Part shown: positions 1 through 64,000 of the stretch, piece by piece
Layout of the letters: every line of letters begins with the position of its first letter
Numbering within the stretch: position 1 is the stretch's first letter
Source: a phage
Sequence record: PQ374922.1
Length of the DNA stretch: 64,000 bases
Strand: one strand, 5' to 3'
Position numbers and translations under genes: made by a program
The notes under the pieces: generated by a model
The model's database searches: none
What the model saw: the letters and a program-made list of their open reading frames with translations, nothing else
Told to the model about the DNA's origin: nothing

Positions 1-1
1 T

Positions 2-262
2 AACTTCAAAGACTACGACTCCCTGGAAAAGCGCCTGCGCAAAGTTCTGGCAATCCCTGATGACCAGCCTCTGGTTGAAGGTGGTGCAGCCACGATGGCT
101 CATGCTCCTAGCACCCAGACCACACATCAGCCAACTGCTCAAGACAGCCTGAAACAGCAACAGGCCGCGCCGTCGCAGGCTCAGACTCAGACTCAGTCTC
201 AACCGAATGCCAGAAACACGGCTTCCATTGACGAATTCGAGCAGTATCTCAAGTCTAACTGA
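2..262 (+). CDS. 3' end of an upstream gene (C-terminal fragment, Gln/Thr/Ala-rich tail ...IDEFEQYLKSN)
   Basis: Open frame from window edge to TGA at 260-262, followed immediately by a hairpin terminator. Confidence 0.4.
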   Translation, partial: NFKDYDSLEKRLRKVLAIPDDQPLVEGGAATMAHAPSTQTTHQPTAQDSLKQQQAAPSQAQTQTQSQPNARNTASIDEFEQYLKSN

Positions 263-267
263 TCAAC

Positions 268-295
268 AAGCCATCTTCGGATGGCTTTTTATTTT
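268..295 (+). terminator. Rho-independent terminator (hairpin aagccatc-ttcg-gatggctt plus T-run)
   Basis: 8-bp GC-containing stem followed by TTTTTATTTT, sited between two convergent genes. Confidence 0.6.
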
Positions 296-1233
296 CCCAT
301 CACGTCTTGCAATATTCCCAACAGGCTTGTCTTCTCCGCCGCCGTCAGGTTATCGTTACCCATGATGTCACGAGAGATACCTACCGAGATGCGCTCGAAG
401 TCCTGTATGCTTATCCCAGCCAGGTTGTTTACAAGTTGGTCAAGCTGTTTGTAAGCCAGGAGAGCCTCTCCTGTGAAGTTCCCTTCTTTCAACTTGCGAT
501 AAAGCTGTCCAGCTTTTGAGGCCGCAGTTTCCCAGTCACCACTGGTAAGAGCGTCAGCAATGCCGAGAGGAAGAAAATCGCTGGAAAGGCTGCGTGTTTC
601 ATATTCTGTCTCCGAAAGCACTTTGTTGTAAGAGAAAGAAATGTTGTACTGGTTGAACTGGTCTGTGGCACCTTTATCTAGCTCAATAGAACTGAAATTT
701 ATTGGGTGAGCCTCGACGATGTAGACGCGGTGGACCACTTGATCTTCGGTGTCAAGCTGTTCAATGCATATGTCAGTCACGAAGTCTTCGTAATATCCCA
801 TTTTGGTGGTGTGTGGATCAAAGATCAGACTCTTCCACTTGTCCATCACAGACTTCTCATAATAGTCATTGGCTAATAAGAATGACAAGTCGAGGTCGAC
901 GTTGGACTTGTTGTTCGGCATCTTGATGTGATTACCGTTGTTTGTCATTGGAGTGGTGTCGATACCAACCCCTGGCAATGAGGCAACCATACACATCATC
1001 TGAAGGGAACGGGACGTCTGGTTTGTCCCTCCAAAGAAAGCGTTTACAATACGGGCTGACTGCTTAAACAAGTCACCAAAAGATGAATTGGTTCTGTACG
1101 CCTTTCCGTCATTAGCCAGAGTGGCATTGGAGTCAAAGATCCCTGGTGGTAGAGGGATGGTCACTCTGAAGCGGTTCTTGCGCGACAAGCCCCGCTGTAA
1201 TATCTGTGTGATAAAATTGCGATAGTCTTCCAC
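289..1233 (-). CDS. Late-expressed hypothetical virion protein, possibly a tail-tube-fold baseplate protein (gp48/gp54-like)
   Basis: 314-aa ORF with GTG start and GGAG RBS; exact TATAAATA late promoter about 35 nt upstream; N-terminal strand motif RFRVTIPLP resembles the first strand of tube-fold proteins. The family assignment is inference. Confidence 0.55.
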   Translation of the reverse strand: MEDYRNFITQILQRGLSRKNRFRVTIPLPPGIFDSNATLANDGKAYRTNSSFGDLFKQSARIVNAFFGGTNQTSRSLQMMCMVASLPGVGIDTTPMTNNGNHIKMPNNKSNVDLDLSFLLANDYYEKSVMDKWKSLIFDPHTTKMGYYEDFVTDICIEQLDTEDQVVHRVYIVEAHPINFSSIELDKGATDQFNQYNISFSYNKVLSETEYETRSLSSDFLPLGIADALTSGDWETAASKAGQLYRKLKEGNFTGEALLAYKQLDQLVNNLAGISIQDFERISVGISRDIMGNDNLTAAEKTSLLGILQDVMGK

Positions 1234-1267
1234 GGTGAGGACTCCACTTAAATAAAATAACTGTTAT

Positions 1268-1275
1268 TATTTATA
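1268..1275 (-). promoter_or_regulatory. T4-type late promoter (TATAAATA)
   Basis: Exact TATAAATA on the minus strand, about 35 nt upstream of the start codon at 1233. Confidence 0.6.
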
Positions 1276-1286
1276 GGAGTTGACAA

Positions 1287-1991
1287 ATGGCAAAGAATGC
1301 AGCTGGCGAAGAAGATCCGTTGCTGTTTCCGGCCGAGATGGACGCCCCCGAGCTGGTCAAGCGTTACATCCGCAAGTACCGTCAACACTTCGGTCCAGAG
1401 GCGAAGCGTAACATCCGCCGTTCGCATGTGTGGTTCATGGAGCGTGTGTCTAAGGACGCCAACCTGAGTCCCAACCATATGAAACAGGCGTTTGCTGATC
1501 ACAAACGTCCGGTACAAGGTGTGCGGTATATAGTCGGGCGTATGTTCTATTTCAAATATGATGCTCTGACGAAGAATGAACTACCCTACTGGGATATGTA
1601 CCCTCTGGTGTTCTTCTTCAACTTTGTCAAGGGTGATGGCATCACCTTTGGAGAGAAGGGTGTGACATACCTCTGGGGGCTCAACATGCACTACCTGCCA
1701 CCGAAGCTCAGGCTGTTGGTGTTTGAGGATCTGATCAAGTTGCGTAACGAACGGGCATACCGCTCAAAGACGCGTCTGAAGCTCACCTGGGAAGCCCTGA
1801 AGCGCTTCGCCAACCATCCGCTGTACAATCACTGTGTGAAGCTGTACCGTGCCGATCAGTTCCGTTCACAGCTTTACGAGATTGAGCCACAGTACTGGGA
1901 GATCGTTCTCTTCATGCGCACTGCCCGCTTCCAGAAACAGAGCCAGATGTCTGTGTGGAAAGATGCACGTCGTATGCATAAGAAGAAATAG
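1287..1991 (+). CDS. Hypothetical protein (234 aa, basic)
   Basis: ATG preceded by AGGAG RBS; long ORF with no recognisable motif. Confidence 0.55.
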   Translation: MAKNAAGEEDPLLFPAEMDAPELVKRYIRKYRQHFGPEAKRNIRRSHVWFMERVSKDANLSPNHMKQAFADHKRPVQGVRYIVGRMFYFKYDALTKNELPYWDMYPLVFFFNFVKGDGITFGEKGVTYLWGLNMHYLPPKLRLLVFEDLIKLRNERAYRSKTRLKLTWEALKRFANHPLYNHCVKLYRADQFRSQLYEIEPQYWEIVLFMRTARFQKQSQMSVWKDARRMHKKK

Positions 1992-2053
1992 TTCTATAAC
2001 CCGTTCCGAGGGATAATTCGTGAACAGGTAATCCTAAATGATGAGGCTATAAC

Positions 2054-2803
2054 ATGTCACAAATTTATCGTATGTTCGGGTTAGAGTTTACCCCAGCTCG
2101 CCTTGATATGAAACTCCCAAATTTTGAAAAGAGTGGATTCGAAGTCGGTTGTGTTCTGGGTTTCGATCGAAACGGCAGATTCGTTCGCGAACAAAATATT
2201 TTCGATGTTCTGGGTGTGAAACCGGACAGTGAAACAGCAATCCGCTTCGAAGAGGACATCCGTTTTGGTCATTCCGACCTGTACGATTATGTCCGTGATG
2301 TGATCGCTGGTTATGAACAAGCTAAAGCACACATGAAGATGGCCACCGATGCATGCCTGAAACTGGCGCATTGTCTATACTTCTTTGGTCGCAAGCGTCA
2401 GAATCTCGATATGGTATTCCCATCGGAACTGCTTGAACGCTTCTCTGAAACCGAATTCCTGCTGAAGCAAGCCGACGGAGTTGCTGTCAAATCTAGTGAA
2501 GTATTCAAATACCCGATAAATCTGGTGTCTGGGCATCTGCTGGTAGGGCGTGATCAGGTCGACCTGGCGATTCATCCGGATATGGAGTATGATCAGAACT
2601 CCTGTCGTGCCATCCACAACTACGTAGGTGTCATTCTAGAAAACTTGTACTCAGCCATGGAAGAAGTGATGGCAGCAGAACAACAGGAAGAAGTGATTCG
2701 TCGTATCCGCGAAGATATCGAAGGGAAGGTGAAACAGGATGTTCTAGGGGAATATCCACCAGAGTATTTCCCTGAAGTTCCAAACTTCTACTTGTCCAAA
2801 TAA
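2054..2803 (+). CDS. Hypothetical protein (249 aa)
   Basis: Long ORF in an early-gene block; no motif recognised. Confidence 0.55.
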   Translation: MSQIYRMFGLEFTPARLDMKLPNFEKSGFEVGCVLGFDRNGRFVREQNIFDVLGVKPDSETAIRFEEDIRFGHSDLYDYVRDVIAGYEQAKAHMKMATDACLKLAHCLYFFGRKRQNLDMVFPSELLERFSETEFLLKQADGVAVKSSEVFKYPINLVSGHLLVGRDQVDLAIHPDMEYDQNSCRAIHNYVGVILENLYSAMEEVMAAEQQEEVIRRIREDIEGKVKQDVLGEYPPEYFPEVPNFYLSK

Positions 2804-2823
2804 CTCCACTGTGAGAGGTGTGT

Positions 2824-3099
2824 ATGAAACGTTATCTGAAGCTGACGACTGTCCTTGAGTCGATCATAGAGTATTTCATCATGCAACACCTCCGCGCTGA
2901 CAACATGCATTTAGACGGTTGCCTGACGTATGACCACAAGATCATTGTCCATTCTGTTGAAGTGGTGGATGATGATCTGATGATTGCAAATGTAGAACAC
3001 TGTCTGTTTGATGAGTCGGTTGATGCGTACTGCCAACCACGGTTCGCAAAAGTCGAGCTAACAAATTGTTGGCCGCCGGAAATGGTTTTTCTATATTGA
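2824..3099 (+). CDS. Hypothetical small protein (about 91 aa)
   Basis: ATG at 2824 with GAGAGG RBS, just downstream of the previous stop. Confidence 0.35.
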   Translation: MKRYLKLTTVLESIIEYFIMQHLRADNMHLDGCLTYDHKIIVHSVEVVDDDLMIANVEHCLFDESVDAYCQPRFAKVELTNCWPPEMVFLY

Positions 3100-3190
3100 C
3101 GTAGAAAGTTAATATTCACGCAAGTTCGCGCTCCGCTTGGTCGCGCACCTTATAACACTAAGGTGTTAACTTTCTTTTCAATAAAAAGTA

Positions 3191-3220
3191 GTTTACATCT
3201 ATGAAAATGCAGTATATTAT
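3191..3220 (+). promoter_or_regulatory. T4-type early (sigma70-like) promoter
   Basis: A-rich upstream tract, -35 GTTTACA, about 17-nt spacer, -10 TATATT/TATTAT, roughly 70 nt upstream of the 3289 gene. Confidence 0.45.
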
Positions 3221-3288
3221 GTTCTCACTACACAGTCAGAACAACAATATGCCGCGGATACGGTCTTAATAACGAAAGGGTTTTTATT

Positions 3289-4125
3289 ATGTCATATATT
3301 CTTCATGTGGATTCTGGAACCAAAATTGAAATTGAAGGCAAAGACGTTGCGGCTATCCAGGCTGAAATCAAAGAAGCAGGTCTGATCATCGGAAACGTTA
3401 CCCTGCGCCGTATGGTTGAAGGTGTTCTTCAGGCTGCCAACGGCTTCGAACTGATTGAAGGTCTGAGCGCTGAAGAGAAGGAAGAAACTCAGCAGGCTCT
3501 GGCGCAAGCCCAAGAGCAAGCCCAAGCTGAAGTATCGCTGAAAGTCGCTGAAACTATTGATGCTGAAGCACCGATCTCTGCCGATGCATGTGAAGCCCCA
3601 GTGTCCGACGCCCCGGTAGACGCGGTTGAAGATGCAGTCAACGCGGCGCTGGAAGAAGGTAATCAGCCGTCCGACGCGAAAATCGGTTCCTTGGCGTCTT
3701 CTATGCTGAAAGAAGCATCGAAGGGTAAGACCCTGACCCCGCAGGCAGCGCTGGTAGAGCGTAAACGCCGTCACACCAAACGTGAGGAAATGGTTGACTT
3801 GGCTCGCGCTTCTAATCACGGTCCGGTCTTGGCGGCGATTGAAGCTGGTGTTGTCCCCGGCGTGTTCCTGAGCTACGTGAACCCAGACATGCGTTGGTTC
3901 CAGTTCCCGGTCACCGAACTGGCTAACCCTGAAAACCTTCACGCTCGCACCAATACGTATGTCGACGTTGCGCCTATCGTTTCCGGTGGCTGGGGCTTCA
4001 GTCTGTACGTGAACGGCAAGTCCTTCACCAAACGTCAGAAGATCAAAGAGTCTGATGCTGAGTCTCTGGTTAAGGCGATCAATGAATGGCTTCCACAGGC
4101 TCTGGCTGAAGCGAAAGCTGTGTAA
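3289..4125 (+). CDS. Hypothetical protein with central Ala/Gln/Glu-rich low-complexity linker (278 aa)
   Basis: ATG with upstream GAAAGGG; two globular segments separated by an AQAQEQAQAE linker. Confidence 0.55.
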   Translation: MSYILHVDSGTKIEIEGKDVAAIQAEIKEAGLIIGNVTLRRMVEGVLQAANGFELIEGLSAEEKEETQQALAQAQEQAQAEVSLKVAETIDAEAPISADACEAPVSDAPVDAVEDAVNAALEEGNQPSDAKIGSLASSMLKEASKGKTLTPQAALVERKRRHTKREEMVDLARASNHGPVLAAIEAGVVPGVFLSYVNPDMRWFQFPVTELANPENLHARTNTYVDVAPIVSGGWGFSLYVNGKSFTKRQKIKESDAESLVKAINEWLPQALAEAKAV

Positions 4126-4154
4126 ATTTAAGTTCAGAAACTGTTCAAAAGATG

Positions 4155-4185
4155 AAGGGGCTGCTATAATAGCAGCTCCTTTTGT
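4155..4185 (+). terminator. Hairpin with TATAAT in the loop plus T-run (terminator and/or early-promoter stem-loop)
   Basis: ggggctgc-TATAAT-agcagctcc followed by TTTTGTTTATT, between the 3289 gene and the kinase gene. Confidence 0.5.
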
Positions 4186-4200
4186 TTATTGGAGCAGTTT

Positions 4201-4860
4201 ATGTCCTACTCCCTGAAGGGGTTGATGAAGCGCCCCGTCCACACATTCTTTAAACCACCAGTCGTAAAGGGGATCTATCCAGCACGAGGGCAAATCTACT
4301 ACGTCAAAGGCTCCAATGGTAGCGGTAAATCCACTGTACCGTCTCAGCTGGCGGAGAGGGATCCTCAGGCGTATGTCGTGACCCATAACGGCAAGGTAAT
4401 GCTGACTGTCTGTCCTTCGTTCAACGTGGTCTGTATCGGTAAATATGACAAGTCGAAGTCCAAGGGGGTTGATTCCCTGAAGGACACTGAGCAGATGTTG
4501 TTCGCGTTGTCTATTGCTGACCAACCAGAATACTTGAAATATGATGTGATTTTCGAAGGTATCATTCCATCCACATTATTGAGTTCTTGGATCCCCCGCC
4601 TGACGCGCCCACCACGTGAATTGGTTGTGCTCTTTATGGACACTCCCCTTGAAACGTGTATCTCCCGCGTTAAATCACGTAACGGTGGTGTGGAATTCAA
4701 TGAAAGTCTGGTGGTCGAGAAGTGGGAGAGAGTTCATGACCATCGTCAACGACATAAAGACTTGTTCCCTACGGTAGCTGCGGGTATGATGAAGTCTCAC
4801 GGCCTAACGGTAGACCAGGCTGTGATGGCATTCCTCTGTCGTGATTTTGGGAGTATCTGA
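4201..4860 (+). CDS. P-loop NTPase/kinase of unknown specificity
   Basis: Walker A GSNGSGKST near residue 40; ATG at 4201 with GGAGCAG RBS; stop overlaps the start of the next gene (TGATG). Confidence 0.65.
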   Translation: MSYSLKGLMKRPVHTFFKPPVVKGIYPARGQIYYVKGSNGSGKSTVPSQLAERDPQAYVVTHNGKVMLTVCPSFNVVCIGKYDKSKSKGVDSLKDTEQMLFALSIADQPEYLKYDVIFEGIIPSTLLSSWIPRLTRPPRELVVLFMDTPLETCISRVKSRNGGVEFNESLVVEKWERVHDHRQRHKDLFPTVAAGMMKSHGLTVDQAVMAFLCRDFGSI

Positions 4861-5906
4861 TGGAAATCAAAGCAATTAACAACAATGACATGTTGAAGCA
4901 GGCTGTCTTGGCTATCCGTGAATTCGGGATCGAATCTGATCCTGGTAATGCTGAAATCAATACTGATAGCACCCGCTTCCTTGATGGTGTGACTATCACT
5001 GTTTCCGATATTCGTGACCGCTGGCTCTCCGTTGAAGGTCGCAACTCATCGGCTATCGCTGCCATCGGCGAGACCTTCTGGGTGTTGTCAGGTCGCAACG
5101 ACATAAAGTTCCTGTCACGCGTATTGCCTCGCGCTGCTAACTTTTCGGATGATGGGGTAACATGGCGAGCTGCTTATGGTCCGCGTCTGTACGCCCATGG
5201 CCAGCTGGATAGCGTTATCAACCGCCTGCGCAAGAACCCAAACACTCGCCAGGCGTACCTCACTATTTATGATCCGGCTTTGGATTCGGATGCTGGTCTG
5301 GCGAAGTTCAGCGAGAGCGGCGAAGCGAAGACCAAGGACATGGTGTGTAACCTGGCTCTGTTGTTCGCCATCGTTGAAGGTCGTCTGAACCTGACGGTCA
5401 TCAATCGCTCACAGGATGTTCTGTGGGGGATGAGTTCAATAAACTTCATTGAGTTCTCTATTCTTCAGGAAGTGATTGCTCGGGTGCTGGACGTTGACGT
5501 CGGTCAGTACAAGCTATTCTCTAATAATCTTCATTACTACAACAATGAAGTCAGCCAGAAGCAGCTGGGAAAGATCACGAAGGACACCAAAGTAGAAGCT
5601 GGGTTCATCAACTCCATGATTCACTTCACGAACGTGACCAACCAGAACCATATCCGCAATCTGTTCACTGGTGTGCTTCATCACTGTGATATCGGCAGCC
5701 CGTGGGAAACTGTGGTCGCCCACCTGAAGGAATATGATGCTGATCGTGGCCTGATTGTACAGATGGCGTACTGTCTGCACTGCAAACTGAACGAAAAGCT
5801 CATTAACCTGGACCTGATTCAGGATCATGGCTTGAACACCGCGCTCACGCATTCCCCGGTTGACCGCAAGATCATTGATCCTAAGTTCCTGGAAGGTGTA
5901 GTATGA
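4860..5906 (+). CDS. Thymidylate-synthase-fold pyrimidine C5 hydroxymethylase-like enzyme (gp42-like, divergent)
   Basis: TS-fold motifs: ETFWVLSGRNDIKFL (cf. ELLWFIKGSTNAKEL), RQAYLTIYDP, candidate catalytic Cys163 in DMVCNL, then 20 residues to RSQD as in TS (R166/D169). The canonical PCH and PFNIAS motifs are not conserved and there is a roughly 100-aa C-terminal extension. Confidence 0.7.
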   Translation: MEIKAINNNDMLKQAVLAIREFGIESDPGNAEINTDSTRFLDGVTITVSDIRDRWLSVEGRNSSAIAAIGETFWVLSGRNDIKFLSRVLPRAANFSDDGVTWRAAYGPRLYAHGQLDSVINRLRKNPNTRQAYLTIYDPALDSDAGLAKFSESGEAKTKDMVCNLALLFAIVEGRLNLTVINRSQDVLWGMSSINFIEFSILQEVIARVLDVDVGQYKLFSNNLHYYNNEVSQKQLGKITKDTKVEAGFINSMIHFTNVTNQNHIRNLFTGVLHHCDIGSPWETVVAHLKEYDADRGLIVQMAYCLHCKLNEKLINLDLIQDHGLNTALTHSPVDRKIIDPKFLEGVV

Positions 5907-6472
5907 TGTATCCAAATCTTGAATTCTTTACGGGGCGCAAGCGCTCCGGTAAGGACTTCTGTTTGGAGTCCCTGATCAGTTATCACCACTTACAGGGTGA
6001 TATGGACATCCAGCGCCTTTCGTTCTCGGATGAACTGCGCCGTGTGGCCAACTACATCTACCCATGGCTCCCAGCGGAGGTAGAGGATGCCGTGAAGGAC
6101 GTTCCTTACGTGCACCCTGATAACCCCAAGGGTTTAACTCCACGGCAGATCTGGCTTCATCTAGGCAGCGATACGGGCTTGCGTTACGTACAACCCGATC
6201 TGTTCCTGGCATTCTTCAAGCGCTTCCAGCTTCCTCTGGTAGAGCAGAACCCCCACGTTCATTATATCGTGAGCGATCTGCGTACCCCTCAGGAATATGA
6301 ATGGGCGCTGAGTACGAAATGTCCTATCACCCGTATTTCAAAGGCCGACCGTGCTGGTATCATAGAGGACGATATAGAGGCTTTCATTGACCAAATGAAA
6401 GTGGACTACGAATTCCTCAATCCATTTGATGGTTGGGAACCGTTCGTTAAATTCTACGGAGAACGTAAATGA
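5903..6472 (+). CDS. 1: Deoxynucleoside monophosphate kinase (T4 gp1-like)
   Basis: FFTGRKRSGKDF (cf. T4 gp1 FLSGVKRSGKDT) and HYIVSDLRTPQE (cf. YYIVPDTRQDHE); ATGA overlap with the upstream gene. Confidence 0.8.
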   Translation: MMYPNLEFFTGRKRSGKDFCLESLISYHHLQGDMDIQRLSFSDELRRVANYIYPWLPAEVEDAVKDVPYVHPDNPKGLTPRQIWLHLGSDTGLRYVQPDLFLAFFKRFQLPLVEQNPHVHYIVSDLRTPQEYEWALSTKCPITRISKADRAGIIEDDIEAFIDQMKVDYEFLNPFDGWEPFVKFYGERK

Positions 6473-7023
6473 TCACAGCAGGGCATATCAAAAGCCTGCT
6501 CGAACTCCAAAAGGCCACTAACGTGGCCTACTTTGGGGAAGAGTGGAAGAATGTATGGAGTCAGAACGCAGTCATCAACTCTATCTATCGTGAGTGGGCA
6601 GAGTTCCTTGATGAAACCACCCGTGACTGGAAGGTTTATGGCAACGACATCGGGTTTGATCATACGAACGCAGTTTATGAACTGGTGGACGTGGTACACT
6701 TCATGTTGTGCTTCATCCTTGTGGACCGCACCAAAGGTGAGATCGAAGAAGAATTTGAAGTCCTTAGTAATCGCGAATTCACCCCATCTGCTTTGGGTGT
6801 TGTAGGGCATCGCAATGTTACGTACCGCCTTGGGCAATTCATGAACGATCCTTGCGTTGAGACTCTCATGTTCTTCCTGTCGTCTGCGTGTTCTTATATG
6901 GAGATCGACATTGAGACTTACATACTGGCACACAAACGCAAGAACGATCGCAATCGCCTGCGTGCTGCTGGTGGCGCGGATTACGATAAGTCCGCAGAAA
7001 CCCCTCTGACCCTGGAGTTCTAA
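6469..7023 (+). CDS. All-alpha NTP pyrophosphatase (dCTPase/dUTPase gp56-like or MazG-like)
   Basis: Acidic helical pattern EWAEFLDETTRDW...YELVDVVHF typical of all-alpha NTP-PPases; ATGA overlap with gp1. Confidence 0.5.
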   Translation: MITAGHIKSLLELQKATNVAYFGEEWKNVWSQNAVINSIYREWAEFLDETTRDWKVYGNDIGFDHTNAVYELVDVVHFMLCFILVDRTKGEIEEEFEVLSNREFTPSALGVVGHRNVTYRLGQFMNDPCVETLMFFLSSACSYMEIDIETYILAHKRKNDRNRLRAAGGADYDKSAETPLTLEF

Positions 7024-7565
7024 TGTTTACAGTCGTCGTTTCATACCATGCGGAGAACGCTGCTCAGGCATCCTCCAAATTCGCCGAGCACATCATCGGC
7101 GGCGGACATAATGTATTCCTTACTGAATACAACAGGCCTGTTAAACCGGGCGACGGTCTTTCGGCGACTGTTACGCATAAGATCGCCAGCGAGCAACCAG
7201 AGTCTCTGTTCAGGATGATCGAAGAGTATGCCGGTGGTGGCACCAAGATACCAGATGAACTGGTAGACGTCTATTTTGAAGGCTCGATCTATTACATCCA
7301 CGCTATGCCAAAGGATGTAACCATTGAACAGATGATGTATATCCTGAATATAGCACTGAACACTGCGTGCATCAACCGCACGAACTACAACAATCTGCGC
7401 AATATGTACCTAACCGACCGGCATAATGACGCATCGTCGCTTGTTGAGACAATGTCCCTGAAGAGCATCCAAGAGGCGGTTAACATTTTGTCCCAGAAGG
7501 TTATGGGTGTAGAATTATTAACGACGATCAACAATAAAGAGGAAGTGAAATGGCCAGTTCATTAA
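7023..7565 (+). CDS. Hypothetical protein (180 aa)
   Basis: ORF translationally coupled (TAATG) to the upstream gene; no motif recognised. Confidence 0.5.
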   Translation: MFTVVVSYHAENAAQASSKFAEHIIGGGHNVFLTEYNRPVKPGDGLSATVTHKIASEQPESLFRMIEEYAGGGTKIPDELVDVYFEGSIYYIHAMPKDVTIEQMMYILNIALNTACINRTNYNNLRNMYLTDRHNDASSLVETMSLKSIQEAVNILSQKVMGVELLTTINNKEEVKWPVH

Positions 7566-8635
7566 TGGACCGCATGCTGAAGGTTGCTAAGAAACACGAT
7601 GACCAGGCTTCAGTGCTGTCCAAATCCGACGCTCTGGAACCGTCTATCATCTGTTCTACTGGTATTCCCCTGATCGATATCGCATGGTCTGGGCGTATTG
7701 ACGGCGGTCTGATCTCCGGTATCAAGATGATGGTGGGTGATTCCCGTACCTTCAAAACGATGTTCGGTCTGGTAGACGTCAAGGCGTACATGGACAAGTT
7801 CCCTGATGCTATCTGCGTCTTTGCGGACTCAGAAAAGGGTGCCAACGCCGATTACTGGACCTCTATGGGCATTGACATGGACCGCGTCCTGTACGTACCG
7901 ATCGACAACGTTGAACAGACCAAGATCCGCTTGCTGCAGATCCTACAGGAAGTCAAGAAAGGCGACCATGTTATAATCTTCATCGACTCTATCAGCCAAC
8001 TTCCCTCCACCAAGGAAGTTGAAGATGCGATCAAAGGGAACGACACTCAAGACATGACCCGCGCCCGTGCCCTTAACAGCTTCTGGCGTGTCATGACTCC
8101 CGAAATCAACAGCAAAAATCTCGTGTGTGTTTGGATCAACTCCTATTACGATGAGATCGGCAACCAGTATGCCGAGCCCAACATCAAAGGCGGCAAGCAG
8201 GGCTTCTTATCCTCCAACTTGATCTGGTTTATCACCCGTTCTCAGGTGAAGGAAGACAAAGATCTGCTGGGCTGGAACTTCAACATAAGCATCATGAAAG
8301 GTCGCCATGTCAAAGAGAAAGCCAAGCTCCCTGTGACGGTACTGTACAACGGTGGTATTGATCGCTGGAGCGGCCTGCTTGAGATCGCTCGTGCTCTGGG
8401 TTATGTTGATATGCCGTCTTCCGGTTGGTATGTGCGTACAGCCAAGGGTGGTTTCGATCCTGAGAAGGAAAAGAAATATCAAAAGCGTCAGATGGATGAT
8501 GATTTCTGGTATCCGCTGCTGGAGAATGTCAACTTCGCCGATGACGTGAAGAAAATGTTCGGTGTTTCTAACGGTACTGTTATGCCTGCTAACATGCTGG
8601 AGCAAATGGACCATGTTATCAACACAAGCGAATAA
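7550..8635 (+). CDS. uvsX: UvsX RecA-like recombinase
   Basis: Strong similarity by eye to T4 UvsX: FADSEKGANADYWTSMGIDMDRV, IIFIDSISQL, DMTRARALNSFWRVMTPEI. Confidence 0.9.
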   Translation: MASSLMDRMLKVAKKHDDQASVLSKSDALEPSIICSTGIPLIDIAWSGRIDGGLISGIKMMVGDSRTFKTMFGLVDVKAYMDKFPDAICVFADSEKGANADYWTSMGIDMDRVLYVPIDNVEQTKIRLLQILQEVKKGDHVIIFIDSISQLPSTKEVEDAIKGNDTQDMTRARALNSFWRVMTPEINSKNLVCVWINSYYDEIGNQYAEPNIKGGKQGFLSSNLIWFITRSQVKEDKDLLGWNFNISIMKGRHVKEKAKLPVTVLYNGGIDRWSGLLEIARALGYVDMPSSGWYVRTAKGGFDPEKEKKYQKRQMDDDFWYPLLENVNFADDVKKMFGVSNGTVMPANMLEQMDHVINTSE

Positions 8636-8942
8636 CAGTGGAGGGGGAGGAGACTCCCCCAATAACTACACAATCATCGACCCTGGTGCTGATCAGCTGG
8701 CGATCATCAAGATCACTTCTGGCAAATTCCGTGGTGTTCAATTCCGGTTCGGCAAGGTGGCCATCAACGAAGTGGACGGCGAACCCCGCCTGTCTTTCGT
8801 GACTGATATATTGAAGAAACCATTGCGTCTGATGTTTGTGAATTTGAAAGAAAATGACTTGTTCACTGAGGTGTCAGGGGATATCCTTGTAGAACTCATG
8901 CAGCGTAATGCTCAGGAATATAATAAATTTTTGGTGGGATGA
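8562..8942 (+). CDS. Hypothetical protein overlapping the 3' end of uvsX (occupies the gp40 position)
   Basis: ORF in an alternative frame beginning 74 nt inside uvsX; hydrophobic N-terminus MFLTVLLCLLTCW. An in-frame GTG further downstream could be the true start. Confidence 0.35.
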   Translation: MFLTVLLCLLTCWSKWTMLSTQANNSGGGGDSPNNYTIIDPGADQLAIIKITSGKFRGVQFRFGKVAINEVDGEPRLSFVTDILKKPLRLMFVNLKENDLFTEVSGDILVELMQRNAQEYNKFLVG

Positions 8943-8954
8943 CCGAGGGGTCCT

Positions 8955-9437
8955 ATGTTAACACAACAGTCTCTTAAAGAAATTCTGCATTACGACGAAG
9001 ACACTGGGTGGTTTACATGGCTGACGGATCGTGGTGGTACTGCCAAAGCCGGAACAAGAGCTGGGTCTTTAAAACCTGACGGATACAGGGTTATAAGAAT
9101 CGGCGAGAAGAAGCATTTAGAACACAGGTTGGCATTTCTCTATAAAACTGGTTCATGGCCAAAGAAATTGGTCGACCACAAAAATCGTATAAGAGACGAC
9201 AACCGCTGGTTGAACCTTAGAGAATCTAATGAAAGCCAGAATGCCGTCAACACAGATTTGTATAGCCACAACACCACAGGCGCGAGGGGTGTATTTCGAT
9301 ACAAGAATAGATGGTGTGTGCAAATCAGAGTTAATGGGAAATATAGATCGTTTGGGTATTACGATGAATTCGAAGAAGCAAAGGAAATGGCGAACAAAGC
9401 CTACAAAGAATTGTTCGGAGAATTTTATCAAGGTTAG
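8955..9437 (+). CDS. HNH homing endonuclease with AP2-like DNA-binding domain
   Basis: GYRVIRIGEKKHLEHRLAFLY...VDHKNRIRDDNRWLNLRE (HNH) and GVFRYKNRWCVQIRVNGKYRSFGYYDEFEEA (AP2-like); inserted between the uvsX block and gene 41. Confidence 0.85.
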   Translation: MLTQQSLKEILHYDEDTGWFTWLTDRGGTAKAGTRAGSLKPDGYRVIRIGEKKHLEHRLAFLYKTGSWPKKLVDHKNRIRDDNRWLNLRESNESQNAVNTDLYSHNTTGARGVFRYKNRWCVQIRVNGKYRSFGYYDEFEEAKEMANKAYKELFGEFYQG

Positions 9438-9477
9438 TGTTTGGTCTCTGTCAAACCAGATAATTTAGGAACGCAAT

Positions 9478-10902
9478 ATGTTACTCGAATCTGTCGTGCT
9501 TTCACAGTTGATTTACAATGAAGATTACCAAAGAAAGATCCTGCCGTACCTGAAAGCCGATTATTTTGACAACGAAGGCGAAAAGGTCATCTTTGGTCTG
9601 ATTGACAGTTATACCTCAGAGTACAATGCCCGCCCGTCTGTCGAAGCACTATCTATAATTCTTGAACGGACAAAGCTGAACGAATATGTGTTTGACCAGG
9701 CGGTATCTGCCCTGGAGAACATCAACGACAACACCTTCAATGAAGAGTGGCTGGCGAAGGAAACCGAGGCTTGGGCGCGGCAAAAGGCCGTACACAACGC
9801 AATCAAGACCGCCGTTAACATCTACGGTGACGAGAAGCGCAAGGACGAGATGAACAACATCCCGACCATGTTGCAGGAAGCCCTGGCGATCCGGTTTGAT
9901 TCATACCTCGGTCACATCTATTGGGAGATGGCGGCAGAGCAGTATGACCACATGAACTCCAACGAGGCCAAGATCCCGTTCGCAGTTGAGATATTCAATA
10001 AGGCGACACGTGGTGGCGTTGGTAAGAAGACACTGAACATCGTAACAGGTGCGATCAACGCAGGTAAGACCACAACGCTGATTGACCTGACCGCAGGGTA
10101 CTCTGAGCAGGGGCTGAACGTCTTTGTCTTCACCCTTGAAGTGGCTGAGAACGTCTGGCGACACCGTCTTGATGCCCGTATCATGCGTCGCGACTTTGAG
10201 TCTTTAGAGAAACTCACAAGGCACGAGTATATTGCAACGATAGAGAAGCTCCGCAGTCGCCAAGATGGTGCGCCCAAGGGTGATATCGTCATCAAGGAAT
10301 ATCCTTCCGGTACTGGACACACAGGTTTATTCCGCCGCGATATCCTTGAGTACATCCAGGCAACTGGTCGTGCTCCTGATGTTATCGTTATTGACTATCT
10401 TGGCGAAGCTGCTTCCTCGCGCCTGCCTGCCCACCTGATGCAGAACACGAACGTCTATTACACGTCTGTGGCTCGTGAGTTTCGTGCGCTGGGATTTGAG
10501 TTTGATGTCCCTGTATGGACTGGTATGCAGTTCAATCGTGAGAATCAGAATAGCACTGATGGTGGAATCAGTGATTTGGCAGATGCTATCGGTATTCCGA
10601 AGGTGGCCGACTTCATCATGGCATTCTATGCTCCTGACGAACTGGCGGCGGTCAAGAAAGCCCGAGCCTCAATACTCAAGAACCGTTATGCCAACAAGCA
10701 GAAGCTGAAATCATTCCTGTTTGGTATGGACCAAGACAAACAGATCCTGTTTGACCTGGACTGGAATGAAGTTAAGAAGGACCTGACTGAGGCTGAGGCC
10801 AAATATGTCGAAAACGTACACATCAAACATGACCTCAACAAGTCCGGGGCTGCTGTCAGCGATGAGCAGAAAGCCCAAACGGTCAATAATTGGAAATTCT
10901 AG
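9478..10902 (+). CDS. 41: Replicative DNA helicase (gp41, DnaB-like)
   Basis: 474 aa; Walker A GAINAGKTTT; DnaB-like architecture; synteny with uvsX. Confidence 0.9.
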   Translation: MLLESVVLSQLIYNEDYQRKILPYLKADYFDNEGEKVIFGLIDSYTSEYNARPSVEALSIILERTKLNEYVFDQAVSALENINDNTFNEEWLAKETEAWARQKAVHNAIKTAVNIYGDEKRKDEMNNIPTMLQEALAIRFDSYLGHIYWEMAAEQYDHMNSNEAKIPFAVEIFNKATRGGVGKKTLNIVTGAINAGKTTTLIDLTAGYSEQGLNVFVFTLEVAENVWRHRLDARIMRRDFESLEKLTRHEYIATIEKLRSRQDGAPKGDIVIKEYPSGTGHTGLFRRDILEYIQATGRAPDVIVIDYLGEAASSRLPAHLMQNTNVYYTSVAREFRALGFEFDVPVWTGMQFNRENQNSTDGGISDLADAIGIPKVADFIMAFYAPDELAAVKKARASILKNRYANKQKLKSFLFGMDQDKQILFDLDWNEVKKDLTEAEAKYVENVHIKHDLNKSGAAVSDEQKAQTVNNWKF

Positions 10903-10906
10903 GCAA

Positions 10907-10943
10907 TTCAATAAGGCGGGTCATAGGGTATAATTCTATGATC
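10907..10943 (+). promoter_or_regulatory. Early-promoter stem-loop (TTCAATAA, then hairpin with TATAAT in the loop)
   Basis: TTCAATAA at 10907-10914; hairpin tcatag-ggTATAATt-ctatga at 10921-10941; about 25 nt upstream of the 10967 ATG. Confidence 0.4.
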
Positions 10944-10966
10944 TGAATGTAAACCAGGAGCACATC

Positions 10967-11302
10967 ATGTCACACAATGATTTTATGGCTGGCCTGGTGC
11001 AGGCCGCCAAACAGGTGTGCCACACCAAACAAGCGATTGAGCTGAGTCCGGAGCAGACTCTGGAGTTCTTCAACAATCGTAAAATCTGGGAGGAATATGG
11101 AATTGGTATGATATGCCAAGAGGGTGAACTCGTACAGCTGGATCTACCGTCATTTCCCCTTCCAGTGCGCACCAACACAGTGGAATGGTATACGACGGAA
11201 GATGGTGTAGAGATCATCCCGAAGTTCCAGTATCACTCAATCGTAAACTTCTTTTTACGCCGTTGCGGGACTAATCTGATCCCACGAGGTATGAGATCTT
11301 AA
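10967..11302 (+). CDS. Hypothetical protein (111 aa)
   Basis: ATG with AGGAG RBS. Confidence 0.5.
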   Translation: MSHNDFMAGLVQAAKQVCHTKQAIELSPEQTLEFFNNRKIWEEYGIGMICQEGELVQLDLPSFPLPVRTNTVEWYTTEDGVEIIPKFQYHSIVNFFLRRCGTNLIPRGMRS

Positions 11303-11317
11303 CAAGAGGAACACCAA

Positions 11318-11632
11318 ATGTCTGTAGAACAAATCGGCTTTTATGTACTACCATCTGATCCTGAATCCCGTCGCAAGCTGATAGGTGCGATTGAAAACTG
11401 TCGTGCCGCCCAGGTCCGCATCAAGTCGGAACAGACTTTCATTACTGAGACTCTGGCCGAGCTGGCGAAAGACACGGGTATCAAGGCCAGCGATTTGCGC
11501 AAGGTTGTATCCGACCGCGCCAATGGAACTTACCATAAGACGATCGAAACGAGCGAGAAATATCAAGACTTATACGAGTCTCTATTCCCGAACGCCAAGC
11601 CCGATCGAGATCCGAATGCCAGTGGCGAATAA
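11318..11632 (+). CDS. Hypothetical protein (104 aa)
   Basis: ATG with GAGGAA RBS; followed by a strong terminator. Confidence 0.5.
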   Translation: MSVEQIGFYVLPSDPESRRKLIGAIENCRAAQVRIKSEQTFITETLAELAKDTGIKASDLRKVVSDRANGTYHKTIETSEKYQDLYESLFPNAKPDRDPNASGE

Positions 11633-11651
11633 GTCAATCGAACACCAAGAA

Positions 11652-11675
11652 GCCCAGTCAAGTACTGGGCTTTTT
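11652..11675 (+). terminator. Rho-independent terminator
   Basis: gcccagt-caagt-actgggc stem-loop followed by TTTTT. Confidence 0.6.
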
Positions 11676-11759
11676 AACTTCAATAACTTTACTTTCAAGA
11701 AATAATCGCCTAATATTTAATCTGTATTGAAGAGTTACAACTACATCATGAGGCTGGAA

Positions 11760-12953
11760 ATGAACGTCAAAACATTCAATATTCCGATCGACAATGAAGG
11801 GTTGGTAGTTGAGCGACTGAAGAAGCTCGAGCGCACTGCCGAAAGGTTGGGTGTTCCGTTTCCGACTGTGACTTATGGTGAACCCTTCAAAACCCACACC
11901 CGCGACTTCACTGGTGAGATCCTTACTCACTGGTGGAAACCTGTTACTCTCGAAGGCGAAGGCATTGACCGCCCCATCTCTTATGGTGGCTGGAAGATCA
12001 TCGGTCAGTTCAATCACGAATATCCAAAGGTTATTCTTAACCGCCTGTCCGACAACATCAATCCCGACTTCATCCGTCGCTTCGAGGCAGAGAACGTCTC
12101 TTGGTGTCAGCATTGCAATCTAGCCATCCGTCGCAAGAACACATATGTGATTGAAAATGAGGAAACGCACACCCAGATGCTGATTGGTAGCACCTGTATG
12201 CATCATTATGTGCCTCATCAGAAGTCCCTTGACGCGATTATGTCTTACTATCTGGAAATCCAAGAGTTCTTCATGCCAGACGAGGACGACCCAGAGGGTA
12301 TATATCGCGTCCAAAATGAGCGCTTCACCGACACCCACAGTTACCTGCGCGCATGCTTCCAGGTAATGCTGGCAGGCGTGGATATCAAGTCTGAACTGTT
12401 TGACAAAGTACTGGGCTATGTCCGGTCTCACCAGAAACCAAAAGCAGGTTCCGATGAAGAGTATTTCGTAAACAAGGCACACGAATACCGTGAAGATGCC
12501 GAGTCGGAAATGTACCATATGAAGCTCTTCATCAGTGCGCTGTCCGAATCCAATGAGTTCAATGTCCGCCTGAAACGCATGTGTGAACCCGGCTATCACC
12601 TCATCAAGGATAACAACACAGTCCGCTGGGGTGCCAAGAAGTATTACGATTACATCCATCGTCCTCGTACTGACCGCAAGGCGGAGAACAAATGGGTGGG
12701 CGAAGTCGGTGAAATGCTGGAAGTGCAAGTCAGGTTCGACAAGCGCACCTTCCTCTTCTCCAATGAATATGGTGATAGTTACCTGTTTACTTTCAAAACA
12801 GCAGAAGGCAATACAATTACATGGAAGACCTCTTATATGGATACAGAGTTCTTGCAGGGCGATATGATCATCCGTGGTCGTGTCAAAGAACTGACTGAGT
12901 ACAACGGCGTTAAACAAACTCAGGTCACCAGAGCCAAATTGAGGAAATTATGA
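11760..12953 (+). CDS. Hypothetical protein with Cys/His cluster (putative zinc-binding), about 397 aa
   Basis: CQHCNLAIRRKNTYVIENEETHTQMLIGSTCMHH; ATG at 11760 with GAGG RBS (the ORF table allows a TTG at 11727). Sits where gene 61 would be in T4, but no Toprim motif was found. Confidence 0.55.
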   Translation: MNVKTFNIPIDNEGLVVERLKKLERTAERLGVPFPTVTYGEPFKTHTRDFTGEILTHWWKPVTLEGEGIDRPISYGGWKIIGQFNHEYPKVILNRLSDNINPDFIRRFEAENVSWCQHCNLAIRRKNTYVIENEETHTQMLIGSTCMHHYVPHQKSLDAIMSYYLEIQEFFMPDEDDPEGIYRVQNERFTDTHSYLRACFQVMLAGVDIKSELFDKVLGYVRSHQKPKAGSDEEYFVNKAHEYREDAESEMYHMKLFISALSESNEFNVRLKRMCEPGYHLIKDNNTVRWGAKKYYDYIHRPRTDRKAENKWVGEVGEMLEVQVRFDKRTFLFSNEYGDSYLFTFKTAEGNTITWKTSYMDTEFLQGDMIIRGRVKELTEYNGVKQTQVTRAKLRKL

Positions 12954-13066
12954 ATTTAATTGAGTTTGTCCTGAAGTCGTTCGCCTTTGGTCTGATAGCA
13001 TGCGGGATGATTACAGCTGTGCTTCTCATCATAGCCCTGGTCATCCCCTTTAAGAGGAAACGTTGA
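12950..13066 (+). CDS. Small hydrophobic protein (38 aa, one TM helix)
   Basis: ATGA overlap with the upstream stop and TGATG overlap with the downstream start; GAGGAA RBS; sequence MNLIEFVLKSFAFGLIACGMITAVLLIIALVIPFKRKR. Confidence 0.4.
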   Translation: MNLIEFVLKSFAFGLIACGMITAVLLIIALVIPFKRKR

Positions 13067-13278
13067 TGGAATGTTCATGCGGAGGGCAGGGCACAAGTGC
13101 TTACCTGCCATTCACCACTGTGAAGGAAGCCGAAGCCGCTGGATTTGCCGTGGACAAGGCTCCCTGTGTAATCGCCACGAAGGATTGCCCGTGCTGTAAG
13201 AGGCACTCTCAGGACGTCTTCTACGCCCCTGATGCGCGTCCGGCTACGGTCAACCTGCTCTCACTGATGAGGAAGTGA
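13066..13278 (+). CDS. Small Cys-rich protein (about 70 aa)
   Basis: CSCGG...CPCCKRH motifs; translationally coupled to the small TM ORF. Confidence 0.45.
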   Translation: MECSCGGQGTSAYLPFTTVKEAEAAGFAVDKAPCVIATKDCPCCKRHSQDVFYAPDARPATVNLLSLMRK

Positions 13279-13452
13279 CATGCGCGAGTATTTCAACTGG
13301 CTGTTGGGTAAGCCCCTGATGCGCTGAGATCCGTTGTCTAATCGATGCCATTGACGCCCGACAACACAAGCGCCGGATTAATCACACAGAGGCTCAGGCC
13401 GAAATTAAAATCGTGAAGAAGTCCACAAGGCTCTGGGTTTCATAACAAATAA

Positions 13453-13485
13453 TTCAATAAACTATTCACCCATATAATACATGGG
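13453..13485 (+). promoter_or_regulatory. Early-promoter stem-loop (TTCAATAA, then cccat-ATAATAC-atggg)
   Basis: Same architecture as at 10907, about 25 nt upstream of the 13507 ATG. Confidence 0.35.
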
Positions 13486-13506
13486 AACTTACAGAAGGAA
13501 CAGACC

Positions 13507-13848
13507 ATGACTACACTCGTAGAAACATTATTCCCAGGCTGCGTGCTTGGGCGCGGTGGATCCGAAGCCAACGGGCTACCGATTGACGTCGAACCTCAGA
13601 ACTGTGTTATTGTTGACAAGTTTCACGACAACCATTATGCCCTGAACAATCGTCGTGACCACTATCTTGTTTCCGTAGGAGATTCTTTGGTCAGTCTGCG
13701 CATCTGCAAGGCTATGCCAGGATCCGGCTATGGAGCATTCGCCTATATTCACAGCGTGTCAAATGACGAGCTGGGTAAAGAAGCTCTGGTTGAAAAATTC
13801 AAGAGTTGGAAGGATTCTTTCACCTCAATTGAACCTCCGAAGAAATAA
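13507..13848 (+). CDS. Hypothetical protein (113 aa)
   Basis: ATG with GAAGGAA RBS. Confidence 0.5.
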   Translation: MTTLVETLFPGCVLGRGGSEANGLPIDVEPQNCVIVDKFHDNHYALNNRRDHYLVSVGDSLVSLRICKAMPGSGYGAFAYIHSVSNDELGKEALVEKFKSWKDSFTSIEPPKK

Positions 13849-13908
13849 CTGAGGACTACACACTGACCTCATTATCGGTCAGGCAAAATCTCACACCCGC
13901 CAATAATC

Positions 13909-13951
13909 TATTGAAGTCCCCAGGGTTATAATAGCAGCACATATAACCCTG
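13909..13951 (+). promoter_or_regulatory. Early-promoter stem-loop upstream of DNA ligase
   Basis: TATTGAAG followed by a 10-bp hairpin cagggttata/tataaccctg containing TATAAT; shares the tataatagcagc core with the 4155 element. Confidence 0.4.
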
Positions 13952-13961
13952 GAGACACCAC

Positions 13962-15392
13962 ATGATCCCTATCCTTGAAACAGTCCACCGACTTCGCGAA
14001 ACCAAAGGCAGCAATGCGAAGAAAGCCGTGCTGACCGAAGCATTCAAGAACAACCCAGACTTGGCAGACTTCCTGCAATATGTCTATGACCCAATGACGT
14101 CGTTCTATCGGACTGAGTTGAAGCTCAGCGCGTACCCTCGCATGCTCGTCCGTGAGAAGACTGATGACATCAGCGAAGTCTATGACGTCCTCGACCAGAT
14201 GGCACAGCGCCTTGTCGGTGGCCAAAAGGCTGATGCCCTGTTGGCCTCTGTCGCCCTGAAGATGGATCCCCAATACCACGAACTCATTCAGATGATCCTA
14301 GACCGTGATATCAAGGCGGGTATCGCTGAGAAGGGCATCAACGCTGCATTCAACGCCGCCGGAGGCACTGGACGCCTGATCAACATTCTTCCATATCATC
14401 GTTATGACAACATGACGATTGACCTGCTGAAGAAGATGGACTTCAAGCGCGGCGTCTACAGCCAGCTGAAGTCAGACGGTATGTTCGCCAACATCATCTG
14501 TCGTTACAACAAAGAGCCTGAGATTCGCTCTCGCTCCGGTTCCCTTATTGCAGGCGGTTCGGTTGATAACCTTTCACTGGTGTTCAAAGACCTGATCTAC
14601 GATGCGGGGATTGGTGAGAGTGTGTTCCATGGTGAACTTCTCGTTGTTGACCTCAAGTCGAATACCATCCTGCCTCGTGCTGTCGGTAACGGTAAACTCA
14701 ACAGCGTGATTCAGACAGGAGAACCCCTAGAAGATCGTTATCGGGTGATCTACCGGGTGTGGGATGTTGTCCCGTACGACAACTGGTTCAACTCCCAGCG
14801 CGTGGACACCCCGTATGAGCGCCGCTTCGATATCATCCAGCAACTGTTTGATGAAGACGACGGTCTGGTTCAGGTTCAAGAAACCCGCGTTGTTCACTCA
14901 TTTGCCGAAGCCGTTGACCACTTCAAAGACGCGCTGGCTCGCAAAGAAGAAGGCACGATATGTAAGGCCGCCGACATGCCTTGGGAAGATGGTACTTCTT
15001 CTGAAGGTCTGAAGCTGAAGATGGAGGTTGAGTGTGACCTTGAAATCGTGGGCTTCAACGAGGCTGACAAGAAGGGTAAACACGCCAAGACTTTTGGCTC
15101 ACTGATTTGTAAAACTTCCGACAGCCTGCTTGTTGTTGGCGTATCAGGGATCTCAGATGAGCTGAGACGCCATATGTGGGAGAACCAGGGCGACTACATT
15201 GGCAAGATCGCCGCAGTGCTCTCCAATGGCGTACAGGATAAGACAGATGATGCGATGAAGTCTTTGTTCCTGCCTCGCCTTGTAGAAGTCCGCATTGACA
15301 AGAAAGTGGCCAACACACTGGATGAAGTCTATGCGATACAGAAAGCGTACATCGAAAACATCGCATTCCTGTTGGAGAAGAGTAATGGGTGA
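13962..15392 (+). CDS. 30: ATP-dependent DNA ligase (T4 gp30-like)
   Basis: 476 aa; nucleotidyltransferase motif I KxDG in YSQLKSDGMFA (cf. T4 QLKADGARCF); N-terminal region similar to T4 ligase. Confidence 0.9.
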   Translation: MIPILETVHRLRETKGSNAKKAVLTEAFKNNPDLADFLQYVYDPMTSFYRTELKLSAYPRMLVREKTDDISEVYDVLDQMAQRLVGGQKADALLASVALKMDPQYHELIQMILDRDIKAGIAEKGINAAFNAAGGTGRLINILPYHRYDNMTIDLLKKMDFKRGVYSQLKSDGMFANIICRYNKEPEIRSRSGSLIAGGSVDNLSLVFKDLIYDAGIGESVFHGELLVVDLKSNTILPRAVGNGKLNSVIQTGEPLEDRYRVIYRVWDVVPYDNWFNSQRVDTPYERRFDIIQQLFDEDDGLVQVQETRVVHSFAEAVDHFKDALARKEEGTICKAADMPWEDGTSSEGLKLKMEVECDLEIVGFNEADKKGKHAKTFGSLICKTSDSLLVVGVSGISDELRRHMWENQGDYIGKIAAVLSNGVQDKTDDAMKSLFLPRLVEVRIDKKVANTLDEVYAIQKAYIENIAFLLEKSNG

Positions 15393-15618
15393 GTATATGA
15401 GTTTCTGGTGGGCGAAGTTCTTGGTTGAACTTCAGATATCCGGCATCGTCTTCTTGATCGCCGTGATCCTAGTTGCCCGTTCGGCGTTCAAGCAATGGCG
15501 CTGCAAACACAGCACCTATCGTGAGAACCATGCTTGCCATGCTATCTGCACCCATTGCGGGAAGGATCTTGGGTTTGTGGGTACTGTCCGCAAGATGAAG
15601 AATCACAAAGAGGTGTGA
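15385..15618 (+). CDS. Small membrane protein with C-terminal Cys/His cluster (about 77 aa)
   Basis: ATG overlapping the ligase stop; one TM helix (IVFLIAVILVA) then CKH...HACHAICTHCG. Confidence 0.45.
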   Translation: MGEYMSFWWAKFLVELQISGIVFLIAVILVARSAFKQWRCKHSTYRENHACHAICTHCGKDLGFVGTVRKMKNHKEV

Positions 15619-15622
15619 TCTG

Positions 15623-15880
15623 ATGGACGAGCTATTCGCATTGGTGATTGCATTAACGTTCTTACTGTCCTTGATTATCAGCTCGCTTGTGTTGTTGCTG
15701 GTGTGGATAGCTATTCCCGAGATCAATAACCACAAGGCGCTCGTTGTCGTGATTATCCTAGGTCTGAGTGCTTCCCTCACTCTTCACTATTCCAAACAGG
15801 AGTATAATCCTAACAAATATTATAAGACATTAGCGGACAAGTATCATGAGTTTAAGAATGAAAGAGCTTCCGGTAAATGA
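15623..15880 (+). CDS. Small membrane protein (85 aa, two TM helices)
   Basis: Hydrophobic segments LVIALTFLLSLIISSLVLLLVWIAI and LVVVIILGLSASLTL. Confidence 0.5.
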   Translation: MDELFALVIALTFLLSLIISSLVLLLVWIAIPEINNHKALVVVIILGLSASLTLHYSKQEYNPNKYYKTLADKYHEFKNERASGK

Positions 15881-16100
15881 CAAGAAGTACATGTACAAGG
15901 TTCTGCTGAGCCTCGGGGTGTCACAATCTGGGCTGGCTCGTTTATTGGATTGTTCTAATGTTGTGAACTACTGGGCGAAGGGTTATCGTGTTGTCCCCCG
16001 CTCCTTCCGTCGCTTCATCCTGGTGTTACAGTTCATCAAGAAGAAAGGGCTGATGGAAGAGTTATTGCAATTTATTAAAGAAGAGGAACGCAAATGCTAA
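15846..16100 (+). CDS. Small helix-turn-helix DNA-binding protein
   Basis: GVSQSGLARLLDCSNVVNYWAKG resembles an XRE/Cro-type HTH; overlaps neighbours, so the start is uncertain. Confidence 0.45.
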   Translation: MSLRMKELPVNDKKYMYKVLLSLGVSQSGLARLLDCSNVVNYWAKGYRVVPRSFRRFILVLQFIKKKGLMEELLQFIKEEERKC

Positions 16101-16753
16101 CAGAGTGGCAGAAGATGGAGTTCGAGCGGGCGTTCAACGTTTACTGTGTCTTCATGGCGATCAAGCTGCACTTCACCACTAAGGACTTCGATTACAGCTT
16201 GTATGGACCGATGAATTACAAGTTCGAGACGTTCTTGGCGAAGGAGGCCGTGTGCAAACAGTTTGCTCGCCTTGCCCGTCGGTTCGAGTCATCACAGGGT
16301 GAAGTGGTAGAGAACTACATCATTGCCAACTTCATCAAATCACCCAAGACCTGGGTGACGACATTGCTTACACGCCAGGCTCAGGCCAATTATGATGAAT
16401 ACCGTAAGCTGTACGAGAACTTCACATATAACTTCCTTGAGGAGTTCGAGCGGGAGATGATCCCTGCCATAAGGGAGCGCAACTGCACCTTCATTGAGTA
16501 CATCAAGGGGACGGGTACAGGTCATCCACCGTTGCTGACAGACATCATCATCAAGAAGTTCCCGATTTGGTTCCTTGTCGGTCTGAACAAGATCGTTGGT
16601 TTCATTCATCTATACGATACGATTCTGCGTGATGACATCTACTGGAACTCAGAGGCGTTCTTGCTCAGGAAGACGAATGCTGTGGTTCCGGATGAGGATA
16701 CCACATATTCAAAACAGAGACTCCGTGAGCTAATACAAGCCCACGGAATCTGA
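16094..16753 (+). CDS. Hypothetical protein (219 aa)
   Basis: ORF overlapping the HTH gene by 7 nt (start codon inside its 3' end); no motif recognised. Confidence 0.5.
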   Translation: MLTEWQKMEFERAFNVYCVFMAIKLHFTTKDFDYSLYGPMNYKFETFLAKEAVCKQFARLARRFESSQGEVVENYIIANFIKSPKTWVTTLLTRQAQANYDEYRKLYENFTYNFLEEFEREMIPAIRERNCTFIEYIKGTGTGHPPLLTDIIIKKFPIWFLVGLNKIVGFIHLYDTILRDDIYWNSEAFLLRKTNAVVPDEDTTYSKQRLRELIQAHGI

Positions 16754-18700
16754 TTACCATTCCCACAGGATGCGGGAATTATCTGTTTTGTTCTCAGGCT
16801 CAAGATATGAGCTGTTGAAGTTATTGGTCGTGTTGATCCTCTTAGAAGCATCCACATTCTGCTGTACTGGCATCACGACGCTGGCCGGAGGCGGTGAATA
16901 GCCGCCTTGTACTTGCTCAATATTAGACAGCGCCCTCCCTTGTGATGGCATGGCCCCGCCCAGAGTACCACCCCCGATAGAACCATACGCAGCTTTCAGC
17001 TGAGAGGTGCGGTCATTAGTCATATTCTTGTAATCTGAAGACACACCAGAAGGTATTGGAGTCAGCGTTTGTGGATCGATGTTCGGTTGTGCTGGCGTCT
17101 GTGGCTGCTGGGTCTCTGTCACATCAGGAGACGGATTCTCATTAGTGTCAATCAGCATAGACTGGCGAGCCTCATCCATCTTCTGCTTCGCAGCCTGTCC
17201 ACCCAGAGCGTCAGGGATGATGCTGACGAACTTGTCAACGATATCGAACATCGCATTGGTGATTGTGTTCAGCATGTTGAAGAAAGGTTTCTTCACATTT
17301 TCGGCAAATCCCTTCTTGATATCGTCAATGACCTTGTTGGCCACACCCATGCCCTCGTCGATCACACTACTGATACCCCCTGTGATCCAGTCTACCAGCT
17401 TTATCAACTCGGACTGTAGGTTGTCTGCTAACTTGCCAGGGATATCCGTAAGAGACGTGTCTCTCCCGATCCCTGCAAACAAGTCGTTGCTAATCCAGTC
17501 GATAATACCATTCAGCCAACGAGCGGGAGCCTCAGTGATCATGAGGGTGTATTTGCGCAGGGTTTCTCCCGCCTTGGTATCAAAGCCAAAGATCTTGGAC
17601 ACCCAGTCAAATAGATCACCAAATCCACCAACCAGTTCTGATATCCCCGCCCGTACTCGGTCAACTATCGTGACAGCACCTTTACCCAGGATCTCCTTCG
17701 CATCAATGAAGCCTTTACCGAAGTCCCAGATCATAGACAGGAGAGCCAGTGGGCCGACTTTCAGGAACTTGAACACCTTCCCAAATGGACCCAGAAGTTT
17801 GGTGATACCTTCTCCCAGCTTGGAGAACATGCCGAGGAAAGTCCCGACAACACCACCGATGATCTTGAACGGCTTGAGCAAGAAGCCCTTCAGTGCATTC
17901 AGGCCAAGCATGGCCGCCACAGCAGCCCCGATACCGGAGGAATCGTCTTTCTGGTCATCGTCTTTGGGTATAACAGAACCCGCCTGAGGATGGCCACCCG
18001 TTTCTTTGTCGGTTTCCCCACGGCGCATCTCGTCCTTCTCACGCCACTTCTGGTCTTCATCAAAGATGCGTGTCAACACTCCAACGATATGACCGCCCGT
18101 GCGCCCAATCTTGTTTTCAATGCTAGACAAGCGAGTAAGGGTGTCATCGGAGTTCTTTTTCAGTTCAGCAACATCGTCACGAACCTCGATCATCACTCCG
18201 TCGATCATGTTCAAGAATGATCCCACGCGGACCAGAGACACACTCTGCTCGTCCATGCGCTTGAGGGTGTCATCATTGGCAGACTTCAGCTGGTCTGAGA
18301 TCAGGTTAAGATACTCTAGGGACGTGTCATCTGTTGGCATGCGGGTGATCTCACCGAGGCGGTCAATCTTGCCTGCGATATTCTCCAGTTCCCGATTGCC
18401 TTCGTTACCCACATCGACAGTATCCTTCATCCATACGCTGAAGTCGCGGGTGAAGATAGGAGACATGCGAGCGAATCCCATGACGATCTCATTGACTGTC
18501 GGGATACGGATTTCAAATGGCTTGGACTCGGCCTTGGTGCCCTGTTTGGTGGCAGATTCCAGCTTGGCCAGATTCTTGTTCATCCGGTCAAGCTGTTTGT
18601 TGGTTTCATTCTGAGCGCGGAGTTGTTTGCGCTGCATCATCTCCGCCTTGATCTTGTCTAGAACTTTGACAACATCATTGTTCGTTGCTTCCTGTGCCAT
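16754..18700 (-). CDS. Tail tape-measure / baseplate hub protein (gp29-like)
   Basis: 648 aa; N-terminal coiled-coil, central Gly/hydrophobic region (GIGAAVAAMLGLNALKGFLL...), Gln/Pro-rich C-terminus; last gene of the baseplate-hub block. Confidence 0.55.
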   Translation of the reverse strand: MAQEATNNDVVKVLDKIKAEMMQRKQLRAQNETNKQLDRMNKNLAKLESATKQGTKAESKPFEIRIPTVNEIVMGFARMSPIFTRDFSVWMKDTVDVGNEGNRELENIAGKIDRLGEITRMPTDDTSLEYLNLISDQLKSANDDTLKRMDEQSVSLVRVGSFLNMIDGVMIEVRDDVAELKKNSDDTLTRLSSIENKIGRTGGHIVGVLTRIFDEDQKWREKDEMRRGETDKETGGHPQAGSVIPKDDDQKDDSSGIGAAVAAMLGLNALKGFLLKPFKIIGGVVGTFLGMFSKLGEGITKLLGPFGKVFKFLKVGPLALLSMIWDFGKGFIDAKEILGKGAVTIVDRVRAGISELVGGFGDLFDWVSKIFGFDTKAGETLRKYTLMITEAPARWLNGIIDWISNDLFAGIGRDTSLTDIPGKLADNLQSELIKLVDWITGGISSVIDEGMGVANKVIDDIKKGFAENVKKPFFNMLNTITNAMFDIVDKFVSIIPDALGGQAAKQKMDEARQSMLIDTNENPSPDVTETQQPQTPAQPNIDPQTLTPIPSGVSSDYKNMTNDRTSQLKAAYGSIGGGTLGGAMPSQGRALSNIEQVQGGYSPPPASVVMPVQQNVDASKRINTTNNFNSSYLEPENKTDNSRILWEW

Positions 18701-18711
18701 GGGTCACCTCG

Positions 18712-20100
18712 TTAAACCTTCTGTGCTTGGCCTTTCTCAATCGCCTGAGGAGTAGTGGTGGAAGCAGTTGTCTGATTGGTCTGAGGTGGAAGCACCTGCT
18801 CCAGCAAACTGTCCTTGGCAATCTCAGCGATGCACTGATAATCTTTGGTCAGGCGGGAAATCTTGTGACGCACTTTGGTCACGATATAGTGGCCTGTCGA
18901 TAGCTTACTTAACTCTGCCAGGTTTTCGTTCTTCTTAGGACGGTTGGACTGGTCTTCGACGTAGAACACCTGACCGACGTTCAGGCGGTTATCACCAACG
19001 AGCAACACGCGCATCACAGTGCTGGCAAGACTGAAGTTGATAACACGACGAGCATAATCAATCTGCTCCGCTCCATCCGGCTGGGCTTCAATGTAACGGA
19101 CGTTCTGACGATTGAATTCATCTGAGAACATCGGGAACGGATCAAGATGAGCCGTCTCTGCAAACCACTCAGTATAGATGCGCTGTGTTGGGGTGACTGT
19201 CTTGGTCTCAAAGTCGTAGACGCGCTCGTTCACCGCCAGGACATCGCGGTAGTTTGCCATGAACTGGTCACGCGCCAGCTTCTTCTCTGCCTTGATGATC
19301 GTGCGCATAAAGCGCTCAGAGTTGAAGTTGTTATCCTGCATGAGCGGCGCGTCCTGAGGATCACGGAACAACTTGTTCTGCTGAGCTAGTTCCTGCTTCT
19401 CTTCTGCTGTCAATGACTGGCTGCCCTGGTTGAACAACGTCGTCAGGCTCTTGAAGTGATAGCCATTGAAGTCTTCATAGAACACGAATGGCATGAACAA
19501 TTCGTCATAAGAACGGCTCGCCATATAATCAATAGATCGCAGCACAGGCCAGAGCGGGGTGGCGAACCGCTCTTGAATTCCATATGACGGGTCGATGTCT
19601 TCGAACTTGGTGCGCGACTCCAACTGATTGAAGATTGTCTTTGCCATGTCAGAGTACGAACCGTCAAGACCGAGGGAGCATCGGATCATGCTGTCCTTAT
19701 AGGCATCGGTGGTCACCATGTGCAACCAGAATGCTTTCTTGGACGAGCTGTTGGACTCATCAGCTACGCGCCCAACACGCGCTACGCGCAGGGAGAGAGT
19801 GGTGTATTCCGAGGCCGCCGGACTCTTGAATGACACCACAACTTCTTCACCACCCAAGATAGGCATTGTGTCAAGAATGTCCCACCCTTCTTTTATCAAG
19901 ACATTGGCTGTAAGCGATGGAGATGACTTCCCTTCAAGACCCAGATCCTGGAAGACGTTGAACTCCTCAAACAACGCCGTCAGGTCATATGGCGTTGGTG
20001 ATCCACCCTGGGGTGTATGAGGGAGTATCGCCATATACTTCAGGTCAAATGTTGTTGACGGTGTTACAATACCGTCTTGGGTCTCTCTGTTTTCGATCAT
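18712..20100 (-). CDS. Baseplate hub structural protein (possibly gp27-like)
   Basis: 462 aa, immediately upstream of the tape-measure gene; weak resemblance to the gp27 central region. Inference. Confidence 0.45.
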   Translation of the reverse strand: MIENRETQDGIVTPSTTFDLKYMAILPHTPQGGSPTPYDLTALFEEFNVFQDLGLEGKSSPSLTANVLIKEGWDILDTMPILGGEEVVVSFKSPAASEYTTLSLRVARVGRVADESNSSSKKAFWLHMVTTDAYKDSMIRCSLGLDGSYSDMAKTIFNQLESRTKFEDIDPSYGIQERFATPLWPVLRSIDYMASRSYDELFMPFVFYEDFNGYHFKSLTTLFNQGSQSLTAEEKQELAQQNKLFRDPQDAPLMQDNNFNSERFMRTIIKAEKKLARDQFMANYRDVLAVNERVYDFETKTVTPTQRIYTEWFAETAHLDPFPMFSDEFNRQNVRYIEAQPDGAEQIDYARRVINFSLASTVMRVLLVGDNRLNVGQVFYVEDQSNRPKKNENLAELSKLSTGHYIVTKVRHKISRLTKDYQCIAEIAKDSLLEQVLPPQTNQTTASTTTPQAIEKGQAQKV

Positions 20101-20651
20101 TTCGCCAACTCCTGCTCCAGCTGATTGACAAACGAAGACACATAATCTGGGTCGAGTACTTGGATGTTCCGTTTGGCTTCATTCTTACTGATTGCATCAT
20201 CATGGTATGAAACTGCCGTCAGACCATAGTTAGCAATTATGGACGGCTCATCCAGGTCTAGGTTATATGCGAATTTGATAGCACGGGCGTCGGTCACATT
20301 GTTGAACTGGTCGACATAATAGGCTGTATCCCACATACCATCGATGCCGTAATCTGCAGTCAGTTCTTCAACAATACGGCGTTCCGGTTTCGGCCAGTCC
20401 TTATTGATGTCCATGATGCCGTTTATCAGACAAGGTATCCAAAACAACTCGAAGGATCCGTAAACGCGTTCTGCGAAAGACCTTGGGGTTTCCCCATCTT
20501 GGATCGTATACGGCAGGAGAAGCCCTTCGATGTCCTTAATTTTCTGTAAGATCATCACCCGGCGCGTTAAATTCTGTAACAGCACCTGATCATTCTCTTG
20601 GACATCTTGCAATTGATGCCAAACAAGTGGAAACTTCTCAAAATATTTCAT
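20097..20651 (-). CDS. Baseplate-associated protein (possibly gp28-like, 184 aa)
   Basis: Size and position in the hub operon; 4-nt overlap with the downstream gene. Confidence 0.35.
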   Translation of the reverse strand: MKYFEKFPLVWHQLQDVQENDQVLLQNLTRRVMILQKIKDIEGLLLPYTIQDGETPRSFAERVYGSFELFWIPCLINGIMDINKDWPKPERRIVEELTADYGIDGMWDTAYYVDQFNNVTDARAIKFAYNLDLDEPSIIANYGLTAVSYHDDAISKNEAKRNIQVLDPDYVSSFVNQLEQELAK

Positions 20652-20662
20652 GGCATCCTCTC

Positions 20663-21631
20663 TTAGAAGCTATCGCCTTCGGTTTCAAAGCGCCCTTTGT
20701 GTAGAGGCTCCAGTTCGATGAAGGTCATGTCAACCTGCGTGGACACGATACCATCATCTTTGTGAACCGCGTATGAACTGTCCGGCGTCTCGTTGACGAA
20801 CATGTTGGAAAGTACACAAGTGGAGATGCGGTGCAGCCACTGGTTACGCTCCCCATTGACCATGAACGTAATGTCGAATGTTGAAGGATGCAAGTAAAAC
20901 GCGCTGGAATTCTTGTTGTACTTGTACTCTGGGTACATGTGCATCTTGAACATGCGGATGATCTCACGGACCATCTTGGCTTCCTTCTGAGATCGCGGCG
21001 TGAATTTGAATGTAAATGGAATCTCACGGTTGCGAACACCCTGGAAGATCATCTCCACATATGGGTTGGTCATGGTGCCTGTGAACAACTCAAGGGTGTC
21101 ATGGGCGTTAATGCTCGGCAGGAATGGAATAGCCTCCGACGCAGATTGGATAGCCTTGGTGGCAGCGAATCGCCCCATCTCCTTCCCGACGTTGAGCGCA
21201 TCACCCAGTTTAAACTGAGTCATGTCTTGGGCGGCGCGGGAAAGGAACTGTGCCCCCATACCAGCCAGCCCCAGCTCACTACCATTCCAGCCAACGCCAT
21301 AGTTGGTTGTAATGGACTCGGGCATACAAAGTACGATAGACTCGTTTGAACGAACGTGACGCGCCCATGCATATTTGGTGATGGAACCAGACTTGGACCC
21401 ATAGACCACAGGAGTATTCCCCAGAGGGTTCTGTATTGGGTTCTCGATAGTCTGAGTAGCCGTGTTGCCATAAGATGAACCGGAGATGCGGTTGATGTTG
21501 AATAGGACATAGTGTCCTAAGGTCTTACCCCCAGTGACGTCCAGGGGATAAGACAATTGCTTCTGAGCCTGGGACAATCCCTTCGTGTTCAGAACCTTGA
21601 TCTTATCGATTGTCTTCTTGAAGTCGGCCAT
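20663..21631 (-). CDS. Baseplate/tail-tube-associated structural protein (322 aa)
   Basis: First gene of the minus-strand structural operon; TAAATA-type motif upstream. Confidence 0.4.
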   Translation of the reverse strand: MADFKKTIDKIKVLNTKGLSQAQKQLSYPLDVTGGKTLGHYVLFNINRISGSSYGNTATQTIENPIQNPLGNTPVVYGSKSGSITKYAWARHVRSNESIVLCMPESITTNYGVGWNGSELGLAGMGAQFLSRAAQDMTQFKLGDALNVGKEMGRFAATKAIQSASEAIPFLPSINAHDTLELFTGTMTNPYVEMIFQGVRNREIPFTFKFTPRSQKEAKMVREIIRMFKMHMYPEYKYNKNSSAFYLHPSTFDITFMVNGERNQWLHRISTCVLSNMFVNETPDSSYAVHKDDGIVSTQVDMTFIELEPLHKGRFETEGDSF

Positions 21632-21642
21632 GGTCTCAGCCC

Positions 21643-21673
21643 TTAAATAGATAGAGTGTTATGGCTATTTAGG
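21643..21673. promoter_or_regulatory. Divergent late-promoter-like inverted repeat (TTAAATAG ... CTATTTAGG)
   Basis: Two TAAATA cores in opposite orientation between the divergent starts at 21631 (-) and 21682 (+). Confidence 0.3.
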
Positions 21674-21681
21674 ACTAGATT

Positions 21682-22296
21682 ATGAGCAACTATCTTCAGG
21701 GGAAGTACACCCCAGTTAATCCCAAGAAATATCAGGGGAATGTGAACAACATCATCTTCCGCTCTTCGCTGGAGTTGGTGGCTTTCAAGTTCTGTGATAT
21801 GAACTCCGCGATAGTGAAGTGGTCTAGTGAGGAGACCGTAATCCCTTACATTTCCCCAGTAGACGGGCGCACCCATCGTTACTTCATGGACCTCAAGGTC
21901 TGGACGCGCCGTGAAGGGCAAGAGGAACTACAGGTCACCCTCATTGAGATCAAGCCCAAAGACCAGATCAAGCAGCCGAAGAAGACTCCGAACATGAAGG
22001 AGTCGACATTCAACAATGCGATGCGAACCTGGTTGGTCAATTCTGCCAAGTGGCAGGCCACCCGCGAACTGTGTGCCAAGAAGAACTGGAAGTTCATTAT
22101 ATGGACCGAAGAGCATCTTGTTCCGGGTGAAGATCCGGATGTTCGTAAACAGTTTGAGCTGAAGTCGAAAAAGAAACGGGATATGGAGATGCAAGACCGT
22201 CGCCATGCTGAGCGTGTCAGATTCTTGAAAGAACAGATGATGAAGGAAGTAAGACCCGCCCCAACGGAGCGGGATGATGGACTGCTCTTACCTTAA
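21682..22296 (+). CDS. Hypothetical late protein (204 aa), possibly baseplate-hub assembly (gp26/gp51-like) or head-completion-like
   Basis: Divergent from the hub operon; size close to gp26. Assignment is inference. Confidence 0.4.
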   Translation: MSNYLQGKYTPVNPKKYQGNVNNIIFRSSLELVAFKFCDMNSAIVKWSSEETVIPYISPVDGRTHRYFMDLKVWTRREGQEELQVTLIEIKPKDQIKQPKKTPNMKESTFNNAMRTWLVNSAKWQATRELCAKKNWKFIIWTEEHLVPGEDPDVRKQFELKSKKKRDMEMQDRRHAERVRFLKEQMMKEVRPAPTERDDGLLLP

Positions 22297-22505
22297 CTTC
22301 TCTTGTGGCCAGGGGCGTAACAGGTATGTCTGTCGCGCCCAATTTGCCAGCCGTCTGCTCGCGCCTGTTTGACACACTCACCCCAAGTCTCACCAGTGTA
22401 TTGTTTGAACCCGCACTTGGGGTGATGCTCTTCCCAAGCCCAACTGCATGCCTTGCAATCTGAGCATTCACAATAAAGATCGATGGTGTAACCTGAAATG
22501 ATCAT
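22293..22505 (-). CDS. Small Cys-rich (zinc-binding?) protein, 70 aa
   Basis: CECSDCKACSWAW...HPKC...C...H pattern. Confidence 0.4.
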   Translation of the reverse strand: MIISGYTIDLYCECSDCKACSWAWEEHHPKCGFKQYTGETWGECVKQARADGWQIGRDRHTCYAPGHKRS

Positions 22506-22507
22506 GA

Positions 22508-22915
22508 TCAGTCTTCTAGGTGATCGTAGATCTTCTGACGGAACGCATTACCACCAGCACAACCCTTGGCCAGCAGGTGGGTGCCGCCCGTACCGATCAC
22601 GCTGATTGTTGAGAAGCCCAAGATGCGGCCTGTGATGGACTGATCAACCTTCACTGTCTCCACCTTACCAATGCGCAACTCATCAGCATCACGACGGATG
22701 AACCCGCGCTTGACGATGACGCGCTTGTTAGTCACAGCGAATTCAGTTGTCAATACATTTAAAATTGTTGGTATCAGAAATAACAAGCTGAATCCAAATG
22801 TTGGGATAAACGTTAAAATAACCAGAACGTAAATCCAAAAACCGCTCCACCAAGTCGGGCGGGTGAAGGCAATAACGTGCTCGTCTTTGCCGAGCATACG
22901 ATCTACATAACGCAT
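22508..22915 (-). CDS. Membrane protein with bacterial PH-like (bPH_2/YdbT-like) domain
   Basis: Two TM helices (WWSGFWIYVLVILTFIPTFGFSLLFLIPTIL) followed by a small beta-rich domain, as in bPH_2 proteins. Confidence 0.45.
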   Translation of the reverse strand: MRYVDRMLGKDEHVIAFTRPTWWSGFWIYVLVILTFIPTFGFSLLFLIPTILNVLTTEFAVTNKRVIVKRGFIRRDADELRIGKVETVKVDQSITGRILGFSTISVIGTGGTHLLAKGCAGGNAFRQKIYDHLED

Positions 22916-22925
22916 GATAAATTCC

Positions 22926-23435
22926 TTATTTGTCAGGGTTCACTAAAACAGGGGTGGATACCAGTTCGCCGTTCTTCACAGAATGCTGGACTACAACAAA
23001 CTGATCGACCATGCGATATACTTCAATTCCAGCAGCCAGCATGTCAATAATACCGTCTATGATACGATATGGTCGGTCATAGAACACTTTAGCGATCTTG
23101 CCACTGCCGATAATACGACGGGTGCACTCTGGGCATGGACTATGAGTGACAAACATCACTAGGCCACAACAGTCTTCAGTGTGCTGGGGGAGTTTGCTCA
23201 GAGCATTCTCCTCGGCGTGGATAACACCCACCGATACCAGTTGACCGTCTACTTCCTTCTCACAGACATTAGGAGCGCCAGGAGCAGTCCCGTTCCAACC
23301 GATAGACAGGGGCTGGTCAACACGCGGGTCAACGATAACACAGCCGACCTTCAGGCGCTGGGCATAGCTGGACAGAGCGTATGCATGAGCCGAGCGCATA
23401 TGCGCAAATAACATACGGGGTTTGATAGCCATCAC
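22926..23435 (-). CDS. cd: dCMP deaminase
   Basis: Zinc-dependent deaminase motifs HAEENAL and PCPECTRRI. Confidence 0.85.
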   Translation of the reverse strand: MMAIKPRMLFAHMRSAHAYALSSYAQRLKVGCVIVDPRVDQPLSIGWNGTAPGAPNVCEKEVDGQLVSVGVIHAEENALSKLPQHTEDCCGLVMFVTHSPCPECTRRIIGSGKIAKVFYDRPYRIIDGIIDMLAAGIEVYRMVDQFVVVQHSVKNGELVSTPVLVNPDK

Positions 23436-23746
23436 ATCACCAGTTTCTTTTCAAGGAGGAAGATCATGTCGTCTTGGTCTGCACGACCAAAGATCTGACC
23501 CATGGCGACCATCTGGTGGACTTCCCTTACAATGATTTCTTTGCCAGGAGTAACTTCATCCAGGTCCATGATAGTGCTGACGCGGTCTACCATGCGCGGC
23601 GGGTGATTAATGTAGCGCTGCAGGTACTTCTCGCGAGTGGCGATCAAAGTGTTCAGCTCGGACAGCTCTGTCTCTTCTTCTGAGAAGCGCTTTTCCTTCG
23701 CCTGTAGTTCAGCCAGACGCTCATACATTTCTTTTAATGGGGTCAT
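23432..23746 (-). CDS. Hypothetical coiled-coil protein (104 aa)
   Basis: ATGA overlap with cd; predicted helical. Confidence 0.5.
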   Translation of the reverse strand: MTPLKEMYERLAELQAKEKRFSEEETELSELNTLIATREKYLQRYINHPPRMVDRVSTIMDLDEVTPGKEIIVREVHQMVAMGQIFGRADQDDMIFLLEKKLVM

Positions 23747-23815
23747 TTCCGGTTCCTCTTAATAAACGAAGGGAAGTATATACTCCCCCTTCTTCAATAA
23801 CCGCTGAATCTTTAT

Positions 23816-24205
23816 TCAGAGATAAGATTTACCGAGTTCGGTCAGGCGATAGAACGTCATCTCAGTGTTCGGCCAGTTCACGTAAGAACCGTCATGAACC
23901 ATTGAGCCAGCTGGTTCGATCAACCCCTTGGCGAGAAGGGAAGCCCCTGTGCGGGTGTCCCATGGGTCGCCTTTGACGGAGGTGAAACCACCAGCGTTCA
24001 GGCATACCTGGAACGTCCAGACGGTGTTGCCCTTGTCATTGGTCCAGGATTTGGGATGCAAGTACCATTCACCATAACGGTAATGACCTTTCTCAAAGTT
24101 CTCTATCCCGTAGAGAACCGAGAGTTGGTGTCCTGTAATACGCGGCTTTTTCATGACAATACTCCTTTCAGAGCTAAAACGGAAAGCACACCAATAATCA
24201 ACCAT
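23816..24205 (-). CDS. Hypothetical protein (129 aa; start probably internal at MKKPRITG)
   Basis: ORF with alternative internal ATG. Confidence 0.45.
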   Translation of the reverse strand: MVDYWCAFRFSSERSIVMKKPRITGHQLSVLYGIENFEKGHYRYGEWYLHPKSWTNDKGNTVWTFQVCLNAGGFTSVKGDPWDTRTGASLLAKGLIEPAGSMVHDGSYVNWPNTEMTFYRLTELGKSYL

Positions 24206-24468
24206 GTCGGGATAATCGGCTTGCAGTTCATGTGGGTTTCTCCACCTTCGATGTTCGGGCTTCCTTGTATAAGAACGTGTTCACAGGAAGCTCTGAACGT
24301 CATTACACAGCCCATCAACACAATCGGCCTGATATAATAACCCGTTTTAGTTTGCTTCACGATACATGGAGAGGAGAAGCGCAGATATGGATCCCCTTTC
24401 CGGTAGCCTGTGATTGTGACCTTCTGCACTTCATAAGGCACTTTTTGGCCAGAAAAATAAATTTTCAT
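24151..24468 (-). CDS. Hypothetical tail-anchored membrane protein (105 aa)
   Basis: C-terminal TM segment [16 protein letters not shown]. Confidence 0.45.
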
Positions 24469-25043
24469 ATTTCAATCCCCAGATTGGTGTAGAGCAGCTC
24501 GGCCAATGTCACAGGGCGCTTGAATTGTTCCCAGCTGCAGTTCAGGTATTCACGTTCTTCACGCATTTTACTGTGAAGATGACCATGGATATTATACGCC
24601 CAGCGGTCCAATTGATAAGGAACGTGAGTGGTCAGCACACGACCAACCGGAGTATCACGCTCATACATCGCACCAAAGGAGCTAATCCATCCCTCTTGAT
24701 ACAGCTTCATCAACATCTTGAATCTGTCATGGTTGCCTTGCGCCACCCTGATGATAAAGTTCGGTCGCCAGTCATCGGGAACCGGGCGGCGCTTGAACTC
24801 ATCAATATTCCGCTTGGCACCCTCGCGCATCAGGCGAATGAACCCCTCAGCCCCGATGAAGCAGATGTCGCCTGCAAGTTCAAGGACGTCTCGAGACTTC
24901 AGCCCCTGAAAGATACTGTCGATAACTGCAGCATCATGCGCCTCTTGGGTATCGAACCCACGGGGCTTGAAGATCTTCTTGTGTCCAAGGTGGGTGTCTC
25001 CCAGATACTTTACAATTCCTGCCATTATGGTCTCCTCAACCAT
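24465..25043 (-). CDS. Calcineurin-like metallophosphoesterase
   Basis: Metallophosphatase motifs GDTHLG, GNHD, HGHLH. Confidence 0.7.
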
Positions 25044-25453
25044 TCTAAAATCGGTACGTTCACAAACCCTTTATGCCAGCGATGTGGTTTGTGACCTCTG
25101 TTGTGTTCGAGCAAACACGTGTCCGGTGGGACACTGAAGTGGATGCCGTCGATGTCGTAGTAATGCCCATCAATCAGAGTATACACATGACCTTCGGTCT
25201 GACTGTAATGGATCTCTGCTTGGGGATACACGTGCTTCAACAACAGAGCGACCTGGTAACACTTCCCGTTCTTCCCCACGTACTCGACATCCACCTGTTG
25301 TGGAAACACATCTTTGACAAGGTTTATCAATCTCGTGATGTCATTTACAACAACCGAACGTTTCATATCGCCTCTCCCGAGGATTCGTTGGTGAACCAAT
25401 GATACTCTATCCCGGATATAGAAAAGCCCCTCACGGGGCTTGATCATCTTCAT
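25025..25453 (-). CDS. Hypothetical protein (142 aa)
   Basis: ORF in operon context. Confidence 0.45.
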
Positions 25454-25733
25454 CAGGGAATATACGCCATCGACCTATTCCATACCACTCACCGATAGAG
25501 TTCCATGTCCTTTCCCCAGGCCAGCCACCGACCGTGTAGTAATGCGCCACCAGCCGCCAGTAAGGAAGAGAGGCCGTGTTCACGCCGCCGTCGGCCTTTA
25601 GGCAGGCCAAGTACCAATTCGTGAGACTGAACGCCTGAAATAACGGATGAAGGAACATGAAGTACAGGTAGCCCAATATGGCTGCGAACACCCCAGCTGT
25701 TACGATCACACCGATGACAGTGAATACAATCAT
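25431..25733 (-). CDS. Hypothetical membrane protein (100 aa)
   Basis: N-terminal TM segment IVFTVIGVIVTAGVFAAILGYLYFMF. Confidence 0.4.
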   Translation of the reverse strand: MIVFTVIGVIVTAGVFAAILGYLYFMFLHPLFQAFSLTNWYLACLKADGGVNTASLPYWRLVAHYYTVGGWPGERTWNSIGEWYGIGRWRIFPDEDDQAP

Positions 25734-26362
25734 CCCACAACCTCCAGCCCCATCAGATCTTCCATGGTCTTCTGAATACGCAGCCAGTCAAGCGCAGCGT
25801 CATAACGAGGGTCGTGATAGACCATACCTTCCAGTTCCCACGCCTTGATGCCAGCATACCGATCCTGCTGTCCAACACCCTTCAGCCAACTCACGATGTC
25901 GAAGGTGTGGTGGTAGTCCCAAGGCTCGTTGGAGTCCTGCTTACACGTCACCTCAATGATGTGCTGAGCCTTGCGCAGATCGAACAAGTTACGGTCACAC
26001 CAGTCAACCGAGCGCGGGTCTACCCCAAGAAGATGACAACCCTTGCGGATTTCATCGGCCAGCTGGAAGATAGAGATGTCATCTTCCTTGGGATACAGAC
26101 TGACGGCGCGAGCCGCATCACACGGGTTACGTTTACCCGTGCCCAGCCACCATTCTACCGTCCCCTGGTCCTTCACGCGACCGAGTTCGATCTGTTCTTT
26201 GACATTCAGCTTAATGAACGTCGTGCGCTCCTCAACCAGCTGCTGAAGAGTATAACGCTTGGTCAGGTCGGCGATGGTGTGTGCCCAAGACAGCATGACT
26301 GCATCATCCCAGCGCCCCAGGGTTTCGCTGTCGGCAACTGCAAGGAAATTAGACTTGTACAT
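25730..26362 (-). CDS. DEDD-type 3'-5' exonuclease (DexA-like)
   Basis: Exo I-like motif FLAVADSETLG near the N-terminus; size similar to T4 DexA. Confidence 0.55.
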   Translation of the reverse strand: MYKSNFLAVADSETLGRWDDAVMLSWAHTIADLTKRYTLQQLVEERTTFIKLNVKEQIELGRVKDQGTVEWWLGTGKRNPCDAARAVSLYPKEDDISIFQLADEIRKGCHLLGVDPRSVDWCDRNLFDLRKAQHIIEVTCKQDSNEPWDYHHTFDIVSWLKGVGQQDRYAGIKAWELEGMVYHDPRYDAALDWLRIQKTMEDLMGLEVVG

Positions 26363-26977
26363 TTATGCCTCCTCGTCGATGATTTCTTGCTCATCTTCGA
26401 CAATCATGATACTTTCTGTGTCCAGATGAGAAAGTTCCATCAGATCATCATCGAACCCGTCTCCTTCCCTGATATAGAAGACTGGGACGACACGACGGCG
26501 GGTCTCTTCATACACGCTTTCAGAGATTCGATTGATATGGCGCACTACACTGTAGAGGTTCAGACCACCAATGCCACAGCCGATAGCAGGCAGGCCGACA
26601 TAGACGGTTTCATCTTTAGTTGCTTCCACAATTTCGTGAACCTGCTCAAACAACATCTGAACAGAACTGATGACAGACGGCATGCGAGCGTTCGGACCTG
26701 GATAAAACTGAGTGTAGAGGTTCGCGCCCCAGACACCAGTGCTGTGGTCAAATGCATAGGACATGCCACCCAGGCGTTGCTCTGGACCACGAGGGTCGTT
26801 CGCATCGACTTCACGCAGGGCTGGGAAGTTGTTACCGATGTGCAGAGCAATGCCCGCACCCATGGTAGACCAACAGTTGGCACCGTGGGCAAAGATGTCG
26901 ATCAGATTGAAGCTACAGGCGGCTTTCAGTAGATCACCACCATTGATTACATAAGTTGTCATGCGTACTGTCTCCAT
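26363..26977 (-). CDS. Macro-domain-like protein (ADP-ribose binding/processing) with acidic C-terminal tail
   Basis: IDIFAHGANCWSTMGAGIA resembles the macrodomain N-x(6)-GGG-like signature. Assignment is tentative. Confidence 0.45.
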   Translation of the reverse strand: METVRMTTYVINGGDLLKAACSFNLIDIFAHGANCWSTMGAGIALHIGNNFPALREVDANDPRGPEQRLGGMSYAFDHSTGVWGANLYTQFYPGPNARMPSVISSVQMLFEQVHEIVEATKDETVYVGLPAIGCGIGGLNLYSVVRHINRISESVYEETRRRVVPVFYIREGDGFDDDLMELSHLDTESIMIVEDEQEIIDEEA

Positions 26978-27201
26978 TCAATAATGCTGTTGTCAACACA
27001 TGACACCTGGATGATGCCTGTGCGGTGGTGATAATCAGTCATCTGCATGATAAAGTTGTTCCCATTGTTGATAATGGTGTTGACAACGATACCCTTGGCA
27101 GCAAGGCGTATTACAATGGCAGTGCAAAGGCGGTCCATGTAACCGGACACAGAACCTGGTTCGAAGCATCGCTCGAACAGATTTTCAAATTCTGGGCTCA
27201 T
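26959..27201 (-). CDS. Hypothetical protein (80 aa)
   Basis: ORF with overlapping start. Confidence 0.35.
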   Translation of the reverse strand: MSPEFENLFERCFEPGSVSGYMDRLCTAIVIRLAAKGIVVNTIINNGNNFIMQMTDYHHRTGIIQVSCVDNSIIEWRQYA

Positions 27202-27251
27202 TTGATGTTACCAAACAAGGGGTCGAGGCGGTAATAATACCGCCTTTTTCT

Positions 27252-27662
27252 TCAATAGAGGTCTTCGGAAAAGAGTTCGCGGAAAGGGGTTGTCTTCAGG
27301 CGCACCTGATTGATCTGTCCAGCTTCACGGGCTACGATGCATGCCTCTTCACGAGTGAGGAAGTTGCCCTGGTTGTCGATGAATCCCTGTTCGCGGGTAT
27401 GGATGGATTTAATGACGCCTGCTTCTTTCAGGATCTTGAGCTGGCTGTTCATGAATTTGCTATGGTGACGGTCGGCAACGACGATCACGTCACCATATTT
27501 GTTGGCGGCAGCGACCACACGGCGCTCCCAGGCACCTTCGACAGGAAGTTCACGAGTGTACAATGGAATCATCGTATCGCCGATGTCATCCCCTTTCACC
27601 TGTGAGAACAACTTGCCTTCAGTGCCCGTTGGGAGTTCACGAAAATATCCCAGTAATTTCAT
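27252..27662 (-). CDS. Hypothetical protein (136 aa)
   Basis: ORF; no motif recognised. Confidence 0.5.
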   Translation of the reverse strand: MKLLGYFRELPTGTEGKLFSQVKGDDIGDTMIPLYTRELPVEGAWERRVVAAANKYGDVIVVADRHHSKFMNSQLKILKEAGVIKSIHTREQGFIDNQGNFLTREEACIVAREAGQINQVRLKTTPFRELFSEDLY

Positions 27663-27979
27663 AATCTATTCAATCCAAATTTCAGGTTCAGATATGTCGA
27701 CCATATCCACTGTCTGGTTCTTCAGATCATGGAAACGGTCGCCGAGGAATTGTATTTTGCCGTCGGTCAGGAACAGATGGCAAATGATGCTGGATCAGTT
27801 GTATTCACCAGCAGGCTCGGTGTGAACGCAAGAGCAACGACATTGTTGTTCCACATCCACATCAAGACCTTGGATTTCGCCCTTAATGCGATACAGATGA
27901 AGTATATCACACCCAGGACAATGAAAATACAAGGAATCATCCATAGACAGAAGTTTAGGACTCAGAAGCTATGTTATGA

Positions 27980-28267
27980 TCAACCCTCTACAGTAGCATC
28001 GGGATCGTAGGGGCGCAGTTCACCAACCAGTTTCGGAAAGAGTGCAATCCCGAACAGGTTGAAAGAACGCATAGTGCCTACCATTGCAACATCTTCCCCT
28101 TCCTCGATATCTTTCAGGGCGCACATTGGGTAATATTCATCGACCTCTGGGTCTTCCGTCTCACCATAGAGACCAAACGCCACCTCTTCTTTGATAAAGC
28201 GAGGAACCAGGAAATCAAATAGGAAAATGATGAATACCACAGGTGCCGCAGAACGGAGATAGAACAT
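27980..28267 (-). CDS. Hypothetical protein with N-terminal hydrophobic segment (95 aa)
   Basis: AAPVVFIIFLFDFLV hydrophobic stretch. Confidence 0.4.
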   Translation of the reverse strand: MFYLRSAAPVVFIIFLFDFLVPRFIKEEVAFGLYGETEDPEVDEYYPMCALKDIEEGEDVAMVGTMRSFNLFGIALFPKLVGELRPYDPDATVEG

Positions 28268-28306
28268 AGCACAACCCTCCAGGTGAGGAGGGCGAACCCT
28301 CCTATG

Positions 28307-29638
28307 TTAAAGGCCAAGAGCCTTTTCAAGGTCATCAAGGTCTTCAGTGTAAAGATCGATGTCCTCTTTCTTACTTAATTCCTTGTGCTGTGCTTCAAGG
28401 TTCTCAATCTGCTTCAGTAGGCGCTCACGGGCGTCCAGAGTAATAGACGACAGAGGCATCTTGAACAACTCGTCAAGATCACCACCAAAGTCCGGGTGGT
28501 CCTGCATGAACAGAGACTTCAGCACGTCAATCTTTTGGCGGAGATCAACACGCGTCGCCCATTCAATGAACACCGCCCGGTCACCCAGCTTGCGGATCCT
28601 GTCTGCCATGTCCTTCAACAGATACTGGCGACGGTCTTCATACCGTGACAGGCGATAATTGAAGAACGGCAGCAACATGTCCCGCCAACCAGAATAACGA
28701 TGAATAACACCGTCTTCATCCCACGCTGTCCAAACAGGCTTGGTGGCTGAATACAGCTTGAACATCTGCTCAACCTGCTCGTCACTCAGCTTAGAGAGTT
28801 CGCCGCGCTTAAACACAACCGTGATATCCCAGCCATCTTCCGTCGTGTCGTTGGCGTACTCGGTGAGGATACCAGCCTTGTACAGAGGCAGCAACACCTT
28901 GGTCTCATAGGTCTTGGCAAACCAACCCACTGGGACTTCGGTGATATGCAGGGTCGTGGCATTGACCCGACGGAAGATACCACGACTATATGCTCTTCCT
29001 TCCTCAGTATAGCCTGTCTCTCCTTTGAAGCCGTTCCAGTACGGTTTTAAGTCTTTCGGGTCTTCGCCACGGAGAAGCGCTCTCAGGGCATTCAGCACGG
29101 ACTTAACGCAATGACACGGGGTGTCGGTGGAATATCCGGTGCCGATACCATTGATCCCATTCACCAGGAACATGGGTAGGATGGGCAGAAAGAACTTCGG
29201 CTCCAGCCTTTCTTCACCAAGGTAGTTGTATTCCAAGATACCCTCATCCTCCTTGCGGAAGATCTTGCGGATAACGTCAGATACAGCGACGGATATGTAT
29301 CGGGCAGATGAAGCATCACGCCCCATGATAGAACCAAACTGGCCATCGCGGTCAAAGTACGGGATGTTGTTCGTGCCTGGGAACCCCTGAGCCATGTTCA
29401 CGATAGTGCCGCTCATGTTCTCACCACCAGACTTGTAGTTGGTGCGAGCGGCGGCGAACATACCAAGGCGGTCAACGATCTCCTCCTTGTTGTACTCAAG
29501 AGCAGCAAAGAGGATCTTGCGCTGGCTTGGCTTGAGGCTGTCAATCAGCTGAGGGATTTGACGGATGCTGTTGACCACAGAAAACTGCTTATGGTCAGTG
29601 TTGACAAAGTCCGTTACAGTAATGCTCTTAGCAACCAT
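28307..29638 (-). CDS. 52: DNA topoisomerase II medium subunit (gp52, GyrA-like)
   Basis: LKPSQRKILFAALEY...YFDRDGQFGSIMGRDASSARYI matches T4 gp52. Start set to the ATG at 29638, which has a GAGG RBS and sits just after the gp39 stop. Confidence 0.9.
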   Translation of the reverse strand: MVAKSITVTDFVNTDHKQFSVVNSIRQIPQLIDSLKPSQRKILFAALEYNKEEIVDRLGMFAAARTNYKSGGENMSGTIVNMAQGFPGTNNIPYFDRDGQFGSIMGRDASSARYISVAVSDVIRKIFRKEDEGILEYNYLGEERLEPKFFLPILPMFLVNGINGIGTGYSTDTPCHCVKSVLNALRALLRGEDPKDLKPYWNGFKGETGYTEEGRAYSRGIFRRVNATTLHITEVPVGWFAKTYETKVLLPLYKAGILTEYANDTTEDGWDITVVFKRGELSKLSDEQVEQMFKLYSATKPVWTAWDEDGVIHRYSGWRDMLLPFFNYRLSRYEDRRQYLLKDMADRIRKLGDRAVFIEWATRVDLRQKIDVLKSLFMQDHPDFGGDLDELFKMPLSSITLDARERLLKQIENLEAQHKELSKKEDIDLYTEDLDDLEKALGL

Positions 29639-29639
29639 C

Positions 29640-31550
29640 TTATTCATCCTCAGTTTCAAACAGGCAAACATCGCTAAACCAGGTTTTGCGGTAATCGGCG
29701 GCCTCATCACCGAAGCCATTCTTCAGTGACTGTTGGTAGCCATCGTCCAGCGTGACCGTCGTAGTATACGCATCCAGGTTGTTTAGAATACGTTTGAAGT
29801 CTTCAGTGCTGTTACCACCAAGACCTTTCAGATATTTCTTCTTCGTGATCTTCTTGGCATCAGGCGTCTTCAGGAACTCCTCATACTCGGCGTTGTTCAT
29901 GAACTCATGCATCACCTTACCACACCACACACGCATGTAAGGGGTGCGCAGGAGCTTCAGCCTGCCCTGACGGACATACTCCGGCCAGTAGGTGCAATAC
30001 AGGGTGATCAACAACCCACGGATGTGGATGCCGTCATCGTCCGCATCGGTAGCCACAACAGTCTGTGGGTAACGGGTGATATCAAGGGGCTGGCCTGGCA
30101 CTGCGCCGCCATGGATCGTACACAGGTTCTTGAACTCTTCATTGTTCATCACCTTTGAGCGCGGAGCGTTCAGGCAGTTGATGAACTTACCACGAAGCGG
30201 GAACAACCCGATCTTCTTGGTGTCGCGGGCGTTCAGGATAGGATTGGAGGCACTATCACCCTCTGTCAGCAACAGGGAGCATCCGCTGCGGTCACCACGG
30301 GCGGTCGCCGGGTAATACTTCTCAATCTCACGATAATCTCGCTTGCTGATGTCCTTCTTGGCCTTTTCAAACTCAGCATCATCCTGCTCATTGCGCAGGG
30401 AAGCCAGTTCTTTGCTCAGACCAGCCGTAACGAACTCAAGCGCCTTGCGGATCAGTTTATCACTGGGCTTGTACGACGTACCGAACTGGCTGACAGGAGT
30501 GGTCATGCGCTCCTTGGTCTGGCTGTCAAAGCGCGGGTTGTTGATGTCGGCGGCGATGAACAAGGACATGTGGTTCTTGATCATTGCTGGCTTCAGTTCG
30601 GTCTTGAACTTCTTCACCAGCTGGGGACGAATCGCTGCCACGATCTGGTCAGCAACATAATCAACGTGAGGACCACCGATGTGGGTGGCAATAGAGTTCA
30701 CGTATGATGCGTGCATGAACGTACCGGATGAAGGGGCTACAGCAACAGACCAATCCCCGGTTTCGTCAACAGCCGAACCAGCATGGAAGTAATCAACGAA
30801 GTGGCCAAAGCGGTCAATCCGGATTTGCTTCCCGTTGAGAACAATCTTCAGGCGCGGGTTACACGCAGCCACTTCAAACGCGCGGCGATAGATCATCAGA
30901 AGGTTGTTCTGGTCAAGCCCTTTGACGCCCAGACGAGCATAGTCAGGGATCCAGGCGATGGATGTGCCAGGACTGTTCACGTTGCTGATGACTGGGTTAG
31001 ATTTCTTGCTCATGTTGTCTTCAAACGTCTGAGTATAAGACTTCTTGCCGTCATTAGTCGTGACGCGAAACCATTTGGAGAACACGTTGACGAGGGACGC
31101 CCCTTCGCCATTCTGACCACCGGACTTCTGGTTGTTGTACTCTTCGTCTTCGTCGTTGAAGTTCGATCCCGCATATAGAGAGCCGAACAACATTTCAGGA
31201 AGCCACTCGTTGGTGACGCCATGCTTGACCACAGGGATACCCCCGTTGTCAGCAACGATGATTTGACCGTTCATCGGGGAAACTGTGACGGTGATTTCCG
31301 TCAGGGATTTGCCCTCAGGGGTCTTGCTGTGGTCAACACAGTTGGTGATGATTTCATCAAACTGTTTGATCAGCGCGGGGGAATACTCAAAGTTGTCACG
31401 GAAGATGACTTTGTCCTTAGTTGGGTCATACACCCACACCGTCCCCACAGACGAACGAATACTGCCCAGATGACGCTCTGGGCGGAGTAGGATATGCTCA
31501 ACGTGAGTGAGCTTCTTGTACTTGCGTTCAATATCAATTTTGTTGGACAT
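29640..31550 (-). CDS. 39: DNA topoisomerase II large subunit, fused gp39/gp60 (GyrB-like)
   Basis: RFDSQTKERMTTP and LLLTEGDSASNPILNARD...LFPLRGK match T4 gp39; 636 aa is consistent with a gp39+gp60 fusion. Confidence 0.9.
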   Translation of the reverse strand: MSNKIDIERKYKKLTHVEHILLRPERHLGSIRSSVGTVWVYDPTKDKVIFRDNFEYSPALIKQFDEIITNCVDHSKTPEGKSLTEITVTVSPMNGQIIVADNGGIPVVKHGVTNEWLPEMLFGSLYAGSNFNDEDEEYNNQKSGGQNGEGASLVNVFSKWFRVTTNDGKKSYTQTFEDNMSKKSNPVISNVNSPGTSIAWIPDYARLGVKGLDQNNLLMIYRRAFEVAACNPRLKIVLNGKQIRIDRFGHFVDYFHAGSAVDETGDWSVAVAPSSGTFMHASYVNSIATHIGGPHVDYVADQIVAAIRPQLVKKFKTELKPAMIKNHMSLFIAADINNPRFDSQTKERMTTPVSQFGTSYKPSDKLIRKALEFVTAGLSKELASLRNEQDDAEFEKAKKDISKRDYREIEKYYPATARGDRSGCSLLLTEGDSASNPILNARDTKKIGLFPLRGKFINCLNAPRSKVMNNEEFKNLCTIHGGAVPGQPLDITRYPQTVVATDADDDGIHIRGLLITLYCTYWPEYVRQGRLKLLRTPYMRVWCGKVMHEFMNNAEYEEFLKTPDAKKITKKKYLKGLGGNSTEDFKRILNNLDAYTTTVTLDDGYQQSLKNGFGDEAADYRKTWFSDVCLFETEDE

Positions 31551-31599
31551 CGGCCTATCCCGTCAATGGTAAACACACAAGATTATGTATGGGGTCGGC

Positions 31600-32181
31600 T
31601 TATAGACCAAATTTGCTACGCCACTTTTCAACCTTGTGTTCAATAGCGTGCTCCACTTTAATGCGAGTGGCCATCAAAGAGGATCCACGGATCGCCCCTT
31701 CCCCACACCCCATGCGCGCAACATGCTTGATTAGGTCATTGACGAGTTGATCCAATCTGTCTTGACTGCGATAAGGCTGGTTGCACAATCGGATAATCCG
31801 GCCATGATAATGATGGATAAGATTCAGATGCTTTTGAGGATCACGATCAATCAGACGGAACCAGTCTTCTTCCAACAGATTAGAAGAAATATCGTTCACT
31901 GTCGCCATGTGGTTGATGACAGAGTCGATCATTTCGACCTTGTTCAGAGAGCCGCGCATTTGGACGTCGTCATAATCCATGACGTACAGAAGGTCAATAG
32001 CAGAGATAATGACATCAGCAACTTCGCCATTCAACGGCTCGGAAGATACTATGCCATGAAACACATCAGACAGTTCACAGATCTCTTCACCTAGTTTGTT
32101 CAGAACAAACACAGGCGAACGGTCTGGGGTATGAGCAGTGCAGTCATAAGAAGTGTCGACGATAGTGTGTAGAAATTTCAT
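31600..32181 (-). CDS. MazG-like all-alpha NTP pyrophosphohydrolase
   Basis: LNKLGEEICELSD ... GEVADVIISAIDLLYVMDYD fits the MazG EE-x-x-EL / E-x-ADV pattern. Confidence 0.5.
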   Translation of the reverse strand: MKFLHTIVDTSYDCTAHTPDRSPVFVLNKLGEEICELSDVFHGIVSSEPLNGEVADVIISAIDLLYVMDYDDVQMRGSLNKVEMIDSVINHMATVNDISSNLLEEDWFRLIDRDPQKHLNLIHHYHGRIIRLCNQPYRSQDRLDQLVNDLIKHVARMGCGEGAIRGSSLMATRIKVEHAIEHKVEKWRSKFGL

Positions 32182-32681
32182 TTCAAAGTTCCTTGTATGC
32201 GGAGACGATTAATGTGGGCAATGATATAGTCCATAGAGTTTTGAAAACTGTATTTCCCGTTCTGAACATATGCATGGATCAGGGGTAGGCGACTGTACGC
32301 CAATCTGATCTTCAGACGTTCAGGCATTGTCTGGAGTTTCATACTAGTTGCAAATAGGATATCGCGCTTGAATTCTTCGGTAGACGGGTCCAGGACAATG
32401 ACGCGGGAAGCCGCCAATCCCTGTCCATATTGCTTGGCCTCATAACCGTCGAGCAGGCGCAGGTTGTCATCCCTATACTTCAGCCAATACCAGTACCCCT
32501 CCATGGAGTTAAACACACCATGTTCATGGGTAGTCATTGGATGATGGGTAAAATGCGAGAGGAAGCGCCCGAGTTCCGTCTGGCTCCGGCTGTAGATGTT
32601 GAAGTGATTCTTACCCTCTGTTGCAGGGGTCATCTTGTTCTGTGGAACGCTCATTAACAGCATCATGATGTAGTTTCTCAA
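32178..32681 (-). CDS. Hypothetical protein (167 aa)
   Basis: ATGA overlap with the MazG-like gene. Confidence 0.5.
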   Translation of the reverse strand: MRNYIMMLLMSVPQNKMTPATEGKNHFNIYSRSQTELGRFLSHFTHHPMTTHEHGVFNSMEGYWYWLKYRDDNLRLLDGYEAKQYGQGLAASRVIVLDPSTEEFKRDILFATSMKLQTMPERLKIRLAYSRLPLIHAYVQNGKYSFQNSMDYIIAHINRLRIQGTLK

Positions 32682-32682
32682 A

Positions 32683-32904
32683 TCAAAGTATTGCTGTGTG
32701 CAGCCAGTTTATTTCTTCACACCCCAAATAGGAGCAGAGTAAACCGACAACAGAAAATATAATGGCAAGAAGGTAACGAGTCACCTGCATTTGTGGTGTT
32801 GTAAGCAGGCCGATAACGCTTTCGAGCGCCAGGAACAAACACACCCCAGCGATTACACCGAATTTGAACGAATTACGTTCTCTGTTAATTCTGAACTTGT
32901 ACAT
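32683..32904 (-). CDS. Small membrane protein (73 aa, two TM helices)
   Basis: Hydrophobic segments FGVIAGVCLFLALESVIGLL and LLAIIFSVVGLLCSYL. Confidence 0.4.
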   Translation of the reverse strand: MYKFRINRERNSFKFGVIAGVCLFLALESVIGLLTTPQMQVTRYLLAIIFSVVGLLCSYLGCEEINWLHTAIL

Positions 32905-32953
32905 TGCGCACCTCCTGTTAGGGAAATAGGGGAGTTTCCTCCCCTGTAACTAT

Positions 32954-33499
32954 CTAGCCCAGAAACACTACTAAAGTCAAATTAGTGAGGGCGCTGCGGC
33001 CTTCCCGCAGCATTTCATGCGCAGATGCAAGGCGCTTGGGGTCATGCAATGTATCAGAGAACACGATGATGTTTGCTTTATCGATGCCCGTGCCCATGTA
33101 ATGGGAGATGGTTGTCGTGTGCTGTTTCTTGTCTACATCGGGCAATGATACATCCGCGCCTGCTCGGGAGCGGAAGAAAGAATCGCGTTCACTAACGCTA
33201 TGGAAGACTCCCATGATGTTGAGGTTGTTCTCTGTCTGGAAATCATAGGACAGAATCTTCTTCAGCGCGGCGGTGTGCCCAGTCTGGCGCAGCATGCGAT
33301 AGTACAGTATGTTTCCAGGACAGGTGGGGTCCGTCACACCTCCCCTCGATTGGCGATCTTTCTGGATTTCATACGCATCCAGGATAAGTTGTTGGACCAT
33401 TTCAATATGGGCAGTCAGGGAGATTTCGACTTTACGTTTGACCATGGATTTCATTTGGTGTATCCTCAGATAGGTTCCGCTCATGGGGAACGGTTCCAT
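32954..33499 (-). CDS. Hypothetical protein (181 aa)
   Basis: ORF; start probably internal (MKSMVKRK). Confidence 0.5.
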   Translation of the reverse strand: MEPFPMSGTYLRIHQMKSMVKRKVEISLTAHIEMVQQLILDAYEIQKDRQSRGGVTDPTCPGNILYYRMLRQTGHTAALKKILSYDFQTENNLNIMGVFHSVSERDSFFRSRAGADVSLPDVDKKQHTTTISHYMGTGIDKANIIVFSDTLHDPKRLASAHEMLREGRSALTNLTLVVFLG

Positions 33500-33521
33500 T
33501 ATACACCAAATGCTGGAAATG

Positions 33522-33545
33522 AAAAAGAGGCCGGAGCCTCTTTTG
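33522..33545. terminator. Bidirectional hairpin terminator (GAGGCCGGAGCCTC flanked by A-run and T-run)
   Basis: aaaaaGAGGCCGGAGCCTCtttt; the same hairpin core recurs at 35737. Confidence 0.55.
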
Positions 33546-33572
33546 TTAACCCATGATCATCGCGTTCATGGC

Positions 33573-33830
33573 TCATTCCTCTTCATATTTGCCTGTCCTG
33601 AAGTTCCACTTTCGCGCATTCTTCAGGTCGAGGTCTTTGAAGATGTTTCCAAAGATCTTTTGGAAGGAGGTCTGCTCTTGTTCTTCCTCAAGATCCTTGG
33701 GCTTCTTGACAGGCTCTTTCACCATACCGCCTTCGGGTTTCCCCACATCGGCGGTCGTGGTTCCAGGGGCTGCTGAGTCTTCAAGGAAGTCCTGGAAGCC
33801 TTTCATGATTAGACCGCAGCCATTTCGCAA
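33573..33830 (-). CDS. Hypothetical small protein (85 aa)
   Basis: ORF; Lys/Glu-rich. Confidence 0.4.
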   Translation of the reverse strand: MRNGCGLIMKGFQDFLEDSAAPGTTTADVGKPEGGMVKEPVKKPKDLEEEQEQTSFQKIFGNIFKDLDLKNARKWNFRTGKYEEE

Positions 33831-34618
33831 CGAGTAGAGGTCACAGAGTGGCCGTCAGCGTCTTCAACAACACACCAGTACTCACCCTCGTTTTCGGCAG
33901 CAACTGCAGTGATAACCAGGCTCGCAGTTGCAGCAGTGGGGTTAGTGCCAGCATCGATCACCTCACCTTCACCACCAGGGACATCAGAGAAGTACCAAGT
34001 ATGTGTGTATGGGGTAGTGCCGCCTGTAGCAGCGATGGTGAAGGTTGCGGATTCACCTGTTGTTACATCCTGAGAAGCGGCCAGATCGGTAGACAGAGAC
34101 AGAGCGCCAGCCACTGTGATGACGGTAGAGTCAGTGTGGTCACCTTCGATGGTTACACCGTAAACAGTCACTGAACCCGGCGCCAGTAGCTTGAATTTAC
34201 CACCACCGATGTGCACAGCTTTGGTCAGATCGCCAGAGTACCAGTTGACACCCTGGTAGGTCGCGTTCTCCGGAGCGACGACCGCCTTCAGTTCAACAAC
34301 CTGACCGACTTCACCATTAGCAGTTTCAGGGGTGATGGTCAGGCCAGTGGTCAGTACAGCGCTTGGGTCGTGGATTTCATAAGACAGCTGGAAGCCAACG
34401 GGCTTGGTTGGATCCACTTTGGTGACGCCATCGGCCTGCAAATTGCTCTTGGTCAGCAGTGCATCCAGACCTTTACACTCAGTCAGGATCTCGTCTGGGT
34501 CTTGGTTAAGACTGGTCTTTTCCCAACCCCGAGCAGTACCTGTTACAGTGTGAAGACGCTCAGTTTCCGGTTTGTTGCGAACAACTTCCGGTGCTACTAA
34601 TACAGTGATCGTTGGCAT
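33809..34618 (-). CDS. Ig-like domain surface protein (Hoc-like capsid or virion decoration protein)
   Basis: Big_2-like segment SVTVYGVTIEGDHTDSTVITV and I-set-like GEYWCVVEDADGHSVTSTRCE; ATG at 34618 with GGAGG RBS. Confidence 0.55.
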   Translation of the reverse strand: MPTITVLVAPEVVRNKPETERLHTVTGTARGWEKTSLNQDPDEILTECKGLDALLTKSNLQADGVTKVDPTKPVGFQLSYEIHDPSAVLTTGLTITPETANGEVGQVVELKAVVAPENATYQGVNWYSGDLTKAVHIGGGKFKLLAPGSVTVYGVTIEGDHTDSTVITVAGALSLSTDLAASQDVTTGESATFTIAATGGTTPYTHTWYFSDVPGGEGEVIDAGTNPTAATASLVITAVAAENEGEYWCVVEDADGHSVTSTRCEMAAV

Positions 34619-34989
34619 GGTTTCCTCCACTCATCCAAATCGTTGTTCAGAGCCATCATCAGCTCATTATCTGGTTCGTATGAACCGGAACATAAATCAT
34701 CGCGCCATACGCCTAATGTCAACAAAGCAGCCTTGAGGCGTGGCAACTGGGTCTTATCCACCTTCAAAACGAGCATGCGGCAAGCAGCCTCTGTTTCGAA
34801 CGTATTGAAGACAGTAATCAATTGATTGAGAATCAACCGAGGACTCTTACCAGGGACAAATCTCTTCAATGATTGATTAATTAGCGAAATCCGCTGAATG
34901 TCTACCAGCAGTTCATCCCACGAGACAGAATCTACAATATAATGCCTCAGTGCATAATCCATCAAGTTGCTTTCGTCAACGATAGGCAT
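34597..34989 (-). CDS. Hypothetical protein (130 aa)
   Basis: ORF upstream of the Ig-like gene. Confidence 0.45.
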   Translation of the reverse strand: MPIVDESNLMDYALRHYIVDSVSWDELLVDIQRISLINQSLKRFVPGKSPRLILNQLITVFNTFETEAACRMLVLKVDKTQLPRLKAALLTLGVWRDDLCSGSYEPDNELMMALNNDLDEWRKPCQRSLY

Positions 34990-35019
34990 ATTGAATAAGT
35001 TCAGCTGTTGTACGTCGGC

Positions 35020-35445
35020 TTATTTAATCTGCAATTTTTCGATCAGCTTCGCAATCAGCTGAATGCGATCTTCTTCTGTGATACCCAGCGGCGCAGCCAA
35101 CAACTTGAGATCGTCAACCCCCAACAGGTTCAGAGTCTCGACTATGATGTTGGTTTCAATCACAGCCCCGGTTTCAAACGGCTTGCCGAACTTGTCGCGA
35201 CCATAACGCTTGAGGGTCGCAGCCAGCCCTGGAAGCTCCTGGAGGAGTTCCTTCGTGCCGTCTTGGTATTCGCACACCCAACCGTACCCGCCAGCGTAGA
35301 CGACGCCTCCGTCTCCCCCTGGAGGGATGTTATCGATGGCGCGTTGTAGGTAGGTAGGCAACACACCTTCCTCCTTCGCCTGGATGTCATCGACTGGGGC
35401 TTCGGTTTTGATTTCAACTTTCTTGACTTCTGGTTTCTTGGCCAT
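35020..35445 (-). CDS. Hypothetical protein (141 aa)
   Basis: ORF; Lys/Glu-rich termini. Confidence 0.5.
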   Translation of the reverse strand: MAKKPEVKKVEIKTEAPVDDIQAKEEGVLPTYLQRAIDNIPPGGDGGVVYAGGYGWVCEYQDGTKELLQELPGLAATLKRYGRDKFGKPFETGAVIETNIIVETLNLLGVDDLKLLAAPLGITEEDRIQLIAKLIEKLQIK

Positions 35446-35719
35446 GTTCGGTTCTCCTATAGACTGTTACGTATTTACCACAGCAATTACAGCAGTACAC
35501 GTGCATTGCGTAACCATCATCTGTGAAATCACATCCACCACAGCGACAGAACAATTTCACGAACTGGTCACCATGCACTTCACGGGGTGGGAATTGTTTG
35601 TGTGAGTATTCCCTCATCTCCCCTTCAAACTGGAAGGAGTCTATCAAGAATTTGTCTGTCACACGATGCGAGCCATACGTCTGTCTTGCATATTTGAAGT
35701 AGACATCAGTGGTTAACAT
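35414..35719 (-). CDS. Cys-rich small protein (101 aa)
   Basis: CRCGGCDF...YCCNCCGKY cysteine cluster. Confidence 0.45.
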   Translation of the reverse strand: MLTTDVYFKYARQTYGSHRVTDKFLIDSFQFEGEMREYSHKQFPPREVHGDQFVKLFCRCGGCDFTDDGYAMHVYCCNCCGKYVTVYRRTEHGQETRSQES

Positions 35720-35729
35720 ATCGACCTCA

Positions 35730-35753
35730 AAGAAAAGGAGGCCGGAGCCTCCT
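35730..35753 (-). terminator. Rho-independent terminator downstream of rIIB
   Basis: GGAGGCCGGAGCCTCC hairpin followed on the minus strand by a T-run. Confidence 0.55.
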
Positions 35754-35770
35754 TGGTGGATGGGGTTTGG

Positions 35771-37333
35771 TTACTTGTACAGACCTGTCACGTCAATAGA
35801 CTTGTGCTGGCGATTGTACTCAGCAGTGTAGTCATCCAACACCAGGTATTCACAGCAGCGGATTTTGCTTGAACCAAAATCATCGGTGACCGACACGATG
35901 TCACGCGGGTTCAGCTTACAGCGAACGACACGCTGGCCAACAGAACCGAAGCACTGTTTCAGATAGGCCAGGGAGCAAACGTGCAAACCGTATGAACACA
36001 GTTCAGAGTTGTTGTCGTTCACGAATGAGCGAGCCATCCGCACGATAGTGCCTGGGGCGTTGCTGATCGTGTTGCTGTGCTTGTCCATGTAGTTGCCGCG
36101 CACCGATTTGTAGAGGATGATGTCACCATCGTCGTCAATTTCGATGTCAGAGTACGCCATGAACTCATAGATGCGCCCAGACTGAACCAGAGAAGCTGAC
36201 GGGTTCTGGAACATTTTGTCCATAAACTTCGCCATGCGGTCCAGGTTGTGGAAGTCACCCTTCAGCATCAGCGCCAGTACACGCTTGGCGATGGATGTGC
36301 CTGTGATGTCATGACCGGACCAGCGGACACGGTTGTCAGACACGTCTACTAGACCAGCAGCGTACTTCGCGATGGCTTCACGGGGGCGCATCAGCGAGTA
36401 TGCCAGCTTCACGTCTTTGTCTTTGATCGCCTGTACGATGCGGTCATAGGCCGGGTGTGAAGTGGTGATCGTTTCCGGCTTGCCGTCAATCGCGATAACA
36501 ACGCTGTCAGGAAGAATCAGGATCTGGTGTTCGTTCAGGAACACGTCCAGGTCTTTCGCGCCGAAGTCCTGCTTGGTCTTCTTATCATCAGCCACTTCTT
36601 CAACGTCTTTGACAGCGACGGCGAATTCTACAGAAGACAGAGCCAGACGCAGGGTGCGACCGAGGATGCCATCAAAGTAACCAACACGGCGACGGGCATC
36701 CAAGGATCCACGGATAGGATAGGTTTCCCCGTCAATCACAACGCTGATTTCAACGTTGCTCGGAACTTTGTCCGCACCTTCTGACAGAGCCACAGAAATT
36801 TCTGCCATCTTGCCGATATCTTCAACATCGAAAGCACGACTATCACCTTCCACAGGAGTCAATTCAGACTTTTCAAAGAAAGCCCCTTTGAAATTGCCGT
36901 CGTTAGTGAGACACAGATACTTGTTGTGGTTCGGCAGATATGCCCCAACATACCATTCTGTGCCATCTTTGTCTTTGGCCGTGCCGCCCGGTTGGACCTC
37001 GAACACTTCTTGTTCTTCCGGCTTGATAGGAGAGATCACAGTTACCTTGTTTTCCTCCTCGGTAATGCGGACCAACAGGGCACGGGCGATCGTCTTGGCG
37101 CTTACAGCAAAGAACTCAGCCAGGGCACGGTTGCTTTCACCAGCCTTGCTCTTCATCTGAATCTGCTGAATCTCTTCAGTGGTAAGAGATTTCAGCGATA
37201 ACGGGTTGACACCGAGTTCCGTGTCTGCAACACGTTGTACAGTCGAGCGGGGTATGCCCAACAGAGTAGCAATTGCGCTCTGGCTTTTGCCTTCCTTCAA
37301 ATACTTCAGGATCTTTTCGTCAATCTTGTTCAT
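35771..37333 (-). CDS. rIIB: rIIB-like membrane-associated protein (enlarged, about 520 aa)
   Basis: Immediately downstream of rIIA on the same strand; N-terminal HTH-like segment. Start set to the internal ATG at 37333 (MNKIDEK) to avoid overlap with rIIA. Confidence 0.55.
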   Translation of the reverse strand: MNKIDEKILKYLKEGKSQSAIATLLGIPRSTVQRVADTELGVNPLSLKSLTTEEIQQIQMKSKAGESNRALAEFFAVSAKTIARALLVRITEEENKVTVISPIKPEEQEVFEVQPGGTAKDKDGTEWYVGAYLPNHNKYLCLTNDGNFKGAFFEKSELTPVEGDSRAFDVEDIGKMAEISVALSEGADKVPSNVEISVVIDGETYPIRGSLDARRRVGYFDGILGRTLRLALSSVEFAVAVKDVEEVADDKKTKQDFGAKDLDVFLNEHQILILPDSVVIAIDGKPETITTSHPAYDRIVQAIKDKDVKLAYSLMRPREAIAKYAAGLVDVSDNRVRWSGHDITGTSIAKRVLALMLKGDFHNLDRMAKFMDKMFQNPSASLVQSGRIYEFMAYSDIEIDDDGDIILYKSVRGNYMDKHSNTISNAPGTIVRMARSFVNDNNSELCSYGLHVCSLAYLKQCFGSVGQRVVRCKLNPRDIVSVTDDFGSSKIRCCEYLVLDDYTAEYNRQHKSIDVTGLYK

Positions 37334-37364
37334 CTTGTAGTTCCCACGTTGGTTAACAGGACTA

Positions 37365-40121
37365 TTATGCCCTGATAATGGAATTTGAAATAACGTCCAA
37401 GTAATCCGAAGAATTTTCAATCGGGTTCAGGGCGCTTGGTTTGTAATTCTCTTTCAAGAACCGGACAACACGATGACGCTCGATGGTCAATCGGTTTTCC
37501 CGCCTTGCTTTCAATGACGGAGTCCTCGATATATCAAACGGTGTAAATCCATGAGACAGCAACACATCCGAAGCGTATTCAAAGATCTGTAGCATCTGAT
37601 GTTCTGAACGGAAGATCTTTTCGTCACGCTCGTTGGCGTACAAATTCACGTTAAGAGAATGTATTGTGTCCTGGAAATGGCTAAATCGACGCTTGTCATT
37701 GATTGAAACCGGGGCTTTCGCCAGGCTTTGGTAATGACGTACAGTCTGCTCATCCAAGATATCGTCCACAACTTTCATTAACTTGTTGTAACGGCTGACC
37801 AATTTTCCATAACGATCGTCTTCAACATCACCAAACGCCTGATGAACCAGATGGCTCCCGTATTTTAATCGATCCGCCCCAAGGCGCATGCGGCGGTATG
37901 ATTCCAGTATGCGTCTGGCGCTATCGCGTTCCATCATAGGCTTCACGTTTTCCAACATGATCTTCAGGATTTCATCGATCGGTATGAAGACCTCTGGGAA
38001 CTTCTTCATCATTGGCACGGATTTACGACGAGCCAAGAAGATTCGGTTGTGAACGTTCAACATATCGCTGATATACACTGGCTTGCCTTCATCGTCGACA
38101 CTGACTGCGTGCTCATACAGAGATTTACGAATACCCCGCGCCGCCGCAGTCGTCAACGTTCTGTCCATCACCTGATGGATACACGCATGGCCAGACACCT
38201 CAATATAGACGATGCGCTCGCCCTTGTTGATGATATCTGAGATCTGGTCGCCCGTCAGTTCTTCATACTGGTATATGTCGAAGTTGCTGCGCGTGAACGG
38301 AAACAGGCCAGGGTCTTTGGTGACCGGGGGCGTGACATACGACAGTTCGTTCATGAACTTGACTTCAGCAGGCTCCAACACCGCACTCAGCCAATCGACG
38401 AACTTGTCGGCGAAGCACAGATAATCAACCGTCGTTTCTTCTTTACCAATCCAAGTTTCAAAGAAATCATAGAGAGCCTGAGAATTCTTGAACGCAGGGT
38501 TGTCCTTAGATTGGTTGCGCTTGGTGACATAGGATGTGTTCGGCTTGGCCACGATGACTATCGTCCCTGTATCTTTCAGCTGCTTGATCTTCAGATTACG
38601 TGCACGAACACTATCTTCGATCACCACAGTAACATGCTGGCCGCGATCAATCCACTTCTGGATTTCTGAAATGGTCAAATTACTGGACTCACCCCAGTCA
38701 TAGAAGATCTCCATAGAGAACGGCGATGACAGCTCATTGAACGGCGCGGTATGGTCATAATCGCGATCAATCTCAACAGGCAGCGGGTAACGGTAATATG
38801 AATCATGAAAGCGCTTGTCAGCCGGGTATTCCTTTTCAACCATCTTGCGGAACCCACTGCCGAACATTTCACTCAGTTTTACCTTCTCCATATACAGGGC
38901 AAGAGGACCGCGCTTACACGCCAGCTCCAGGTCACGCATCTTTTCTGTCAAGATTGCATTGGCGGTGCCCTTAAACTCCTCAGAGAGCGTCTCACGCGTG
39001 AATTCGTCATATGAAAGGTCTTCACGCGACGGTGGTACGTTCAGCGAGCCAAGTTCGAAGAACGTATAGGACGATGGAAACTTGCTCATGATGGAAGCAG
39101 TGTCCGGGTCCAGCTGGTCCAGGTCAATCGGGTACGACACGCCACCCATTACAGCATAATGGGTGTTCCCCTGGCCTTTCGGCTGGATGTACGTGTTGTT
39201 GACCTTGAAATCATAACTGATATCTTCCCAGCTGAAGCGGTATGAAGCGTTCTCAACAATTGGACGTTGTTCAGGGCGCATAACACGACCAAGGCGAACC
39301 AGCTCATCAGAGAATGCGGAGAAGCGAGCGTTCTTCACCGGGATCTTCACCGTCATGCCGTTGAACTCATCGGTGTCTTCCGGCTTAGGATCACGGGTTT
39401 CAAGATCTTTGGTGATCAGATCAACAGTCGGGATGCGCTTGGCATTCAGGTACATCAGGAAGCGATGGAGTTTACCGTCCATGCGGCTTTCCACTGTGAA
39501 CGAATCCGATACCGCAAATGGTGATTTGGAGCCAAGACCGAATGCCCCAATCTGATCATCATCTTCTTCCTTCGTACTGTGGAAGAGAGTGGTATACAAC
39601 CCAGGCGTACGAATGATTTCACCATCTTCGCGACGGAACACTAGACCACCATTATAGAACGCAGGCACACCGATGACCTCAGCTGAGTCAGGGATCTCGT
39701 CTTCCTTGACCACCATGTTGCCTTCCAGCAGCACCTCATCTTCCTGCGCTGGGATAGGCTCGCCAATGATCTTCTCGAGTGGCAGACCGATGCCGTAATC
39801 ACGGATTTCCAGCCATGGTTCAAAGTCATCAGGTAGATGCACAACAACCTGCTTACCCTTCGGTGCAAGGTATTTGCTATGGCGGGCAGGAGGCGGAGTG
39901 AGAGGCGCGTAGTGGGATGCTATCATACGGTGCATACGATCACGCATGCCATGGGAGTCGATGGCGTTACAGACGGTTTCGCGCAGGGCTGCAGCCTCTT
40001 TGTAACGATACAATGATGAGAACAGAGTCTCAAACATCTTATCGTTCATCTTCACGTTGAACGCCTGCCCCTGAATGGAAGACGACGAGCGGATAAAGTG
40101 CTCGGACTTGCGCATTTTCAT
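37365..40121 (-). CDS. rIIA: rIIA-like protein with GHKL/Bergerat-type ATPase N-terminal domain
   Basis: 918 aa; N-terminal ETVCNAIDSHGMRD (N-box-like) and Gly-rich GAFGLGSKSPFAVSD (G2-box-like); synteny with the rIIB-like gene. Confidence 0.7.
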   Translation of the reverse strand: MKMRKSEHFIRSSSSIQGQAFNVKMNDKMFETLFSSLYRYKEAAALRETVCNAIDSHGMRDRMHRMIASHYAPLTPPPARHSKYLAPKGKQVVVHLPDDFEPWLEIRDYGIGLPLEKIIGEPIPAQEDEVLLEGNMVVKEDEIPDSAEVIGVPAFYNGGLVFRREDGEIIRTPGLYTTLFHSTKEEDDDQIGAFGLGSKSPFAVSDSFTVESRMDGKLHRFLMYLNAKRIPTVDLITKDLETRDPKPEDTDEFNGMTVKIPVKNARFSAFSDELVRLGRVMRPEQRPIVENASYRFSWEDISYDFKVNNTYIQPKGQGNTHYAVMGGVSYPIDLDQLDPDTASIMSKFPSSYTFFELGSLNVPPSREDLSYDEFTRETLSEEFKGTANAILTEKMRDLELACKRGPLALYMEKVKLSEMFGSGFRKMVEKEYPADKRFHDSYYRYPLPVEIDRDYDHTAPFNELSSPFSMEIFYDWGESSNLTISEIQKWIDRGQHVTVVIEDSVRARNLKIKQLKDTGTIVIVAKPNTSYVTKRNQSKDNPAFKNSQALYDFFETWIGKEETTVDYLCFADKFVDWLSAVLEPAEVKFMNELSYVTPPVTKDPGLFPFTRSNFDIYQYEELTGDQISDIINKGERIVYIEVSGHACIHQVMDRTLTTAAARGIRKSLYEHAVSVDDEGKPVYISDMLNVHNRIFLARRKSVPMMKKFPEVFIPIDEILKIMLENVKPMMERDSARRILESYRRMRLGADRLKYGSHLVHQAFGDVEDDRYGKLVSRYNKLMKVVDDILDEQTVRHYQSLAKAPVSINDKRRFSHFQDTIHSLNVNLYANERDEKIFRSEHQMLQIFEYASDVLLSHGFTPFDISRTPSLKARRENRLTIERHRVVRFLKENYKPSALNPIENSSDYLDVISNSIIRA

Positions 40122-40194
40122 AGTATAGAAATCCTATCAATGTCAAAGGGGAACATATTGGTTGAGTGGGTATAATACGGTGGGCGTCTTCAAT

Positions 40195-40222
40195 TGAAAA
40201 AGCCCTCGGCTGAGGGCTTTGT
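40195..40222. terminator. Bidirectional hairpin terminator (agccctc-ggct-gagggct)
   Basis: Stem-loop flanked by an A-run and a T-run, between rIIA and the downstream minus-strand operon. Confidence 0.55.
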
Positions 40223-40227
40223 TCAGA

Positions 40228-40575
40228 TCAATCTTCGGTGGCAAATCGCGCCTGGAAGTCGAATGTTGGGCGCTGGGCACCAGGTTCCAACTTCTCTTCC
40301 AGATAGCCGATGATGGTGCGGGTGACCGACACAGGCTCTTTGCGTGGGTTGACTGGAGTAGCCAGCGCGATGATAGAGGACTGCTGCTCTTCTACACGCG
40401 TGTATTCCACATTGAAGTGATAGCGAGAACCAAAGGCCGCCACTTCGACTTCAACGATTTGTAGATCTTTCAGGTCAGTGCTGCTCAGGGTTCCCACGTT
40501 CAACTGTGAGCGCAGGTGCTCAACAATGTTGGAGTACACATACTGTGGGGTGATCAGCTGTTCAATAGAACTCAT
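40228..40575 (-). CDS. Hypothetical protein (115 aa)
   Basis: ORF; no motif recognised. Confidence 0.5.
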   Translation of the reverse strand: MSSIEQLITPQYVYSNIVEHLRSQLNVGTLSSTDLKDLQIVEVEVAAFGSRYHFNVEYTRVEEQQSSIIALATPVNPRKEPVSVTRTIIGYLEEKLEPGAQRPTFDFQARFATED

Positions 40576-40716
40576 AACATATCCTCTACTTTTTGGGTTC
40601 GGTTTTACTTAATCGAGCGACCTCTGCTCGAAGGAAGATTATCTCGTCGGTCATCAAACATCACCCATGATCTGGCCAACTTTGGAGTGCCTGAAGGATC
40701 TTTCTATAGGCACTCC

Positions 40717-40917
40717 TCACTTACGTTTGCGCTTGTTCTTTCCATAGGTCTTCGCCTTCTTCTTGCGGGTTACAGATGGACGACCATGTCCTGGTTCGCC
40801 GGGTGTGCCACCCTGAGTGTAACGACGCCCCCACATGTCATCACCACGATGCGCGGCGACGATTTCCATTTCTGACAGCGCTAGCATAGCAGCAACAGCC
40901 GCAGATGATTTCTTCAT
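40717..40917 (-). CDS. Small protein with hydrophobic N-terminus and highly basic C-terminal tail (66 aa)
   Basis: MKKSSAAVAAMLAL ... RKKKAKTYGKNKRKRK. Confidence 0.35.
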   Translation of the reverse strand: MKKSSAAVAAMLALSEMEIVAAHRGDDMWGRRYTQGGTPGEPGHGRPSVTRKKKAKTYGKNKRKRK

Positions 40918-41450
40918 TTTGTTTCCCCCTTGGCAGCATAGGACAGTGCCTGAACAATCATTACAGCCAGATCGATCGGCGAGTAGGTGCTGTTCAGATC
41001 TTCTCGAACACTCTGCTCGATTTCTTCATCAGACTGGACCACAGGACAGTTCTTCCCCTGGCGACGGCGTTCTGCGTTGATCATATCACGCAGGAGCAGA
41101 TCGGTGAAGGAGTACTCGTCAAAGTTCTCCAGGTATTTCTGAATCCCAGTGGATACAGGGGTTGGCTCCGGCTCCTGTGCCCTAGGATCTTTCAGGGCAG
41201 CAACAGTGGCATCAATATCCCACAGAGGGTTCATCAGTAACAGAAGATTAACTGTTTCTCCTGACTCTGAAGTCGGGTTATTTCCCAGCACCTTGTAAAG
41301 ATTCTTCAGGGTGCTGTCAAAGGTCAGAACGGTCTGTGCCAGTTCTTCATAAGTTGGTTTGGTAGTCATCAGCGTTTGCTCCGGCGTTTGTTCTTCATCT
41401 TTCTTGGCTTGTCTGTCATGTTCCTGTCCACGAAAAAGGGGATAGGGCAA
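40914..41450 (-). CDS. Hypothetical protein (178 aa; start possibly internal)
   Basis: ATGA overlap with the downstream gene. Confidence 0.45.
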   Translation of the reverse strand: MPYPLFRGQEHDRQAKKDEEQTPEQTLMTTKPTYEELAQTVLTFDSTLKNLYKVLGNNPTSESGETVNLLLLMNPLWDIDATVAALKDPRAQEPEPTPVSTGIQKYLENFDEYSFTDLLLRDMINAERRRQGKNCPVVQSDEEIEQSVREDLNSTYSPIDLAVMIVQALSYAAKGETK

Positions 41451-41481
41451 TAATACCCTATCCCCTTTTATTGAAGAACGA

Positions 41482-41895
41482 TTAGTCTTCAGATTCTACT
41501 TTGCCGCCTCGTAGATCCCGAACTGGTTTACCGTCCGGTGCCATCACATAAATGGTGTTGATTGTCTCAAACCAAGACAGCTGGTCAACACCCTCGGTGT
41601 ATGGGGTCACCGGAACAGAAGTCTTGACCTCTTTGCCTTTCGTGTTCGGATGTTCAACCACATCCAAGAACGCACATTTCCCGCTCGGAAGGATCACACC
41701 ATCAGTAAACAGCACGATCTTCTTGCGAGGGTTGCTGGCCTCACCCAGGCACACCACCAGATGATGGATCATCTCGGGGCGGTCAATCAACATGTCGTCT
41801 TTGATAATCCCTTGCTTGATAGCAGAGATCACCACTTCATCCAACAGAGCCTGCTGTTGGTCCAGTGTCAGGGATTCAGTGAGTTTCACGCTCAT
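41482..41895 (-). CDS. Hypothetical protein (137 aa)
   Basis: ORF; no motif recognised. Confidence 0.5.
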   Translation of the reverse strand: MSVKLTESLTLDQQQALLDEVVISAIKQGIIKDDMLIDRPEMIHHLVVCLGEASNPRKKIVLFTDGVILPSGKCAFLDVVEHPNTKGKEVKTSVPVTPYTEGVDQLSWFETINTIYVMAPDGKPVRDLRGGKVESED

Positions 41896-41899
41896 GACA

Positions 41900-42469
41900 T
41901 CAGCCTTTGAAGTTAATCGGTTTCTGAATACCAGCGTCGAACGCGGCCTGGGTACGGGTATCGCTCACCACCTGGCAGGTCTTGTCAAGGTCGATGCGCG
42001 GGTAGCCGAACATGCCAGCAATCAACGAACCAGGGAATTGAGCCAGCTTGGTTTCGTACATTGCGCAGATATCCAGCTTCTTGGTCTGGCTGATGCGGAA
42101 TTCATCACGCCCAGAACTGATCACCACCTGGATCTCTTTGTACAGGCTGGAATCGAACTGAATATTCTGCTCCTGGATCCACTGCATGACGGCCTTGGAA
42201 CCATCAGCGCCATAACGCCCTTCGAACGTGCCTTTGATCACTTCCTTCAGGCCGTCTTTATACATGTCAGGAATCTGCGCCGTCTCCTGAACTTTGAGCG
42301 TGTAGTTGCTCAGGTAGTTCTCGGAGTCTTTGTTGAACTTCTTGACCTGCTGCTCAGTGCGGTTGAAGTCGTTGAAGTAGCTGATGACTGTACTGATGCC
42401 GAGAATCACTATACCCAGCAAAGCCAAACCAACTATCCAACCTGTTGCGATACCCTTAGATTGAGACAT
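41900..42469 (-). CDS. LemA-family membrane protein
   Basis: N-terminal TM helix plus C-terminal YETKLAQFPGSLIAGMFGY matching the LemA YN-x-x-I-x-x-FP-x-N-x-x-A-x-x-FGF pattern; typical length of about 190 aa. Confidence 0.5.
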   Translation of the reverse strand: MSQSKGIATGWIVGLALLGIVILGISTVISYFNDFNRTEQQVKKFNKDSENYLSNYTLKVQETAQIPDMYKDGLKEVIKGTFEGRYGADGSKAVMQWIQEQNIQFDSSLYKEIQVVISSGRDEFRISQTKKLDICAMYETKLAQFPGSLIAGMFGYPRIDLDKTCQVVSDTRTQAAFDAGIQKPINFKG

Positions 42470-42487
42470 TCTTACTTCCTCTTTTGA

Positions 42488-43600
42488 TTAAAAATTAAAC
42501 GGATAACGACGGCCACCATTGTACTCCATTCGCTGTAATATGAAAATTGCGGTGAACGGCAGACAGCCTAGCAGAACAACAATCACAACTTCCCAGGTCT
42601 TGAGTTCCCGCCACTTCAGGTACTCCATTTCCTTCATCTCAACGCGGTTGTAGCCTTTGGTGATGTTAGCGACAACATCAGCCATGACACCGACACCCAT
42701 GTCGTGTCCTGTGAGAGCCATGCCATTGCGAGAGTGGAGTTCACGGTTATGCATACCATCAGCGAACGAAGTGCTCTTACCCCAGTTGATCTTCAGGTCT
42801 TTGTTGATGTCGGTCACGACGATAACGTCGTTCTTTTTACCACCATCCCAAGCATAGACCAAGCCCTGGAAGTATTCAACTGGCTGACCGGAAGTCACAA
42901 CCCAGACGATATTGACCTGACGTGAAGCGCCTAATGTTTTCAGAGTATTGTTCAGATGGTCGTTCCAGTATGTGGTCGGTAACGCCAGACCAGACACATT
43001 CAGTACACGAGTGACGCGATAGTAGTCATAGACCTCAGGGTACTTGGGAATCTTGTCTTTGAAGCGCTCAGCAAACTGCTGGTCTGAACGAGAGAACAGA
43101 GAGTCTTTGTTACCCAGCACATAGTTCATGTAGGAATGCTCACGGGCTGCGGGTTCGCCGATCTGAACCTGCGCCCAGCGCGGGGGCTGACCAAGACCGC
43201 GACGATCAATGCGGTCAATCGTCAGATTACCGACAGTCGTCAACACATCCCAGTCCACGTCATATGAATGCTCATAACATGTACTGCAATGGCGAGTGCG
43301 GGTACAGGACTTGCTGCTGCCGGAGCCGGAGCATGATGTGGTGTAGTAGCAGTTGCATTCATATGAATGCTCACAGCTCACCTTATTCCGCTCCTTTGCA
43401 GTGACGTACCCGTTCAGGATCTCAACATCCCCTGAACTGCCAAGGGAGAACGCAGCATAAGTCCCCGCCTGAATCAGACAGGATAGCACCACTACAATCG
43501 CGGTCGCTATCAGAGTCTCTTTCGGCTCATGGGTCTTGCGGTGGTAGATCACAAACAGGATAGCCAGTACCAATGGCACACCAAACAGGAGGTAGATCAT
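42488..43600 (-). CDS. Membrane protein with N- and C-terminal TM helices and a Cys-rich extracytoplasmic domain (370 aa)
   Basis: TM helices at both ends; cluster CEHSYECNCYYTTSCSGSGSSKSCTRTRHCSTC; 4-nt overlap with the downstream gene. Confidence 0.55.
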   Translation of the reverse strand: MIYLLFGVPLVLAILFVIYHRKTHEPKETLIATAIVVVLSCLIQAGTYAAFSLGSSGDVEILNGYVTAKERNKVSCEHSYECNCYYTTSCSGSGSSKSCTRTRHCSTCYEHSYDVDWDVLTTVGNLTIDRIDRRGLGQPPRWAQVQIGEPAAREHSYMNYVLGNKDSLFSRSDQQFAERFKDKIPKYPEVYDYYRVTRVLNVSGLALPTTYWNDHLNNTLKTLGASRQVNIVWVVTSGQPVEYFQGLVYAWDGGKKNDVIVVTDINKDLKINWGKSTSFADGMHNRELHSRNGMALTGHDMGVGVMADVVANITKGYNRVEMKEMEYLKWRELKTWEVVIVVLLGCLPFTAIFILQRMEYNGGRRYPFNF

Positions 43601-43815
43601 TTGGATTCACCGACGAGCTGCGCCTTGGTCATCCCAAGGAGTTGATCTTTATGCTCAGGATTGGCACCGTTCTTTAACAACAAATCCCAACGCTCTTCAT
43701 GGTACTGTGGGTCCAGTGCTTCATCAAATGTGATGTGGTGGCGGAACATAATAGTTGCCACTGAATGGACACAGTGAGCGATTGCGCGCTTCATTGTTCG
43801 GGTATTCTTGATCAT
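43597..43815 (-). CDS. Hypothetical protein (72 aa)
   Basis: ORF overlapping the start of the 370-aa gene. Confidence 0.4.
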   Translation of the reverse strand: MIKNTRTMKRAIAHCVHSVATIMFRHHITFDEALDPQYHEERWDLLLKNGANPEHKDQLLGMTKAQLVGESK

Positions 43816-43983
43816 TTGGATTCTCCCATGACGATAACGGAAGCGCCAAAAGTCGCTTCCATGTTGAGTAGAGACATATCTTCAATTCGTTGCATTGCCA
43901 TGATGTATATTCTTGCAAAAAGAAAGGGGAACGGGCTAATAATAACCCATTCCCCTTTATTGAAGGAAGCAACCCCAGTCAGA

Positions 43984-44151
43984 TTACTTTTTCTTCAGCT
44001 CTTCCAGTTTGGCTTCGATCTGGTCCAGAATCTCTTTGCCTTTCTGAACAATCACTTCACCATCTTGCGCGTGTTTACGGAAGACCAGAGCACCAGCGAT
44101 GAAGCCGACAACCGCGCCAGGAAGCGCATAAACCAGCAGATCTTGTAACAT
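43984..44151 (-). CDS. Small membrane protein (55 aa) expressed from a late promoter
   Basis: ATG with GAGGA RBS; one TM helix (LLVYALPGAVVGFIAGALVF) plus amphipathic C-terminus; exact TATAAATA 29 nt upstream. Below the 60-aa cutoff of the ORF track. Confidence 0.45.
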   Translation of the reverse strand: MLQDLLVYALPGAVVGFIAGALVFRKHAQDGEVIVQKGKEILDQIEAKLEELKKK

Positions 44152-44179
44152 GATAATATCCTCGCTTTATAGGCGAGGA

Positions 44180-44187
44180 TATTTATA
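44180..44187 (-). promoter_or_regulatory. T4-type late promoter (TATAAATA)
   Basis: Exact TATAAATA on the minus strand, directly after the stop of the 411-aa gene and upstream of the 55-aa ORF. Confidence 0.5.
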
Positions 44188-45423
44188 TCAGCGTTTCAAG
44201 AGTGTCATGAGGTTGACGCTGCTGGACTTCGGCTTGTCCTCAACCTTGCGCACAGGCATCTTCAGGTTCGTACATACCTCGGACGGTTCCCAGCGCGTAC
44301 CCTTTTGCAGGTGCCAGATATGCAGAGGAACACCAGTCTCAAAGAACACAGGCATCTTCCACTTCTGGACGCCTGGAACGTGCCCTACAGGAGCCTTTTC
44401 GCACAACAGGGTATCTGGCAGCCAGAGCGAACGGGCTTCCCAGAGCGCTGCGCAGGAGTATTCAGGCCAGACGCGTTCCATGTAGTCTATCTCATCCCAG
44501 GTACGCTCTGCGTCCCACCCGATGTAACGGGTATTCTTCAGTCGGAAGAATTTCTTCAGCCAACAAGCGCCGGAGGTTTCAAAGTTCAGGCGGTTGATGA
44601 ACGTCAGGTGCCCGAACTCAGCCACACAATCCTGGAACGCCTGCTCAAGGTCGGCCTCAAGGATGTCACACTCTTCATCCGTGATAGCACAACCGTTGAT
44701 CTTTTTCTTCCCGTGTTTAGTCACCCAATCGTCACGGTTGGACAAGAACGCCGCGCCATTACGGTTGGACTCGCTTCCATCACGATCACGCAGCATGAAG
44801 CCAGGGACGTCAATGGTGTATTCGTTCCCGAAGACCATGTTCAGGGCTTCCAGGAAGTTCCAGGCGCTCAGGCGACCGAAGTATTTCCAGGACATCGCCG
44901 TGTCCCACAGCTGGGTGAATTGTTCTGTCTTATCGATGCACACCAACATCCCACGGAAAGCGTCATATTGAGTACGGCCAGCCAGCCAGTCAATATAGGA
45001 CTGAACACACGGGATCATCTTGGACTTGCGGTAGCGACAGTCGGTATCGAATCGCATGCGTTCAAAGTTCAGATTATACCAATCAGAGAAGCGCTGCATC
45101 TCTTCCTTAGACTGAGGCGGCACAGGGAACTCACTGTAGATCGTCCACGGTCCGACGGCGTTATAGCAACAACCCCACAGGAATGCCATCCAGATCTTGC
45201 GCTCGACTTTCTGTTCGAGGCTGATGCCTTCAGTGACTTCGATCGCATAGTCCATCAGACGCATCTGCTGGTTGTGCTCTTCTGTGTAGGACAGCGCCTC
45301 CACCCAAGCCTTGAGCAGGTACATGCGATTCTCAGGCTTGCGATAATCAACAGCCAGGTCAATCGGGTACTTCCATTCAGCCGGAGGCGTATAGCCCGTC
45401 GGCATTTTAGATAAATGATGCAT
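44188..45423 (-). CDS. Hypothetical enzyme-sized protein (411 aa, Trp/aromatic-rich)
   Basis: Long ORF, last in an operon with the P-loop kinase; no nucleotidyltransferase KxDG or other motif recognised. Confidence 0.6.
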   Translation of the reverse strand: MHHLSKMPTGYTPPAEWKYPIDLAVDYRKPENRMYLLKAWVEALSYTEEHNQQMRLMDYAIEVTEGISLEQKVERKIWMAFLWGCCYNAVGPWTIYSEFPVPPQSKEEMQRFSDWYNLNFERMRFDTDCRYRKSKMIPCVQSYIDWLAGRTQYDAFRGMLVCIDKTEQFTQLWDTAMSWKYFGRLSAWNFLEALNMVFGNEYTIDVPGFMLRDRDGSESNRNGAAFLSNRDDWVTKHGKKKINGCAITDEECDILEADLEQAFQDCVAEFGHLTFINRLNFETSGACWLKKFFRLKNTRYIGWDAERTWDEIDYMERVWPEYSCAALWEARSLWLPDTLLCEKAPVGHVPGVQKWKMPVFFETGVPLHIWHLQKGTRWEPSEVCTNLKMPVRKVEDKPKSSSVNLMTLLKR

Positions 45424-45784
45424 CTTTCGCTTCCTCTTCAGGAGCCACAGCTTCAGGCTCAGGAGCCAGCTGAATGTCTTCTGGTTTCACGAACCCCATC
45501 GGACGTTCCCACATATCGACAAAGCGACGGTCAGCGGTCACGAACCACAGACGGGCTGCGGTGTGGGTCTTACTCGAGATGAACATCTGAGCGTTCGTCT
45601 GGGTACGGAACGGAGCAGCCTGCAACCACTTGCCAAAGTCTTTGGACGACGGATTGGCATTCAGTTGGAACTGAGGGATGACGCAGTTCTTTTCAGGAAT
45701 CAGGCGCACGGCAGTAATGTGCTTGGCGTTTCCGGTGTAGTCAATCGCAACAGCCACAGCATCGCGAGGGATTTGAATTTTCAT
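45407..45784 (-). CDS. Hypothetical protein (about 126 aa from internal ATG)
   Basis: ATG at 45784 with AAGGAA RBS, overlapping the stop of the upstream small ORF (ATGA). Confidence 0.45.
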   Translation of the reverse strand: MKIQIPRDAVAVAIDYTGNAKHITAVRLIPEKNCVIPQFQLNANPSSKDFGKWLQAAPFRTQTNAQMFISSKTHTAARLWFVTADRRFVDMWERPMGFVKPEDIQLAPEPEAVAPEEEAKDASFI

Positions 45785-45984
45785 TTTGGTTCCTTGAATA
45801 TTTTGTAACCAGCAGCGCCGATAGACATCACCGCGCCAATACAGTACATCACAGTCACGTTCAACTTCTCTGAGGTTGTTAAGTCCAGAGGGGTGAAATG
45901 ATAGGCTAGGGCAGTACACATTGAAACGGCTGCCATAACCAGACCAATGAACAACAGATAATTAGACAACCGTTTCATGATCAC
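45781..45984 (-). CDS. Small membrane protein (67 aa, two TM helices)
   Basis: LLFIGLVMAAVSMCTALAY and VMYCIGAVMSIGAAGY; coupled to neighbours on both sides. Confidence 0.45.
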   Translation of the reverse strand: MIMKRLSNYLLFIGLVMAAVSMCTALAYHFTPLDLTTSEKLNVTVMYCIGAVMSIGAAGYKIFKEPK

Positions 45985-46898
45985 CCCTTCTTCATCAGGT
46001 CAAGGAGAGAGCGCGACGCTGCCTTCGTTGCTTCTGGCTGGGCGCTCGCCTTGGTTTTAGTTTTGGATGCCTTCTGCGGCTTCTCAGGGACTCTGTGCGC
46101 CAAAGGATCATGGCCGCCAACCTCACGAGTCATCGGATTGGTTTCACAGTAGGCGTAGAAGTCTTTGGTGTGTATGTCAACACCACGCAGTTCAGAGCGT
46201 ATCTGATGACAAATCGCATTACCCACAACCCACAGCGGGGCGTCGAACGGTAGTACCGCCAACTCGGACTGCTGTTTGGTCGTGAACTCCTGGGTGTTGG
46301 CATCCGGTGATTTATACAGGATATCCTGTCCGCTGTAATCATCAACAGCCACAGTGAAGCCCAGCGCCAGCATTTCGGCCTTCGACTTCTCAAACTCCTT
46401 GTAGTAAGATTCGTTGCGCGACCAGCCGGAGTTCCCTGCTTCTTTACCAGATCGACCACGGATACGAGCATCGTACTGATAGCGGTCGGGGTACGCAAAG
46501 TACAGCAGCGCCAATGATTCAATCGGATAGTTCTTGAACATCCATTCAGGACGCCATTTGTCCGACAGCATGAGAGGTTCGCCCTCGCACACCAGAGTGT
46601 ATCCCTGAACCAACCAGCACTTGATTAGATCACGAGCAATATCGCCTGAGCCTGTAGCAGCATGGATTGCATCCATTGAAGTCCAGGAAGCCAGGCCGGA
46701 TTTGTTAGACACGGTGTACTGTCCAACGAAGATTAACTTCAGCTCTCCGAACTTCAAGCCAAACGGGCGAGTCTTGTCACCAACGGTGTAGGTCAGTTCG
46801 GTAGGCTCCAGCTTCGTACGGAGCCATTCGATGAACTGGACCACTCTCGTACCCTTGCCCGTGGCCGAGGTGCCTTTCACTACAATTATTTTAGCCAT
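45981..46898 (-). CDS. P-loop kinase-like protein (305 aa) with Lys/Ala/Thr-rich C-terminal tail
   Basis: N-terminal Walker A VKGTSATGKGT; no HAD DxDGT motif, so not a T4 Pnkp-type bifunctional enzyme. Confidence 0.6.
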   Translation of the reverse strand: MAKIIVVKGTSATGKGTRVVQFIEWLRTKLEPTELTYTVGDKTRPFGLKFGELKLIFVGQYTVSNKSGLASWTSMDAIHAATGSGDIARDLIKCWLVQGYTLVCEGEPLMLSDKWRPEWMFKNYPIESLALLYFAYPDRYQYDARIRGRSGKEAGNSGWSRNESYYKEFEKSKAEMLALGFTVAVDDYSGQDILYKSPDANTQEFTTKQQSELAVLPFDAPLWVVGNAICHQIRSELRGVDIHTKDFYAYCETNPMTREVGGHDPLAHRVPEKPQKASKTKTKASAQPEATKAASRSLLDLMKKG

Positions 46899-47577
46899 TT
46901 AATATTCTCCAACCGAGACATGTTTTAGCCCTACCTTTCAAGAGATTCGTTATATTACCGGAAGGGAGGCCATATTGAAGTTCCATGTCGCACCTCCTTA
47001 ACTCAACGATGCGACCATCTTTGTGCTGCCATTTGTAAATCTTTTCATCGCGACCAGGACCAATGTCTATCAGACCAAGAGCATGCAGCCTCTTCCTAGT
47101 TTCCCCTCCACGCGTTTGAGATTCAGAGGAAGGTCTTGGTGGTTTGGGGATCTTCCCTTCTGACATCAATTTGCTTATGATCTTACCCTTTCTGGCTTGT
47201 GCTTCAGGGGTGAGTCTTGGTGGAGGTTTAATCTTACCTTCAGCGATCAAACGTTTGCGGGTTGCGGCGCTCTTTGCGGATGACTCTGGCGTGGCCAATG
47301 GAGGCTTTCCACCCCCGACGACCATGTTGTAGCACCACCCAGAGTCAAGGATCTCCTGGCAGACCAGTTCAGACTCTATCTGAAGGATAACCGAATCTTT
47401 CCCTCGGAACAGAACTTCAAACTTGAACTGGTCTTCACCGTATTTCTTGAACGCTCGTTGTAATGCAATGCTTCCCTGACCACACTTATGCTCAGCCAAC
47501 CGCCTATCCGGTTCTGAGGTGACACCGACATAGAATTTATGATTGACGAGATTCGTTATCAGGTAGAGCGATAGCAT
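46891..47577 (-). CDS. GIY-YIG homing endonuclease (Seg-like)
   Basis: YLITNLVNHKFYVGVTSEPDRRLAEHK...FKKYGEDQFKFEVL (GIY-YIG); C-terminal repeated GKIKPPPRLTPE / GKIPKPPRPSSE DNA-binding-like modules. Confidence 0.85.
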   Translation of the reverse strand: MLSLYLITNLVNHKFYVGVTSEPDRRLAEHKCGQGSIALQRAFKKYGEDQFKFEVLFRGKDSVILQIESELVCQEILDSGWCYNMVVGGGKPPLATPESSAKSAATRKRLIAEGKIKPPPRLTPEAQARKGKIISKLMSEGKIPKPPRPSSESQTRGGETRKRLHALGLIDIGPGRDEKIYKWQHKDGRIVELRRCDMELQYGLPSGNITNLLKGRAKTCLGWRILNG

Positions 47578-47882
47578 TACACAGCATCCTCAATACGCCA
47601 GCTCACGCCGCCCAGCCAAGGTGCCCAGAACACAGCAACCTGTGGGCGGCCATTCTCTTCAAACTTCACTTTATACTGGTCGTCAAAGTTATAGAAGATT
47701 TCATCTGCTTCAGAGCGCTGGCCGATCTTCACCAGTACATCATGAAGAGCCTTGGCTGCACCGATAGGAGTTGGAGTCTCCTGCTGACGAATGAAGTTGT
47801 TCACATGGTTAATCACGCTATCCATGTCGCTATCACCGGAACGCTTGTCTGGGGTTTCCCCAAACTTGGATTGTTCTTGCAC
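47577..47882 (-). CDS. Hypothetical protein (101 aa)
   Basis: ORF; no motif recognised. Confidence 0.45.
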   Translation of the reverse strand: MQEQSKFGETPDKRSGDSDMDSVINHVNNFIRQQETPTPIGAAKALHDVLVKIGQRSEADEIFYNFDDQYKVKFEENGRPQVAVFWAPWLGGVSWRIEDAV

Positions 47883-47891
47883 GATGTCCTC

Positions 47892-48671
47892 CTATCGGAC
47901 GTATTGATAATGACTAATCAGGCGGTTAACCACTTCAACAATATTGTAATTCAGGAAGTCGAAGTGATTCTGGCCTTCTACTGGTTTAATATAAAGCATG
48001 TCTTCCGAATTCGAAAGATCCAGTTTTTCATAATTGCCCTGAGGAACAAAGATAACAAAGATGTTGTTCAGACCACACGGCTCGACATACTTCGGATTGT
48101 CATCAATCAGGACATCGCCTGCCAGCAGATGCTTTTCGTCGGTGCTGACAAACCCGTTGAAGATACCAGGGAACTTGTCGTAGACAAACTGGCGCTTGCT
48201 GCGCTCGTGTTCCGGCTCGCACTTCGACACCGCAACGAATTCAACATTGTCGAAATCTTCAAGCAAGATATCCTTCAGATTTACCAGGAACTCGTAAGCG
48301 CCGGGGAGCGGGTTCATCTTGGCGTACAAGTCAGGGCGACGCCACCAATCCATAGGATCGTTACCGCTTGGCACACGTTGTTTGTGCATCCCCAATTGGA
48401 CTTCATGGTATAGCCACGCCGGATGCGCACGTTCACGCATCAGAATAGCCAGGTCGCCAGCATGGGACATATAACACTCTTTGGTAATCGGCTGGAACTG
48501 GTATGACTTATGTTCCCCCGTAGCGATAGCAGCGGCGGCGATGTTCTCTTCGTTGAACCACTGCACCCAAGGGGAGAGGCTGTCGACCAACGTCAGGTCA
48601 ACATCCACGAGAACGCGATACAGGCCACCGACCTTTGATTTCATATCATAGATACAAACCAGGTTGTTCAT
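47892..48671 (-). CDS. HAD-superfamily phosphatase, 5'(3')-deoxyribonucleotidase-like
   Basis: HAD motif I VLVDVDLTLVD (DxDxT) near the N-terminus. Confidence 0.55.
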   Translation of the reverse strand: MNNLVCIYDMKSKVGGLYRVLVDVDLTLVDSLSPWVQWFNEENIAAAAIATGEHKSYQFQPITKECYMSHAGDLAILMRERAHPAWLYHEVQLGMHKQRVPSGNDPMDWWRRPDLYAKMNPLPGAYEFLVNLKDILLEDFDNVEFVAVSKCEPEHERSKRQFVYDKFPGIFNGFVSTDEKHLLAGDVLIDDNPKYVEPCGLNNIFVIFVPQGNYEKLDLSNSEDMLYIKPVEGQNHFDFLNYNIVEVVNRLISHYQYVR

Positions 48672-49018
48672 TTGTCTTCCTCAACTTTATCGTAGCCTGT
48701 AGCAACACACTGTTCTTCGGTACAATCTGCATACAGAACGACGGAGGCCTGCTTCACGTAGGTGATGCAGTGGTAAGTTTCGTCTTCCTGGATGGAATCG
48801 TCATAGTTGCAGACAGTTTGGAGCGGACCGGGGGTGGCGTTATCCAACGCCGCATGCGCCTTAATGGTGTCTTCCATCTTGGACACGGCCTGCTCATTGG
48901 TGAACGTCGGCGCGTCAAGGTCTACAGTAGAAGCAACGTCCAGAAGGGTGGAACACGCAGTGGTAGAGAAAGCCAGAGCGCACACCAGAAGAATCTTATT
49001 GAGTTTCATTTCAATCAC
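48668..49018 (-). CDS. Secreted protein or lipoprotein (116 aa, Cys-containing)
   Basis: N-terminal signal-like MKLNKILLVCALAFSTTACS with a possible lipobox; 4 further Cys in the mature part. Confidence 0.45.
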   Translation of the reverse strand: MIEMKLNKILLVCALAFSTTACSTLLDVASTVDLDAPTFTNEQAVSKMEDTIKAHAALDNATPGPLQTVCNYDDSIQEDETYHCITYVKQASVVLYADCTEEQCVATGYDKVEEDK

Positions 49019-49071
49019 CTGTTTGTCAAAGGGTTAACAGGGGGAATTATATCCCCCTTTGGTTTATTGAA

Positions 49072-52071
49072 TCAACCTTTCTTCTTTTGCATCATGGCAA
49101 GAAGGTTCACACGGCGCTTGTGTGACCAGCCGACCACGTCGAGGATAGACTGAATCGGATCAATGAAGGACTTCTCAAAGGCCGCCTGATAATCCACCCA
49201 TTTGCCCAGACCAAGCTCCTCGGGGAAGAACTCAGGATATGCAAAGTAGTTCTGCCCAAACGGGTTGCCCGGCTTCAACAACACCATCTGTACCTTATCA
49301 CCCGACTCGATCATCGGTAGACCCAGATCTTCGTTCTTCTCAACCAGACGGTTGTAGCCCACACACGCCTTGGCAGCAAAATGAGCACCAGATATAAACG
49401 AGCCGTCAGCAGCCACACACTTCTCTATGTCGGACACGCCTGACGCCTTGGCGATATCGTCTACAGAGAGTTTCATGTACTCCTCTTTGTACTGGGAGAT
49501 GAGCGTCTGTACTTCCTCTTCGGTGCCGAGTAGGATCTTCTCATAGCACTTGACAAGGCGCTCACGACACCATTCCGGCGTGGTGGACTTGCGGGCTTCC
49601 AGACCTTTGAACTTGATCTTCGGCTTCTCGTACTTGATACCCTCACTGTCGTACACGGCCATGGCATACATCTTCTTGGCTCGCCAGACAGCGGCTGACG
49701 CAATGACCTCACGCTCCCACACCATGCGCTGTTCAAATCCGTTCATGGTGTTACACAGAAGCTGTGCCCACTCATTGGTCTTCGGCTGGTAGTTGTCTTT
49801 GATCCATTGGTCGATATTATCAACCATAGCATGATGGTCAGTAACATCAGGCCACAACTGCTTGACAAGACGCTCAATGCAGATGTAGTTGGAGTCGGTA
49901 TCCCCTGCGATGACGAAGTCCTGGCCTGTTGTACCACACAGCTTGTTCAGATAGTCATCAGTGTAACGCTTGTTCCACTTGTTGATCAGCTGACCGGATG
50001 TGGTGATGGCTTCGGCAATGTTGAGGTTGAAGTACTCTTTGAACCAGACGTTCGAGATAGCGCCATAACCTGCGTTCATCAAGATCTTCAGACCTTGCTG
50101 TAGGGTATCTTGAGCGACGCCCAGGTCTTCCCACTTCTTCATCACTTCGGTCAGGGCATCAAGATCAATGTTCTTGTGCTCTTCATACCACTCTGGGTCA
50201 TAGTAGCGAGACTTTATGGCAGACTCAAGATGGAAGTCGCCCTTCGACATCTCTTTACACCAACCAGCCCACTGCTCATACTTCAGACCCTTGGCCTTCT
50301 CTACTTTACGGTCGCTGTAGATACCACGCATGATTTCAGACAGGAACGACATCTTCTCGTTGCTGAAGAATTGAACGTTCGGCGTGAACGACACGTTGTA
50401 GCGGCGCAGGGTTTCAAAGTGGAACTCACCCAGGGCAACCAACTCATCAACAACCTGCAGGCGTTCGTCAACCGCACGCAACATCTTGTCGTGAAGGGCT
50501 TTCATCAACCGACGTTTGTGCATCGGCGTTGCCATGTTATTCATCTGAGCAGCCAGCTCTTCACACATAGCCTCAATAATCTCGCGGCGCTGGTGTTTGT
50601 CGCCAACGATAGTCTCTGGACCGAGGTTGTACTGCTGTATGATGTGAGGATACAGGGAGTTCAAATCTTCCGAGAAGACCCAGAAGTAGATTCCTGGTGT
50701 CACATCCATGACGTATGCACCCTCAAAGTCGGTCGGACCATCGTATACACGCTGGATCTTAGGCACTATCCCCTTCTCGTACAGGCGATAGTAGCACATG
50801 GCCAGCCACGGAGCCACAGTGCCCAGACCGTCTTCATAGTTGGACTTGGTGCGGTAGGCCAGGACGAACATCAGCTGGAGCAGGCGCAGCTTCTGTTCAA
50901 GTCGCCATACCAGCTTAACGTCTTTGATACCATATCGGGTGTGTTTGCAGTAGTCGTTGAAGTACAGATCAAAGAGCGACTTGCTCTCACTGTAGTCCAT
51001 CTTCTTCTCACCCAGCTCACAATACGCAATCCAGTCAAGAGAGTAGCGTTCACGGGTGGTGTACGTGTGTTTCTTGTAGATCTGCATATAATCGAGCATA
51101 GGGCAACCCACGAACTGATACGTCGTGATATCGCCCTTCTTATCGCGAATGATACGCTTCTTAATGATACCCCAAGGACTGAGGCGCGACGTTTCAGCCT
51201 CACCCAGAACCTGATTCATGCGCTCAACAAGATAAGGGCTATCAAACGTCTCAATGTTCCAGCCTGTCCAGCCGTCGAACTGACGCTGTGACCAGAAGTC
51301 AAGGAACGAGCGCAGCAGATCTTGTTCGGTGGTGAACTCCTGATAAACAACCTCAAGACCGCCGATCTCTTTGTCTTCGGTGTCGTATGCGAATTTGTTA
51401 CGATCTTTGGCACAGGGCATACCCCAGACCATGAACTTATTGGTCGCCATATCCTGAAGCTGGATCAGGGTAATGGGGAACGCCGCATTCATGTCTTGGG
51501 TGATCTTGCCGTTGCTGTCAATGATAGGGAACTGATCAGTGACGTTGTTGCTGATGAAAGAACCAGGGAAGTGCTCACGGACAAAATCATGGTTGGCCAG
51601 AACTTGTTTATGGAAGCGGCGAATGCGCGCCTCATTCCCTTTGAACGTCTGCTGCTCAATGGTTGGGTGAGGGAATGGACCTTTGGTCATCTTTCCATCT
51701 TTCCACCCGGCGGAGAACACTTCGATATCGAGGTTAGCAATATGGATGTTGGAATAATCCGGCTCAATCTTTCCAGGAAAGCTATGGGCGATGAACTGGT
51801 ATGCATAATCGGTCTGCCCGTAAATGGCCGCACCCTGGACTTCCTTGTACTCTTCAAGATAGTTGTCAGCGTCACGCATGGAAGGGAACTGCTTGGCTAC
51901 CAGGGGTTCATTGAGAAGGCCGACCTTTTCAACATTTGAATAGTCAGCCGTGGGTAAATAGAGAGTGGGTTCGAATTTCTTTTTCAACAGACGGCGATTA
52001 CCCATGTCATCTGCAATTCGAATCAACAGGTCATTGCCCCTGCGGGCAACGTTCGTATAGAAAACGGTCAT
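49072..52071 (-). CDS. 43: DNA polymerase (gp43, family B) with 3'-5' exonuclease domain
   Basis: Exo I ANLDIEVF, Pol motif A DLNSLYPHII, motif C AGDTDSNYIC; overall collinear with T4 gp43. Confidence 0.95.
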   Translation of the reverse strand: MTVFYTNVARRGNDLLIRIADDMGNRRLLKKKFEPTLYLPTADYSNVEKVGLLNEPLVAKQFPSMRDADNYLEEYKEVQGAAIYGQTDYAYQFIAHSFPGKIEPDYSNIHIANLDIEVFSAGWKDGKMTKGPFPHPTIEQQTFKGNEARIRRFHKQVLANHDFVREHFPGSFISNNVTDQFPIIDSNGKITQDMNAAFPITLIQLQDMATNKFMVWGMPCAKDRNKFAYDTEDKEIGGLEVVYQEFTTEQDLLRSFLDFWSQRQFDGWTGWNIETFDSPYLVERMNQVLGEAETSRLSPWGIIKKRIIRDKKGDITTYQFVGCPMLDYMQIYKKHTYTTRERYSLDWIAYCELGEKKMDYSESKSLFDLYFNDYCKHTRYGIKDVKLVWRLEQKLRLLQLMFVLAYRTKSNYEDGLGTVAPWLAMCYYRLYEKGIVPKIQRVYDGPTDFEGAYVMDVTPGIYFWVFSEDLNSLYPHIIQQYNLGPETIVGDKHQRREIIEAMCEELAAQMNNMATPMHKRRLMKALHDKMLRAVDERLQVVDELVALGEFHFETLRRYNVSFTPNVQFFSNEKMSFLSEIMRGIYSDRKVEKAKGLKYEQWAGWCKEMSKGDFHLESAIKSRYYDPEWYEEHKNIDLDALTEVMKKWEDLGVAQDTLQQGLKILMNAGYGAISNVWFKEYFNLNIAEAITTSGQLINKWNKRYTDDYLNKLCGTTGQDFVIAGDTDSNYICIERLVKQLWPDVTDHHAMVDNIDQWIKDNYQPKTNEWAQLLCNTMNGFEQRMVWEREVIASAAVWRAKKMYAMAVYDSEGIKYEKPKIKFKGLEARKSTTPEWCRERLVKCYEKILLGTEEEVQTLISQYKEEYMKLSVDDIAKASGVSDIEKCVAADGSFISGAHFAAKACVGYNRLVEKNEDLGLPMIESGDKVQMVLLKPGNPFGQNYFAYPEFFPEELGLGKWVDYQAAFEKSFIDPIQSILDVVGWSHKRRVNLLAMMQKKKG

Positions 52072-52150
52072 GTAATTCTCCAGGTTATCCGTGCCGTTAG
52101 CACGTGGGCATATTTAACCATAGAGCCATTCATTGACCAAGGAGTTTATT

Positions 52151-52723
52151 ATGGCAATCCCCCTCGTTGGTATGATCCCAGGGGCGCTCAAGCAACTCTG
52201 GAACCTCGGGACTGATTTGATCCAATATAAGCGGGAAGTTGTACAGGCCAAACACGACGTCAAGCTGGAGGCCATCAAGTCCTCCTCAGATTGGGAGCTG
52301 TCTAAGATTACCGAAGTCGGCGGGTCTTGGAAAGACGAATTCTGGACTATCGTGTTGGCCATACCCGCCATCCTCGTCATGACTGCTCCGGTTGTGGAAC
52401 TGATTCTGTTCCCTGGTGAGTATCATAAAGGGGATTTCATCAAAGCAGTAATCGGTGGCCTTCAGGCACTAGATACCGCACCTGAATGGTATACCTATTC
52501 GTTATTGACAGCAATTAGTGCATCATTCGGTATCAAAGGCTACAACCACTACAAAAGCAACAGGCGAAAAGCCCAAGCTATGGATGCTCTCAAGCAATTT
52601 GGGGTTCGGGTCGTACAGAAAGATCCCACTGTTGTTACTCAGTCGGGTTCTCCCGATCTTGAGTCTGCTCCCCCAGCTGGGTCTACTGCGACCTCTGGTG
52701 CGTGGCCTGATCTGAAGAAATAA
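52151..52723 (+). CDS. Hypothetical membrane protein (about 190 aa)
   Basis: ATG at 52151 with AAGGAG RBS; hydrophobic segments in the N-terminal half; divergent from gene 43. Confidence 0.45.
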   Translation: MAIPLVGMIPGALKQLWNLGTDLIQYKREVVQAKHDVKLEAIKSSSDWELSKITEVGGSWKDEFWTIVLAIPAILVMTAPVVELILFPGEYHKGDFIKAVIGGLQALDTAPEWYTYSLLTAISASFGIKGYNHYKSNRRKAQAMDALKQFGVRVVQKDPTVVTQSGSPDLESAPPAGSTATSGAWPDLKK

Positions 52724-52729
52724 GTTCAA

Positions 52730-52755
52730 GGGGAGGAAACTCCCCTTTCTTTTGG
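52730..52755 (+). terminator. Rho-independent terminator
   Basis: gggga-ggaaac-tcccc hairpin followed by TTTCTTTTGG. Confidence 0.55.
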
Positions 52756-52765
52756 TGTTTAGGGA

Positions 52766-52978
52766 ATGAAAGTGGTAAACAAGAGATTGCTCGTCACCCA
52801 GGGCGGGGCGACGATAGTGCGCGGAAGGATCTATGAACAAACACAGCTGGGTGATCACAAGACGCGCCTGACTGTTAAGGCTCCAGATGGTGGTTGGCCA
52901 ACAAAGGTAATTGTCCCTGACGGCCTCATAGAACGAGGGACGGCGACGTACAGGGGAGCAGAGTTCAAAATTTATTAA
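52766..52978 (+). CDS. Hypothetical small protein (70 aa)
   Basis: ORF between a terminator and a promoter; weak. Confidence 0.3.
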   Translation: MKVVNKRLLVTQGGATIVRGRIYEQTQLGDHKTRLTVKAPDGGWPTKVIVPDGLIERGTATYRGAEFKIY

Positions 52979-52995
52979 AATATTTATTGAATAAA

Positions 52996-53024
52996 GTTTA
53001 CTTCTTCAATAACTGGCGTATACT
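52996..53024 (+). promoter_or_regulatory. T4-type early promoter
   Basis: -35 GTTTAC, 17-nt spacer, -10 TATACT, with A/T-rich TTATTGAATAAA upstream. Confidence 0.45.
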
Positions 53025-53073
53025 TCTAATTGTAGTACGAACAAACAACAATCTGAAGAGAAGGAAATACATC

Positions 53074-53631
53074 ATGGCAATCGAAATTATCGCTCAATCC
53101 AAATCTGGTAAAACTGTAATGTACGGCACTGAAGAAGGCCGCGCAATCACCACTCTGGGTACAATTGACGGTTCCAACCCAGTGAAAGGCGGTCGCTACC
53201 TGGTTGAATACGGTTCACACCTGCTGATGGTAAGCAAAGTCGATGGTCGTGAAATCATGATTCCCCGCAAAGAGTACTTCGACTCGCGCATTGAAGCCAT
53301 GAACTTCTTCCTTTTCCAGGAACGTCACGAACTGTTCGTTGAAGCGAAAGACGCAGGCCTGGACGATGCGACTGCCGAACTGATCGCTGAAGGTAAAATG
53401 ACTCTTGAGGCTGCTCTGGGTGACATGGATTGCGATGCTGAAGCCCATTACATCGAATATTCCGCTTATCAGAATGAATGCGAAGACGATCCTGAAGATG
53501 ACGGCTTCGACCCTGACCTTCACGGGGGCGAGGATGACAATACTCCTTCCCTGGAAGTGATCATGGCAGGCGGTCAGGCCGCTTGGGAGTGGCAGAACGA
53601 AAAGAACGCCTGGCTGGATTCCCACCTTTAA
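53074..53631 (+). CDS. Hypothetical acidic protein (about 185 aa)
   Basis: ATG at 53074 with GAAGGAAAT RBS. Confidence 0.5.
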   Translation: MAIEIIAQSKSGKTVMYGTEEGRAITTLGTIDGSNPVKGGRYLVEYGSHLLMVSKVDGREIMIPRKEYFDSRIEAMNFFLFQERHELFVEAKDAGLDDATAELIAEGKMTLEAALGDMDCDAEAHYIEYSAYQNECEDDPEDDGFDPDLHGGEDDNTPSLEVIMAGGQAAWEWQNEKNAWLDSHL

Positions 53632-53644
53632 TGTGAAGAAATAA

Positions 53645-53668
53645 AGAAAGGGGCTTAACGCCCCTTTT
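53645..53668. terminator. Bidirectional hairpin terminator between convergent genes
   Basis: aggggc-ttaac-gcccct flanked by an A-run and a T-run. Confidence 0.55.
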
Positions 53669-53669
53669 C

Positions 53670-54128
53670 TTATTCTTCCCAGAAGTCTTCGTCGTCCCCG
53701 ACAGCAGCCAGTTCCGTGTCCAGTTCTTCATCGGTAAACGGTGGCAGCACCCCGTTCTGAATCAGATAATCCATCTCATCGTCTTCCAGCTGCAGGTCGG
53801 TGGCAATATACAGCGCTCCGCTGCCCTCTTCGTCCGTCTCGATACTGTACGAAGTGTATGGCACCCCATTCACTGTAATGATGATAGAGGTCGGATCCTT
53901 AGGATCTACGTGCGCCTCGAACGGCACGCCATCAATCGGTGCATCTTCCAGGAAGGTGGCAAGTGCTACGGCGGCGCGGACAACATCAGTGCCTTCAACG
54001 CCTGCATAGATCTCTTCCGCGCCTGTCTCTTCACGATCAAACAGCTCAATCGTGATACCGTCTTGAACACCAGTCCATACAGGGATGTCATTGGTGTATT
54101 CTGATTCAAACAATTTGGAGGTTGGCAT
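53670..54128 (-). CDS. Hypothetical highly acidic protein (152 aa)
   Basis: ATG with GAGGAA RBS; CCTAAATACCCC motif about 30 nt upstream. Confidence 0.5.
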   Translation of the reverse strand: MPTSKLFESEYTNDIPVWTGVQDGITIELFDREETGAEEIYAGVEGTDVVRAAVALATFLEDAPIDGVPFEAHVDPKDPTSIIITVNGVPYTSYSIETDEEGSGALYIATDLQLEDDEMDYLIQNGVLPPFTDEELDTELAAVGDDEDFWEE

Positions 54129-54272
54129 GTTGGGTTCCTCATTGGGTTAGCCATATGGGGTATTTAGGCTTCCCGCTTGGCGAGGTCTGGTTTGTACAGG
54201 ACGCCTCTAGGAAATATTGGAGGAAGGTTTCATAGATACCCCACACTGGTTGTATGGGGTATTTAGGAGGGA

Positions 54273-55466
54273 TCAGGAAGGGGTGAATTCGTTTACAGGT
54301 ACTGCTTCGGGGATAGCCAGTTCAGGACATGCTGCCTTCATCGGCTCGATGTATGGCTTGCTACCCACAATCCAGAACAGAGTGTTCTCGTTGAGCAACT
54401 CGGGCTTGTGTTGCTGAACCCAGGTCATGACCTTGCCTTCATAGCGAGGGTGCAACTCAATATCACCCCACTGATATTCCATCAGGTCATTGTAACGAAC
54501 CCAATTAGTGGTATGAAGATCCCAATGGTGTACCTCAAAGCGAGGAAGCACGACCTCTGGCTCTTCCTTCTGCCTGATACCACTTAGGAGGCCAGCCAGC
54601 GAAACGCTCTTAGAGGCATGCTGAAGCTCCTTCTTGCCGTGTACATAGTCTGGGTTGTCGTGATAGCGACGGGTGAAGTCGACAATGTGCGGCAGATTGG
54701 CATGTTTGCCGATGATGCGCAGACGGCTCTCAATGAAGTCCAGGCGGTTCGGACCGATGCCAATCAGATACACACGCTTCAGATTAGGCTTCGGATGCAT
54801 TGCCAGCCCGGTCAGAATGCTTGTGCAAGAGTTGCACGATCCGGCTGGGATAATCAGATCGGTAATATGGTCAGGGATGTTGGCAACCTGCTCGCCACCC
54901 AGCATATGGAAGCCAGCGATGCGCTCAGGAGAATGCGCTGTATGGTCGAGGGTGATACCATATTCCAGATAATACGCCTTTGGATTCTGTTGTTCGATCA
55001 ACTTCTTACAGCGCGGCTGGATCGTGCTGTTGTAACCCGAGCCGACGAAGTTGAACTCACTACCAAACCAGGCTGACATTGCCACCATGTCGTGGTTCAT
55101 ACAGGTGGTGGGTTTGGTCGCTCCGAGTACAGTGGTTGTCTTGCCGCCGAAGTGCCGAGAGACTGCTGTCGCCATAGGGGACTGCGGACTACCAACGACA
55201 GTACCATGGATGATGTCAGGGGAGCCTCCGGCCTTGAGGTGCTCAACCATCAACCAGATGGCCTGGCGGAGTTTGCTGCCGTTGATGCCCTGCTGGCCAT
55301 TTGCATAATTGGATAGCGGCGCAAAATAATCTTCACGCTTGAACCAGACCTGCTGGTTGGTTTCGGGGTTGACGACAAGTTCGCACGGGGTGTGCTTGTA
55401 GAGATAATCTTCCCAATGGACCAGGTTGCGGTCGAGGGAAAGGGTATCGAAGATGGTCTTGTTCAT
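54273..55466 (-). CDS. PLP-dependent enzyme of the tryptophan-synthase-beta fold (ACC deaminase / D-cysteine desulfhydrase-like)
   Basis: WFKREDYFAPL...NGSKLRQAIWLM (cf. DcyD FIKRDD...GGNKLRKLEFL, with Lys as the PLP-binding residue) and Gly-rich IIPAGSCNSCTS (cf. IPVGGSNALG). Confidence 0.6.
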   Translation of the reverse strand: MNKTIFDTLSLDRNLVHWEDYLYKHTPCELVVNPETNQQVWFKREDYFAPLSNYANGQQGINGSKLRQAIWLMVEHLKAGGSPDIIHGTVVGSPQSPMATAVSRHFGGKTTTVLGATKPTTCMNHDMVAMSAWFGSEFNFVGSGYNSTIQPRCKKLIEQQNPKAYYLEYGITLDHTAHSPERIAGFHMLGGEQVANIPDHITDLIIPAGSCNSCTSILTGLAMHPKPNLKRVYLIGIGPNRLDFIESRLRIIGKHANLPHIVDFTRRYHDNPDYVHGKKELQHASKSVSLAGLLSGIRQKEEPEVVLPRFEVHHWDLHTTNWVRYNDLMEYQWGDIELHPRYEGKVMTWVQQHKPELLNENTLFWIVGSKPYIEPMKAACPELAIPEAVPVNEFTPS

Positions 55467-55535
55467 TCTATTTCTCCTGTAGACATTGGCTTATCATAGC
55501 GTATCTACAGGAATATAGAAAAGGAGAATCTCGGA

Positions 55536-56192
55536 TTACTTCTTGAACAGACGAAGGAACTTCATCATGTTTTCCATGAAAGTCGGCTTCTTGACCTTTT
55601 GTTTTACCGGAGCGCCCTGATCATTCAGAACACGACTGGCCGGAGGAGTAGGCGGTGTCGGCGCTTTCGTTTCACAGGCTGGAACGATGTTCACGTCATG
55701 ATGAGAAGACTCAGATGTAGTGTTAACAACATTGTTCTCCTGGACGACAGGCTTGACGAGATTCTTTTCGTACTCACGCGCCATGGCCTGATACATCAGA
55801 TTCAAATCCACCAGATCAACAGACTTGACCTTGCGACGACGCCAATTGGCGCTTTCTTCGCCATAGAAATCATATCCGTTTCTGATCAGCCAGTGTACGG
55901 CTTGTTCAAACGAACCGAAGACCATAAGTGGAGCGCCCTGGCCTTTCTCAGATTGTTCCAGGCTACCATAACCCATCAACACAACCTGGTCTTTGATACT
56001 CAAATCAAACGTCATACCAAGGTTCGGGATGTTTTTATCGCGGCGGAAGAACCCGCCATCACGGTAGACGTAAACAGGCGACAGGAACTCATTCAGAGTA
56101 CGCTTGACACCCTTGTATCGGAAGAGTCTGACAATTGGAGGGGTGTCATGGGAAATCACTTCGTTCAATTCCCAGATAGAAACATTACGCAT
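55536..56192 (-). CDS. Hypothetical protein (218 aa) with Pro/Thr-rich linker
   Basis: ORF; PTPPTPPAS linker near the C-terminus. Confidence 0.5.
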   Translation of the reverse strand: MRNVSIWELNEVISHDTPPIVRLFRYKGVKRTLNEFLSPVYVYRDGGFFRRDKNIPNLGMTFDLSIKDQVVLMGYGSLEQSEKGQGAPLMVFGSFEQAVHWLIRNGYDFYGEESANWRRRKVKSVDLVDLNLMYQAMAREYEKNLVKPVVQENNVVNTTSESSHHDVNIVPACETKAPTPPTPPASRVLNDQGAPVKQKVKKPTFMENMMKFLRLFKK

Positions 56193-56320
56193 CGGTGTAT
56201 CCTCAAATCTATGACAGGGGGGGGTTAACGGTTAAATTTTAAACCCCCTTTGTATCATTGAACAAACTACGATAAAGGAGGACATGCTTGGGTCGATAAG
56301 AAGATAATAAGACAGGGATA

Positions 56321-56347
56321 AAAAGAAAGCCGGATAGGATATCCGGC
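56321..56347 (-). terminator. Rho-independent terminator for the minus-strand tRNA-region transcript
   Basis: gccggata-gga-tatccggc hairpin followed on the minus strand by a T-run. Confidence 0.45.
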
Positions 56348-56564
56348 TATACCACATCGATGGGATGGGTTGAAAGACTACACGCTTGCACTGGTACTAC
56401 CCTATGGGAGAGCGCGTCAGGAGTCGAACCTGAAGTCGTCGACGTAGAGAAAGCTATTTGCATTTCACTATCCTCGCCGCGATTTTCTTAACTTCCTAAA
56501 CACCCGATTACGAGAGAGTCGACATGCACATCTTCTAACTCTTCAGGAAGTCACGCCCGTAATT

Positions 56565-56653
56565 TGGCGGAAGGTGAAGGATTCGAACCTTCGGGGGCTA
56601 AAAGCCCCACTCGATTAGCAGTCGAGTCCCTTAAACCTCTCGGGCAACCTTCC
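56565..56653 (-). tRNA. tRNA-Ser (anticodon GCU)
   Basis: Cloverleaf folded by eye: acceptor GGAAGGT/ACCTTCC, D-arm CCC/GGG, anticodon stem CTCGA/TCGAG with loop CTGCTAA, long variable arm GGGGCTTTTAGCCCC, T-arm GAAGG-TTCGAAT-CCTTC, encoded CCA. Confidence 0.85.
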
Positions 56654-56906
56654 AATTTGGACGGGCTTCACACCCGATTGAGCATTTGATCTGCCGTAGC
56701 CCAACTCCCCGCGCTTCTCAGCGCCGATTGGTTAACTGGCGACCAGTGCCTTCTGGTTCAATCTCCTGGAACTTTACAGGCTTTGCGCCCGACCATTTCT
56801 GGAAGTTGGGGCATCGTTTCCGATGCGGAGTCATCCCCATTTTATACACAGCTGGCTGCAACGCTTACTGTGTTTGTCGGAGTGTCATGTTTCACACCCC
56901 TTAACA

Positions 56907-56983
56907 TGGTGATCCTGATTGGGTTTGAACCAATGACCAATGAATTATGAGTTCACTGCTCTAACCGACTGAGCTACAGGACC
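56907..56983 (-). tRNA. tRNA-Met (anticodon CAU; elongator Met or Ile-lysidine type)
   Basis: Cloverleaf: acceptor GGTCCTG/CAGGATC, D-arm GCTC-AGTCGGTTA-GAGC, anticodon loop CTCATAA, T-arm ATTGG-TTCAAAC-CCAAT, encoded CCA. Confidence 0.85.
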
Positions 56984-59203
56984 AAATTATTGTGTACCAA
57001 CCAAGGACTGTCAACCCTTTATCCCGTTTGTGCATGATCAGTTCATGCATGCCTGTTTGTGCGCCTCACGGCATGCGCTTCTGTGGGTCTTTGGCTTGCA
57101 CCATAGCCTCGCCACAGGCGTTTATTTTTCCAGGGCTTTCCACTTACAAGTCTTAACCAGACCGGGATACGGGCTTGTAAGATCGGGTTGGACACAACTT
57201 TGATAGCTCTGGTACTAAAGATCCCGCGTCACCCATAGACATGGTTTATAAAATCCAGAGCCATCAAAGTTGCAACCAAATGTTACAACTCGCAGCTTCT
57301 ATGTAGAAGCAACTTGTCCTCTAACGCTCGGACCAAACGAGGCTGGCTGGTTGATTCAGAGCCGCTGGTTGCTCCAGCAAGCATGGGTTGATAGCCCGGC
57401 AACATAGAATCACCCAAAGATGAAGAACATTCATGACTCACATCACACCACGAATGGCCTGAAAGAGAATCGAACTCTTTAATGCTCTTCATTTTGTGAA
57501 CTTGAGAATACTACGCCTGTCTCGGGTTTCCCCTTAGTTCGGCCTCCCAGTCCTCGCCGCGCCGGGTAGCTAACCCTGATGGCTCGTCTGCTACTGAGTT
57601 CTTCTTGGTGCCCACCAGTGTCCGGAATGTGTAGGCATCGCAATCTGCAAGGCATGGTCTATTTCACCCAATGCTCTCTCAAGTTCACAAATCGAAGTGC
57701 CCTGACTCAACAGTATGGCCCAATATGCTGTTATCGTCCACCGGATTGGCCGCCCAATTTGTAGATCAACCTTTGGGTTTAAGATAAATTGCCAAGGCAC
57801 TTCGATTTGTGTGCCCTTCACCTGCCAGGGATCAGGGCTGATGGCAAGACTTCGCTCACATCTTTCAAGATACTCGTGAGAATATCCTCAAAGATGTGGT
57901 GCCGTTTTAGGGAGTCGAACCCAAATGTTCGGCCAGCGTTGACCTTACATCCCATCTGACTTAGGCAACCCACCTCTGCTTACTCAGGAGATTATCCCCT
58001 TTGGACAGTCAGATGTAACGGCATTTTATTTAACAATTCATTCAACTGATAACTTCAGGGGACCACTCTCATCTCCCCACATTTCGACCGCCCGGGACGG
58101 TTTAGTGGTACGTCACTTGGTCTGTTACACGGTAGGAGCCGATTCTCCCTCGAATTACCTCTTGTTCGTATGCCTACAAACAATTTCACAGATTGCTGAC
58201 AAGTTATCATGTGAATGAATTGTCATTGTATGCCCTGACTTATTAATCACATCTCAGGGCCGCGATGCGCCAGATTCTGTTACAGGGAACTGGAATACCC
58301 CGCTGACTTATAGGCTATTACGCCGCCATCAGAACTTCGGAATCATTAGCATTTATTTGCTTGGTCAGTTTCTAAAAACCCGCAAAGTCACGCACAACGA
58401 AAACCTGTTTGAGTCCTAAACGTACCTGTCTTAGTTCACAACGCTATGAGTGACCAGGACTCAAACAGCTTGCCGTTCAGTGGGTTAACTATACTTTGTA
58501 ACCCGTTATTGATAAAACCTTTTATTTTGTTGGCGAGGGTGCCACCATCGTTTTGCCGGAACTTACGCATCCGGCCTCGCCTGTTGGTGCTCCTTCGAAT
58601 CCGGGAAGATCAGCAGGAACTATGAATCAAGTTAATTCTACCAACAGGAGCCTGTGTTGCCCTTTGACGCAACATTATGAACCCTCTACGAAGACTCATA
58701 ATGTTGTCGGCGTGATGGAACCTGGCAGATCCGTCCTCCCCTATATGTTGGTGTCGACTCGCCAACGGGGCGCTCTCAAGCATCTGAGCTAATCACGCTA
58801 CAACAGGGGGTTTCGTTCTCCGACGGTCAGTGCGTCCACCGACACCAGCGAGGTTGATATTACGCCTCTATTCGTCACGGTGCCCTGAGACTGGGCTTTC
58901 CTGGTTTCGGGTTCCAGCCCTACTACCACCGCGCTATTCGCCTCGTGTTTAATACTTTACTACAGCCCAGCTAATTTGAAAAATCCTCTCCTCTTTGAGC
59001 TACACTGCCCACAGCAGTGCGGACGAACCTTCACTCAAAACCGGATGCGCCGAAGTGGGCGTCTGTTTACCAGACTGATCGGGTAGACCCAGGAGAGTAA
59101 AGGTAATCCCGATCAGGAGGATGAGGAGTAACATCATGTAAAACATAGTGTTCCCTCCCTTCCATGCAACTAACTTTACTGCAATTCTTTATTGAATAAA
59201 GCG

Positions 59204-59773
59204 TTATTTTAACACTTCTAACTTCACAATACGACGCAGAAGGTAAACATATTCGCCAGCAGCTTCATGCGTCATATAATGGGTAGAAGGTGTGGAATGA
59301 GTGTTCTGGGTTTCTTTTAATCCAACACGTTCTGCCCAACCATTAATAGAGTTCCCATAGAAACCGATAATCGCACCAAAATAAATGCGCCCGCTTTCTG
59401 GCTCTAAAACATAGTTGACAGTGAAGCAAATGTCAGAACGAATAGACTCCAGTTTCATACCAACACGACCTTCAGAGAATTCGTTACGAACATATAAATG
59501 ACGGAAGCGATCGCGCCGTGCTTGTGATGATTCTTCCAATTCTTGTCGAAGTGAAGAAGTTATGTCAATATTAAATGAAAATGTTGGATTTCGTAAATCA
59601 GAACGGGCCAACTCTAACGCAGATTCAATAACGCGACGGAAATTGATACTTTTACCTGTCAGGCGTTTCACTTCATCGGTGATTGTTTCAAAAGGGACTT
59701 TCGTGGCGCGTTCCCCTTCGTATTTTGCTAACAAAGGAACAATGTGTTTCATGATTGCTGTGTTAATGTGCAT
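59204..59773 (-). CDS. Hypothetical protein (189 aa)
   Basis: ATG start; no motif recognised. Confidence 0.5.
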   Translation of the reverse strand: MHINTAIMKHIVPLLAKYEGERATKVPFETITDEVKRLTGKSINFRRVIESALELARSDLRNPTFSFNIDITSSLRQELEESSQARRDRFRHLYVRNEFSEGRVGMKLESIRSDICFTVNYVLEPESGRIYFGAIIGFYGNSINGWAERVGLKETQNTHSTPSTHYMTHEAAGEYVYLLRRIVKLEVLK

Positions 59774-60138
59774 TCCGGAGCCTCACTGGATTGATTAAAT
59801 GTCTCCGTTATTATATTGGGAGTATGTTTATTGAATATAAACACAGGAATGGCCAATAAAACAATGACAGTGATTATTAATAGGCAAAAACTACTTTTCT
59901 ACAACATCAAGAAACTGTATCCTAACGCAGTGCCCTTCGAGTTGTGAGTGTTAACGAACAACGAGAAGCAGCCTCCATGGCTGTGGAATGGTGCTGCCCG
60001 CATAGGGCGGTGTTACGAGCGAGGGCGTCAGCCCCCTCGCGAGTTATATTAGAATAAATTAAACGCGCGCGAGCGTTTTGATTCCCGTTGGCTAAATATC
60101 TTCAACACCATATTCAAACTCAGGTGATGGAGATTATC

Positions 60139-61917
60139 ATGGCCACGCAAACAGTCCCTTCACTCGATGTCAGGGCTTTCGAGTATCTTATCAAGAAGCG
60201 CATGAAAGCTGATCCAACTTTCAAGGATTATGACTTTGAAGGTTCTGGTCTCAGTGCAATCGTGCGTATCTTGGCCTCGGATGCCAACTCTATCGGGTTC
60301 ATGCAGAACATGCTGAATGGCGAAAGCCATCTTCACTCTGCTCAACAGCGTTCTAATGTCGGTCTGGCGGCGGGGTTCTTATCTTACACCCCTCACAACT
60401 ACCAGGCAGCGTACCTGTACGCAAACGTCACAGTCACTCCATATGACGCCAGCACGGCTCCAGACACGATTGTGATGGATCGCCGCGCGATGTTCATTGG
60501 GGTGAAGGATGGAAAATCCTATAACTTCACGGTTGACCAACCTGTGAGTGCCTCTCTTGTAGACGGCTCTTACAAGTTCGAGAACATCAAACTCATACAG
60601 GGTAACTGGCTGTACAAGTCCTATGATGTGGAAGGCAGCGCGATCTCCACCTATGTGATCCCATCTTCTTCCGTGGACATCGACCATATGGTGGTGCAGG
60701 TGCAGGAATCTGAGACATCTGACGTGCGGTCTACCTTCTCACGATATGTCAGCCCGTTCGATTTGAGCCAGTATGCGCAACTCTACTTCGTTGAGCTGGG
60801 GTTGGAAGGGATGTACACGTTCGAATTCGGTGATGGGTATATCTGTAAGCGAGTAGAAGACGGGAACGTCGTGTACCTCCAGTATCTGGAGACAGCTGGT
60901 GCAGACGGCAATGACATCACTGCCTTGTCCTCCGCGTCTTCCATCGGGGGATTCAACCTTGTAGATGTTGAGCTGGTGTCAGAACGTTCTTCCGGTGGTA
61001 AGGACCCAGAGAGCATTGAGGACATCAAGCGTCTTGCTCCGCTGGCTTATCAGGCTGAGGGTGCGGCAGTGGCCGAAGTCGATTATGCTGTGTTGACCGA
61101 GCGTCTGTTCTCCAACGTCTCCCGCGCCAAAGCATATGGCGGCGACACGCTCTCTCCGCCTGACTCCGGATACGTTTACATTGCTGTGATACCTTCTGTT
61201 GGTGAGGCGCTCTCGGACGCTGAGAAGGCAGATATCGTGGCGACGTTGGACAAGTACAATGTGGGCACGATCACACCCAAGATTGTCGACGCTGAACTGA
61301 CTTATGTTGATGTCACCACCCGCGTGTTCTGGGATCCGACTTCCACGTCCTATACCGAAGAGCAGTTGAAGACAGTCGTGAAGAACGGTGTTGTCAACTG
61401 GGGCTTGGGGAATCTAGAAGGATTCGACGAACTGTTTGATAAAGAGCAGTTGCAGTCGGCCATCACCGACATGGACAGATCGATAGTGTCAAACATCACT
61501 TCTGTGAAGTATAAGCGCCATTTCAAGCCAGACTATGGGGTACTGGACAGCTTCACGTTCGATTATGGGCGCTCGATTGCGTCTGGTTCTGTGCGTATCA
61601 GTGGGTTTAAGCCGCTTCCGGCCGAGGTCGAATTCACTTACTACATACGCGACGTCAGTGGTGTCCTGAATATGTACAAGGTGAGTACAACAGACACGAC
61701 CAAGGAATATCTGGTACAAGCTGTTGGAACGGTTGATTATGTGACTGGCGTTGTTGAACTCCAGCGTATCATAGTATCCAACTACAACACTGAGGGTGTG
61801 ACAATAATTGTGTCTCCAGACGGTCTTGATCAGAACATTCAGGCCACACAGAATCAGGTGCTCCGCATCGGTGCTGTAACTGTGGAGCCGGAGGTGCGTT
61901 ATGTCCAAAGATCTTAA
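60139..61917 (+). CDS. Baseplate wedge protein (gp6 / P2 gpJ-like)
   Basis: About 590 aa; FEFGDGY-type segment typical of baseplate J-like proteins; ATG at 60139 with GGAG RBS; CTAAATAT late-like motif upstream. Confidence 0.55.
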   Translation: MATQTVPSLDVRAFEYLIKKRMKADPTFKDYDFEGSGLSAIVRILASDANSIGFMQNMLNGESHLHSAQQRSNVGLAAGFLSYTPHNYQAAYLYANVTVTPYDASTAPDTIVMDRRAMFIGVKDGKSYNFTVDQPVSASLVDGSYKFENIKLIQGNWLYKSYDVEGSAISTYVIPSSSVDIDHMVVQVQESETSDVRSTFSRYVSPFDLSQYAQLYFVELGLEGMYTFEFGDGYICKRVEDGNVVYLQYLETAGADGNDITALSSASSIGGFNLVDVELVSERSSGGKDPESIEDIKRLAPLAYQAEGAAVAEVDYAVLTERLFSNVSRAKAYGGDTLSPPDSGYVYIAVIPSVGEALSDAEKADIVATLDKYNVGTITPKIVDAELTYVDVTTRVFWDPTSTSYTEEQLKTVVKNGVVNWGLGNLEGFDELFDKEQLQSAITDMDRSIVSNITSVKYKRHFKPDYGVLDSFTFDYGRSIASGSVRISGFKPLPAEVEFTYYIRDVSGVLNMYKVSTTDTTKEYLVQAVGTVDYVTGVVELQRIIVSNYNTEGVTIIVSPDGLDQNIQATQNQVLRIGAVTVEPEVRYVQRS

Positions 61918-62755
61918 TAACGGACACAATGGGGTGAAATATGAAACCCCATTGTTTTACCAGAATGAATTCCCAGTATTCATCGAGTTTATGGATACGT
62001 TCTTCAACTGGTTGTATCGCCAGCAGGGATTCACCGAAGAGGAGATCTTGGCGTATCTGGCAGACACTGGTGGTTGGGTGAACCCAAATACGGATCAGTC
62101 TCCTATTGAACAGTTGATTGACATCAAGAAGCGCAAGACGCCAGGTGCTGAGGCCAAAGACTTCTTGGAAGACAAGTTCCTGACGCGCACGTTTGAGAAC
62201 ATGATGGCGCTAGACTTCGAAGATTTGCTGGACGTGGACGGTCGGCCATTAATCTCAATGGAAGACAAGAACGAACGCATCGACGATTGGTATGCTGATT
62301 TTGGATTCCAGAGAACGGTTGATAAGTCCTTCCTGGAGTTCGGGAAGTTTGTTCCAGTTGGTTCGGACAGTTTAGTGACTTCAGATGGAGACACACTCTC
62401 TGTGTATGTCGAGGGAACTGAACGCCGGACACTGGACCATGTACGCTGGTTGAAGTTACTTAAACACATTTATCGCATTCGCGGGACGAAGAAAGCGATT
62501 GAATTGTTCTTCTGGATTTACTTTGGTTGCCCAGTGAGTGTGTATTATCCCAAGGAAGCAATTGGTGGCCTGGACGACAACTTTGAATGTGACGGCGCGA
62601 CAGGAATGCGTGACGATTACTACTATGATGAATTCACGTATGTGATAAGAGTTCCTGGCAACGTATCTGATTTTGAAGGTGTGTTTGATCGCGTCTTCCG
62701 TCAGCATTTCCATCCTGCTGGGTTTACTGTATTCCTAGAAAGTTCAAGGAGTTAA
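61901..62755 (+). CDS. Baseplate or tail-fibre-associated protein (284 aa)
   Basis: Translationally coupled between the gp6-like gene and the tail-fibre gene. Confidence 0.45.
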   Translation: MSKDLNNGHNGVKYETPLFYQNEFPVFIEFMDTFFNWLYRQQGFTEEEILAYLADTGGWVNPNTDQSPIEQLIDIKKRKTPGAEAKDFLEDKFLTRTFENMMALDFEDLLDVDGRPLISMEDKNERIDDWYADFGFQRTVDKSFLEFGKFVPVGSDSLVTSDGDTLSVYVEGTERRTLDHVRWLKLLKHIYRIRGTKKAIELFFWIYFGCPVSVYYPKEAIGGLDDNFECDGATGMRDDYYYDEFTYVIRVPGNVSDFEGVFDRVFRQHFHPAGFTVFLESSRS

Positions 62756-62757
62756 AA

Positions 62758-63948
62758 ATGGCCGATTTTCTGAGTCGATACACAGGTCAGCAGATTGATG
62801 CAATCCTTTCTTCTGTTGACGATAAAATAAGCAAGACTGATGTTGTCAACGATTTCGCTGTTGATGATCCGTTGTTCCCTCCTTCAGCTCATTTGACATA
62901 CGAGCTGAAGCGTTCTGTGGATAATATCTACGACACACTGGAAAACAAAGTGATTCGCACCGACGGTGGTGAACAAACGATCAACGGGAACAAGACTTTT
63001 GCTGCGTTGTTGACAGCCAACGGCGGCCTGACTGTTCCGGCTGGAAAGAAACTGTCTATCGCGGATGAGCCTATAGTAGCGACAGATGGTGTTAACCTGA
63101 GCATGCTGAGAAAGCATGGTGTCAGTGAAGACACTACCCCACCTGGTTCTGGTTTGGCTGGGGAGTTGTTGGCATCCGGATATTACAAATTCAATTTGGA
63201 TTTCACCAGATTGTCTGCGTATACCGGATCAACGATGCCGACTTCAATTCCAGTACAAACAGATTCTGGAGCGCGTTATTGGACAATGACTGCATTTTTT
63301 GATGCGTTGTTTGCAGATAACCGATTTAATGGATATGTGACATCGACAGCGTATGACGCAGATATGCTGAGTCTAGAGTCCCAGATTAATAACATCAACA
63401 CGTCGTTGAACGGGAAAGTCAACACATCGACTTACAACACTAAGATGGCGTCGTTGGATTTGAGTATCTCCAATATCAATACGTCTCTGGGTAATAAAGT
63501 CGAGGTCAGCACGTACAACACGAAGATGACATCTCTGGATAACAGCATCAGTTCTCTTTCCAGTGATAAAGTTAATGTATCAACGTATAATGCCAAGATG
63601 ACCTCTGTCGACAATAGTTTAGGGAACGCCGTTTATCGTACCAAAACGAATTTGTCTTCTTACACGGTTTCGGCTTCTGGGACGACGGCTCTTCCAGATT
63701 TTGATTTGGTGAACCTTTGTCAAATACTGGTGACCGCGCAATGGGGAACAGGTAACGTTGTTGATACATATCGAGTAACCATAACTCGCGACGGAACTAT
63801 CAAGTCGGAGTTGTTGGTTCAGAAAAGTACGAGCGGTACAGTGACGTTCACAGGGGCTGTGGTGGGTGGTAAATTGAGAATTTCCGTTGTTAATGCGAAT
63901 ACAACAACTGCTTGTTCGGTCGATTATTCTATTGTAGCTTCTTTCTAA
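62758..63948 (+). CDS. Tail fibre protein (short-tail-fibre/fibritin-like) with internal repeats
   Basis: N-terminal fibre motif TDGGEQTINGNKTF...GVNLSMLRK (cf. T4 gp12 GGQTINGTLRI); three tandem repeats of about 25 aa (NINTSLNGKVNTSTYNTKM-SLD); AGGAG RBS. Confidence 0.65.
   Translation: MADFLSRYTGQQIDAILSSVDDKISKTDVVNDFAVDDPLFPPSAHLTYELKRSVDNIYDTLENKVIRTDGGEQTINGNKTFAALLTANGGLTVPAGKKLSIADEPIVATDGVNLSMLRKHGVSEDTTPPGSGLAGELLASGYYKFNLDFTRLSAYTGSTMPTSIPVQTDSGARYWTMTAFFDALFADNRFNGYVTSTAYDADMLSLESQINNINTSLNGKVNTSTYNTKMASLDLSISNINTSLGNKVEVSTYNTKMTSLDNSISSLSSDKVNVSTYNAKMTSVDNSLGNAVYRTKTNLSSYTVSASGTTALPDFDLVNLCQILVTAQWGTGNVVDTYRVTITRDGTIKSELLVQKSTSGTVTFTGAVVGGKLRISVVNANTTTACSVDYSIVASF
63367..63615 (+). 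repeat. Three tandem ~75-81-nt coding repeats inside the tail-fibre gene
   Basis: Repeat units encoding NINTSLNGKVNTSTYNTKMASLD / NINTSLGNKVEVSTYNTKMTSLD / SSDKVNVSTYNAKMTSVD. Confidence 0.6.
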
Positions 63949-63958
63949 AGTGAAAACT

Positions 63959-63997
63959 AAATACCCCTAGATGAAACGAACACATTTAGGGGTATTT
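63959..63997 (+). terminator. Hairpin (aaatacccct / aggggtattt) after the tail-fibre gene; terminator-like
   Basis: 10-bp inverted repeat with a 19-nt loop right after the stop codon; the window ends before any T-run can be assessed. Confidence 0.4.
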
Positions 63998-64000
63998 GAA

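Follow-up and report, generated by a model that had tools for sequence, protein, structure and literature searches.

The segment at positions 22293-27662 of the window (the whole 64,000-nucleotide stretch of phage DNA analysed, record PQ374922.1) is probably a conserved piece of genomic backbone that does not form a single system. Its macrodomain protein would reverse the mark left by DarT2, and a gene resembling AdfN lies upstream of it. The window comes from an Agtrevirus-like phage of the Ackermannviridae, with ~98% identity to Escherichia phages A221, YX22 and ZQ1.

Organization and conservation of the block

The block consists of 13 open reading frames (ORFs), all on the minus strand and filling exactly these coordinates, with junctions of -23 to +69 nt between ORFs (Table 1). 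Each of the 13 matches a PHROG family (E 1e-24 to 1e-75). The genes listed in the original prediction are real and lie where it had placed them, and Pfam, PHROG, motif and profile checks have shown that the recognisable ones were named correctly. By sequence, the content comprises a dCMP deaminase (Cd), a DexA exonuclease, a metallophosphoesterase, a macrodomain protein of the Tk.4/AdfM family and nine further proteins, including two of membrane type (the bPH protein and a predicted one).

Table 1. Features of the block and the AdfN-like gene outside it, with positions in the window.
Feature	Position	Strand	Matches and remarks
Cys-rich 70-aa protein	22293..22505	-	phrog_926, E 5.6e-26
bPH_2 ('membrane-flanked' bacterial PH) membrane protein	22508..22915	-	PF03703, E 1.9e-12; phrog_3707, E 9e-75
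dCMP deaminase, T4 Cd-like	22926..23432	-	PF00383, E 9.4e-16; phrog_174, E 5e-53
104-aa protein	23432..23746	-	phrog_4059, E 2.7e-53; syntenic in Marshall and T765
112-aa protein	23816..24154	-	phrog_4677, E 1.5e-53, alignment begins at residue 18
DUF7618 protein	24151..24468	-	PF24594, E 1.6e-48
Calcineurin-like metallophosphoesterase, aq_1665 subfamily	24465..25025	-	phrog_547, E 1.5e-44
Phage YunG-like protein	25025..25366	-	PF24591, E 6.6e-43; phrog_4814 alignment begins at residue 30
GC-rich hairpin followed by T run	25424..25441	-	overlaps stop codon of the 100-aa membrane-protein gene
100-aa protein, hydrophobic N-terminal segment	25431..25733	-	phrog_2531, E 1.2e-24
DexA-type DEDDh 3'-5' exonuclease	25730..26362	-	phrog_255, E 1.7e-52
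Macrodomain protein, T4 Tk.4/AdfM family	26363..26977	-	phrog_335, E 2.5e-62
DUF7234 protein	26959..27201	-	PF23881, E 2e-40
Palindromic GC-rich hairpin	27225..27246		in the 50-nt gap from the Arn.3-like gene to the DUF7234 gene
T4 Arn.3-like protein	27252..27662	-	PF26092 family
T4 gp30.3/AdfN homologue (outside the block)	32178..32681	-	phrog_652, E 2.4e-53

The description of this region as an accessory gene island does not hold. Its GC content is flat (0.50, the same as in the remainder of the window), and the block occupies the same site in three Ackermannviridae lineages, with topoisomerase II on one side and the gp4 head-completion gene on the other. All 13 genes are present and syntenic in Kuttervirus Marshall, as are 11 of the 13 in Taipeivirus T765. 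The block is therefore a conserved segment of the Ackermannviridae backbone, and not a mobile or accessory island. The macrodomain, phosphoesterase and Arn.3-like genes are each found at full length in ~270 or more records, numbers close to the ~278 records that match the block region by DNA. The gene content resembles that of the early, non-essential gene regions of T4, the early timing of the block being an assumption based on this content; a promoter scan gave nothing exceeding chance.

The hairpin at the end of the 100-aa protein gene is probably a terminator or an RNA-stability element that splits the block, and a terminator is annotated at the equivalent place in the Marshall record. Since hairpin counts in the block region are not above chance, this terminator call follows from position alone. 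The intergenic hairpins are consistent with the existence of several transcription units in the block.

Small proteins of the block

The Cys-rich protein holds a CxCxxC motif plus further Cys and His residues. Its gene, the last of the block, shares 4 nt at its 3' end with gp4, which is convergent to it. The protein is 93%, 65% and 50% identical to its counterparts in ChubbyThor, Marshall and T765, respectively, in whose records the gene is unannotated, and the gene is under purifying selection (pN 0.03 against pS 0.39; pN 0.20 against pS 0.75). The start of the 112-aa protein is most likely Met18 of a 129-aa ORF (relatives annotate 339 nt), and that of the YunG-like protein is likely Met30 of its ORF. 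The 100-aa protein, which shows 38-45% identity in relatives, has a membrane anchor predicted by eye. The DUF7618 gene was not found in Taipeivirus T765.

In the Arn.3-like protein, RH, EQGF, R and Q motifs are invariant and a C-terminal LFSEDLY is conserved. It shares these motifs with Arn.3 of T4-like phages, to which its C-terminal 90 residues are ~40% identical, although the Ackermannviridae version adds to T4 Arn.3 an N-terminal beta-rich region of ~45 residues. The Arn.3 family (PF26092) has no functionally characterised member.

Enzymes of nucleotide and nucleic-acid metabolism

The dCMP deaminase exhibits the HAE (H73-A-E75) and PCxxC (P100-C-x-x-C104) motifs. In the family of this phage, ~40% of T is 5-NeOmdU (PMC11721090). 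Cd feeds the dUMP pool, which matters in a phage family that swaps part of its thymidine for a base derived from 5-hmdU.

The exonuclease matches T4 DexA both by BLASTP (5e-10, 25% identity) and against its structure 8kel (E 1.8e-4). Residues D11, E13, D128, H183 and D188 correspond to D7, E9, D119, H186 and D191 of T4 DexA, and the two proteins share the fold, the DEDDh catalytic residues and the PHROG family. On these matches, the protein can be assigned as the T4 DexA orthologue. Two residues of T4 DexA, W152 and D169, recognise 5hmC, whereas the modification reported for the family of the window phage is derived from thymidine. A role for this enzyme in degrading immune signals, as originally proposed, is not borne out, given that T4 DexA serves in host-DNA scavenging and in intron homing (PMC12153337).

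The metallophosphoesterase, whose start is likely Met7 of the ORF, conserves D16, H18, D59, N104, H105, H140, H155 and H157 invariantly among 31 distant relatives, 18 of which match PF00149. Every metal ligand is kept, and this member of an uncharacterised subfamily is predicted to be catalytically intact. The family profile finds PDB 1xm7 (aq_1665 from Aquifex aeolicus) at 9e-26, and 1xm7 is also the best Foldseek match of an AlphaFold2 model with a pLDDT of 77. Both proteins have all five phosphoesterase motifs and a similar size, but those of the Ackermannviridae show an insertion of ~14 residues (82-95). As aq_1665 has no known substrate, the structural match assigns no function to the phage enzyme. 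The next-best solved relatives are SbcD/Mre11 nucleases (1e-6 in the profile search), the GpdQ phosphodiesterase and ApaH, and a weak NCBIfam match was obtained to the ligase-associated endonuclease PdeM. The degradation of cyclic or linear immune nucleotides that had been suggested for this enzyme finds no backing in these relatives, nor in PADLOC, where it has no match.

A tentative proposal, which we regard as possible, is that the phosphoesterase acts on the nucleotide pool or on nucleic acids instead of on immune signals. One possibility is a phosphohydrolase of dNMP/dTMP or dNTP which, with Cd, shifts the pool towards 5-hmdU precursors; another is a phosphodiesterase that, together with DexA, attacks DNA ends or degrades DNA of the host. 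The presence of Cd and DexA in this block, the solved relatives ranking after aq_1665, the weak PdeM match, and the substitution of a modified base for thymidine in the Ackermannviridae all point in this direction. Homologues are also encoded, however, by T5-like phages, which to our knowledge carry no thymidine modification. Moreover, no specific sequence link connects the enzyme to a characterised nucleotidase or nuclease, and the study of thymidine hypermodification mentions no phosphatase (PMC5889632). More favourable to the proposal is a metallophosphoesterase from a mycobacteriophage that is expressed early and damages host DNA (PMC12287305).

The macrodomain protein

The macrodomain spans residues ~10-150 and is followed by an acidic C-terminal tail of ~45 residues. 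The protein matches T4 Tk.4 by BLASTP (E 2e-15, 33% identity over 115 residues), and its family profile matches, as best solved relatives, the structures of DarG (3e-17), human TARG1 (7e-14) and Streptomyces SCO6735 (4.5e-13), of the ALC1/TARG1-like class, as well as PhiKZ AdfM by hhalign (probability 97.9%, E 3.5e-13). The protein itself matches DarG models in PADLOC (4.9e-7) and in NCBIfam (4.5e-8; 32.7 bits, far under the cut-off of 250 bits), and gives no match to Pfam Macro at E<0.01. These comparisons identify it as a genuine macrodomain, belonging to the TARG1/DarG-like class.

Like T4 Tk.4, it is a stand-alone phage protein without a toxin partner, with the signature H-G-x-N-C...M-G-[AS]-G plus L-Y-T-Q-x-x-P-G-P-[ND], in which both have a Gln where DarG has its Lys. 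It differs from Tk.4 in length (204 aa against 155 aa), in the strongly acidic tail of ~45 residues ending in EIIDEEA, which is conserved across the Ackermannviridae, and in its neighbour, which is DexA here and vs and tk in T4. Unlike DarG, it lacks a C-terminal DarT-binding domain and an adjacent darT gene, and is encoded by a phage. With PhiKZ gp104 (AdfM, a chimallivirus DarG2-like antitoxin) it shares the conserved Asn and the proposed activity, biochemically shown for the PhiKZ protein, but the latter retains the DarG-type P-T-K lysine. PhiKZ AdfM also enters the phage nucleus by import, whereas we know of no evidence for a phage nucleus in the Ackermannviridae.

Among homologues, N34, Q90 and the glycine-rich loops are invariant or nearly so. 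Asn34 aligns with the Asn of PhiKZ AdfM whose mutation lowers activity (PMC13309987). Gln90 falls in the column of DarG K80, and thus an invariant Gln replaces the catalytic Lys of DarG and TARG1. This replacement is not damaging to the original prediction, since SCO6735 has the same Gln-for-Lys active site, hydrolyses thymidine-ADP-ribose in DNA and protects from DarT, with Gln85 essential for this hydrolysis (PMC9411070); the equivalence of Gln90 and Gln85 is transitive through DarG K80 and presumes that a tag shifts the PDB chains by 10 residues. Removal of thymidine-linked ADP-ribose from DNA has been demonstrated for DarG, TARG1 and SCO6735 (PMC12879935).

The function proposed for this protein, ADP-ribose removal against immunity based on ADP-ribosylation, has fared well: reversal of DarT2 ADP-ribosylation, as a DNA ADP-ribosyl glycohydrolase, is probably its role and the best-supported reading, given its homology to Tk.4 and the sensitivity to DarTG2 of a T4 tk.4 knockout, a genetic result reported in a preprint (bioRxiv 10.1101/2025.11.20.689424). 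Host DarT2 would ADP-ribosylate thymidine in single-stranded phage DNA, blocking replication; the macrodomain would bind the ADP-ribose and cut the thymidine-ribose bond by means of a water molecule, positioned by Gln90 as in SCO6735, in contrast to the Lys-based mechanism of DarG and TARG1. No phage ADP-ribosyltransferases of the ModA/ModB type were detected in the Ackermannviridae, which favours a host-directed role. The hypermodification of ~40% of Ackermannviridae thymidine may bear on susceptibility to DarT2. A literature search for a connection between Ackermannviridae and DarTG found none.

It seems unlikely that, instead of DarT2-modified DNA, the macrodomain acts on other ADP-ribose species, such as modified protein or RNA, ADP-ribose-1''-phosphate or O-acetyl-ADP-ribose, or in NAD housekeeping or salvage during infection. 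Annotations of T4 Tk.4 long read 'A1pp phosphatase', and the family profile also matches yeast Poa1p, an ADP-ribose-1''-phosphate phosphatase (E 9e-11), but DarG macrodomains are the closest solved relatives by score. In Pakpunavirus MAG1 a macro homologue is encoded two genes downstream of NAMPT, and a ribose-phosphate pyrophosphokinase is encoded further upstream (genes for NAD reconstitution), yet homologues of NAMPT and of the pyrophosphokinase were not found within the window. SCO6735 and TARG1 do act on proteins as well (PMC9411070); against this, tk.4 was the single significant hit in a T4 screen on a DarTG2 host (bioRxiv 10.1101/2025.11.20.689424).

Block genes probably do not form one system

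Although tightly packed on one strand, the genes of the block probably do not make up one system, contrary to the anti-defence cluster first envisaged. A concerted action of the macrodomain, phosphoesterase and exonuclease against host immune molecules, such as ADP-ribose adducts, cyclic nucleotide signals or signalling oligonucleotides, is highly improbable: the packing, a credible counter-defence macrodomain, the intact phosphoesterase site and the macrodomain stop codon that directly abuts the DexA start codon in Agtrevirus speak for it, whereas the T4 counterparts cd, dexA, tk.4 and arn.3 are scattered over that genome, extra gene(s) separate the macrodomain and DexA genes in Kuttervirus and Taipeivirus, hairpins in gaps and the annotated Marshall terminator divide the block into sub-blocks, the phosphoesterase is nearest to an uncharacterised protein and to nucleases, DexA has documented non-defence roles, and Cd, a plain nucleotide-metabolism enzyme, follows four genes later. 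In addition, the phage enzymes known to degrade such signals, Acb1 (a 2H phosphoesterase) and Apyc1 (a metallo-beta-lactamase), have folds other than that of the phosphoesterase.

An AdfN-like gene upstream of the block

A homologue of T4 gp30.3/AdfN is encoded ~5 kb upstream of the block, on the same strand and immediately upstream of the topoisomerase II genes. T4 gp30.3 matches the same PHROG family (E 9.2e-51), and the two families align over nearly their full length by hhalign (probability 95.8%, E 7.9e-9, 136 columns), with the motif LSxF...P...F.S.EG in common. The protein is nevertheless too diverged from gp30.3 for BLAST, and neither the Pfam NADAR model nor NCBIfam picked it up; in its Moabite homologue, an annotator noted an HHpred match to YbiA. 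T4 gp30.3/AdfN is a NADAR-type guanine ADP-ribosyl glycohydrolase and an anti-DarTG1 factor (PMC11825919), and a protein of this family would remove the guanine-linked ADP-ribose put on by DarT1. With this homologue in addition to the macrodomain of the block, the window phage probably resembles T4 in having both anti-DarT arms.

Gene content and conservation of the block

Over its full length, the block of 13 minus-strand genes shows 96-98% identity to ten deposited phage genomes by DNA comparison, including those of the Escherichia phages A221, YX22, vB_EcoM-ZQ1, LHE287, and AV101, and 88-91% identity to the Agtrevirus phages Ag3, SKML-39, MK-13, and ChubbyThor. The first 25 kb of the window match 278 records, nearly all of them from Ackermannviridae-type phages of Salmonella, Klebsiella, Escherichia, and Dickeya. 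By these matches, the window belongs to an Ackermannviridae genome of Agtrevirus-like type, well represented in GenBank. The block itself can be found, with partial annotation, in dozens of earlier records.

Features of the block and of the regions discussed with it (window positions)
Feature	Position	Strand	Remarks
gp4 head-completion gene	21682-22296	+	convergent with the block
Hairpin	22255-22273		GC-rich, intergenic
Gene block	22293-27662	-	13 ORFs
Cys-rich protein gene	22293-22505	-	70 aa, phrog_926
Hairpin	23769-23790		GC-rich, intergenic
Phosphoesterase gene	24465-25025	-	calcineurin-like
Phosphoesterase insertion	24760-24801	-	residues 82-95
Variable slot	25367-25430
Hairpin	25424-25441		GC-rich, intergenic
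Antisense ORF	25814-26932	+	372 aa
Macrodomain protein gene	26363-26977	-	204 aa, adjoins the DexA gene
Acidic tail of the macrodomain protein	26363-26500	-	residues ~155-204
Hairpin	27225-27246		GC-rich, intergenic
Arn.3-like gene	27252-27662	-	PF26092
MazG-like pyrophosphatase gene	31600-32181	-	phrog_1247, E 4e-35; between the AdfN-like gene and topoisomerase II
AdfN-like gene	32178-32681	-	167 aa; phrog_652, E 2.4e-53; 'hypothetical' in relatives
Histone-family DNA-binding protein gene	32954-33499	-	phrog_4164; just upstream of the AdfN-like gene
tRNA-Ser(GCT)	56565-56653	-	far from the block
tRNA-Met(CAT)	56907-56983	-	far from the block

The outer ends of the 13 ORFs coincide exactly with the limits of the block, neighbouring ORFs overlap by up to 23 nt or are separated by up to 69 nt, and every one of them matches a PHROG family (E 1e-24 to 1e-75). 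The gene content and coordinates of the original prediction were therefore right, and its labels (Cys-rich protein, bPH membrane protein, dCMP deaminase, metallophosphoesterase, DEDD exonuclease, and macro protein) are upheld by motifs and profiles. Plus-strand ORFs, including the one listed in the table, run antisense to conserved genes and were taken as non-coding. Later start codons are suggested by the annotation of relatives and by PHROG alignments for four ORFs, namely those of the dCMP deaminase Cd (23432), phrog_4677 (24154), the phosphoesterase (25025), and the YunG-like protein (25366).

The description of this region as an accessory island has to be abandoned. GC content is 0.50 throughout the block and its flanks, and the genes lying between topoisomerase II and gp4 follow the same order in the phages Marshall (Kuttervirus, subfamily Cvivirinae) and T765 (Taipeivirus), with all 13 genes syntenic in the former and 11 in the latter, which lacks the DUF7618 and YunG-like genes. 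Pfam and PHROG matches reveal no integrase, transposase, or homing endonuclease among the genes of the block. Full-length tblastn matches were obtained in 272 records for the macrodomain protein, 269 for the Arn.3-like protein, and 717 for the phosphoesterase, the latter including many phages from outside the Ackermannviridae, such as T5-like phages. None of the marks of an island (patchy presence, atypical composition, mobility genes) is therefore seen.

Variation among relatives is confined to single slots. In ChubbyThor and Marshall, the membrane-protein and YunG-like genes are separated by two additional genes, a further small gene lies between the Arn.3-like gene and DUF7234, and in Marshall and T765 one more gene separates the macrodomain gene from that of DexA. 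The first slot (L002 6099-7015 and L005 9028-9986 in the compared loci) is where the terminator-like hairpin sits, and of its two genes, both missing from the window lineage, one has ~680 nt and is called an alpha-hydrolase ('alpha hydrophase') in the ChubbyThor record, the other being a small ORF. In the A221 record (L004), two CDS stand in place of the single phosphoesterase gene (22173-22733), and bPH and Arn.3-like (20216-20443 and 24960-25307) are shortened, all three genes being intact in the window; these are either frameshifts or sequencing errors in the record, or real pseudogenes. The convergent gp4 protein gives a match to the TnsA-like endonuclease N-terminal domain (PF08722, E 1.9e-17). 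The block was also considered as a synteny equivalent of T4 rIIA-60-39-dexA, and this was rejected because, even though the genes lie near each other in both phages, the transcript order differs.

A scan for sigma-70 promoters and terminators found promoter and hairpin counts not above those of shuffled sequence, for which reason the existence of several transcription units is something that we infer; their boundaries were placed only from the hairpin positions and from one terminator, annotated in the Marshall record at the equivalent of the hairpin 25424-25441. The hairpins at 25424-25441 and 23769-23790 are the predicted terminators. Across the window, Rfam and ARAGORN detected nothing beyond the two tRNA genes.

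Nucleotide-metabolism and small proteins

Pfam returned no match for the DexA protein of the window. This 210-aa exonuclease matches the crystal structure of T4 DexA, and its residues D11, E13, D128, H183, and D188 are in register with T4 D7, E9, D119, H186, and D191, which make up the DEDDh set. It is thus an exonuclease of the T4 DexA type, and its proposed role as a degrader of immune molecules is unsupported. The deaminase Cd holds the motifs H73-A-E75 and P100-C-P-E-C104 and scores 58 bits against PF00383 (cut-off 25). In this phage family, ~40% of the thymidine is 5-NeOmdU, made from 5-hmdU (PMC11721090), and a dUMP-supplying Cd consequently fits ordinary nucleotide metabolism.

The Cys-rich gene is unannotated in LHE287, A221, ChubbyThor, Marshall, and T765, yet it is conserved there at 50-93% identity, with a pN of 0.03 versus a pS of 0.39 against ChubbyThor. 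This conservation under purifying selection indicates that it is a gene missed in those records. Searches of Pfam, PHROG, NCBIfam, and PADLOC yielded nothing further for DUF7618, YunG-like, DUF7234, phrog_4059, phrog_4677, phrog_2531, bPH, and the Cys-rich protein, and the only PADLOC match in the block is the DarG match of the macrodomain protein.

The macrodomain protein as a member of the AdfM family

Pfam does not recognize the macrodomain protein of the window on its own (no match at E<0.01), and PF01661 is present in many of its database homologues. A profile built from 35 sequences of the family matches 16 solved macrodomain chains at E<1e-4, headed by the DarG macrodomains of M. tuberculosis and T. 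aquaticus (3e-17 and 8e-17) and followed by human TARG1 (7e-14), Streptomyces SCO6735 (4.5e-13), and yeast Poa1p (9e-11). The family profile and the Pfam matches of the homologues thus place the protein in the macrodomain superfamily. It is homologous to phage proteins as well: T4 Tk.4 shows 33% identity (BLASTP, E 2e-15) and shares an L-Y-T-Q...P-G-P motif, a signature of the AdfM family, and the AdfM of PhiKZ (gp104) is homologous with an hhalign probability of 97.9%.

DarG is the only match of the protein in both NCBIfam (E 4.5e-8) and PADLOC (4.9e-7). The protein does not qualify as the DarG antitoxin of a DarTG2 system: it scores 32.7 bits against the DarG equivalog NF048014, whose cut-off is 250, with the macro part alone being matched. 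The C-terminal domain of DarG is absent from it, an acidic tail standing in its place, and no DarT-like transferase appears among the Pfam and PHROG matches of its neighbours in the block. The score, the missing DarT-binding domain, and the lack of an adjacent darT all argue against an antitoxin. The acidic tail (~45 residues) is conserved in Ackermannviridae, while T4 Tk.4 and PhiKZ AdfM lack it; the last 57 residues of the window protein include 18 Asp/Glu and end in EIIDEEA.

In the Pakpunavirus MAG1 (L010 1975-5486), a homologue of the macrodomain protein is encoded two genes downstream of a nicotinamide phosphoribosyltransferase, with a ribose-phosphate pyrophosphokinase further upstream. 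These NAD-reconstitution neighbours hint at a link between the macro family and conflicts over NAD/ADP-ribose. Homologues of these two MAG1 enzymes were searched for in the window and neither was found.

A Gln-type active site

In a transposon screen, tk.4, now named adfM, came out as the only gene that T4 requires on a host with DarTG2, and a clean tk.4 knockout was sensitised to DarTG2 (bioRxiv 10.1101/2025.11.20.689424). T4 is also the one phage from which the need for an AdfM-type gene on DarTG2-carrying hosts is known (bioRxiv 10.1101/2025.11.20.689424). PhiKZ AdfM strips DarT2-added ADP-ribose off DNA in vitro, an activity that is lowered by mutation of a conserved Asn (PMC13309987), and thymidine-linked ADP-ribose on ssDNA is hydrolysed by DarG, TARG1, and SCO6735 alike (PMC12879935).

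In the window protein, N34 is invariant and falls in one alignment column with the Asn of the PhiKZ AdfM motif VNVVGVMG, and the glycine-rich ADP-ribose-binding loops M39-G-A-G-I-A and G133-C-G-I-G-G are nearly invariant. The catalytic Lys of the P-T-K motif (DarG K80, TARG1 K84) is absent; the K80 column is occupied by Gln90 of the L-Y-T-Q motif, which is invariant in the window protein, T4 Tk.4, and 35 of 35 aligned relatives. SCO6735 holds Gln85 at the position equivalent to K80/K84, its Q85A mutation abolishes hydrolysis of thymidine-ADP-ribose DNA, and the protein protects against DarT (PMC9411070). The equivalence of Gln90 and Gln85 is transitive via DarG and assumes a 10-residue tag offset in the PDB chains 5m3i and 5m31; it suggests that the Tk.4 clade has an active site of the SCO6735 type. 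Since Gln85 is essential in SCO6735, the missing Lys is not to be read as a loss of function. The retention of catalytic residues, on which the original prediction had made its enzymatic reading depend, therefore holds for Asn34 and the glycine-rich loops and fails for the Lys, but with Gln90 in place as in SCO6735.

By analogy with these enzymes, the Gln-type macrodomain protein would act as a hydrolase of thymidine-ADP-ribose on DNA, and its sequence marks it as an addition to the AdfM-type family of counter-defence enzymes, described only recently. The proposal that it is an ADP-ribose counter-defence enzyme thus gains support from AdfM family homology and from the T4 tk.4 phenotype. A purely self-regulatory role for the anti-DarT homologues is disfavoured because no ModA/ModB-type phage ADP-ribosyltransferases were detected in Ackermannviridae.

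An AdfN-like gene outside the block

The protein gp30.3 of T4, or AdfN, belongs to the NADAR enzymes; it reverses the ADP-ribosylation of guanine and gives T-even phages protection from DarTG1 (PMC11825919). A remote homologue is encoded in the window upstream of the topoisomerase genes and on the same strand. T4 gp30.3 also matches phrog_652, over the same profile region (9.2e-51), and alignment of the window family (9 sequences) with the gp30.3 family (5 sequences) by hhalign gives a probability of 95.8% (E 7.9e-9, 136 columns). Neither BLASTP nor a thin profile links the window protein to gp30.3, the relationship being significant with enlarged family alignments alone. Pfam NADAR gives no direct match for the AdfN-like protein, and NCBIfam returns nothing for it or for T4 gp30.3 itself. 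A protein of the jumbo Serratia phage Moabite, annotated as YbiA-like, matches window 32232-32633 with 37% identity (E 9e-19). From these alignments, the phage very probably holds homologues of both T4 anti-DarT enzymes, ~5 kb apart.

The Arn.3-like protein

Arn.3-like proteins are present in 1564 phage records. They hold invariant R65-H66, Q92-G93-F94 (EQGF), R104, and Q116 residues and a conserved C-terminal LFSEDLY. The structure model is confident (pLDDT 85.5); it has BFVD matches to domains within 'large polyvalent proteins', and no solved structural relative was found. The gene lies two genes from the macrodomain gene in the window, four genes from a NADAR gene in the Vequintavirinae phage A7_1 (L009 5953-6417), and three genes from the AdfN-like homologue in Moabite (L011 4824-5294). 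Proximity to ADP-ribosyl hydrolase genes in three unrelated phage groups (n=3) constitutes a lead. Vequintavirinae AdfN has been experimentally validated, and T4 AdfN is reported to be less than fully functional when the infection is not by a T-even phage and to depend, perhaps, on a further phage protein (PMC11825919).

One joint reading makes the Arn.3-like protein the missing component of ADP-ribosylation counter-defence, and the acidic tail of the macrodomain protein a DNA mimic that blocks DarT2. The Arn.3-like protein would then be either a new enzyme or an accessory factor on which phage ADP-ribosyl hydrolases depend in vivo, and the tail would block DarT2 directly, paralleling the second domain of DarG. 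As a whole, we consider this reading improbable.

The calcineurin-like phosphoesterase

Pfam gives no match for the window phosphoesterase alone, and PF00149 (Metallophos) is reached by 18 of 31 family members. Residues D16, H18, D59, N104, H105, H140, H155, and H157 are invariant in eleven close and 30 distant homologues, the latter drawn from 1650 cluster representatives (the 31-sequence set reaches down to 26% identity), and the five calcineurin-like motifs (D-x-H, G-D, G-N-H-[DE], H, and G-H-x-H) are all present. With the enlarged profile, the first match is Aquifex aq_1665 (1xm7, 9e-26), followed by SbcD/Mre11, GpdQ, ApaH, and Rv0805 at 1e-6 to 7e-3. An AlphaFold2 model of moderate quality (pLDDT 77) has 1xm7 as its sole significant Foldseek match, and no function is gained from it because that protein is uncharacterised. 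NCBIfam offers only a sub-threshold PdeM match. An insertion of ~14 residues between motifs II and III is typical of Ackermannviridae phosphoesterases and absent from most of the 1650 wider family members.

Hydrolysis of immune signals had been proposed for this protein. Acb1 has a 2H-phosphoesterase fold and Apyc1 a metallo-beta-lactamase fold, from both of which the calcineurin-like fold of the phosphoesterase differs. In T5-like phages, the homologues sit in the early region, a context uninformative on function. A mycobacteriophage metallophosphoesterase with an anti-defence phenotype acts by damaging host DNA (PMC12287305), and a link of the phosphoesterase to thymidine hypermodification was sought in PMC5889632 and not found. 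With all metal ligands invariant, the enzyme is intact, but nothing in the sequence indicates hydrolysis of cyclic-nucleotide or ADP-ribose signals, the closest relative being the uncharacterised aq_1665.

Implications for Ackermannviridae

The view of the block as a cooperating anti-defence cluster is unsupported, its interpretation being right for one gene, that of the macrodomain protein; the block is otherwise an ordinary set of conserved T4-like nucleotide-metabolism genes and small genes of unknown function. What has been added here is the Gln-type active-site assignment, the acidic tail, the AdfN-like gene, and the Arn.3 association.

The Gln-type active site, common to SCO6735 and T4 Tk.4, marks a phage clade. 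If the assignment holds, Ackermannviridae would carry both known enzymatic answers to DarTG, a Tk.4/AdfM macrodomain and a gp30.3/AdfN NADAR protein, and partial thymidine hypermodification alone would not render DarT2 irrelevant. Ackermannviridae phages, which have a broad host range, find use against Salmonella, E. coli O157, Shigella, Klebsiella, and Dickeya; the two enzymes, if acting as proposed, would help to account for, and to predict, the host range of these phages among strains that carry DarTG.

Follow-up and report, generated by a model that had tools for sequence, protein, structure and literature searches.

The window analysed here, a 64,000-nt stretch of phage DNA (sequence record PQ374922.1), is approximately 98% identical to Escherichia phage YX22 (Ackermannviridae) and belongs to a large lytic enterobacterial phage of the Ackermannviridae (Aglimvirinae). 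Two adjacent genes lie on its minus strand, at the positions and with the lengths given in the first-pass annotation. The upstream member of the pair (42,488..43,600) encodes a 370-aa membrane protein that falls into PHROG 2087 (E = 7e-163) and has no Pfam family; the downstream member (41,900..42,469) encodes a 189-aa protein that falls into PHROG 1383 (E = 5e-86). Both ORFs are genuine genes. For the 370-aa ORF this follows from its homologues, which are found in at least 486 phage records and form 2,099 clusters at 50% identity. The two genes had been described as overlapping; however, an 18-nt spacer (42,470..42,487, minus strand) lies between them and carries a GAGGA ribosome-binding site for the downstream gene. 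The overlap at this locus, a 4-nt ATGA, is located between a 72-aa ORF and the start of the 370-aa ORF, and not within the pair.

The 72-aa ORF (43,597..43,815, minus strand) and a 137-aa ORF located 4 nt past the downstream gene (41,482..41,895, minus strand) share a transcription unit with the pair; in other lineages, both are outside the conserved pair. Directly upstream of this unit is a strong terminator-like hairpin with a 16-bp stem and a T-run (43,923..43,958, minus strand), and the annotation of phage LIMEstone1 has a terminator at the corresponding place. A second hairpin terminator, near-identical in sequence to the first, closes the unit after the 137-aa ORF (41,433..41,469, minus strand; fold of -36.9 kcal/mol, z = -6.5) and is backed by the recurrence of the motif and by the LIMEstone1 annotation. 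Co-transcription of the pair within a unit bracketed by two matching terminators is well supported, as part of the identity proposed below. The stretch from the upstream terminator to the unit yielded no convincing promoter of the sigma-70, late, or middle type; a small membrane ORF driven by a late promoter is located immediately upstream of the pair. On a larger scale, the pair sits between DNA-polymerase and DNA-modification genes on one side and rIIA/rIIB on the other, the latter being located about 1.7 kb downstream and transcribed in the same direction. Early or middle expression of the pair is assumed from this gene position.

The 189-aa protein had been called LemA-like in the first-pass annotation, and profile methods agree with this call. 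Using hhalign, the phage family aligned to a set of 24 bona fide LemA proteins over 143 columns with a probability of 97.2% (E = 3e-11). In hmmsearch, the family profile matched almost the whole of the LemA crystal structure 2ETD (E = 4.9e-4; query residues 32-160 against residues 10-155 of the chain), and an intermediate sequence matches both the phage-family and the LemA profiles. The relationship is not obvious from one sequence: the match to the Pfam LemA family (PF04011) covers residues 125-158 only and scores 13.8 bits against a cut-off of 26.2 bits (E = 0.052), and sub-threshold matches were obtained with nine of 44 homologues (best E = 0.0016). Judged from the profile comparisons, the LemA call is nonetheless correct. 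Single-sequence searches of the PDB sequences with both proteins gave matches at chance level only, and a search of NCBIfam returned nothing meaningful.

The region that aligns to LemA (41,984..42,418, minus strand; residues 18-162) includes a Y-x-N motif after the transmembrane (TM) helix and a C-terminal F-P-G-x6-F-G-Y. The first (SYFN) and the last (FPGSLIAGMFGY) of the LemA motifs are kept in the 189-aa protein; the central motifs LIPNLV, ENYP, and GTENR are not conserved. The model of the protein is all helical, and its architecture fits that of bacterial LemA proteins, which are 185-208 aa in length with one N-terminal TM helix. Hydropathy places a single, N-terminal TM helix at residues ~8-30 (42,380..42,448, minus strand), with a predicted orientation of N-terminus in and C-terminus out; across the family, the N-terminal stub has a net positive charge, and the 20 residues past the helix are net negative. 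Two cysteines, Cys135 and Cys165 (delimiting 41,975..42,067, minus strand), are both present in 26 of the 44 homologues and both absent in the remaining 18, and neither was found singly. Since they are always gained or lost together, they are a candidate disulfide.

The 370-aa protein had been described as a two-ended membrane protein. Anchoring at both ends was confirmed, but not by one helix per end: the N-terminal anchor is a hairpin, for a total of three TM helices. TM1 (43,541..43,597, minus strand; residues ~2-20) was recognized by hydropathy, with residues 1-20 hydrophobic and residues 7-20 helical in the AF2 model (pLDDT 91.3). TM2 (43,442..43,516, minus strand; residues ~29-53) forms the hairpin with TM1 according to hydropathy and the model, and TM3 (42,530..42,598, minus strand; residues ~335-357) is indicated by hydropathy, the model, and charge, and is followed by a short basic tail. 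The HRKTHEPKE loop joining TM1 and TM2 and the basic C-terminal tail are both predicted to be cytoplasmic. Charge counts in 257 homologues agree weakly with the cytoplasmic location of the loop, and the charge bias is likewise weak for the topology of the protein overall; topology was assigned from hydropathy, charge bias, and cysteine patterns. The soluble domains, of which the Cys-rich one had been proposed to be external, are most likely periplasmic, as the co-occurring cysteine pairs in both proteins, the charge bias around the TM helix of the LemA-like protein, and the proteobacterial nature of the named hosts suggest.

Between TM2 and the C-terminal half of the protein lies a beta-rich domain with long beta-hairpins (43,127..43,432, minus strand; residues ~57-158). 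In the AF2 model its strands comprise residues 57-74, 79-91, 98-109, 114-121, and 150-158. A Foldseek search with the 370-aa model gave no convincing match to this domain among solved structures; low-probability matches to the FliF ring and to pore-forming toxins reflect the long beta-hairpins only and were rejected. The domain contains a Cys/His cluster (43,268..43,375, minus strand; residues 76-111). A cluster of nine cysteines had been claimed, but it consists of seven at residues 76-108; the other two, C41 and C346, are located in TM helices and are not conserved. C76, H78, C82, C108, and H111 are each kept in 96-99% of the 257 homologues, and this Cys3His2 set looks like a candidate metal site. 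The C84/C105 and C90/C99 pairs are each gained or lost jointly across the homologues; since they co-occur as disulfides do, we consider them candidate disulfides. The module, for which either disulfides or metal binding had been suggested, thus appears to combine both. In the model, C76/H78 and C108/H111 would be located at hairpin turns. We regard the Cys3His2 beta-domain as a new, definable, and putatively periplasmic domain that is specific to the phage proteins when compared to the partners of bacterial LemA.

The C-terminal half of the 370-aa protein (42,611..43,006, minus strand; residues ~199-330) holds an invariant W-x-G-G-K-K-N-D motif. In the AF2 model, a structure comparison matched this region to the alpha/beta/alpha sandwich of solved TPM domains, at a sequence identity of only 11-16% to solved TPM proteins; the best Foldseek match of the model has a marginal E value of 5e-3 and corresponds to the TPM part, and outside this part the matches are weak and of low probability. 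Support at the sequence level is marginal. The 370-aa protein itself had no Pfam match to TPM (PF04536) at E ≤ 1, and ten of 47 homologues matched this family below threshold (best E = 1.8e-4). In hhalign, the 370-aa family aligned to TPM with E = 0.003 at a probability of 10%, which is marginal, and comparisons to single bacterial TPM partners were weak (probabilities of 21% and 3%); the family profile retrieved nothing significant from the PDB sequences. Some TPM motifs are recognizable: QVNIVWVV corresponds to the Q-hydrophobic strand, and W-D-G-G-K-K-N-D-V-I-V-V stands in the place of W-G-x-G...N-G-V-L-L. The canonical motif E-V-G-Y-G-L-E-G is not conserved in the phage family. A motif-level alignment with the partner of Thermotoga LemA agrees with the TPM fold. 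Among the families suggested for testing in the first-pass annotation (LemA, DUF2207, and TPM), TPM is the one that fits the partner, and it is the same family as the partner of bacterial LemA genes.

In Bacteria and Archaea, LemA and TPM genes form a cellular module. Among 80 loci from many phyla, 36 of the 66 genes directly downstream of LemA were of the TPM type; in Thermotoga and Neobacillus, LemA is followed by a TPM_phosphatase gene, and one bacterial LemA-TPM pair adjoins the genes for NfeD and flotillin (FloA). The bacterial and phage pairs are alike in consisting of adjacent genes on one strand with tight spacing, and in combining a ~190-aa LemA protein, which has a single TM helix at its N-terminus, with a membrane-anchored TPM protein whose TM helix comes after the TPM domain. 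However, the gene order in the phage is reversed, with the TPM-like gene first. At its N-terminus, the phage partner carries a hairpin of two helices where bacterial partners have a signal peptide; it also contains the extra Cys3His2 beta-domain of ~100 aa, and ends in the short basic tail instead of the Gly-rich C-terminal tail of its bacterial counterparts. Unlike the bacterial LemA and TPM proteins, both phage proteins score below the Pfam thresholds.

The two phage genes were adjacent in all of the 86 evaluable phage loci, which represent 36 lineages. The association with a larger membrane partner, noted at the outset for a single locus, is therefore an obligate pairing. The two proteins have diverged equally (37.6% versus 38.4%), and their identities in pairwise comparisons are correlated (r = 0.93). 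In contrast, the genomic surroundings differ in every lineage; there is no third conserved gene beside the pair, and no other gene was common to more than three lineages. Carriers include Ackermannviridae used for biocontrol, T4-like phages, T5-like phages, jumbo phages, and one lineage of ICP1, in which only eight isolates (DRC 2017) have the pair and the nearest relative is found in an Aeromonas phage. Nine megaplasmids also carry it. The hosts named among the listed homologue records are all Proteobacteria. In jumbo phages 121Q and RaK2, a single peptidase gene separates the pair from a TelA-like (toxic anion resistance) gene. A DNA-level search of 5,426 complete E. coli genomes gave no match to the phage pair or to any lemA gene. 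This accessory and horizontally mobile distribution fits a function in conflict at least as well as a housekeeping function.

We conclude, with a probability of about 85%, that the pair is a strongly diverged phage form of the two-gene LemA-TPM membrane module of bacteria, and that its two genes are always co-inherited. When this identity is combined with the mechanism that we favor, the explanation as a whole stands at roughly even odds. In the literature, searches turned up no functional study of either LemA or the phage pair; the matches to LemA and phage were author names such as Lemay and Lemaitre. The proposed mechanism draws on TPM-domain proteins, and the analogy with the bacterial LemA-TPM module carries little mechanistic weight. 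The TPM-domain proteins TLP18.3 / Psb32 / LMTP1 (thylakoid lumen) and the bacterial BA41, BA42, Rhom172_1776, PG0361, and cg2496 are found on the non-cytoplasmic side of an energy-transducing membrane, and several of them are accessory factors of membrane complexes (PMC13456599, PMC11237479, bioRxiv 10.1101/2024.10.28.620569). In contrast to these, the phage protein also contains a novel Cys/His domain, has a three-TM anchor, and implies no photosystem or respiratory partner. A chaperone-like role alongside membrane complexes and PspA has been proposed for TPM domains, and in the PspA/flotillin operons of B. subtilis, which are envelope-stress systems, a membrane-associated TPM protein of the YdjH type cooperates with a second membrane-associated protein to maintain the envelope (PMC11237479). 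These systems, however, act on the cytoplasmic face of the membrane, and the phage pair is without a PspA, band-7, or NfeD gene. In Flavobacterium columnare, LemA and a TPM gene rise jointly under envelope stress (PMC13236525). By analogy, the NfeD and flotillin neighbors of one bacterial pair and the TelA-like neighbor in 121Q and RaK2 also speak for an envelope role.

In the mechanism we favor, for which timing, localization, and complex formation are inferred, both proteins would enter the inner membrane of the infected host, and their soluble domains would project into the periplasm, where the two would form a heteromeric complex. The Cys/His domain would be stabilized by a metal ion together with one or two disulfides. 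Like cellular TPM proteins, the complex may scaffold or chaperone other complexes of the membrane or envelope, which would serve to keep the infected cell's envelope working up to lysis. The pair would be an accessory module for host manipulation and not a component of the virion. Taken as a whole, this chain of a periplasmic LemA/TPM complex, envelope scaffolding or chaperoning, and host manipulation is tentative, with the odds somewhat against it. A still more speculative idea, which we would not bet on, is that the pair represents a widespread and so far unrecognized class of envelope module in phages and megaplasmids. In this view, the two proteins would form a periplasmic LemA/TPM complex whose metal-binding Cys3His2 domain is a sensor, and inner-membrane events such as the entry of a second phage genome or damage to the membrane would be detected or blocked.

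Several other functions were considered. Phage T4 Imm and Sp and HK97 gp15 block the genome entry of competing phages or steps of infection in the periplasm, and a periplasm-facing complex of the two proteins could provide a similar barrier against superinfection or other phages. The predicted inner-membrane location with periplasmic domains is compatible with such a role, as are the position between the DNA-polymerase/DNA-modification genes and rIIA/rIIB, with its assumed early or middle expression, and the accessory and mobile nature of the pair, illustrated by the few ICP1 isolates that have it and by a context that changes with each lineage. The megaplasmids would likewise gain from shutting out phages. 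However, the conservation of the pair is unusually high, with ~35-45% identity and near-invariant motifs across unrelated phage families and host genera, which suggests that the biochemical target is itself conserved and not specific to a competitor; moreover, the pair is homologous to a cellular module. A PADLOC search matched no known defense family, apart from a weak match of the LemA-like protein to LeoBC (17.6 bits, confined to the TM/coiled-coil part and judged non-specific); for the partner it returned nothing. T4 Imm and Sp are inner-membrane, non-virion exclusion proteins of a virulent phage, but they are small, lineage-specific, and encoded by single genes, whereas the pair consists of two genes that are conserved as a module and have homologues in cells. 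No relationship in sequence or fold to Imm or Sp was found, and the likeness is a functional analogy only. We consider exclusion unlikely.

Control of lysis timing, with the pair as an antiholin-like element or as a periplasmic sensor for lysis inhibition, would follow a logic similar to that of T4 RI. The predicted membrane and periplasmic location would suit this role, as would the proximity of the co-directional rIIA/rIIB genes and of the small membrane ORF with its late promoter. Lysis inhibition has been observed in ViI-like phages, yet no holin or lysis-control gene has been identified in them (PMC3184105). Against this explanation, no lysis gene adjoins or co-occurs with the pair in any lineage examined, and the megaplasmids that carry it presumably do not lyse cells. 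Most ICP1 isolates are without the pair and lyse normally. We regard a role in lysis timing as improbable.

An enzymatic role has about the same small chance. Here the TPM-like domain and the putative metal-binding Cys/His domain would hydrolyze or bind a phosphorylated envelope molecule, with the LemA-like protein as the membrane partner. The G-G-K-K-N-D motif is invariant and the Cys3His2 set nearly so, many aromatic and acidic positions are conserved, and for some TPM domains phosphatase or ATPase/ADPase activity and binding of Ca2+ or Mg2+ have been reported (PMC13456599). These activities are weak and disputed, however, and there are TPM proteins that do not bind metals or nucleotides at all (PMC13456599); in addition, the canonical G-Y-G-L-E-G segment is not conserved in the phage family, and catalytic residues cannot be assigned.

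PHROG 1383 is annotated as "virion structural protein", and RefSeq gives this label to homologues in LIMEstone1, S118, May, 121Q, RaK2, and others, but a place in the particle is very improbable. The 189-aa protein is membrane-anchored and its obligate partner has three TM helices, whereas tailed phages have no membrane; the gene is located among replication and DNA-modification genes, away from structural genes. Neither ORF195 of LIMEstone1, which shares a 90% cluster with the LemA-like protein of the window, nor ORF194 is among the 39 virion proteins detected in that phage by ESI-MS/MS. The paper on RaK2 does not mention ORF174 and ORF175. The ViI virion proteome, as cited in PMC3184105, includes 18 uncharacterized particle-associated ORFs and may be where the label originated. 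Contamination of virion preparations with membrane debris is known to occur (PMC10892097). The original GenBank records say LemA or hypothetical, and the database label is probably wrong.

LemA and TPM-domain proteins occur across Bacteria and Archaea, and TPM domains are also found in chloroplasts and animals. The present analysis shows that at least 486 sequenced phages, spread over 36 or more lineages, and a few megaplasmids carry a diverged LemA-TPM module as a fixed cassette of two genes. In the databases, these genes are at present labeled "hypothetical" or "putative membrane protein", or bear the probably mistaken name "virion structural protein". Recognizing it would give two PHROG families the right annotation, and would provide a genetically tractable system, through phage deletion and plasmid expression, for the role of LemA-TPM at the membrane. 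If the pair is indeed an envelope-sensor module, the simple phenotypes of infection could make it the first system in which the action of the LemA-TPM module, ubiquitous in bacteria, is open to experiment; if its role is exclusion or lysis control, the finding would have a bearing on the design of phage cocktails.

The pair lies in a large virulent phage belonging to Aglimvirinae, a subfamily of the Ackermannviridae. A gene for a 370-aa membrane protein (42488-43600, minus strand) precedes one for a 189-aa LemA-like protein (41900-42469, minus strand), both at the coordinates assigned by the first-pass annotation. Both are genuine conserved genes, and the pairing of a LemA-like protein with a membrane partner is real. 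The structural guesses of that annotation were largely right, although details needed correction: the two genes, described as overlapping, are adjacent ORFs separated by an 18-nt spacer with a GAGGA ribosome-binding site, and the overlap that exists (4 nt, ATGA) is between the 370-aa ORF and the upstream 72-aa ORF. Homologues of the 370-aa protein occur in 486 phage records; 2,099 clusters at 50% identity were recovered, of which 724 reach E<=1e-30, essentially all full length.

Judged by sequence comparison, the 189-aa protein is a relative of LemA. The single-sequence Pfam scan placed LemA below the cut-off (E=0.052; 13.8 bits against 26.2 bits), and precomputed Pfam domains were absent among its homologues. 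A profile of 44 homologues had one significant match in the PDB, the LemA crystal structure 2ETD (E=4.9e-4), colinear over residues 32-160. Bona fide LemA proteins were collected and 24 of them aligned; in a profile-profile comparison, the kind of test that the first-pass annotation had proposed, the phage family matched these with 97.2% probability (E=3e-11, 143 columns). Size and architecture also match LemA, with a single hydrophobic helix at residues 8-30. The phage family keeps the Y-x-N motif past this helix and the C-terminal F-P-G...F-G-[FY] motif, and does not keep the central LemA motifs. One jumbo-phage member matches both profiles, and some phage records already carry the depositor name "LEMA protein".

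The 370-aa protein, for which the AF2 model is confident (pLDDT 91.3, pTM 0.79), carries a TPM-fold domain; the sequence support for this domain is weak but consistent. Pfam TPM appears below threshold in 10 of 47 homologues; an hhalign comparison of the family with aligned bacterial LemA-partner TPM proteins covered the whole domain at E=0.003; and QVNIVWVVTSGQPVEYFQGLVYAWDGGKKNDVIVV aligns with the core of a Thermotoga TPM protein, QVVVVVVPS...EYANRLFREWGIGQKEKNNGVLLLV. Conservation does not extend to the canonical G-Y-G-L-E-G segment. A phage-specific, beta-rich domain of about 100 residues separates the TPM domain from an N-terminal TM hairpin; a Foldseek search with the AF2 model returned no convincing structural relative of it. 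Hydrophobic helices are found at both ends of the protein, as had been proposed, but they number three (1-20, 29-53, and 335-357). The proposed nine-cysteine cluster reduces to seven residues within positions 76-108, the other two being non-conserved cysteines in TM helices.

Among 257 homologues, C76, H78, C82, C108, and H111 are 96-99% conserved. C84 and C105 occur together in 228, are jointly absent from 19, and are found singly in 10; for C90 and C99 the counts are 174, 64, and 19, so that the ectodomain nearly always has five or seven cysteines. As read from the model, C76-x-H78 and C108-x-x-H111 would lie at two beta-hairpin tips, and the covarying cysteines would by register be cross-strand neighbours; we infer a candidate zinc-ribbon-like metal site and one or two candidate disulfides. 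The two cysteines of the LemA-like protein, C135 and C165, behave similarly (both present in 26 homologues, both absent in 18, single in none). Charges in that family are net positive on the N-terminal stub and net negative over the 20 residues past the TM helix, implying an N-in/C-out orientation. The charge bias of the loops weakly supports a periplasmic placement of the 370-aa protein as well. Given the LemA-like charge bias and the cysteine patterns of both proteins, the soluble domains of both would be periplasmic; the cysteine covariation is suggestive here and short of proof, because few evolutionary events could explain it.

In a survey of 80 LemA loci drawn from many phyla of bacteria and some of archaea, one TPM family accounted for 36 of the 66 directly downstream genes. 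In Thermotoga and Neobacillus, a PF04536 TPM gene begins 0 nt 3' of the LemA gene. In Thermincola (locus L091, 3501-7312), NfeD and flotillin (FloA) genes come directly after the pair and connect the cellular module with membrane-microdomain systems; the Thermincola TPM partner is clearly TPM-type yet has no precomputed Pfam match. In the bacterial partners a signal peptide precedes the TPM domain, which a TM helix and a Gly-rich tail follow. In the phage pair, by contrast, the gene order is reversed, the TM hairpin and Cys/His domain replace the signal peptide, and the Gly-rich tail is lost. We therefore take the phage pair to be the same module, altered, and put the probability of a phage-type LemA-TPM module at roughly 0.85. 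A canonical lemA gene was also present on contig CAVCLW010000025.1, labelled Escherichia coli; at the DNA level this gene matched none of 5,426 complete E. coli genomes, which makes the bin assignment doubtful.

TPM domains serve membrane complexes as accessory or assembly factors and have been proposed as chaperone-like partners of PspA-type envelope-stress systems (PMC11237479, PMC13456599). In Flavobacterium columnare under envelope stress, LemA and a TPM gene go up together (PMC13236525). In the literature searched, no experimental work on the phage pair or on LemA itself was found. The best-supported reading of the mechanism, which we offer tentatively, is that the LemA-like and TPM-like proteins would form an inner-membrane complex with soluble parts in the periplasm, and that this complex may maintain or remodel the envelope of the infected cell.

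The pair is an obligate, mobile two-gene cassette. Among 88 phage and metagenome loci with the large gene, the LemA-like gene was downstream on the same strand in 86, and the remaining two stop at a contig edge. The genes are immediately adjacent in 84 of the 86; L039 and L051 have 0.5-1.3 kb of inserted DNA between them. The 86 loci represent 36 lineages below 60% identity, and no third gene family within 2.5 kb recurs in more than three of these. Divergence is equal for the two proteins, whose pairwise identities correlate at r=0.93 overall and at r=0.73 for distant pairs. Among the phages that carry the cassette are Ackermannviridae, T4-like Aeromonas phages, T5-like Vibrio phages, jumbo phages (121Q, RaK2, GAP32, Erwinia phages), and Acinetobacter, Sinorhizobium, Xanthomonas, and Pseudomonas phages; named hosts among the matches listed are Proteobacteria throughout. 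In 121Q (L005, 1092-2997) and RaK2 (L176, 1-781), TelA-like (toxic anion resistance) and T5-type metallopeptidase genes precede the pair, which may be a small envelope-stress neighbourhood.

In ICP1, only the eight DRC-2017 isolates (MW794142-MW794149) have the pair, within a ten-gene block without earlier gp numbers (L003, 2989-4582, isolate 2017_DRC_72). Its closest relative is in Aeromonas phage vB_AdhM_TS9 (63% identity), a match that points to recent horizontal gain. Nine non-mobilizable "plasmids", 0.6-0.94 Mb in size and from Vibrio, Variovorax, and Photobacterium, have the pair as well (CP099927.1, NZ_CP015514.1, NZ_CP062152.1, NZ_CP097357.1, NZ_LR594690.1 and relatives, NZ_CP090497.1), as at L006 8001-9733 (Vibrio) and L178 5869-7688 (Variovorax), where short hypothetical genes surround it almost throughout. 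A DNA-level search of 5,426 complete E. coli genomes did not find it. This accessory and mobile distribution, megaplasmids included, would suit a role in superinfection exclusion or defence; the conservation of the pair is unusually deep for such a role, which we consider rather unlikely.

Over the 2.8 kb around the pair, identity is 98.4% with Escherichia phage YX22 and about 90% with Dickeya Limestone-type phages. On the minus strand, DNA polymerase is followed by nucleotide-metabolism and thymidine-hypermodification genes, a 55-aa membrane ORF, the 72-aa, 370-aa, 189-aa, and 137-aa ORFs, a DUF7181 protein, rIIA, and rIIB. The hypermodification locus includes a 411-aa amino acid:DNA transferase gene (44188-45423, minus; PF18724, E=1e-59); further upstream, relatives are annotated with a P-loop nucleotide kinase and a deoxyribonucleotidase. 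The listed TTG start of the DUF7181 ORF (40914-41450, minus) falls within a terminator hairpin, and the true start is probably an ATG near 41369. A possible 28-codon ORF (MAMQRIEDMSLLNMEATFGASVIVMGESK; 43816-43900, minus) overlaps the 72-aa ORF by ATGA at its 3' end; AV101, CBA120, and other relatives have one or two longer small ORFs there.

The 72-aa to 137-aa ORFs form a compact unit flanked by two strong, nearly identical long hairpin terminators, at 43923-43958 (minus) on its start side and 41433-41469 (minus) on its end side. The motif they share, AAAGGGGA..GGGT.ATTATT..CCC..TCCCCTTT, occurs nowhere else in the 64-kb window, where chance alone would give about 0.07 matches, and the authors of the LIMEstone1 genome annotated terminators at the same two positions. 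No convincing promoter was found between the upstream terminator and the unit. A T4-type late-promoter motif (TATAAATA; 44180-44187, minus) lies directly 5' of the 55-aa glycine-zipper membrane ORF (43984-44151, minus), which the first of these two terminators follows; a late promoter is annotated at the matching position in LIMEstone1. The 55-aa product could be a lysis-related small membrane protein. Control of lysis timing by the pair would fit the lysis inhibition observed in ViI-like phages, in which a holin has not been identified (PMC3184105), and we regard it as improbable, as we do a periplasmic enzymatic role. The database label "virion structural protein" is very improbably correct, as it conflicts with the membrane anchors, the gene location, and the LIMEstone1 virion proteome, which lacks the counterparts ORF194 and ORF195.

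The pair is a functionally obscure known module in a new form. Its moderate interest lies in how widespread it is while unannotated, and in the prospect that phage genetics could, through this pair, open the LemA-TPM question to testing.

Follow-up and report, generated by a model that had tools for sequence, protein, structure and literature searches.

A putative late-gene cassette with a predicted hairpin over its ribosome-binding site encodes a conserved 55-residue membrane protein in an Aglimvirinae phage

How might a gene of only 55 codons, placed directly behind what appear to be early or middle genes, come to be expressed late in infection, and what could its product do? The window (the whole stretch of 64,000 nucleotides analysed here) is from an Aglimvirinae (Ackermannviridae) phage with 98.6% identity to Escherichia phage YX22. 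A sequence-only reading had pointed to an unannotated ORF with a GAGGA ribosome-binding site, a single transmembrane (TM) helix and an exact late-promoter box 29 nt upstream, and had suggested a lysis-related, virion or membrane role for the product. The ORF, its Shine-Dalgarno sequence and the box TATAAATA are present as described, on the minus strand (Table 1). These elements probably belong to a self-contained accessory late-gene cassette, consisting of late promoter, hairpin, 55-aa ORF and terminator, at the 3' end of an early/middle block; the finding is modest in scope.

Table 1. Features of the locus, in window coordinates
Feature	Position	Strand	Basis
55-aa CDS, ATG to TAA	43984..44151	minus	ORF list, selection, PHROG 3879 match, AlphaFold2, hydropathy
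Shine-Dalgarno sequence GAGGA, 7 nt 5' of ATG, within hairpin 3' arm	44159..44163	minus	sequence, fold
Putative late-promoter box TATAAATA	44180..44187	minus	exact motif, LIMEstone1 annotation, conservation
Predicted late transcription start, G, 6th nt after box	44174	minus	geometry of T4 late promoters
411-aa thymidine-hypermodification enzyme, aGPT-Pplase clade 2 / Pfam ADDT	44188..45423	minus	ORF list, annotation, profiles
Inverted repeat, predicted RNA hairpin on read-through transcripts	44151..44190	minus	folding and conservation
Predicted intrinsic terminator: 16-bp stem-loop (43958..43923), then CUUUUU	43915..43958	minus	terminator scan, fold

A short, strongly conserved membrane-protein gene

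The 55-aa ORF is a real, strongly conserved membrane-protein gene. The sequence-only reading had staked its proposal on conservation in related phages, and this is what was found: the ORF is under strong purifying selection, with dN/dS of 0.02-0.10, and its variable sites fall 4/3/31 by codon position, third positions accounting for 31 of the 38. The shortness of the ORF and the larger overlapping ORFs on the opposite strand might suggest a chance ORF, or a stretch acting as regulatory RNA only with no protein product. This reading is effectively refuted by the selection pattern, and it is also contradicted by full-length protein relatives, with identities as low as about 35%, that unrelated phages and prophages encode; its likelihood is close to nil. 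Greedy gene calling in the window skipped the ORF, a longer opposite-strand ORF being preferred, and the 55-aa start was scored separately. The description of the ORF as unannotated holds only for the 60-aa ORF track, since the CDS is called in most of the related GenBank records examined, as a hypothetical or putative membrane protein in most of those listed; a few records lack any annotation.

The translation is MLQDLLVYALPGAVVGFIAGALVFRKHAQDGEVIVQKGKEILDQIEAKLEELKKK. The single TM helix that had been claimed is evident both from hydropathy, where the top 19-residue Kyte-Doolittle window covers residues 5-23 with a mean of 2.23, and from AlphaFold2, which models the protein as one helix (residues 2-54, mean pLDDT 86.8). 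The N-terminal TM helix, residues 5-24, carries an invariant G16-x-x-x-G20 and is followed by R25; the C-terminal helix is amphipathic and heptad-patterned, and the net charge of the protein is about zero (8 K+R against 8 D+E). It is predicted to be a single-pass inner-membrane protein with an N-out/C-in orientation (MLQD / TM / RKH), a topology derived from the positive-inside rule, and with a cytoplasmic amphipathic helix of around 30 residues after the TM segment. Most likely it acts through helix-helix association in the membrane, either with itself or with a partner. A literature search found no transcription-start, RNA-seq, ribosome-profiling or proteomic data for the gene, and likewise no functional work on it and no transcriptome or start-site data for Ackermannviridae.

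Promoter, hairpin and terminator around the ORF

The gene immediately upstream is annotated in phage RPN242 as 'alpha-glutamyl/putrescinyl thymine pyrophosphorylase clade 2'; it belongs to PHROG 3271, and PF18724 (ADDT) is found in syntenic contigs. The block upstream of the ORF contains kinase and Pplase genes, a DNA polymerase gene whose place was assigned by comparison with related phages, and genes that their size and synteny suggest are rIIA/rIIB. From this gene content we infer an early/middle block for replication, nucleotide metabolism and DNA modification. No terminator-like site was found between the Pplase gene and the 55-aa ORF in the terminator scan.

The box abuts the TGA stop of the Pplase gene (44190..44188), and its last base lies 29 positions before the A of the ATG. 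By count alone such boxes are not significant in the window: exact TATAAATA occurs twice against 0.64 expected, with two or more copies in 13 of 100 shuffles, and MTAAATA occurs nine times against 6.8 expected. A positional test was therefore used in place of count statistics. Four of the other eight MTAAATA boxes lie 32-40 nt 5' of a Shine-Dalgarno-led ORF of at least 150 aa (P ~1e-6 compared with random positions). Three of these four ORFs are tail or baseplate genes by PHROG (tail-tube-like, baseplate tube cap and gp6); the fourth, in a PHROG without function, is judged from its near-identical leader to correspond to ORF174 of LIMEstone1, whose product is confirmed in the virion, and is likely to be structural. 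Furthermore, the box is present as TATAAATA, CTAAATA or CTAAGTA in every Ackermannviridae ortholog examined, the LIMEstone1 annotation has a 'putative late promoter' at the same place, and the late boxes of LIMEstone1 precede confirmed structural genes (gp22, gp19, gp18, gp14, gp6 and the tailspikes). It is thus position and conservation, rather than count, that make the box non-random.

As in late promoters of the T4 type, the element is an 8-bp box with no -35 element, and the same box stands before structural genes of the lineage. It appears to be a gp55-type late promoter, with the start site placed by analogy with T4, where the start follows the late box by about one helical turn (PMC2988020). 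The core genes listed for Vi01-like phages include one for a late sigma factor (PMC10892097); this gene was not found among the window ORFs scanned, including those at 4.8-13 kb. The core common to TATAAATA and the usual family box CTAAATA is 44186..44180 on the minus strand. The Ackermannviridae late box is CTAAATA more often than TATAAATA, which helps promoter annotation.

The inverted repeat places the Shine-Dalgarno sequence in a predicted hairpin. Its 5' arm (44190..44173, UGAUA-uaa-AUAUCCUCGC) overlaps the late-promoter box; the loop is 44172..44166 (CUAUAAA) and the 3' arm 44165..44151 (GCGAGGAUAU-UAUCA). The helix, of 11-15 bp and about -16 to -20 kcal/mol, pairs both the Shine-Dalgarno sequence and the first base of the AUG. 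A fold energy of -15.9 kcal/mol (z = -5.5) is predicted for the 38-nt hairpin, a stability equalled by none of 200 shuffles, and the region from -45 to +6 folds at -19.8 kcal/mol with a Shine-Dalgarno pairing probability of 0.999; z is -5.5 to -6.6 overall. The median fold energy at gene starts in the window is -8.25 kcal/mol (88 starts), and the 55-aa start would rank about third of 89 translation-initiation regions. RNA beginning at the predicted +1 folds at -1.7 kcal/mol (z = +0.5), and its Shine-Dalgarno sequence is largely free. The hairpin sequestering the Shine-Dalgarno sequence of this ORF is a new point, which the related records do not mention.

The inner helix is 90.7% paired over 15 distinct orthologous leaders (26-50% for slid controls), a count that excludes the phiMAM1 and L028 leaders, for which MAFFT gave no in-register alignment, and that applies to a structure derived from the window sequence itself. 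Two inner-helix pairs have changed on both sides among these leaders and are thus compensatory; this covariation is modest, and the Shine-Dalgarno sequence and the promoter box would by themselves constrain much of the helix. In phiMAM1, L028 and the T4-like phage FBB1, hairpins of different sequence also occlude the Shine-Dalgarno sequence.

With these elements expression would proceed in two modes. Transcripts initiated upstream would continue past the end of the aGPT-Pplase gene and include the small ORF; on this RNA a helix of 10-15 bp would bury GAGGA together with the first base of the AUG, and because of this initiation would be poor. Late in infection, RNA polymerase with the phage late sigma factor would start around 6 nt past the box, at a point within the hairpin's 5' arm, and a monocistronic RNA of about 250 nt would be made that ends at the terminator. 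Since the helix cannot form without its 5' arm, this late RNA would be translated well.

The arrangement resembles that of the T4 genes e, soc, 49 and I-TevI, and also of segB and mobE of phage Aeh1, where a late gene lies downstream of early or middle genes. In these genes a stable helix sequesters the Shine-Dalgarno sequence and AUG on the long transcripts (PMC3014915, PMC2988022). The present locus matches this, by prediction, in having the Shine-Dalgarno sequence and AUG within a stable helix on upstream transcripts and, given the inferred start, in a late promoter whose position would leave the 5' strand of the helix out of late RNA. It differs from T4 in family and gene, in the stop codon of the upstream ORF within the stem and in the usual box of the family, CTAAATA; gating here is a prediction. 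If it holds, the double lateness of T4, in which a late promoter is combined with a ribosome-binding site exposed by late RNA only, is also built into Ackermannviridae, phages in wide use for the control of Salmonella, E. coli O157 and Dickeya.

The upstream stop codon suggests another reading of the hairpin. It forms part of the outer stem, 36 nt 5' of the ATG, and a ribosome that terminates at this codon would open some of the 5' arm, so that the hairpin could couple translation of the two genes instead of blocking it; or the hairpin might be a weak terminator or a stabiliser of RNA ends. It would then be an instance of a recurrent promoter/stem-loop module, with the protein also made before the late stage. 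Consistent with such a module, LIMEstone1 has stem-loops of the form CTAAATACCCC...GGGGTAT fused to several of its late promoters; some of the stem-loops are followed by U-runs and annotated as terminators, and these units resemble the composite promoter-terminator (PeSL) motifs of T4-like phages (PMC4122927). However, the hairpin here lacks a proper U-tract (GAGGAUAUUAUCAUG), the terminator scan did not call it, and whatever other role it has, the late transcript would still lack the 5' arm, so that late-specific unmasking would still apply. The approximately 100-fold repression from comparable helices in the T4 precedents (PMC3014915) also counts against this reading. We regard this explanation as possible but unlikely, and late-specific exposure of the ribosome-binding site within the cassette as the probable one.

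The terminator that would end the late RNA is the longest-stemmed terminator-like site in 41-48 kb (-26.5 kcal/mol, z = -7.0), and LIMEstone1 has a terminator annotated here. The Shine-Dalgarno hairpin overlapping the promoter, the terminator and the standing of CTAAATA as the usual late box of the family had all escaped the sequence-only reading.

Distribution of the cassette and of the protein family

Annotated orthologs (LIMEstone1 ORF191, CBA120 orf249, phiSboM-AG3 orf00248 and Vi01_200) have 89-96% protein identity and occupy the same place after the aGPT-Pplase gene; LIMEstone1 annotates for its copy a TM segment and a coiled coil in addition to the late promoter and terminator, and none of the four records gives the protein a function. 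Matches to the 55-aa protein were found in 227 phage records. The wider family was revealed by exhaustive profile and alignment searches, the word-indexed search with the single sequence having returned close relatives only. The protein matches PHROG 3879, for which no function is annotated, with E = 9.5e-32 (residues 2-55 against positions 1-54 of the 54 in the profile), as do all 25 of 25 diverse relatives, and the relatives form at least 974 clusters. Other members are found in high-GC phages too (GC 58-65%; hosts not identified here). In scans of the protein and the 25 relatives against Pfam, NCBIfam and PHROG, the only matches besides PHROG 3879 were sub-threshold ones to glycine zipper, ZapG, the RNase Y N-terminus and LapA. 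A tblastn search with the FBB1 homolog found only FBB1 itself, so that no named T4 gene can be linked to the family.

Among closer relatives the unit comes and goes cleanly. Magnus and IME250, the two Taipeivirus genomes that were read, lack the promoter, hairpin and ORF together and keep the terminator, and a tblastn search (E <= 0.01) found no copy of the 55-aa gene in any of 44 Klebsiella (Taipeivirus) records with a match to the neighbouring gene. No similar ORF was found after the Pplase gene of Bue1, and in phiMAM1 the ortholog is located in a different place. As judged from these genomes the cassette is accessory, and the function of the 55-aa protein is dispensable at the family level (Taipeivirus, Bue1). 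A link of the ORF to thymidine hypermodification was considered and rejected because the two genes occur apart, Taipeivirus and Bue1 having the Pplase gene without the ORF and phiMAM1 having the ORF elsewhere.

In this the locus is like a moron or mobile regulatory cassette, which consists of one ORF, carries a promoter and a terminator of its own, and is found in some close relatives and missing from others with precise boundaries. The PeSL promoter/stem-loop cassettes of T4-like phages and the lambdoid 'morons' likewise have a single accessory ORF bracketed by a promoter-plus-stem-loop and a terminator (PMC2839356, PMC4122927), and they too differ sharply in presence between close relatives. 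PeSLs, however, have early promoters whereas the promoter here would be late. The phage membrane proteins of PHROG 3879, 40-60 aa long, make up a very large family and are encoded in the late operons of phages that are not related to one another; a lytic phage that is tractable, and whose copy is dispensable and has clean boundaries, is a good place for finding their role.

Possible functions of the 55-residue protein

The protein is expected to have a late function and not to be a part of the virion. The suggestion that it might be a virion protein is disfavoured by two proteomes: despite tryptic peptides of detectable length, the ortholog is missing from the 39 virion proteins of LIMEstone1 and from those of Sajous1, where it would be gp101, with the proviso that small membrane proteins can be missed in each.

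A lysis-related role, as a small holin, an antiholin or a modulator of lysis timing that builds up late in the inner membrane and oligomerises through its GxxxG motif, would fit the predicted late expression, small size, single TM domain and charged hydrophilic C-terminus of the protein. Holins, antiholins and i-spanins are all small, membrane-anchored, late-made proteins with a charged tail; in the 55-aa protein a small size, at least one TM segment and a charged C-terminal tail are thus generic features that do not discriminate. Relatives in Providencia prophages and the viral contig L064 are encoded just 3' of holin-endolysin-Rz cassettes, and in 42 of 64 metagenomic viral loci the gene about 1 kb downstream encodes a membrane protein that weakly matches a holin (phrog_6384, E = 4e-4). 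On the other hand, the holin, antiholin and spanin families of Pfam and PHROGs gave no match to the window protein, and only 3 of the 25 relatives had weak 'Rz-like spanin' matches, of a kind typical of a TM segment plus coiled coil. Linkage to endolysin or spanin genes was seen for some distant relatives only and not in this phage, where a scan of 10 neighbouring gene products gave no match to an endolysin or other lysis family; in T4-type phages the genes for lysis are dispersed, so this lack of clustering says little. Other relatives are located in head-morphogenesis modules, and the absence of a detectable gene from the 44 Taipeivirus records also counts against this role. The support for lysis comes from gene neighbourhood in other phages and is weak, and we consider the role unlikely.

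Two related candidates were rejected. An Rz-type i-spanin is N-in/C-out with a long periplasmic coiled coil and has a partner o-spanin, whereas the 55-aa protein is predicted to be N-out/C-in with four periplasmic residues; this predicted topology, in a protein of 55 aa in total, excludes it. A disruptin-like cationic peptide was rejected because the net charge is close to zero.

Alternatively, the protein may be a membrane-anchored morphogenesis helper: as a chaperone or scaffold that does not enter the virion, it would hold a late step of assembly at the inner membrane; T4 gp40 is presumably a loose analogue. The predicted late expression and absence from the LIMEstone1 and Sajous1 virion lists are consistent with this, and several unrelated phage lineages carry the family in their head modules, between capsid and head-tail connector genes. 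However, dispensability at the family level, a location that varies widely between phages and the lack of similarity to assembly proteins in the Pfam and PHROG scans all argue against such a helper, and it has in our view a low probability.

A further similarity is to the host protein YhcB/ZapG/LapD (DUF1043), whose first 50 residues likewise comprise an N-terminal GxxxG TM helix, then an arginine and a cytoplasmic helix. With hhalign, residues 7-54 aligned to YhcB residues 4-50 at 80.6% probability and 34-35% identity, and 16 of the 25 family members gave weak ZapG matches. The match to NCBIfam NF008672 reached 14.3 bits against a cut-off of 150, below the threshold for DUF1043, and that to PF06295 had a best E of 4.5e-4 among the 25 relatives, with no match for the window protein itself. 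Furthermore, the 55-aa protein ends where the conserved cytoplasmic interaction region of YhcB begins, the DUF1043 domain of about 100 aa being absent, and YhcB is described as a gamma-proteobacterial protein (PMC8163987) whereas the phage family is also found in high-GC phages.

The TM residues of YhcB are needed for its interactions with RodZ and YciS/LapA (PMC8163987), and YhcB also restrains AccA (PMC12977641). It is conceivable, though very improbable, that the 55-aa protein, and perhaps with it the enterobacterial branch of PHROG 3879, is a late decoy of the N-terminal TM/juxtamembrane segment of YhcB/ZapG/LapD. Such a decoy would insert beside the partners of YhcB and compete with it through the common YAL-G-VVG-I-GA---R helix; the result would be an uncoupling of fatty-acid, LPS and peptidoglycan synthesis, or a weakening of the envelope before lysis.

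The small ORF and its coding status

The small ORF encodes a 55-residue membrane protein and lies directly downstream of the 411-aa aGPT-Pplase/ADDT gene (the Pplase gene). On re-reading of the sequence, the sequence-only reading proved right on the ORF's coordinates and ribosome-binding site, and on the promoter box and its spacing. The description of the ORF as unannotated did not stand; it arose because the ORF track of the first stage used a 60-aa cut-off. The ORF is already called as a CDS in most related records (YX22 WPH64590.1, LIMEstone1 ORF191, CBA120 orf249, AG3 orf00248, Sajous1 gp101) and its product matches PHROG 3879 (function label: unknown) end to end (E = 9.5e-32). The authors of LIMEstone1 noted a transmembrane domain and coiled coil in ORF191, and they annotated both a 'putative late promoter' and a terminator, each at a place matching that in the window. 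The observation is thus confirmed and the gene is real, yet existing records already list its product as a hypothetical membrane protein. What is added here is a predicted late-only expression design, combining a late promoter, a hairpin that masks the ribosome-binding site and a terminator; the finding that the unit is a cleanly bounded, dispensable cassette; and a tie to a very large family of phage proteins of unknown function.

Features of the small-ORF locus and related late-promoter sites in the window
Feature	Position	Strand	Remark
TGA stop of upstream 411-aa gene	44190..44188	-	
Late-promoter box TATAAATA	44187..44180	-	directly 3' of upstream TGA
Inverted repeat ATCCTCGC-ctataaa-GCGAGGAT		-	3' of box; Shine-Dalgarno within 3' arm
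Shine-Dalgarno GAGGA	44163..44159	-	ATG 7 nt further on
Small ORF	44151..43984	-	55 aa
Terminator	43958..43915	-	16-bp stem-loop then CTTTTT; begins 25 nt past small-ORF TAA
MTAAATA box	1268-1274	-	
MTAAATA box	21666-21672	-	
MTAAATA box	54161-54167	-	
MTAAATA box	60092-60098	+	
Promoter/stem-loop module copy	60092-60141	+	gp6 leader

The region matches Escherichia phage YX22 (Ackermannviridae, Aglimvirinae) at 98.6% identity, and many genomes of Agtrevirus, Limestonevirus and Kuttervirus at 85-98%. Conservation in related phages, proposed as a check on the ORF, is extensive: tblastn matched the protein in 227 phage records. Against 11 orthologs, dS was 0.2-0.7 and dN 0.016-0.049 (dN/dS 0.02-0.10), with 4/3/31 variable sites at codon positions 1/2/3, a pattern that marks the small ORF as a real protein-coding gene. 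An exhaustive profile search together with an alignment-seeded search placed it in a family of at least 974 clusters at E <= 0.001, mostly of 40-60 aa, with the motif VGF-x-AGALV-(F/Y)-R-(K/N)-(H/N)-A; G16, F17, V23 and R25 did not vary in a 25-sequence sample. One public 'relative', protein P0012, corresponds to the small-ORF protein after each C has been read as G (Q>E, L>V, A>G, P>G, F>L, I>M, R>G); it clearly stems from an error of sequencing or assembly in a public run of a phage of this kind.

The neighbours at 44188-46898(-) are the thymidine-hypermodification genes aGPT-Pplase/ADDT and 5-hmdU DNA kinase (HMUD2, labelled 'guanylate kinase' in PHROGs), with several small membrane-protein genes between them. 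Just 3' of the terminator, a 29-aa ORF at 43812-43901(-) corresponds to LIMEstone1 ORF192 / AG3 orf00249 (70 aa) with an in-frame internal deletion of 41 residues, and has an ATGA overlap with the next gene.

The late promoter and the leader hairpin

On count alone the late box is unremarkable: exact TATAAATA occurs twice in the window against 0.64 expected, and MTAAATA nine times against 6.8. The annotated late promoters of LIMEstone1 that precede structural genes confirmed by mass spectrometry read NNCTAAATA, with TATAAATA a minority variant only, so CTAAATA, rather than T4's TATAAATA, is the core of late promoters in this phage family; boxes of the CTAAATA type precede gp22, gp19, gp18, gp14, gp6 and the tailspikes in LIMEstone1 (90-140 kb). 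Four of the 8 other MTAAATA boxes in the window lie 32-40 nt upstream of a Shine-Dalgarno-led ORF, a spacing found at 1.2% of random positions (P ~1e-6 for that observed). Three of the genes concerned are those of a tail-tube-like protein, the baseplate tube cap and the baseplate wedge gp6. The fourth, a likely structural gene, is of unknown function in PHROG, and from its near-identical leader was judged the counterpart of LIMEstone1 ORF174, a confirmed structural gene.

The exact box reported upstream of the small ORF is there, and the family consensus, its position in the window and its conservation back it: in every Ackermannviridae ortholog leader examined a box adjoins the upstream stop at the corresponding position, as TGATATAAATA, CGCTAAATA or GCTAAGTA (CCCTAAATA in phiMAM1), and the T4-like Erwinia phage FBB1 has a distant homolog that is likewise preceded by exact TATAAATA. 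In the ~15-kb minus-strand block of the window bounded by the DNA-polymerase and rII genes, the box of the small ORF is the only one of its kind, which suggests that the small ORF is a late gene inside a region whose early/middle timing is itself deduced from gene content.

The sequence-only reading missed the hairpin in the leader. In RNA that includes the upstream gene, an 11-bp helix is predicted (-15.9 kcal/mol, z = -5.5, equalled in stability by 0/200 shuffles); with more flanking sequence the prediction changes to a 10-bp helix with a 5-bp outer helix, the latter also pairing the A of AUG, and a 101-nt context gives -35.4 kcal/mol (z = -6.6). From -45 to +6 the fold is -19.8 kcal/mol with a Shine-Dalgarno pairing probability of 0.999; of 88 gene starts called greedily in the window, whose median is -8.25 kcal/mol, no more than 2 exceed it in stability. 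The 5' arm overlaps the promoter box. T4 late transcription starts ~6 nt past the box (PMC2988020), and with the same geometry the late RNA would begin at G44174, retaining 2 nt of the 5' arm and folding at only -1.7 kcal/mol (z = +0.5). The T4 genes e, soc, 49 and I-TevI, and likewise segB and the mobE of phage Aeh1, have their ribosome-binding sites hidden on long early transcripts, with ~100-fold repression for e, and a late promoter inside the DNA encoding the 5' strand of the helix yields a translatable RNA (PMC3014915; PMC2988022). On the predicted fold and inferred start, the small-ORF leader has the same arrangement: on a long RNA initiated upstream the helix would hide the ribosome-binding site, and a late start within the 5'-arm DNA would give an RNA free of the helix that could be translated. 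This would be a new example, in another phage family, of a well-known T4 mechanism. Alternatively, the hairpin could serve to couple translation of the two genes and not simply block it, since the stop codon of the upstream gene is part of the outer stem, and ribosomes that stop at it would unwind some of the 5' arm.

Among 15 distinct aligned orthologous leaders the inner helix is paired at 90.7%, with changes on both sides in two pairs (e.g. U-A to C-G in leader L097) and one-sided changes via G-U wobble in four. Sliding the partner by 1-3 columns reduced pairing to 26-50%, against 84% in register, and 0/500 shuffles reached the observed pairing and 1/500 the covariation score, although the structure tested came from the window itself and other constraints act on the Shine-Dalgarno and box. 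Unalignable leaders that rebuild the hairpin with other sequences give stronger evidence: those of phiMAM1 and L028 with AACTCaCT/AGGAGTT, and FBB1 with CTCTTGTT/AACAGGAG directly 3' of its TATAAATA. Furthermore, T4 late promoters favour AT-rich sequence just 3' of the box (PMC2988020), whereas the window has the GC-rich TCCTCGCC, as would fit selection for an anti-Shine-Dalgarno sequence.

The leaders at three other gene starts in the window, 28267(-), 13962(+) and 55466(-), also form strong hairpins (-16.6 to -20.8 kcal/mol), in which the Shine-Dalgarno region is partly or fully paired (probability 0.98, 0.67 and 0.50); no MTAAATA box was found at these three.

The cassette and the module in other phages

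The small-ORF terminator has the longest stem among terminator-like sites of the surrounding 7 kb (-26.5 kcal/mol, z = -7.0). Two Taipeivirus genomes were read, those of Klebsiella phage Magnus (L093 1680-1760) and Serratia phage IME250; in both, the same terminator directly follows the Pplase stop, and promoter, hairpin and ORF are all absent. The protein had no tblastn match in any of the 44 Klebsiella records matching the neighbouring gene, and Erwinia phage Bue1 has no similar ORF after its Pplase gene. In phiMAM1 the gene is placed elsewhere, near rIIA; more divergent metagenomic relatives keep the order HMUD2 ... ADDT - small ORF. This distribution shows the unit to be accessory, cleanly bounded and dispensable. 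The Taipeivirus Pplase 3' end (CTGATGAAGAAATAACTGAGC) resembles that of the small ORF (CTGAAGAAAAAGTAATCTGAC) and could be a deletion scar.

Several LIMEstone1 late promoters (ORF129, tailspikes ORF159 and ORF160, ORF173, homing endonucleases I-LimII and F-LimVIII) are fused to CTAAATACCCC...GGGGTAT stem-loops whose 3' arm is the Shine-Dalgarno, so that the promoter/stem-loop module is a recurrent one in Ackermannviridae; an alternative form joins the box to a TAAATATCTTC...GGAGAT stem-loop. Some copies have U-runs after the stem-loop and are annotated as terminators. The module is reminiscent of the PeSL composite promoter-terminator cassettes of T4-like phages (PMC2839356; PMC4122927), of which it looks like a late-promoter counterpart.

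Architecture and possible function of the protein

The proposed transmembrane helix is borne out by a Kyte-Doolittle mean of 2.23 over residues 5-23, and AlphaFold2 with the family alignment gives a single continuous helix over residues 2-54 (mean pLDDT 86.8). The hydrophobic segment is preceded by MLQD and followed by RKH, so that an N-out/C-in topology is predicted by the positive-inside rule. Over the last 28 residues the chain is amphipathic, with a heptad-like pattern; the net charge is ~0.

A virion or lysis role had been proposed. The former is disfavoured, the ortholog being outside both the 39 LIMEstone1 virion proteins and the Sajous1 virion list. For lysis, family searches gave no match to holin, antiholin or spanin families, and 0/10 neighbouring gene products scanned in the window matched lysis families. 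Members elsewhere are always in late regions with varied neighbours: after holin-endolysin-Rz in Providencia prophages and contig L064; in 42-47 of 64 metagenomic viral loci (for the most part high-GC among those checked), with a tail-fibre gene on one side and, on the other, a lipoprotein/transmembrane protein and a weak holin-like protein; and inside head modules in other phages. Such company supports a 'late, membrane, accessory' description and weakly supports lysis. Of the sequence leads, the clearest points to residues 1-50 of the host protein YhcB/ZapG (hhalign probability 80.6%), the transmembrane segments aligning as YAL-G-VVG-I-GA---R, with sub-threshold ZapG matches in 16/25 family relatives. 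Family thresholds are far from reached and the DUF1043 domain proper is lacking; mimicry of YhcB/ZapG is an improbable hypothesis.

In the commonest metagenomic clade (GC 58-65% in the three loci checked; viral contigs L032 3113-3850, L036 3142-3897, L040 3136-4143) a gene for a 245-335-aa protein lies 3' of the small gene, followed by that of a weak holin-like membrane protein, neither product matching a described family. With a lipoprotein signal (LAGC) at its N-terminus, a coiled coil, and transmembrane segments near its C-terminus, the 245-335-aa protein is reminiscent in shape of a unimolecular spanin.
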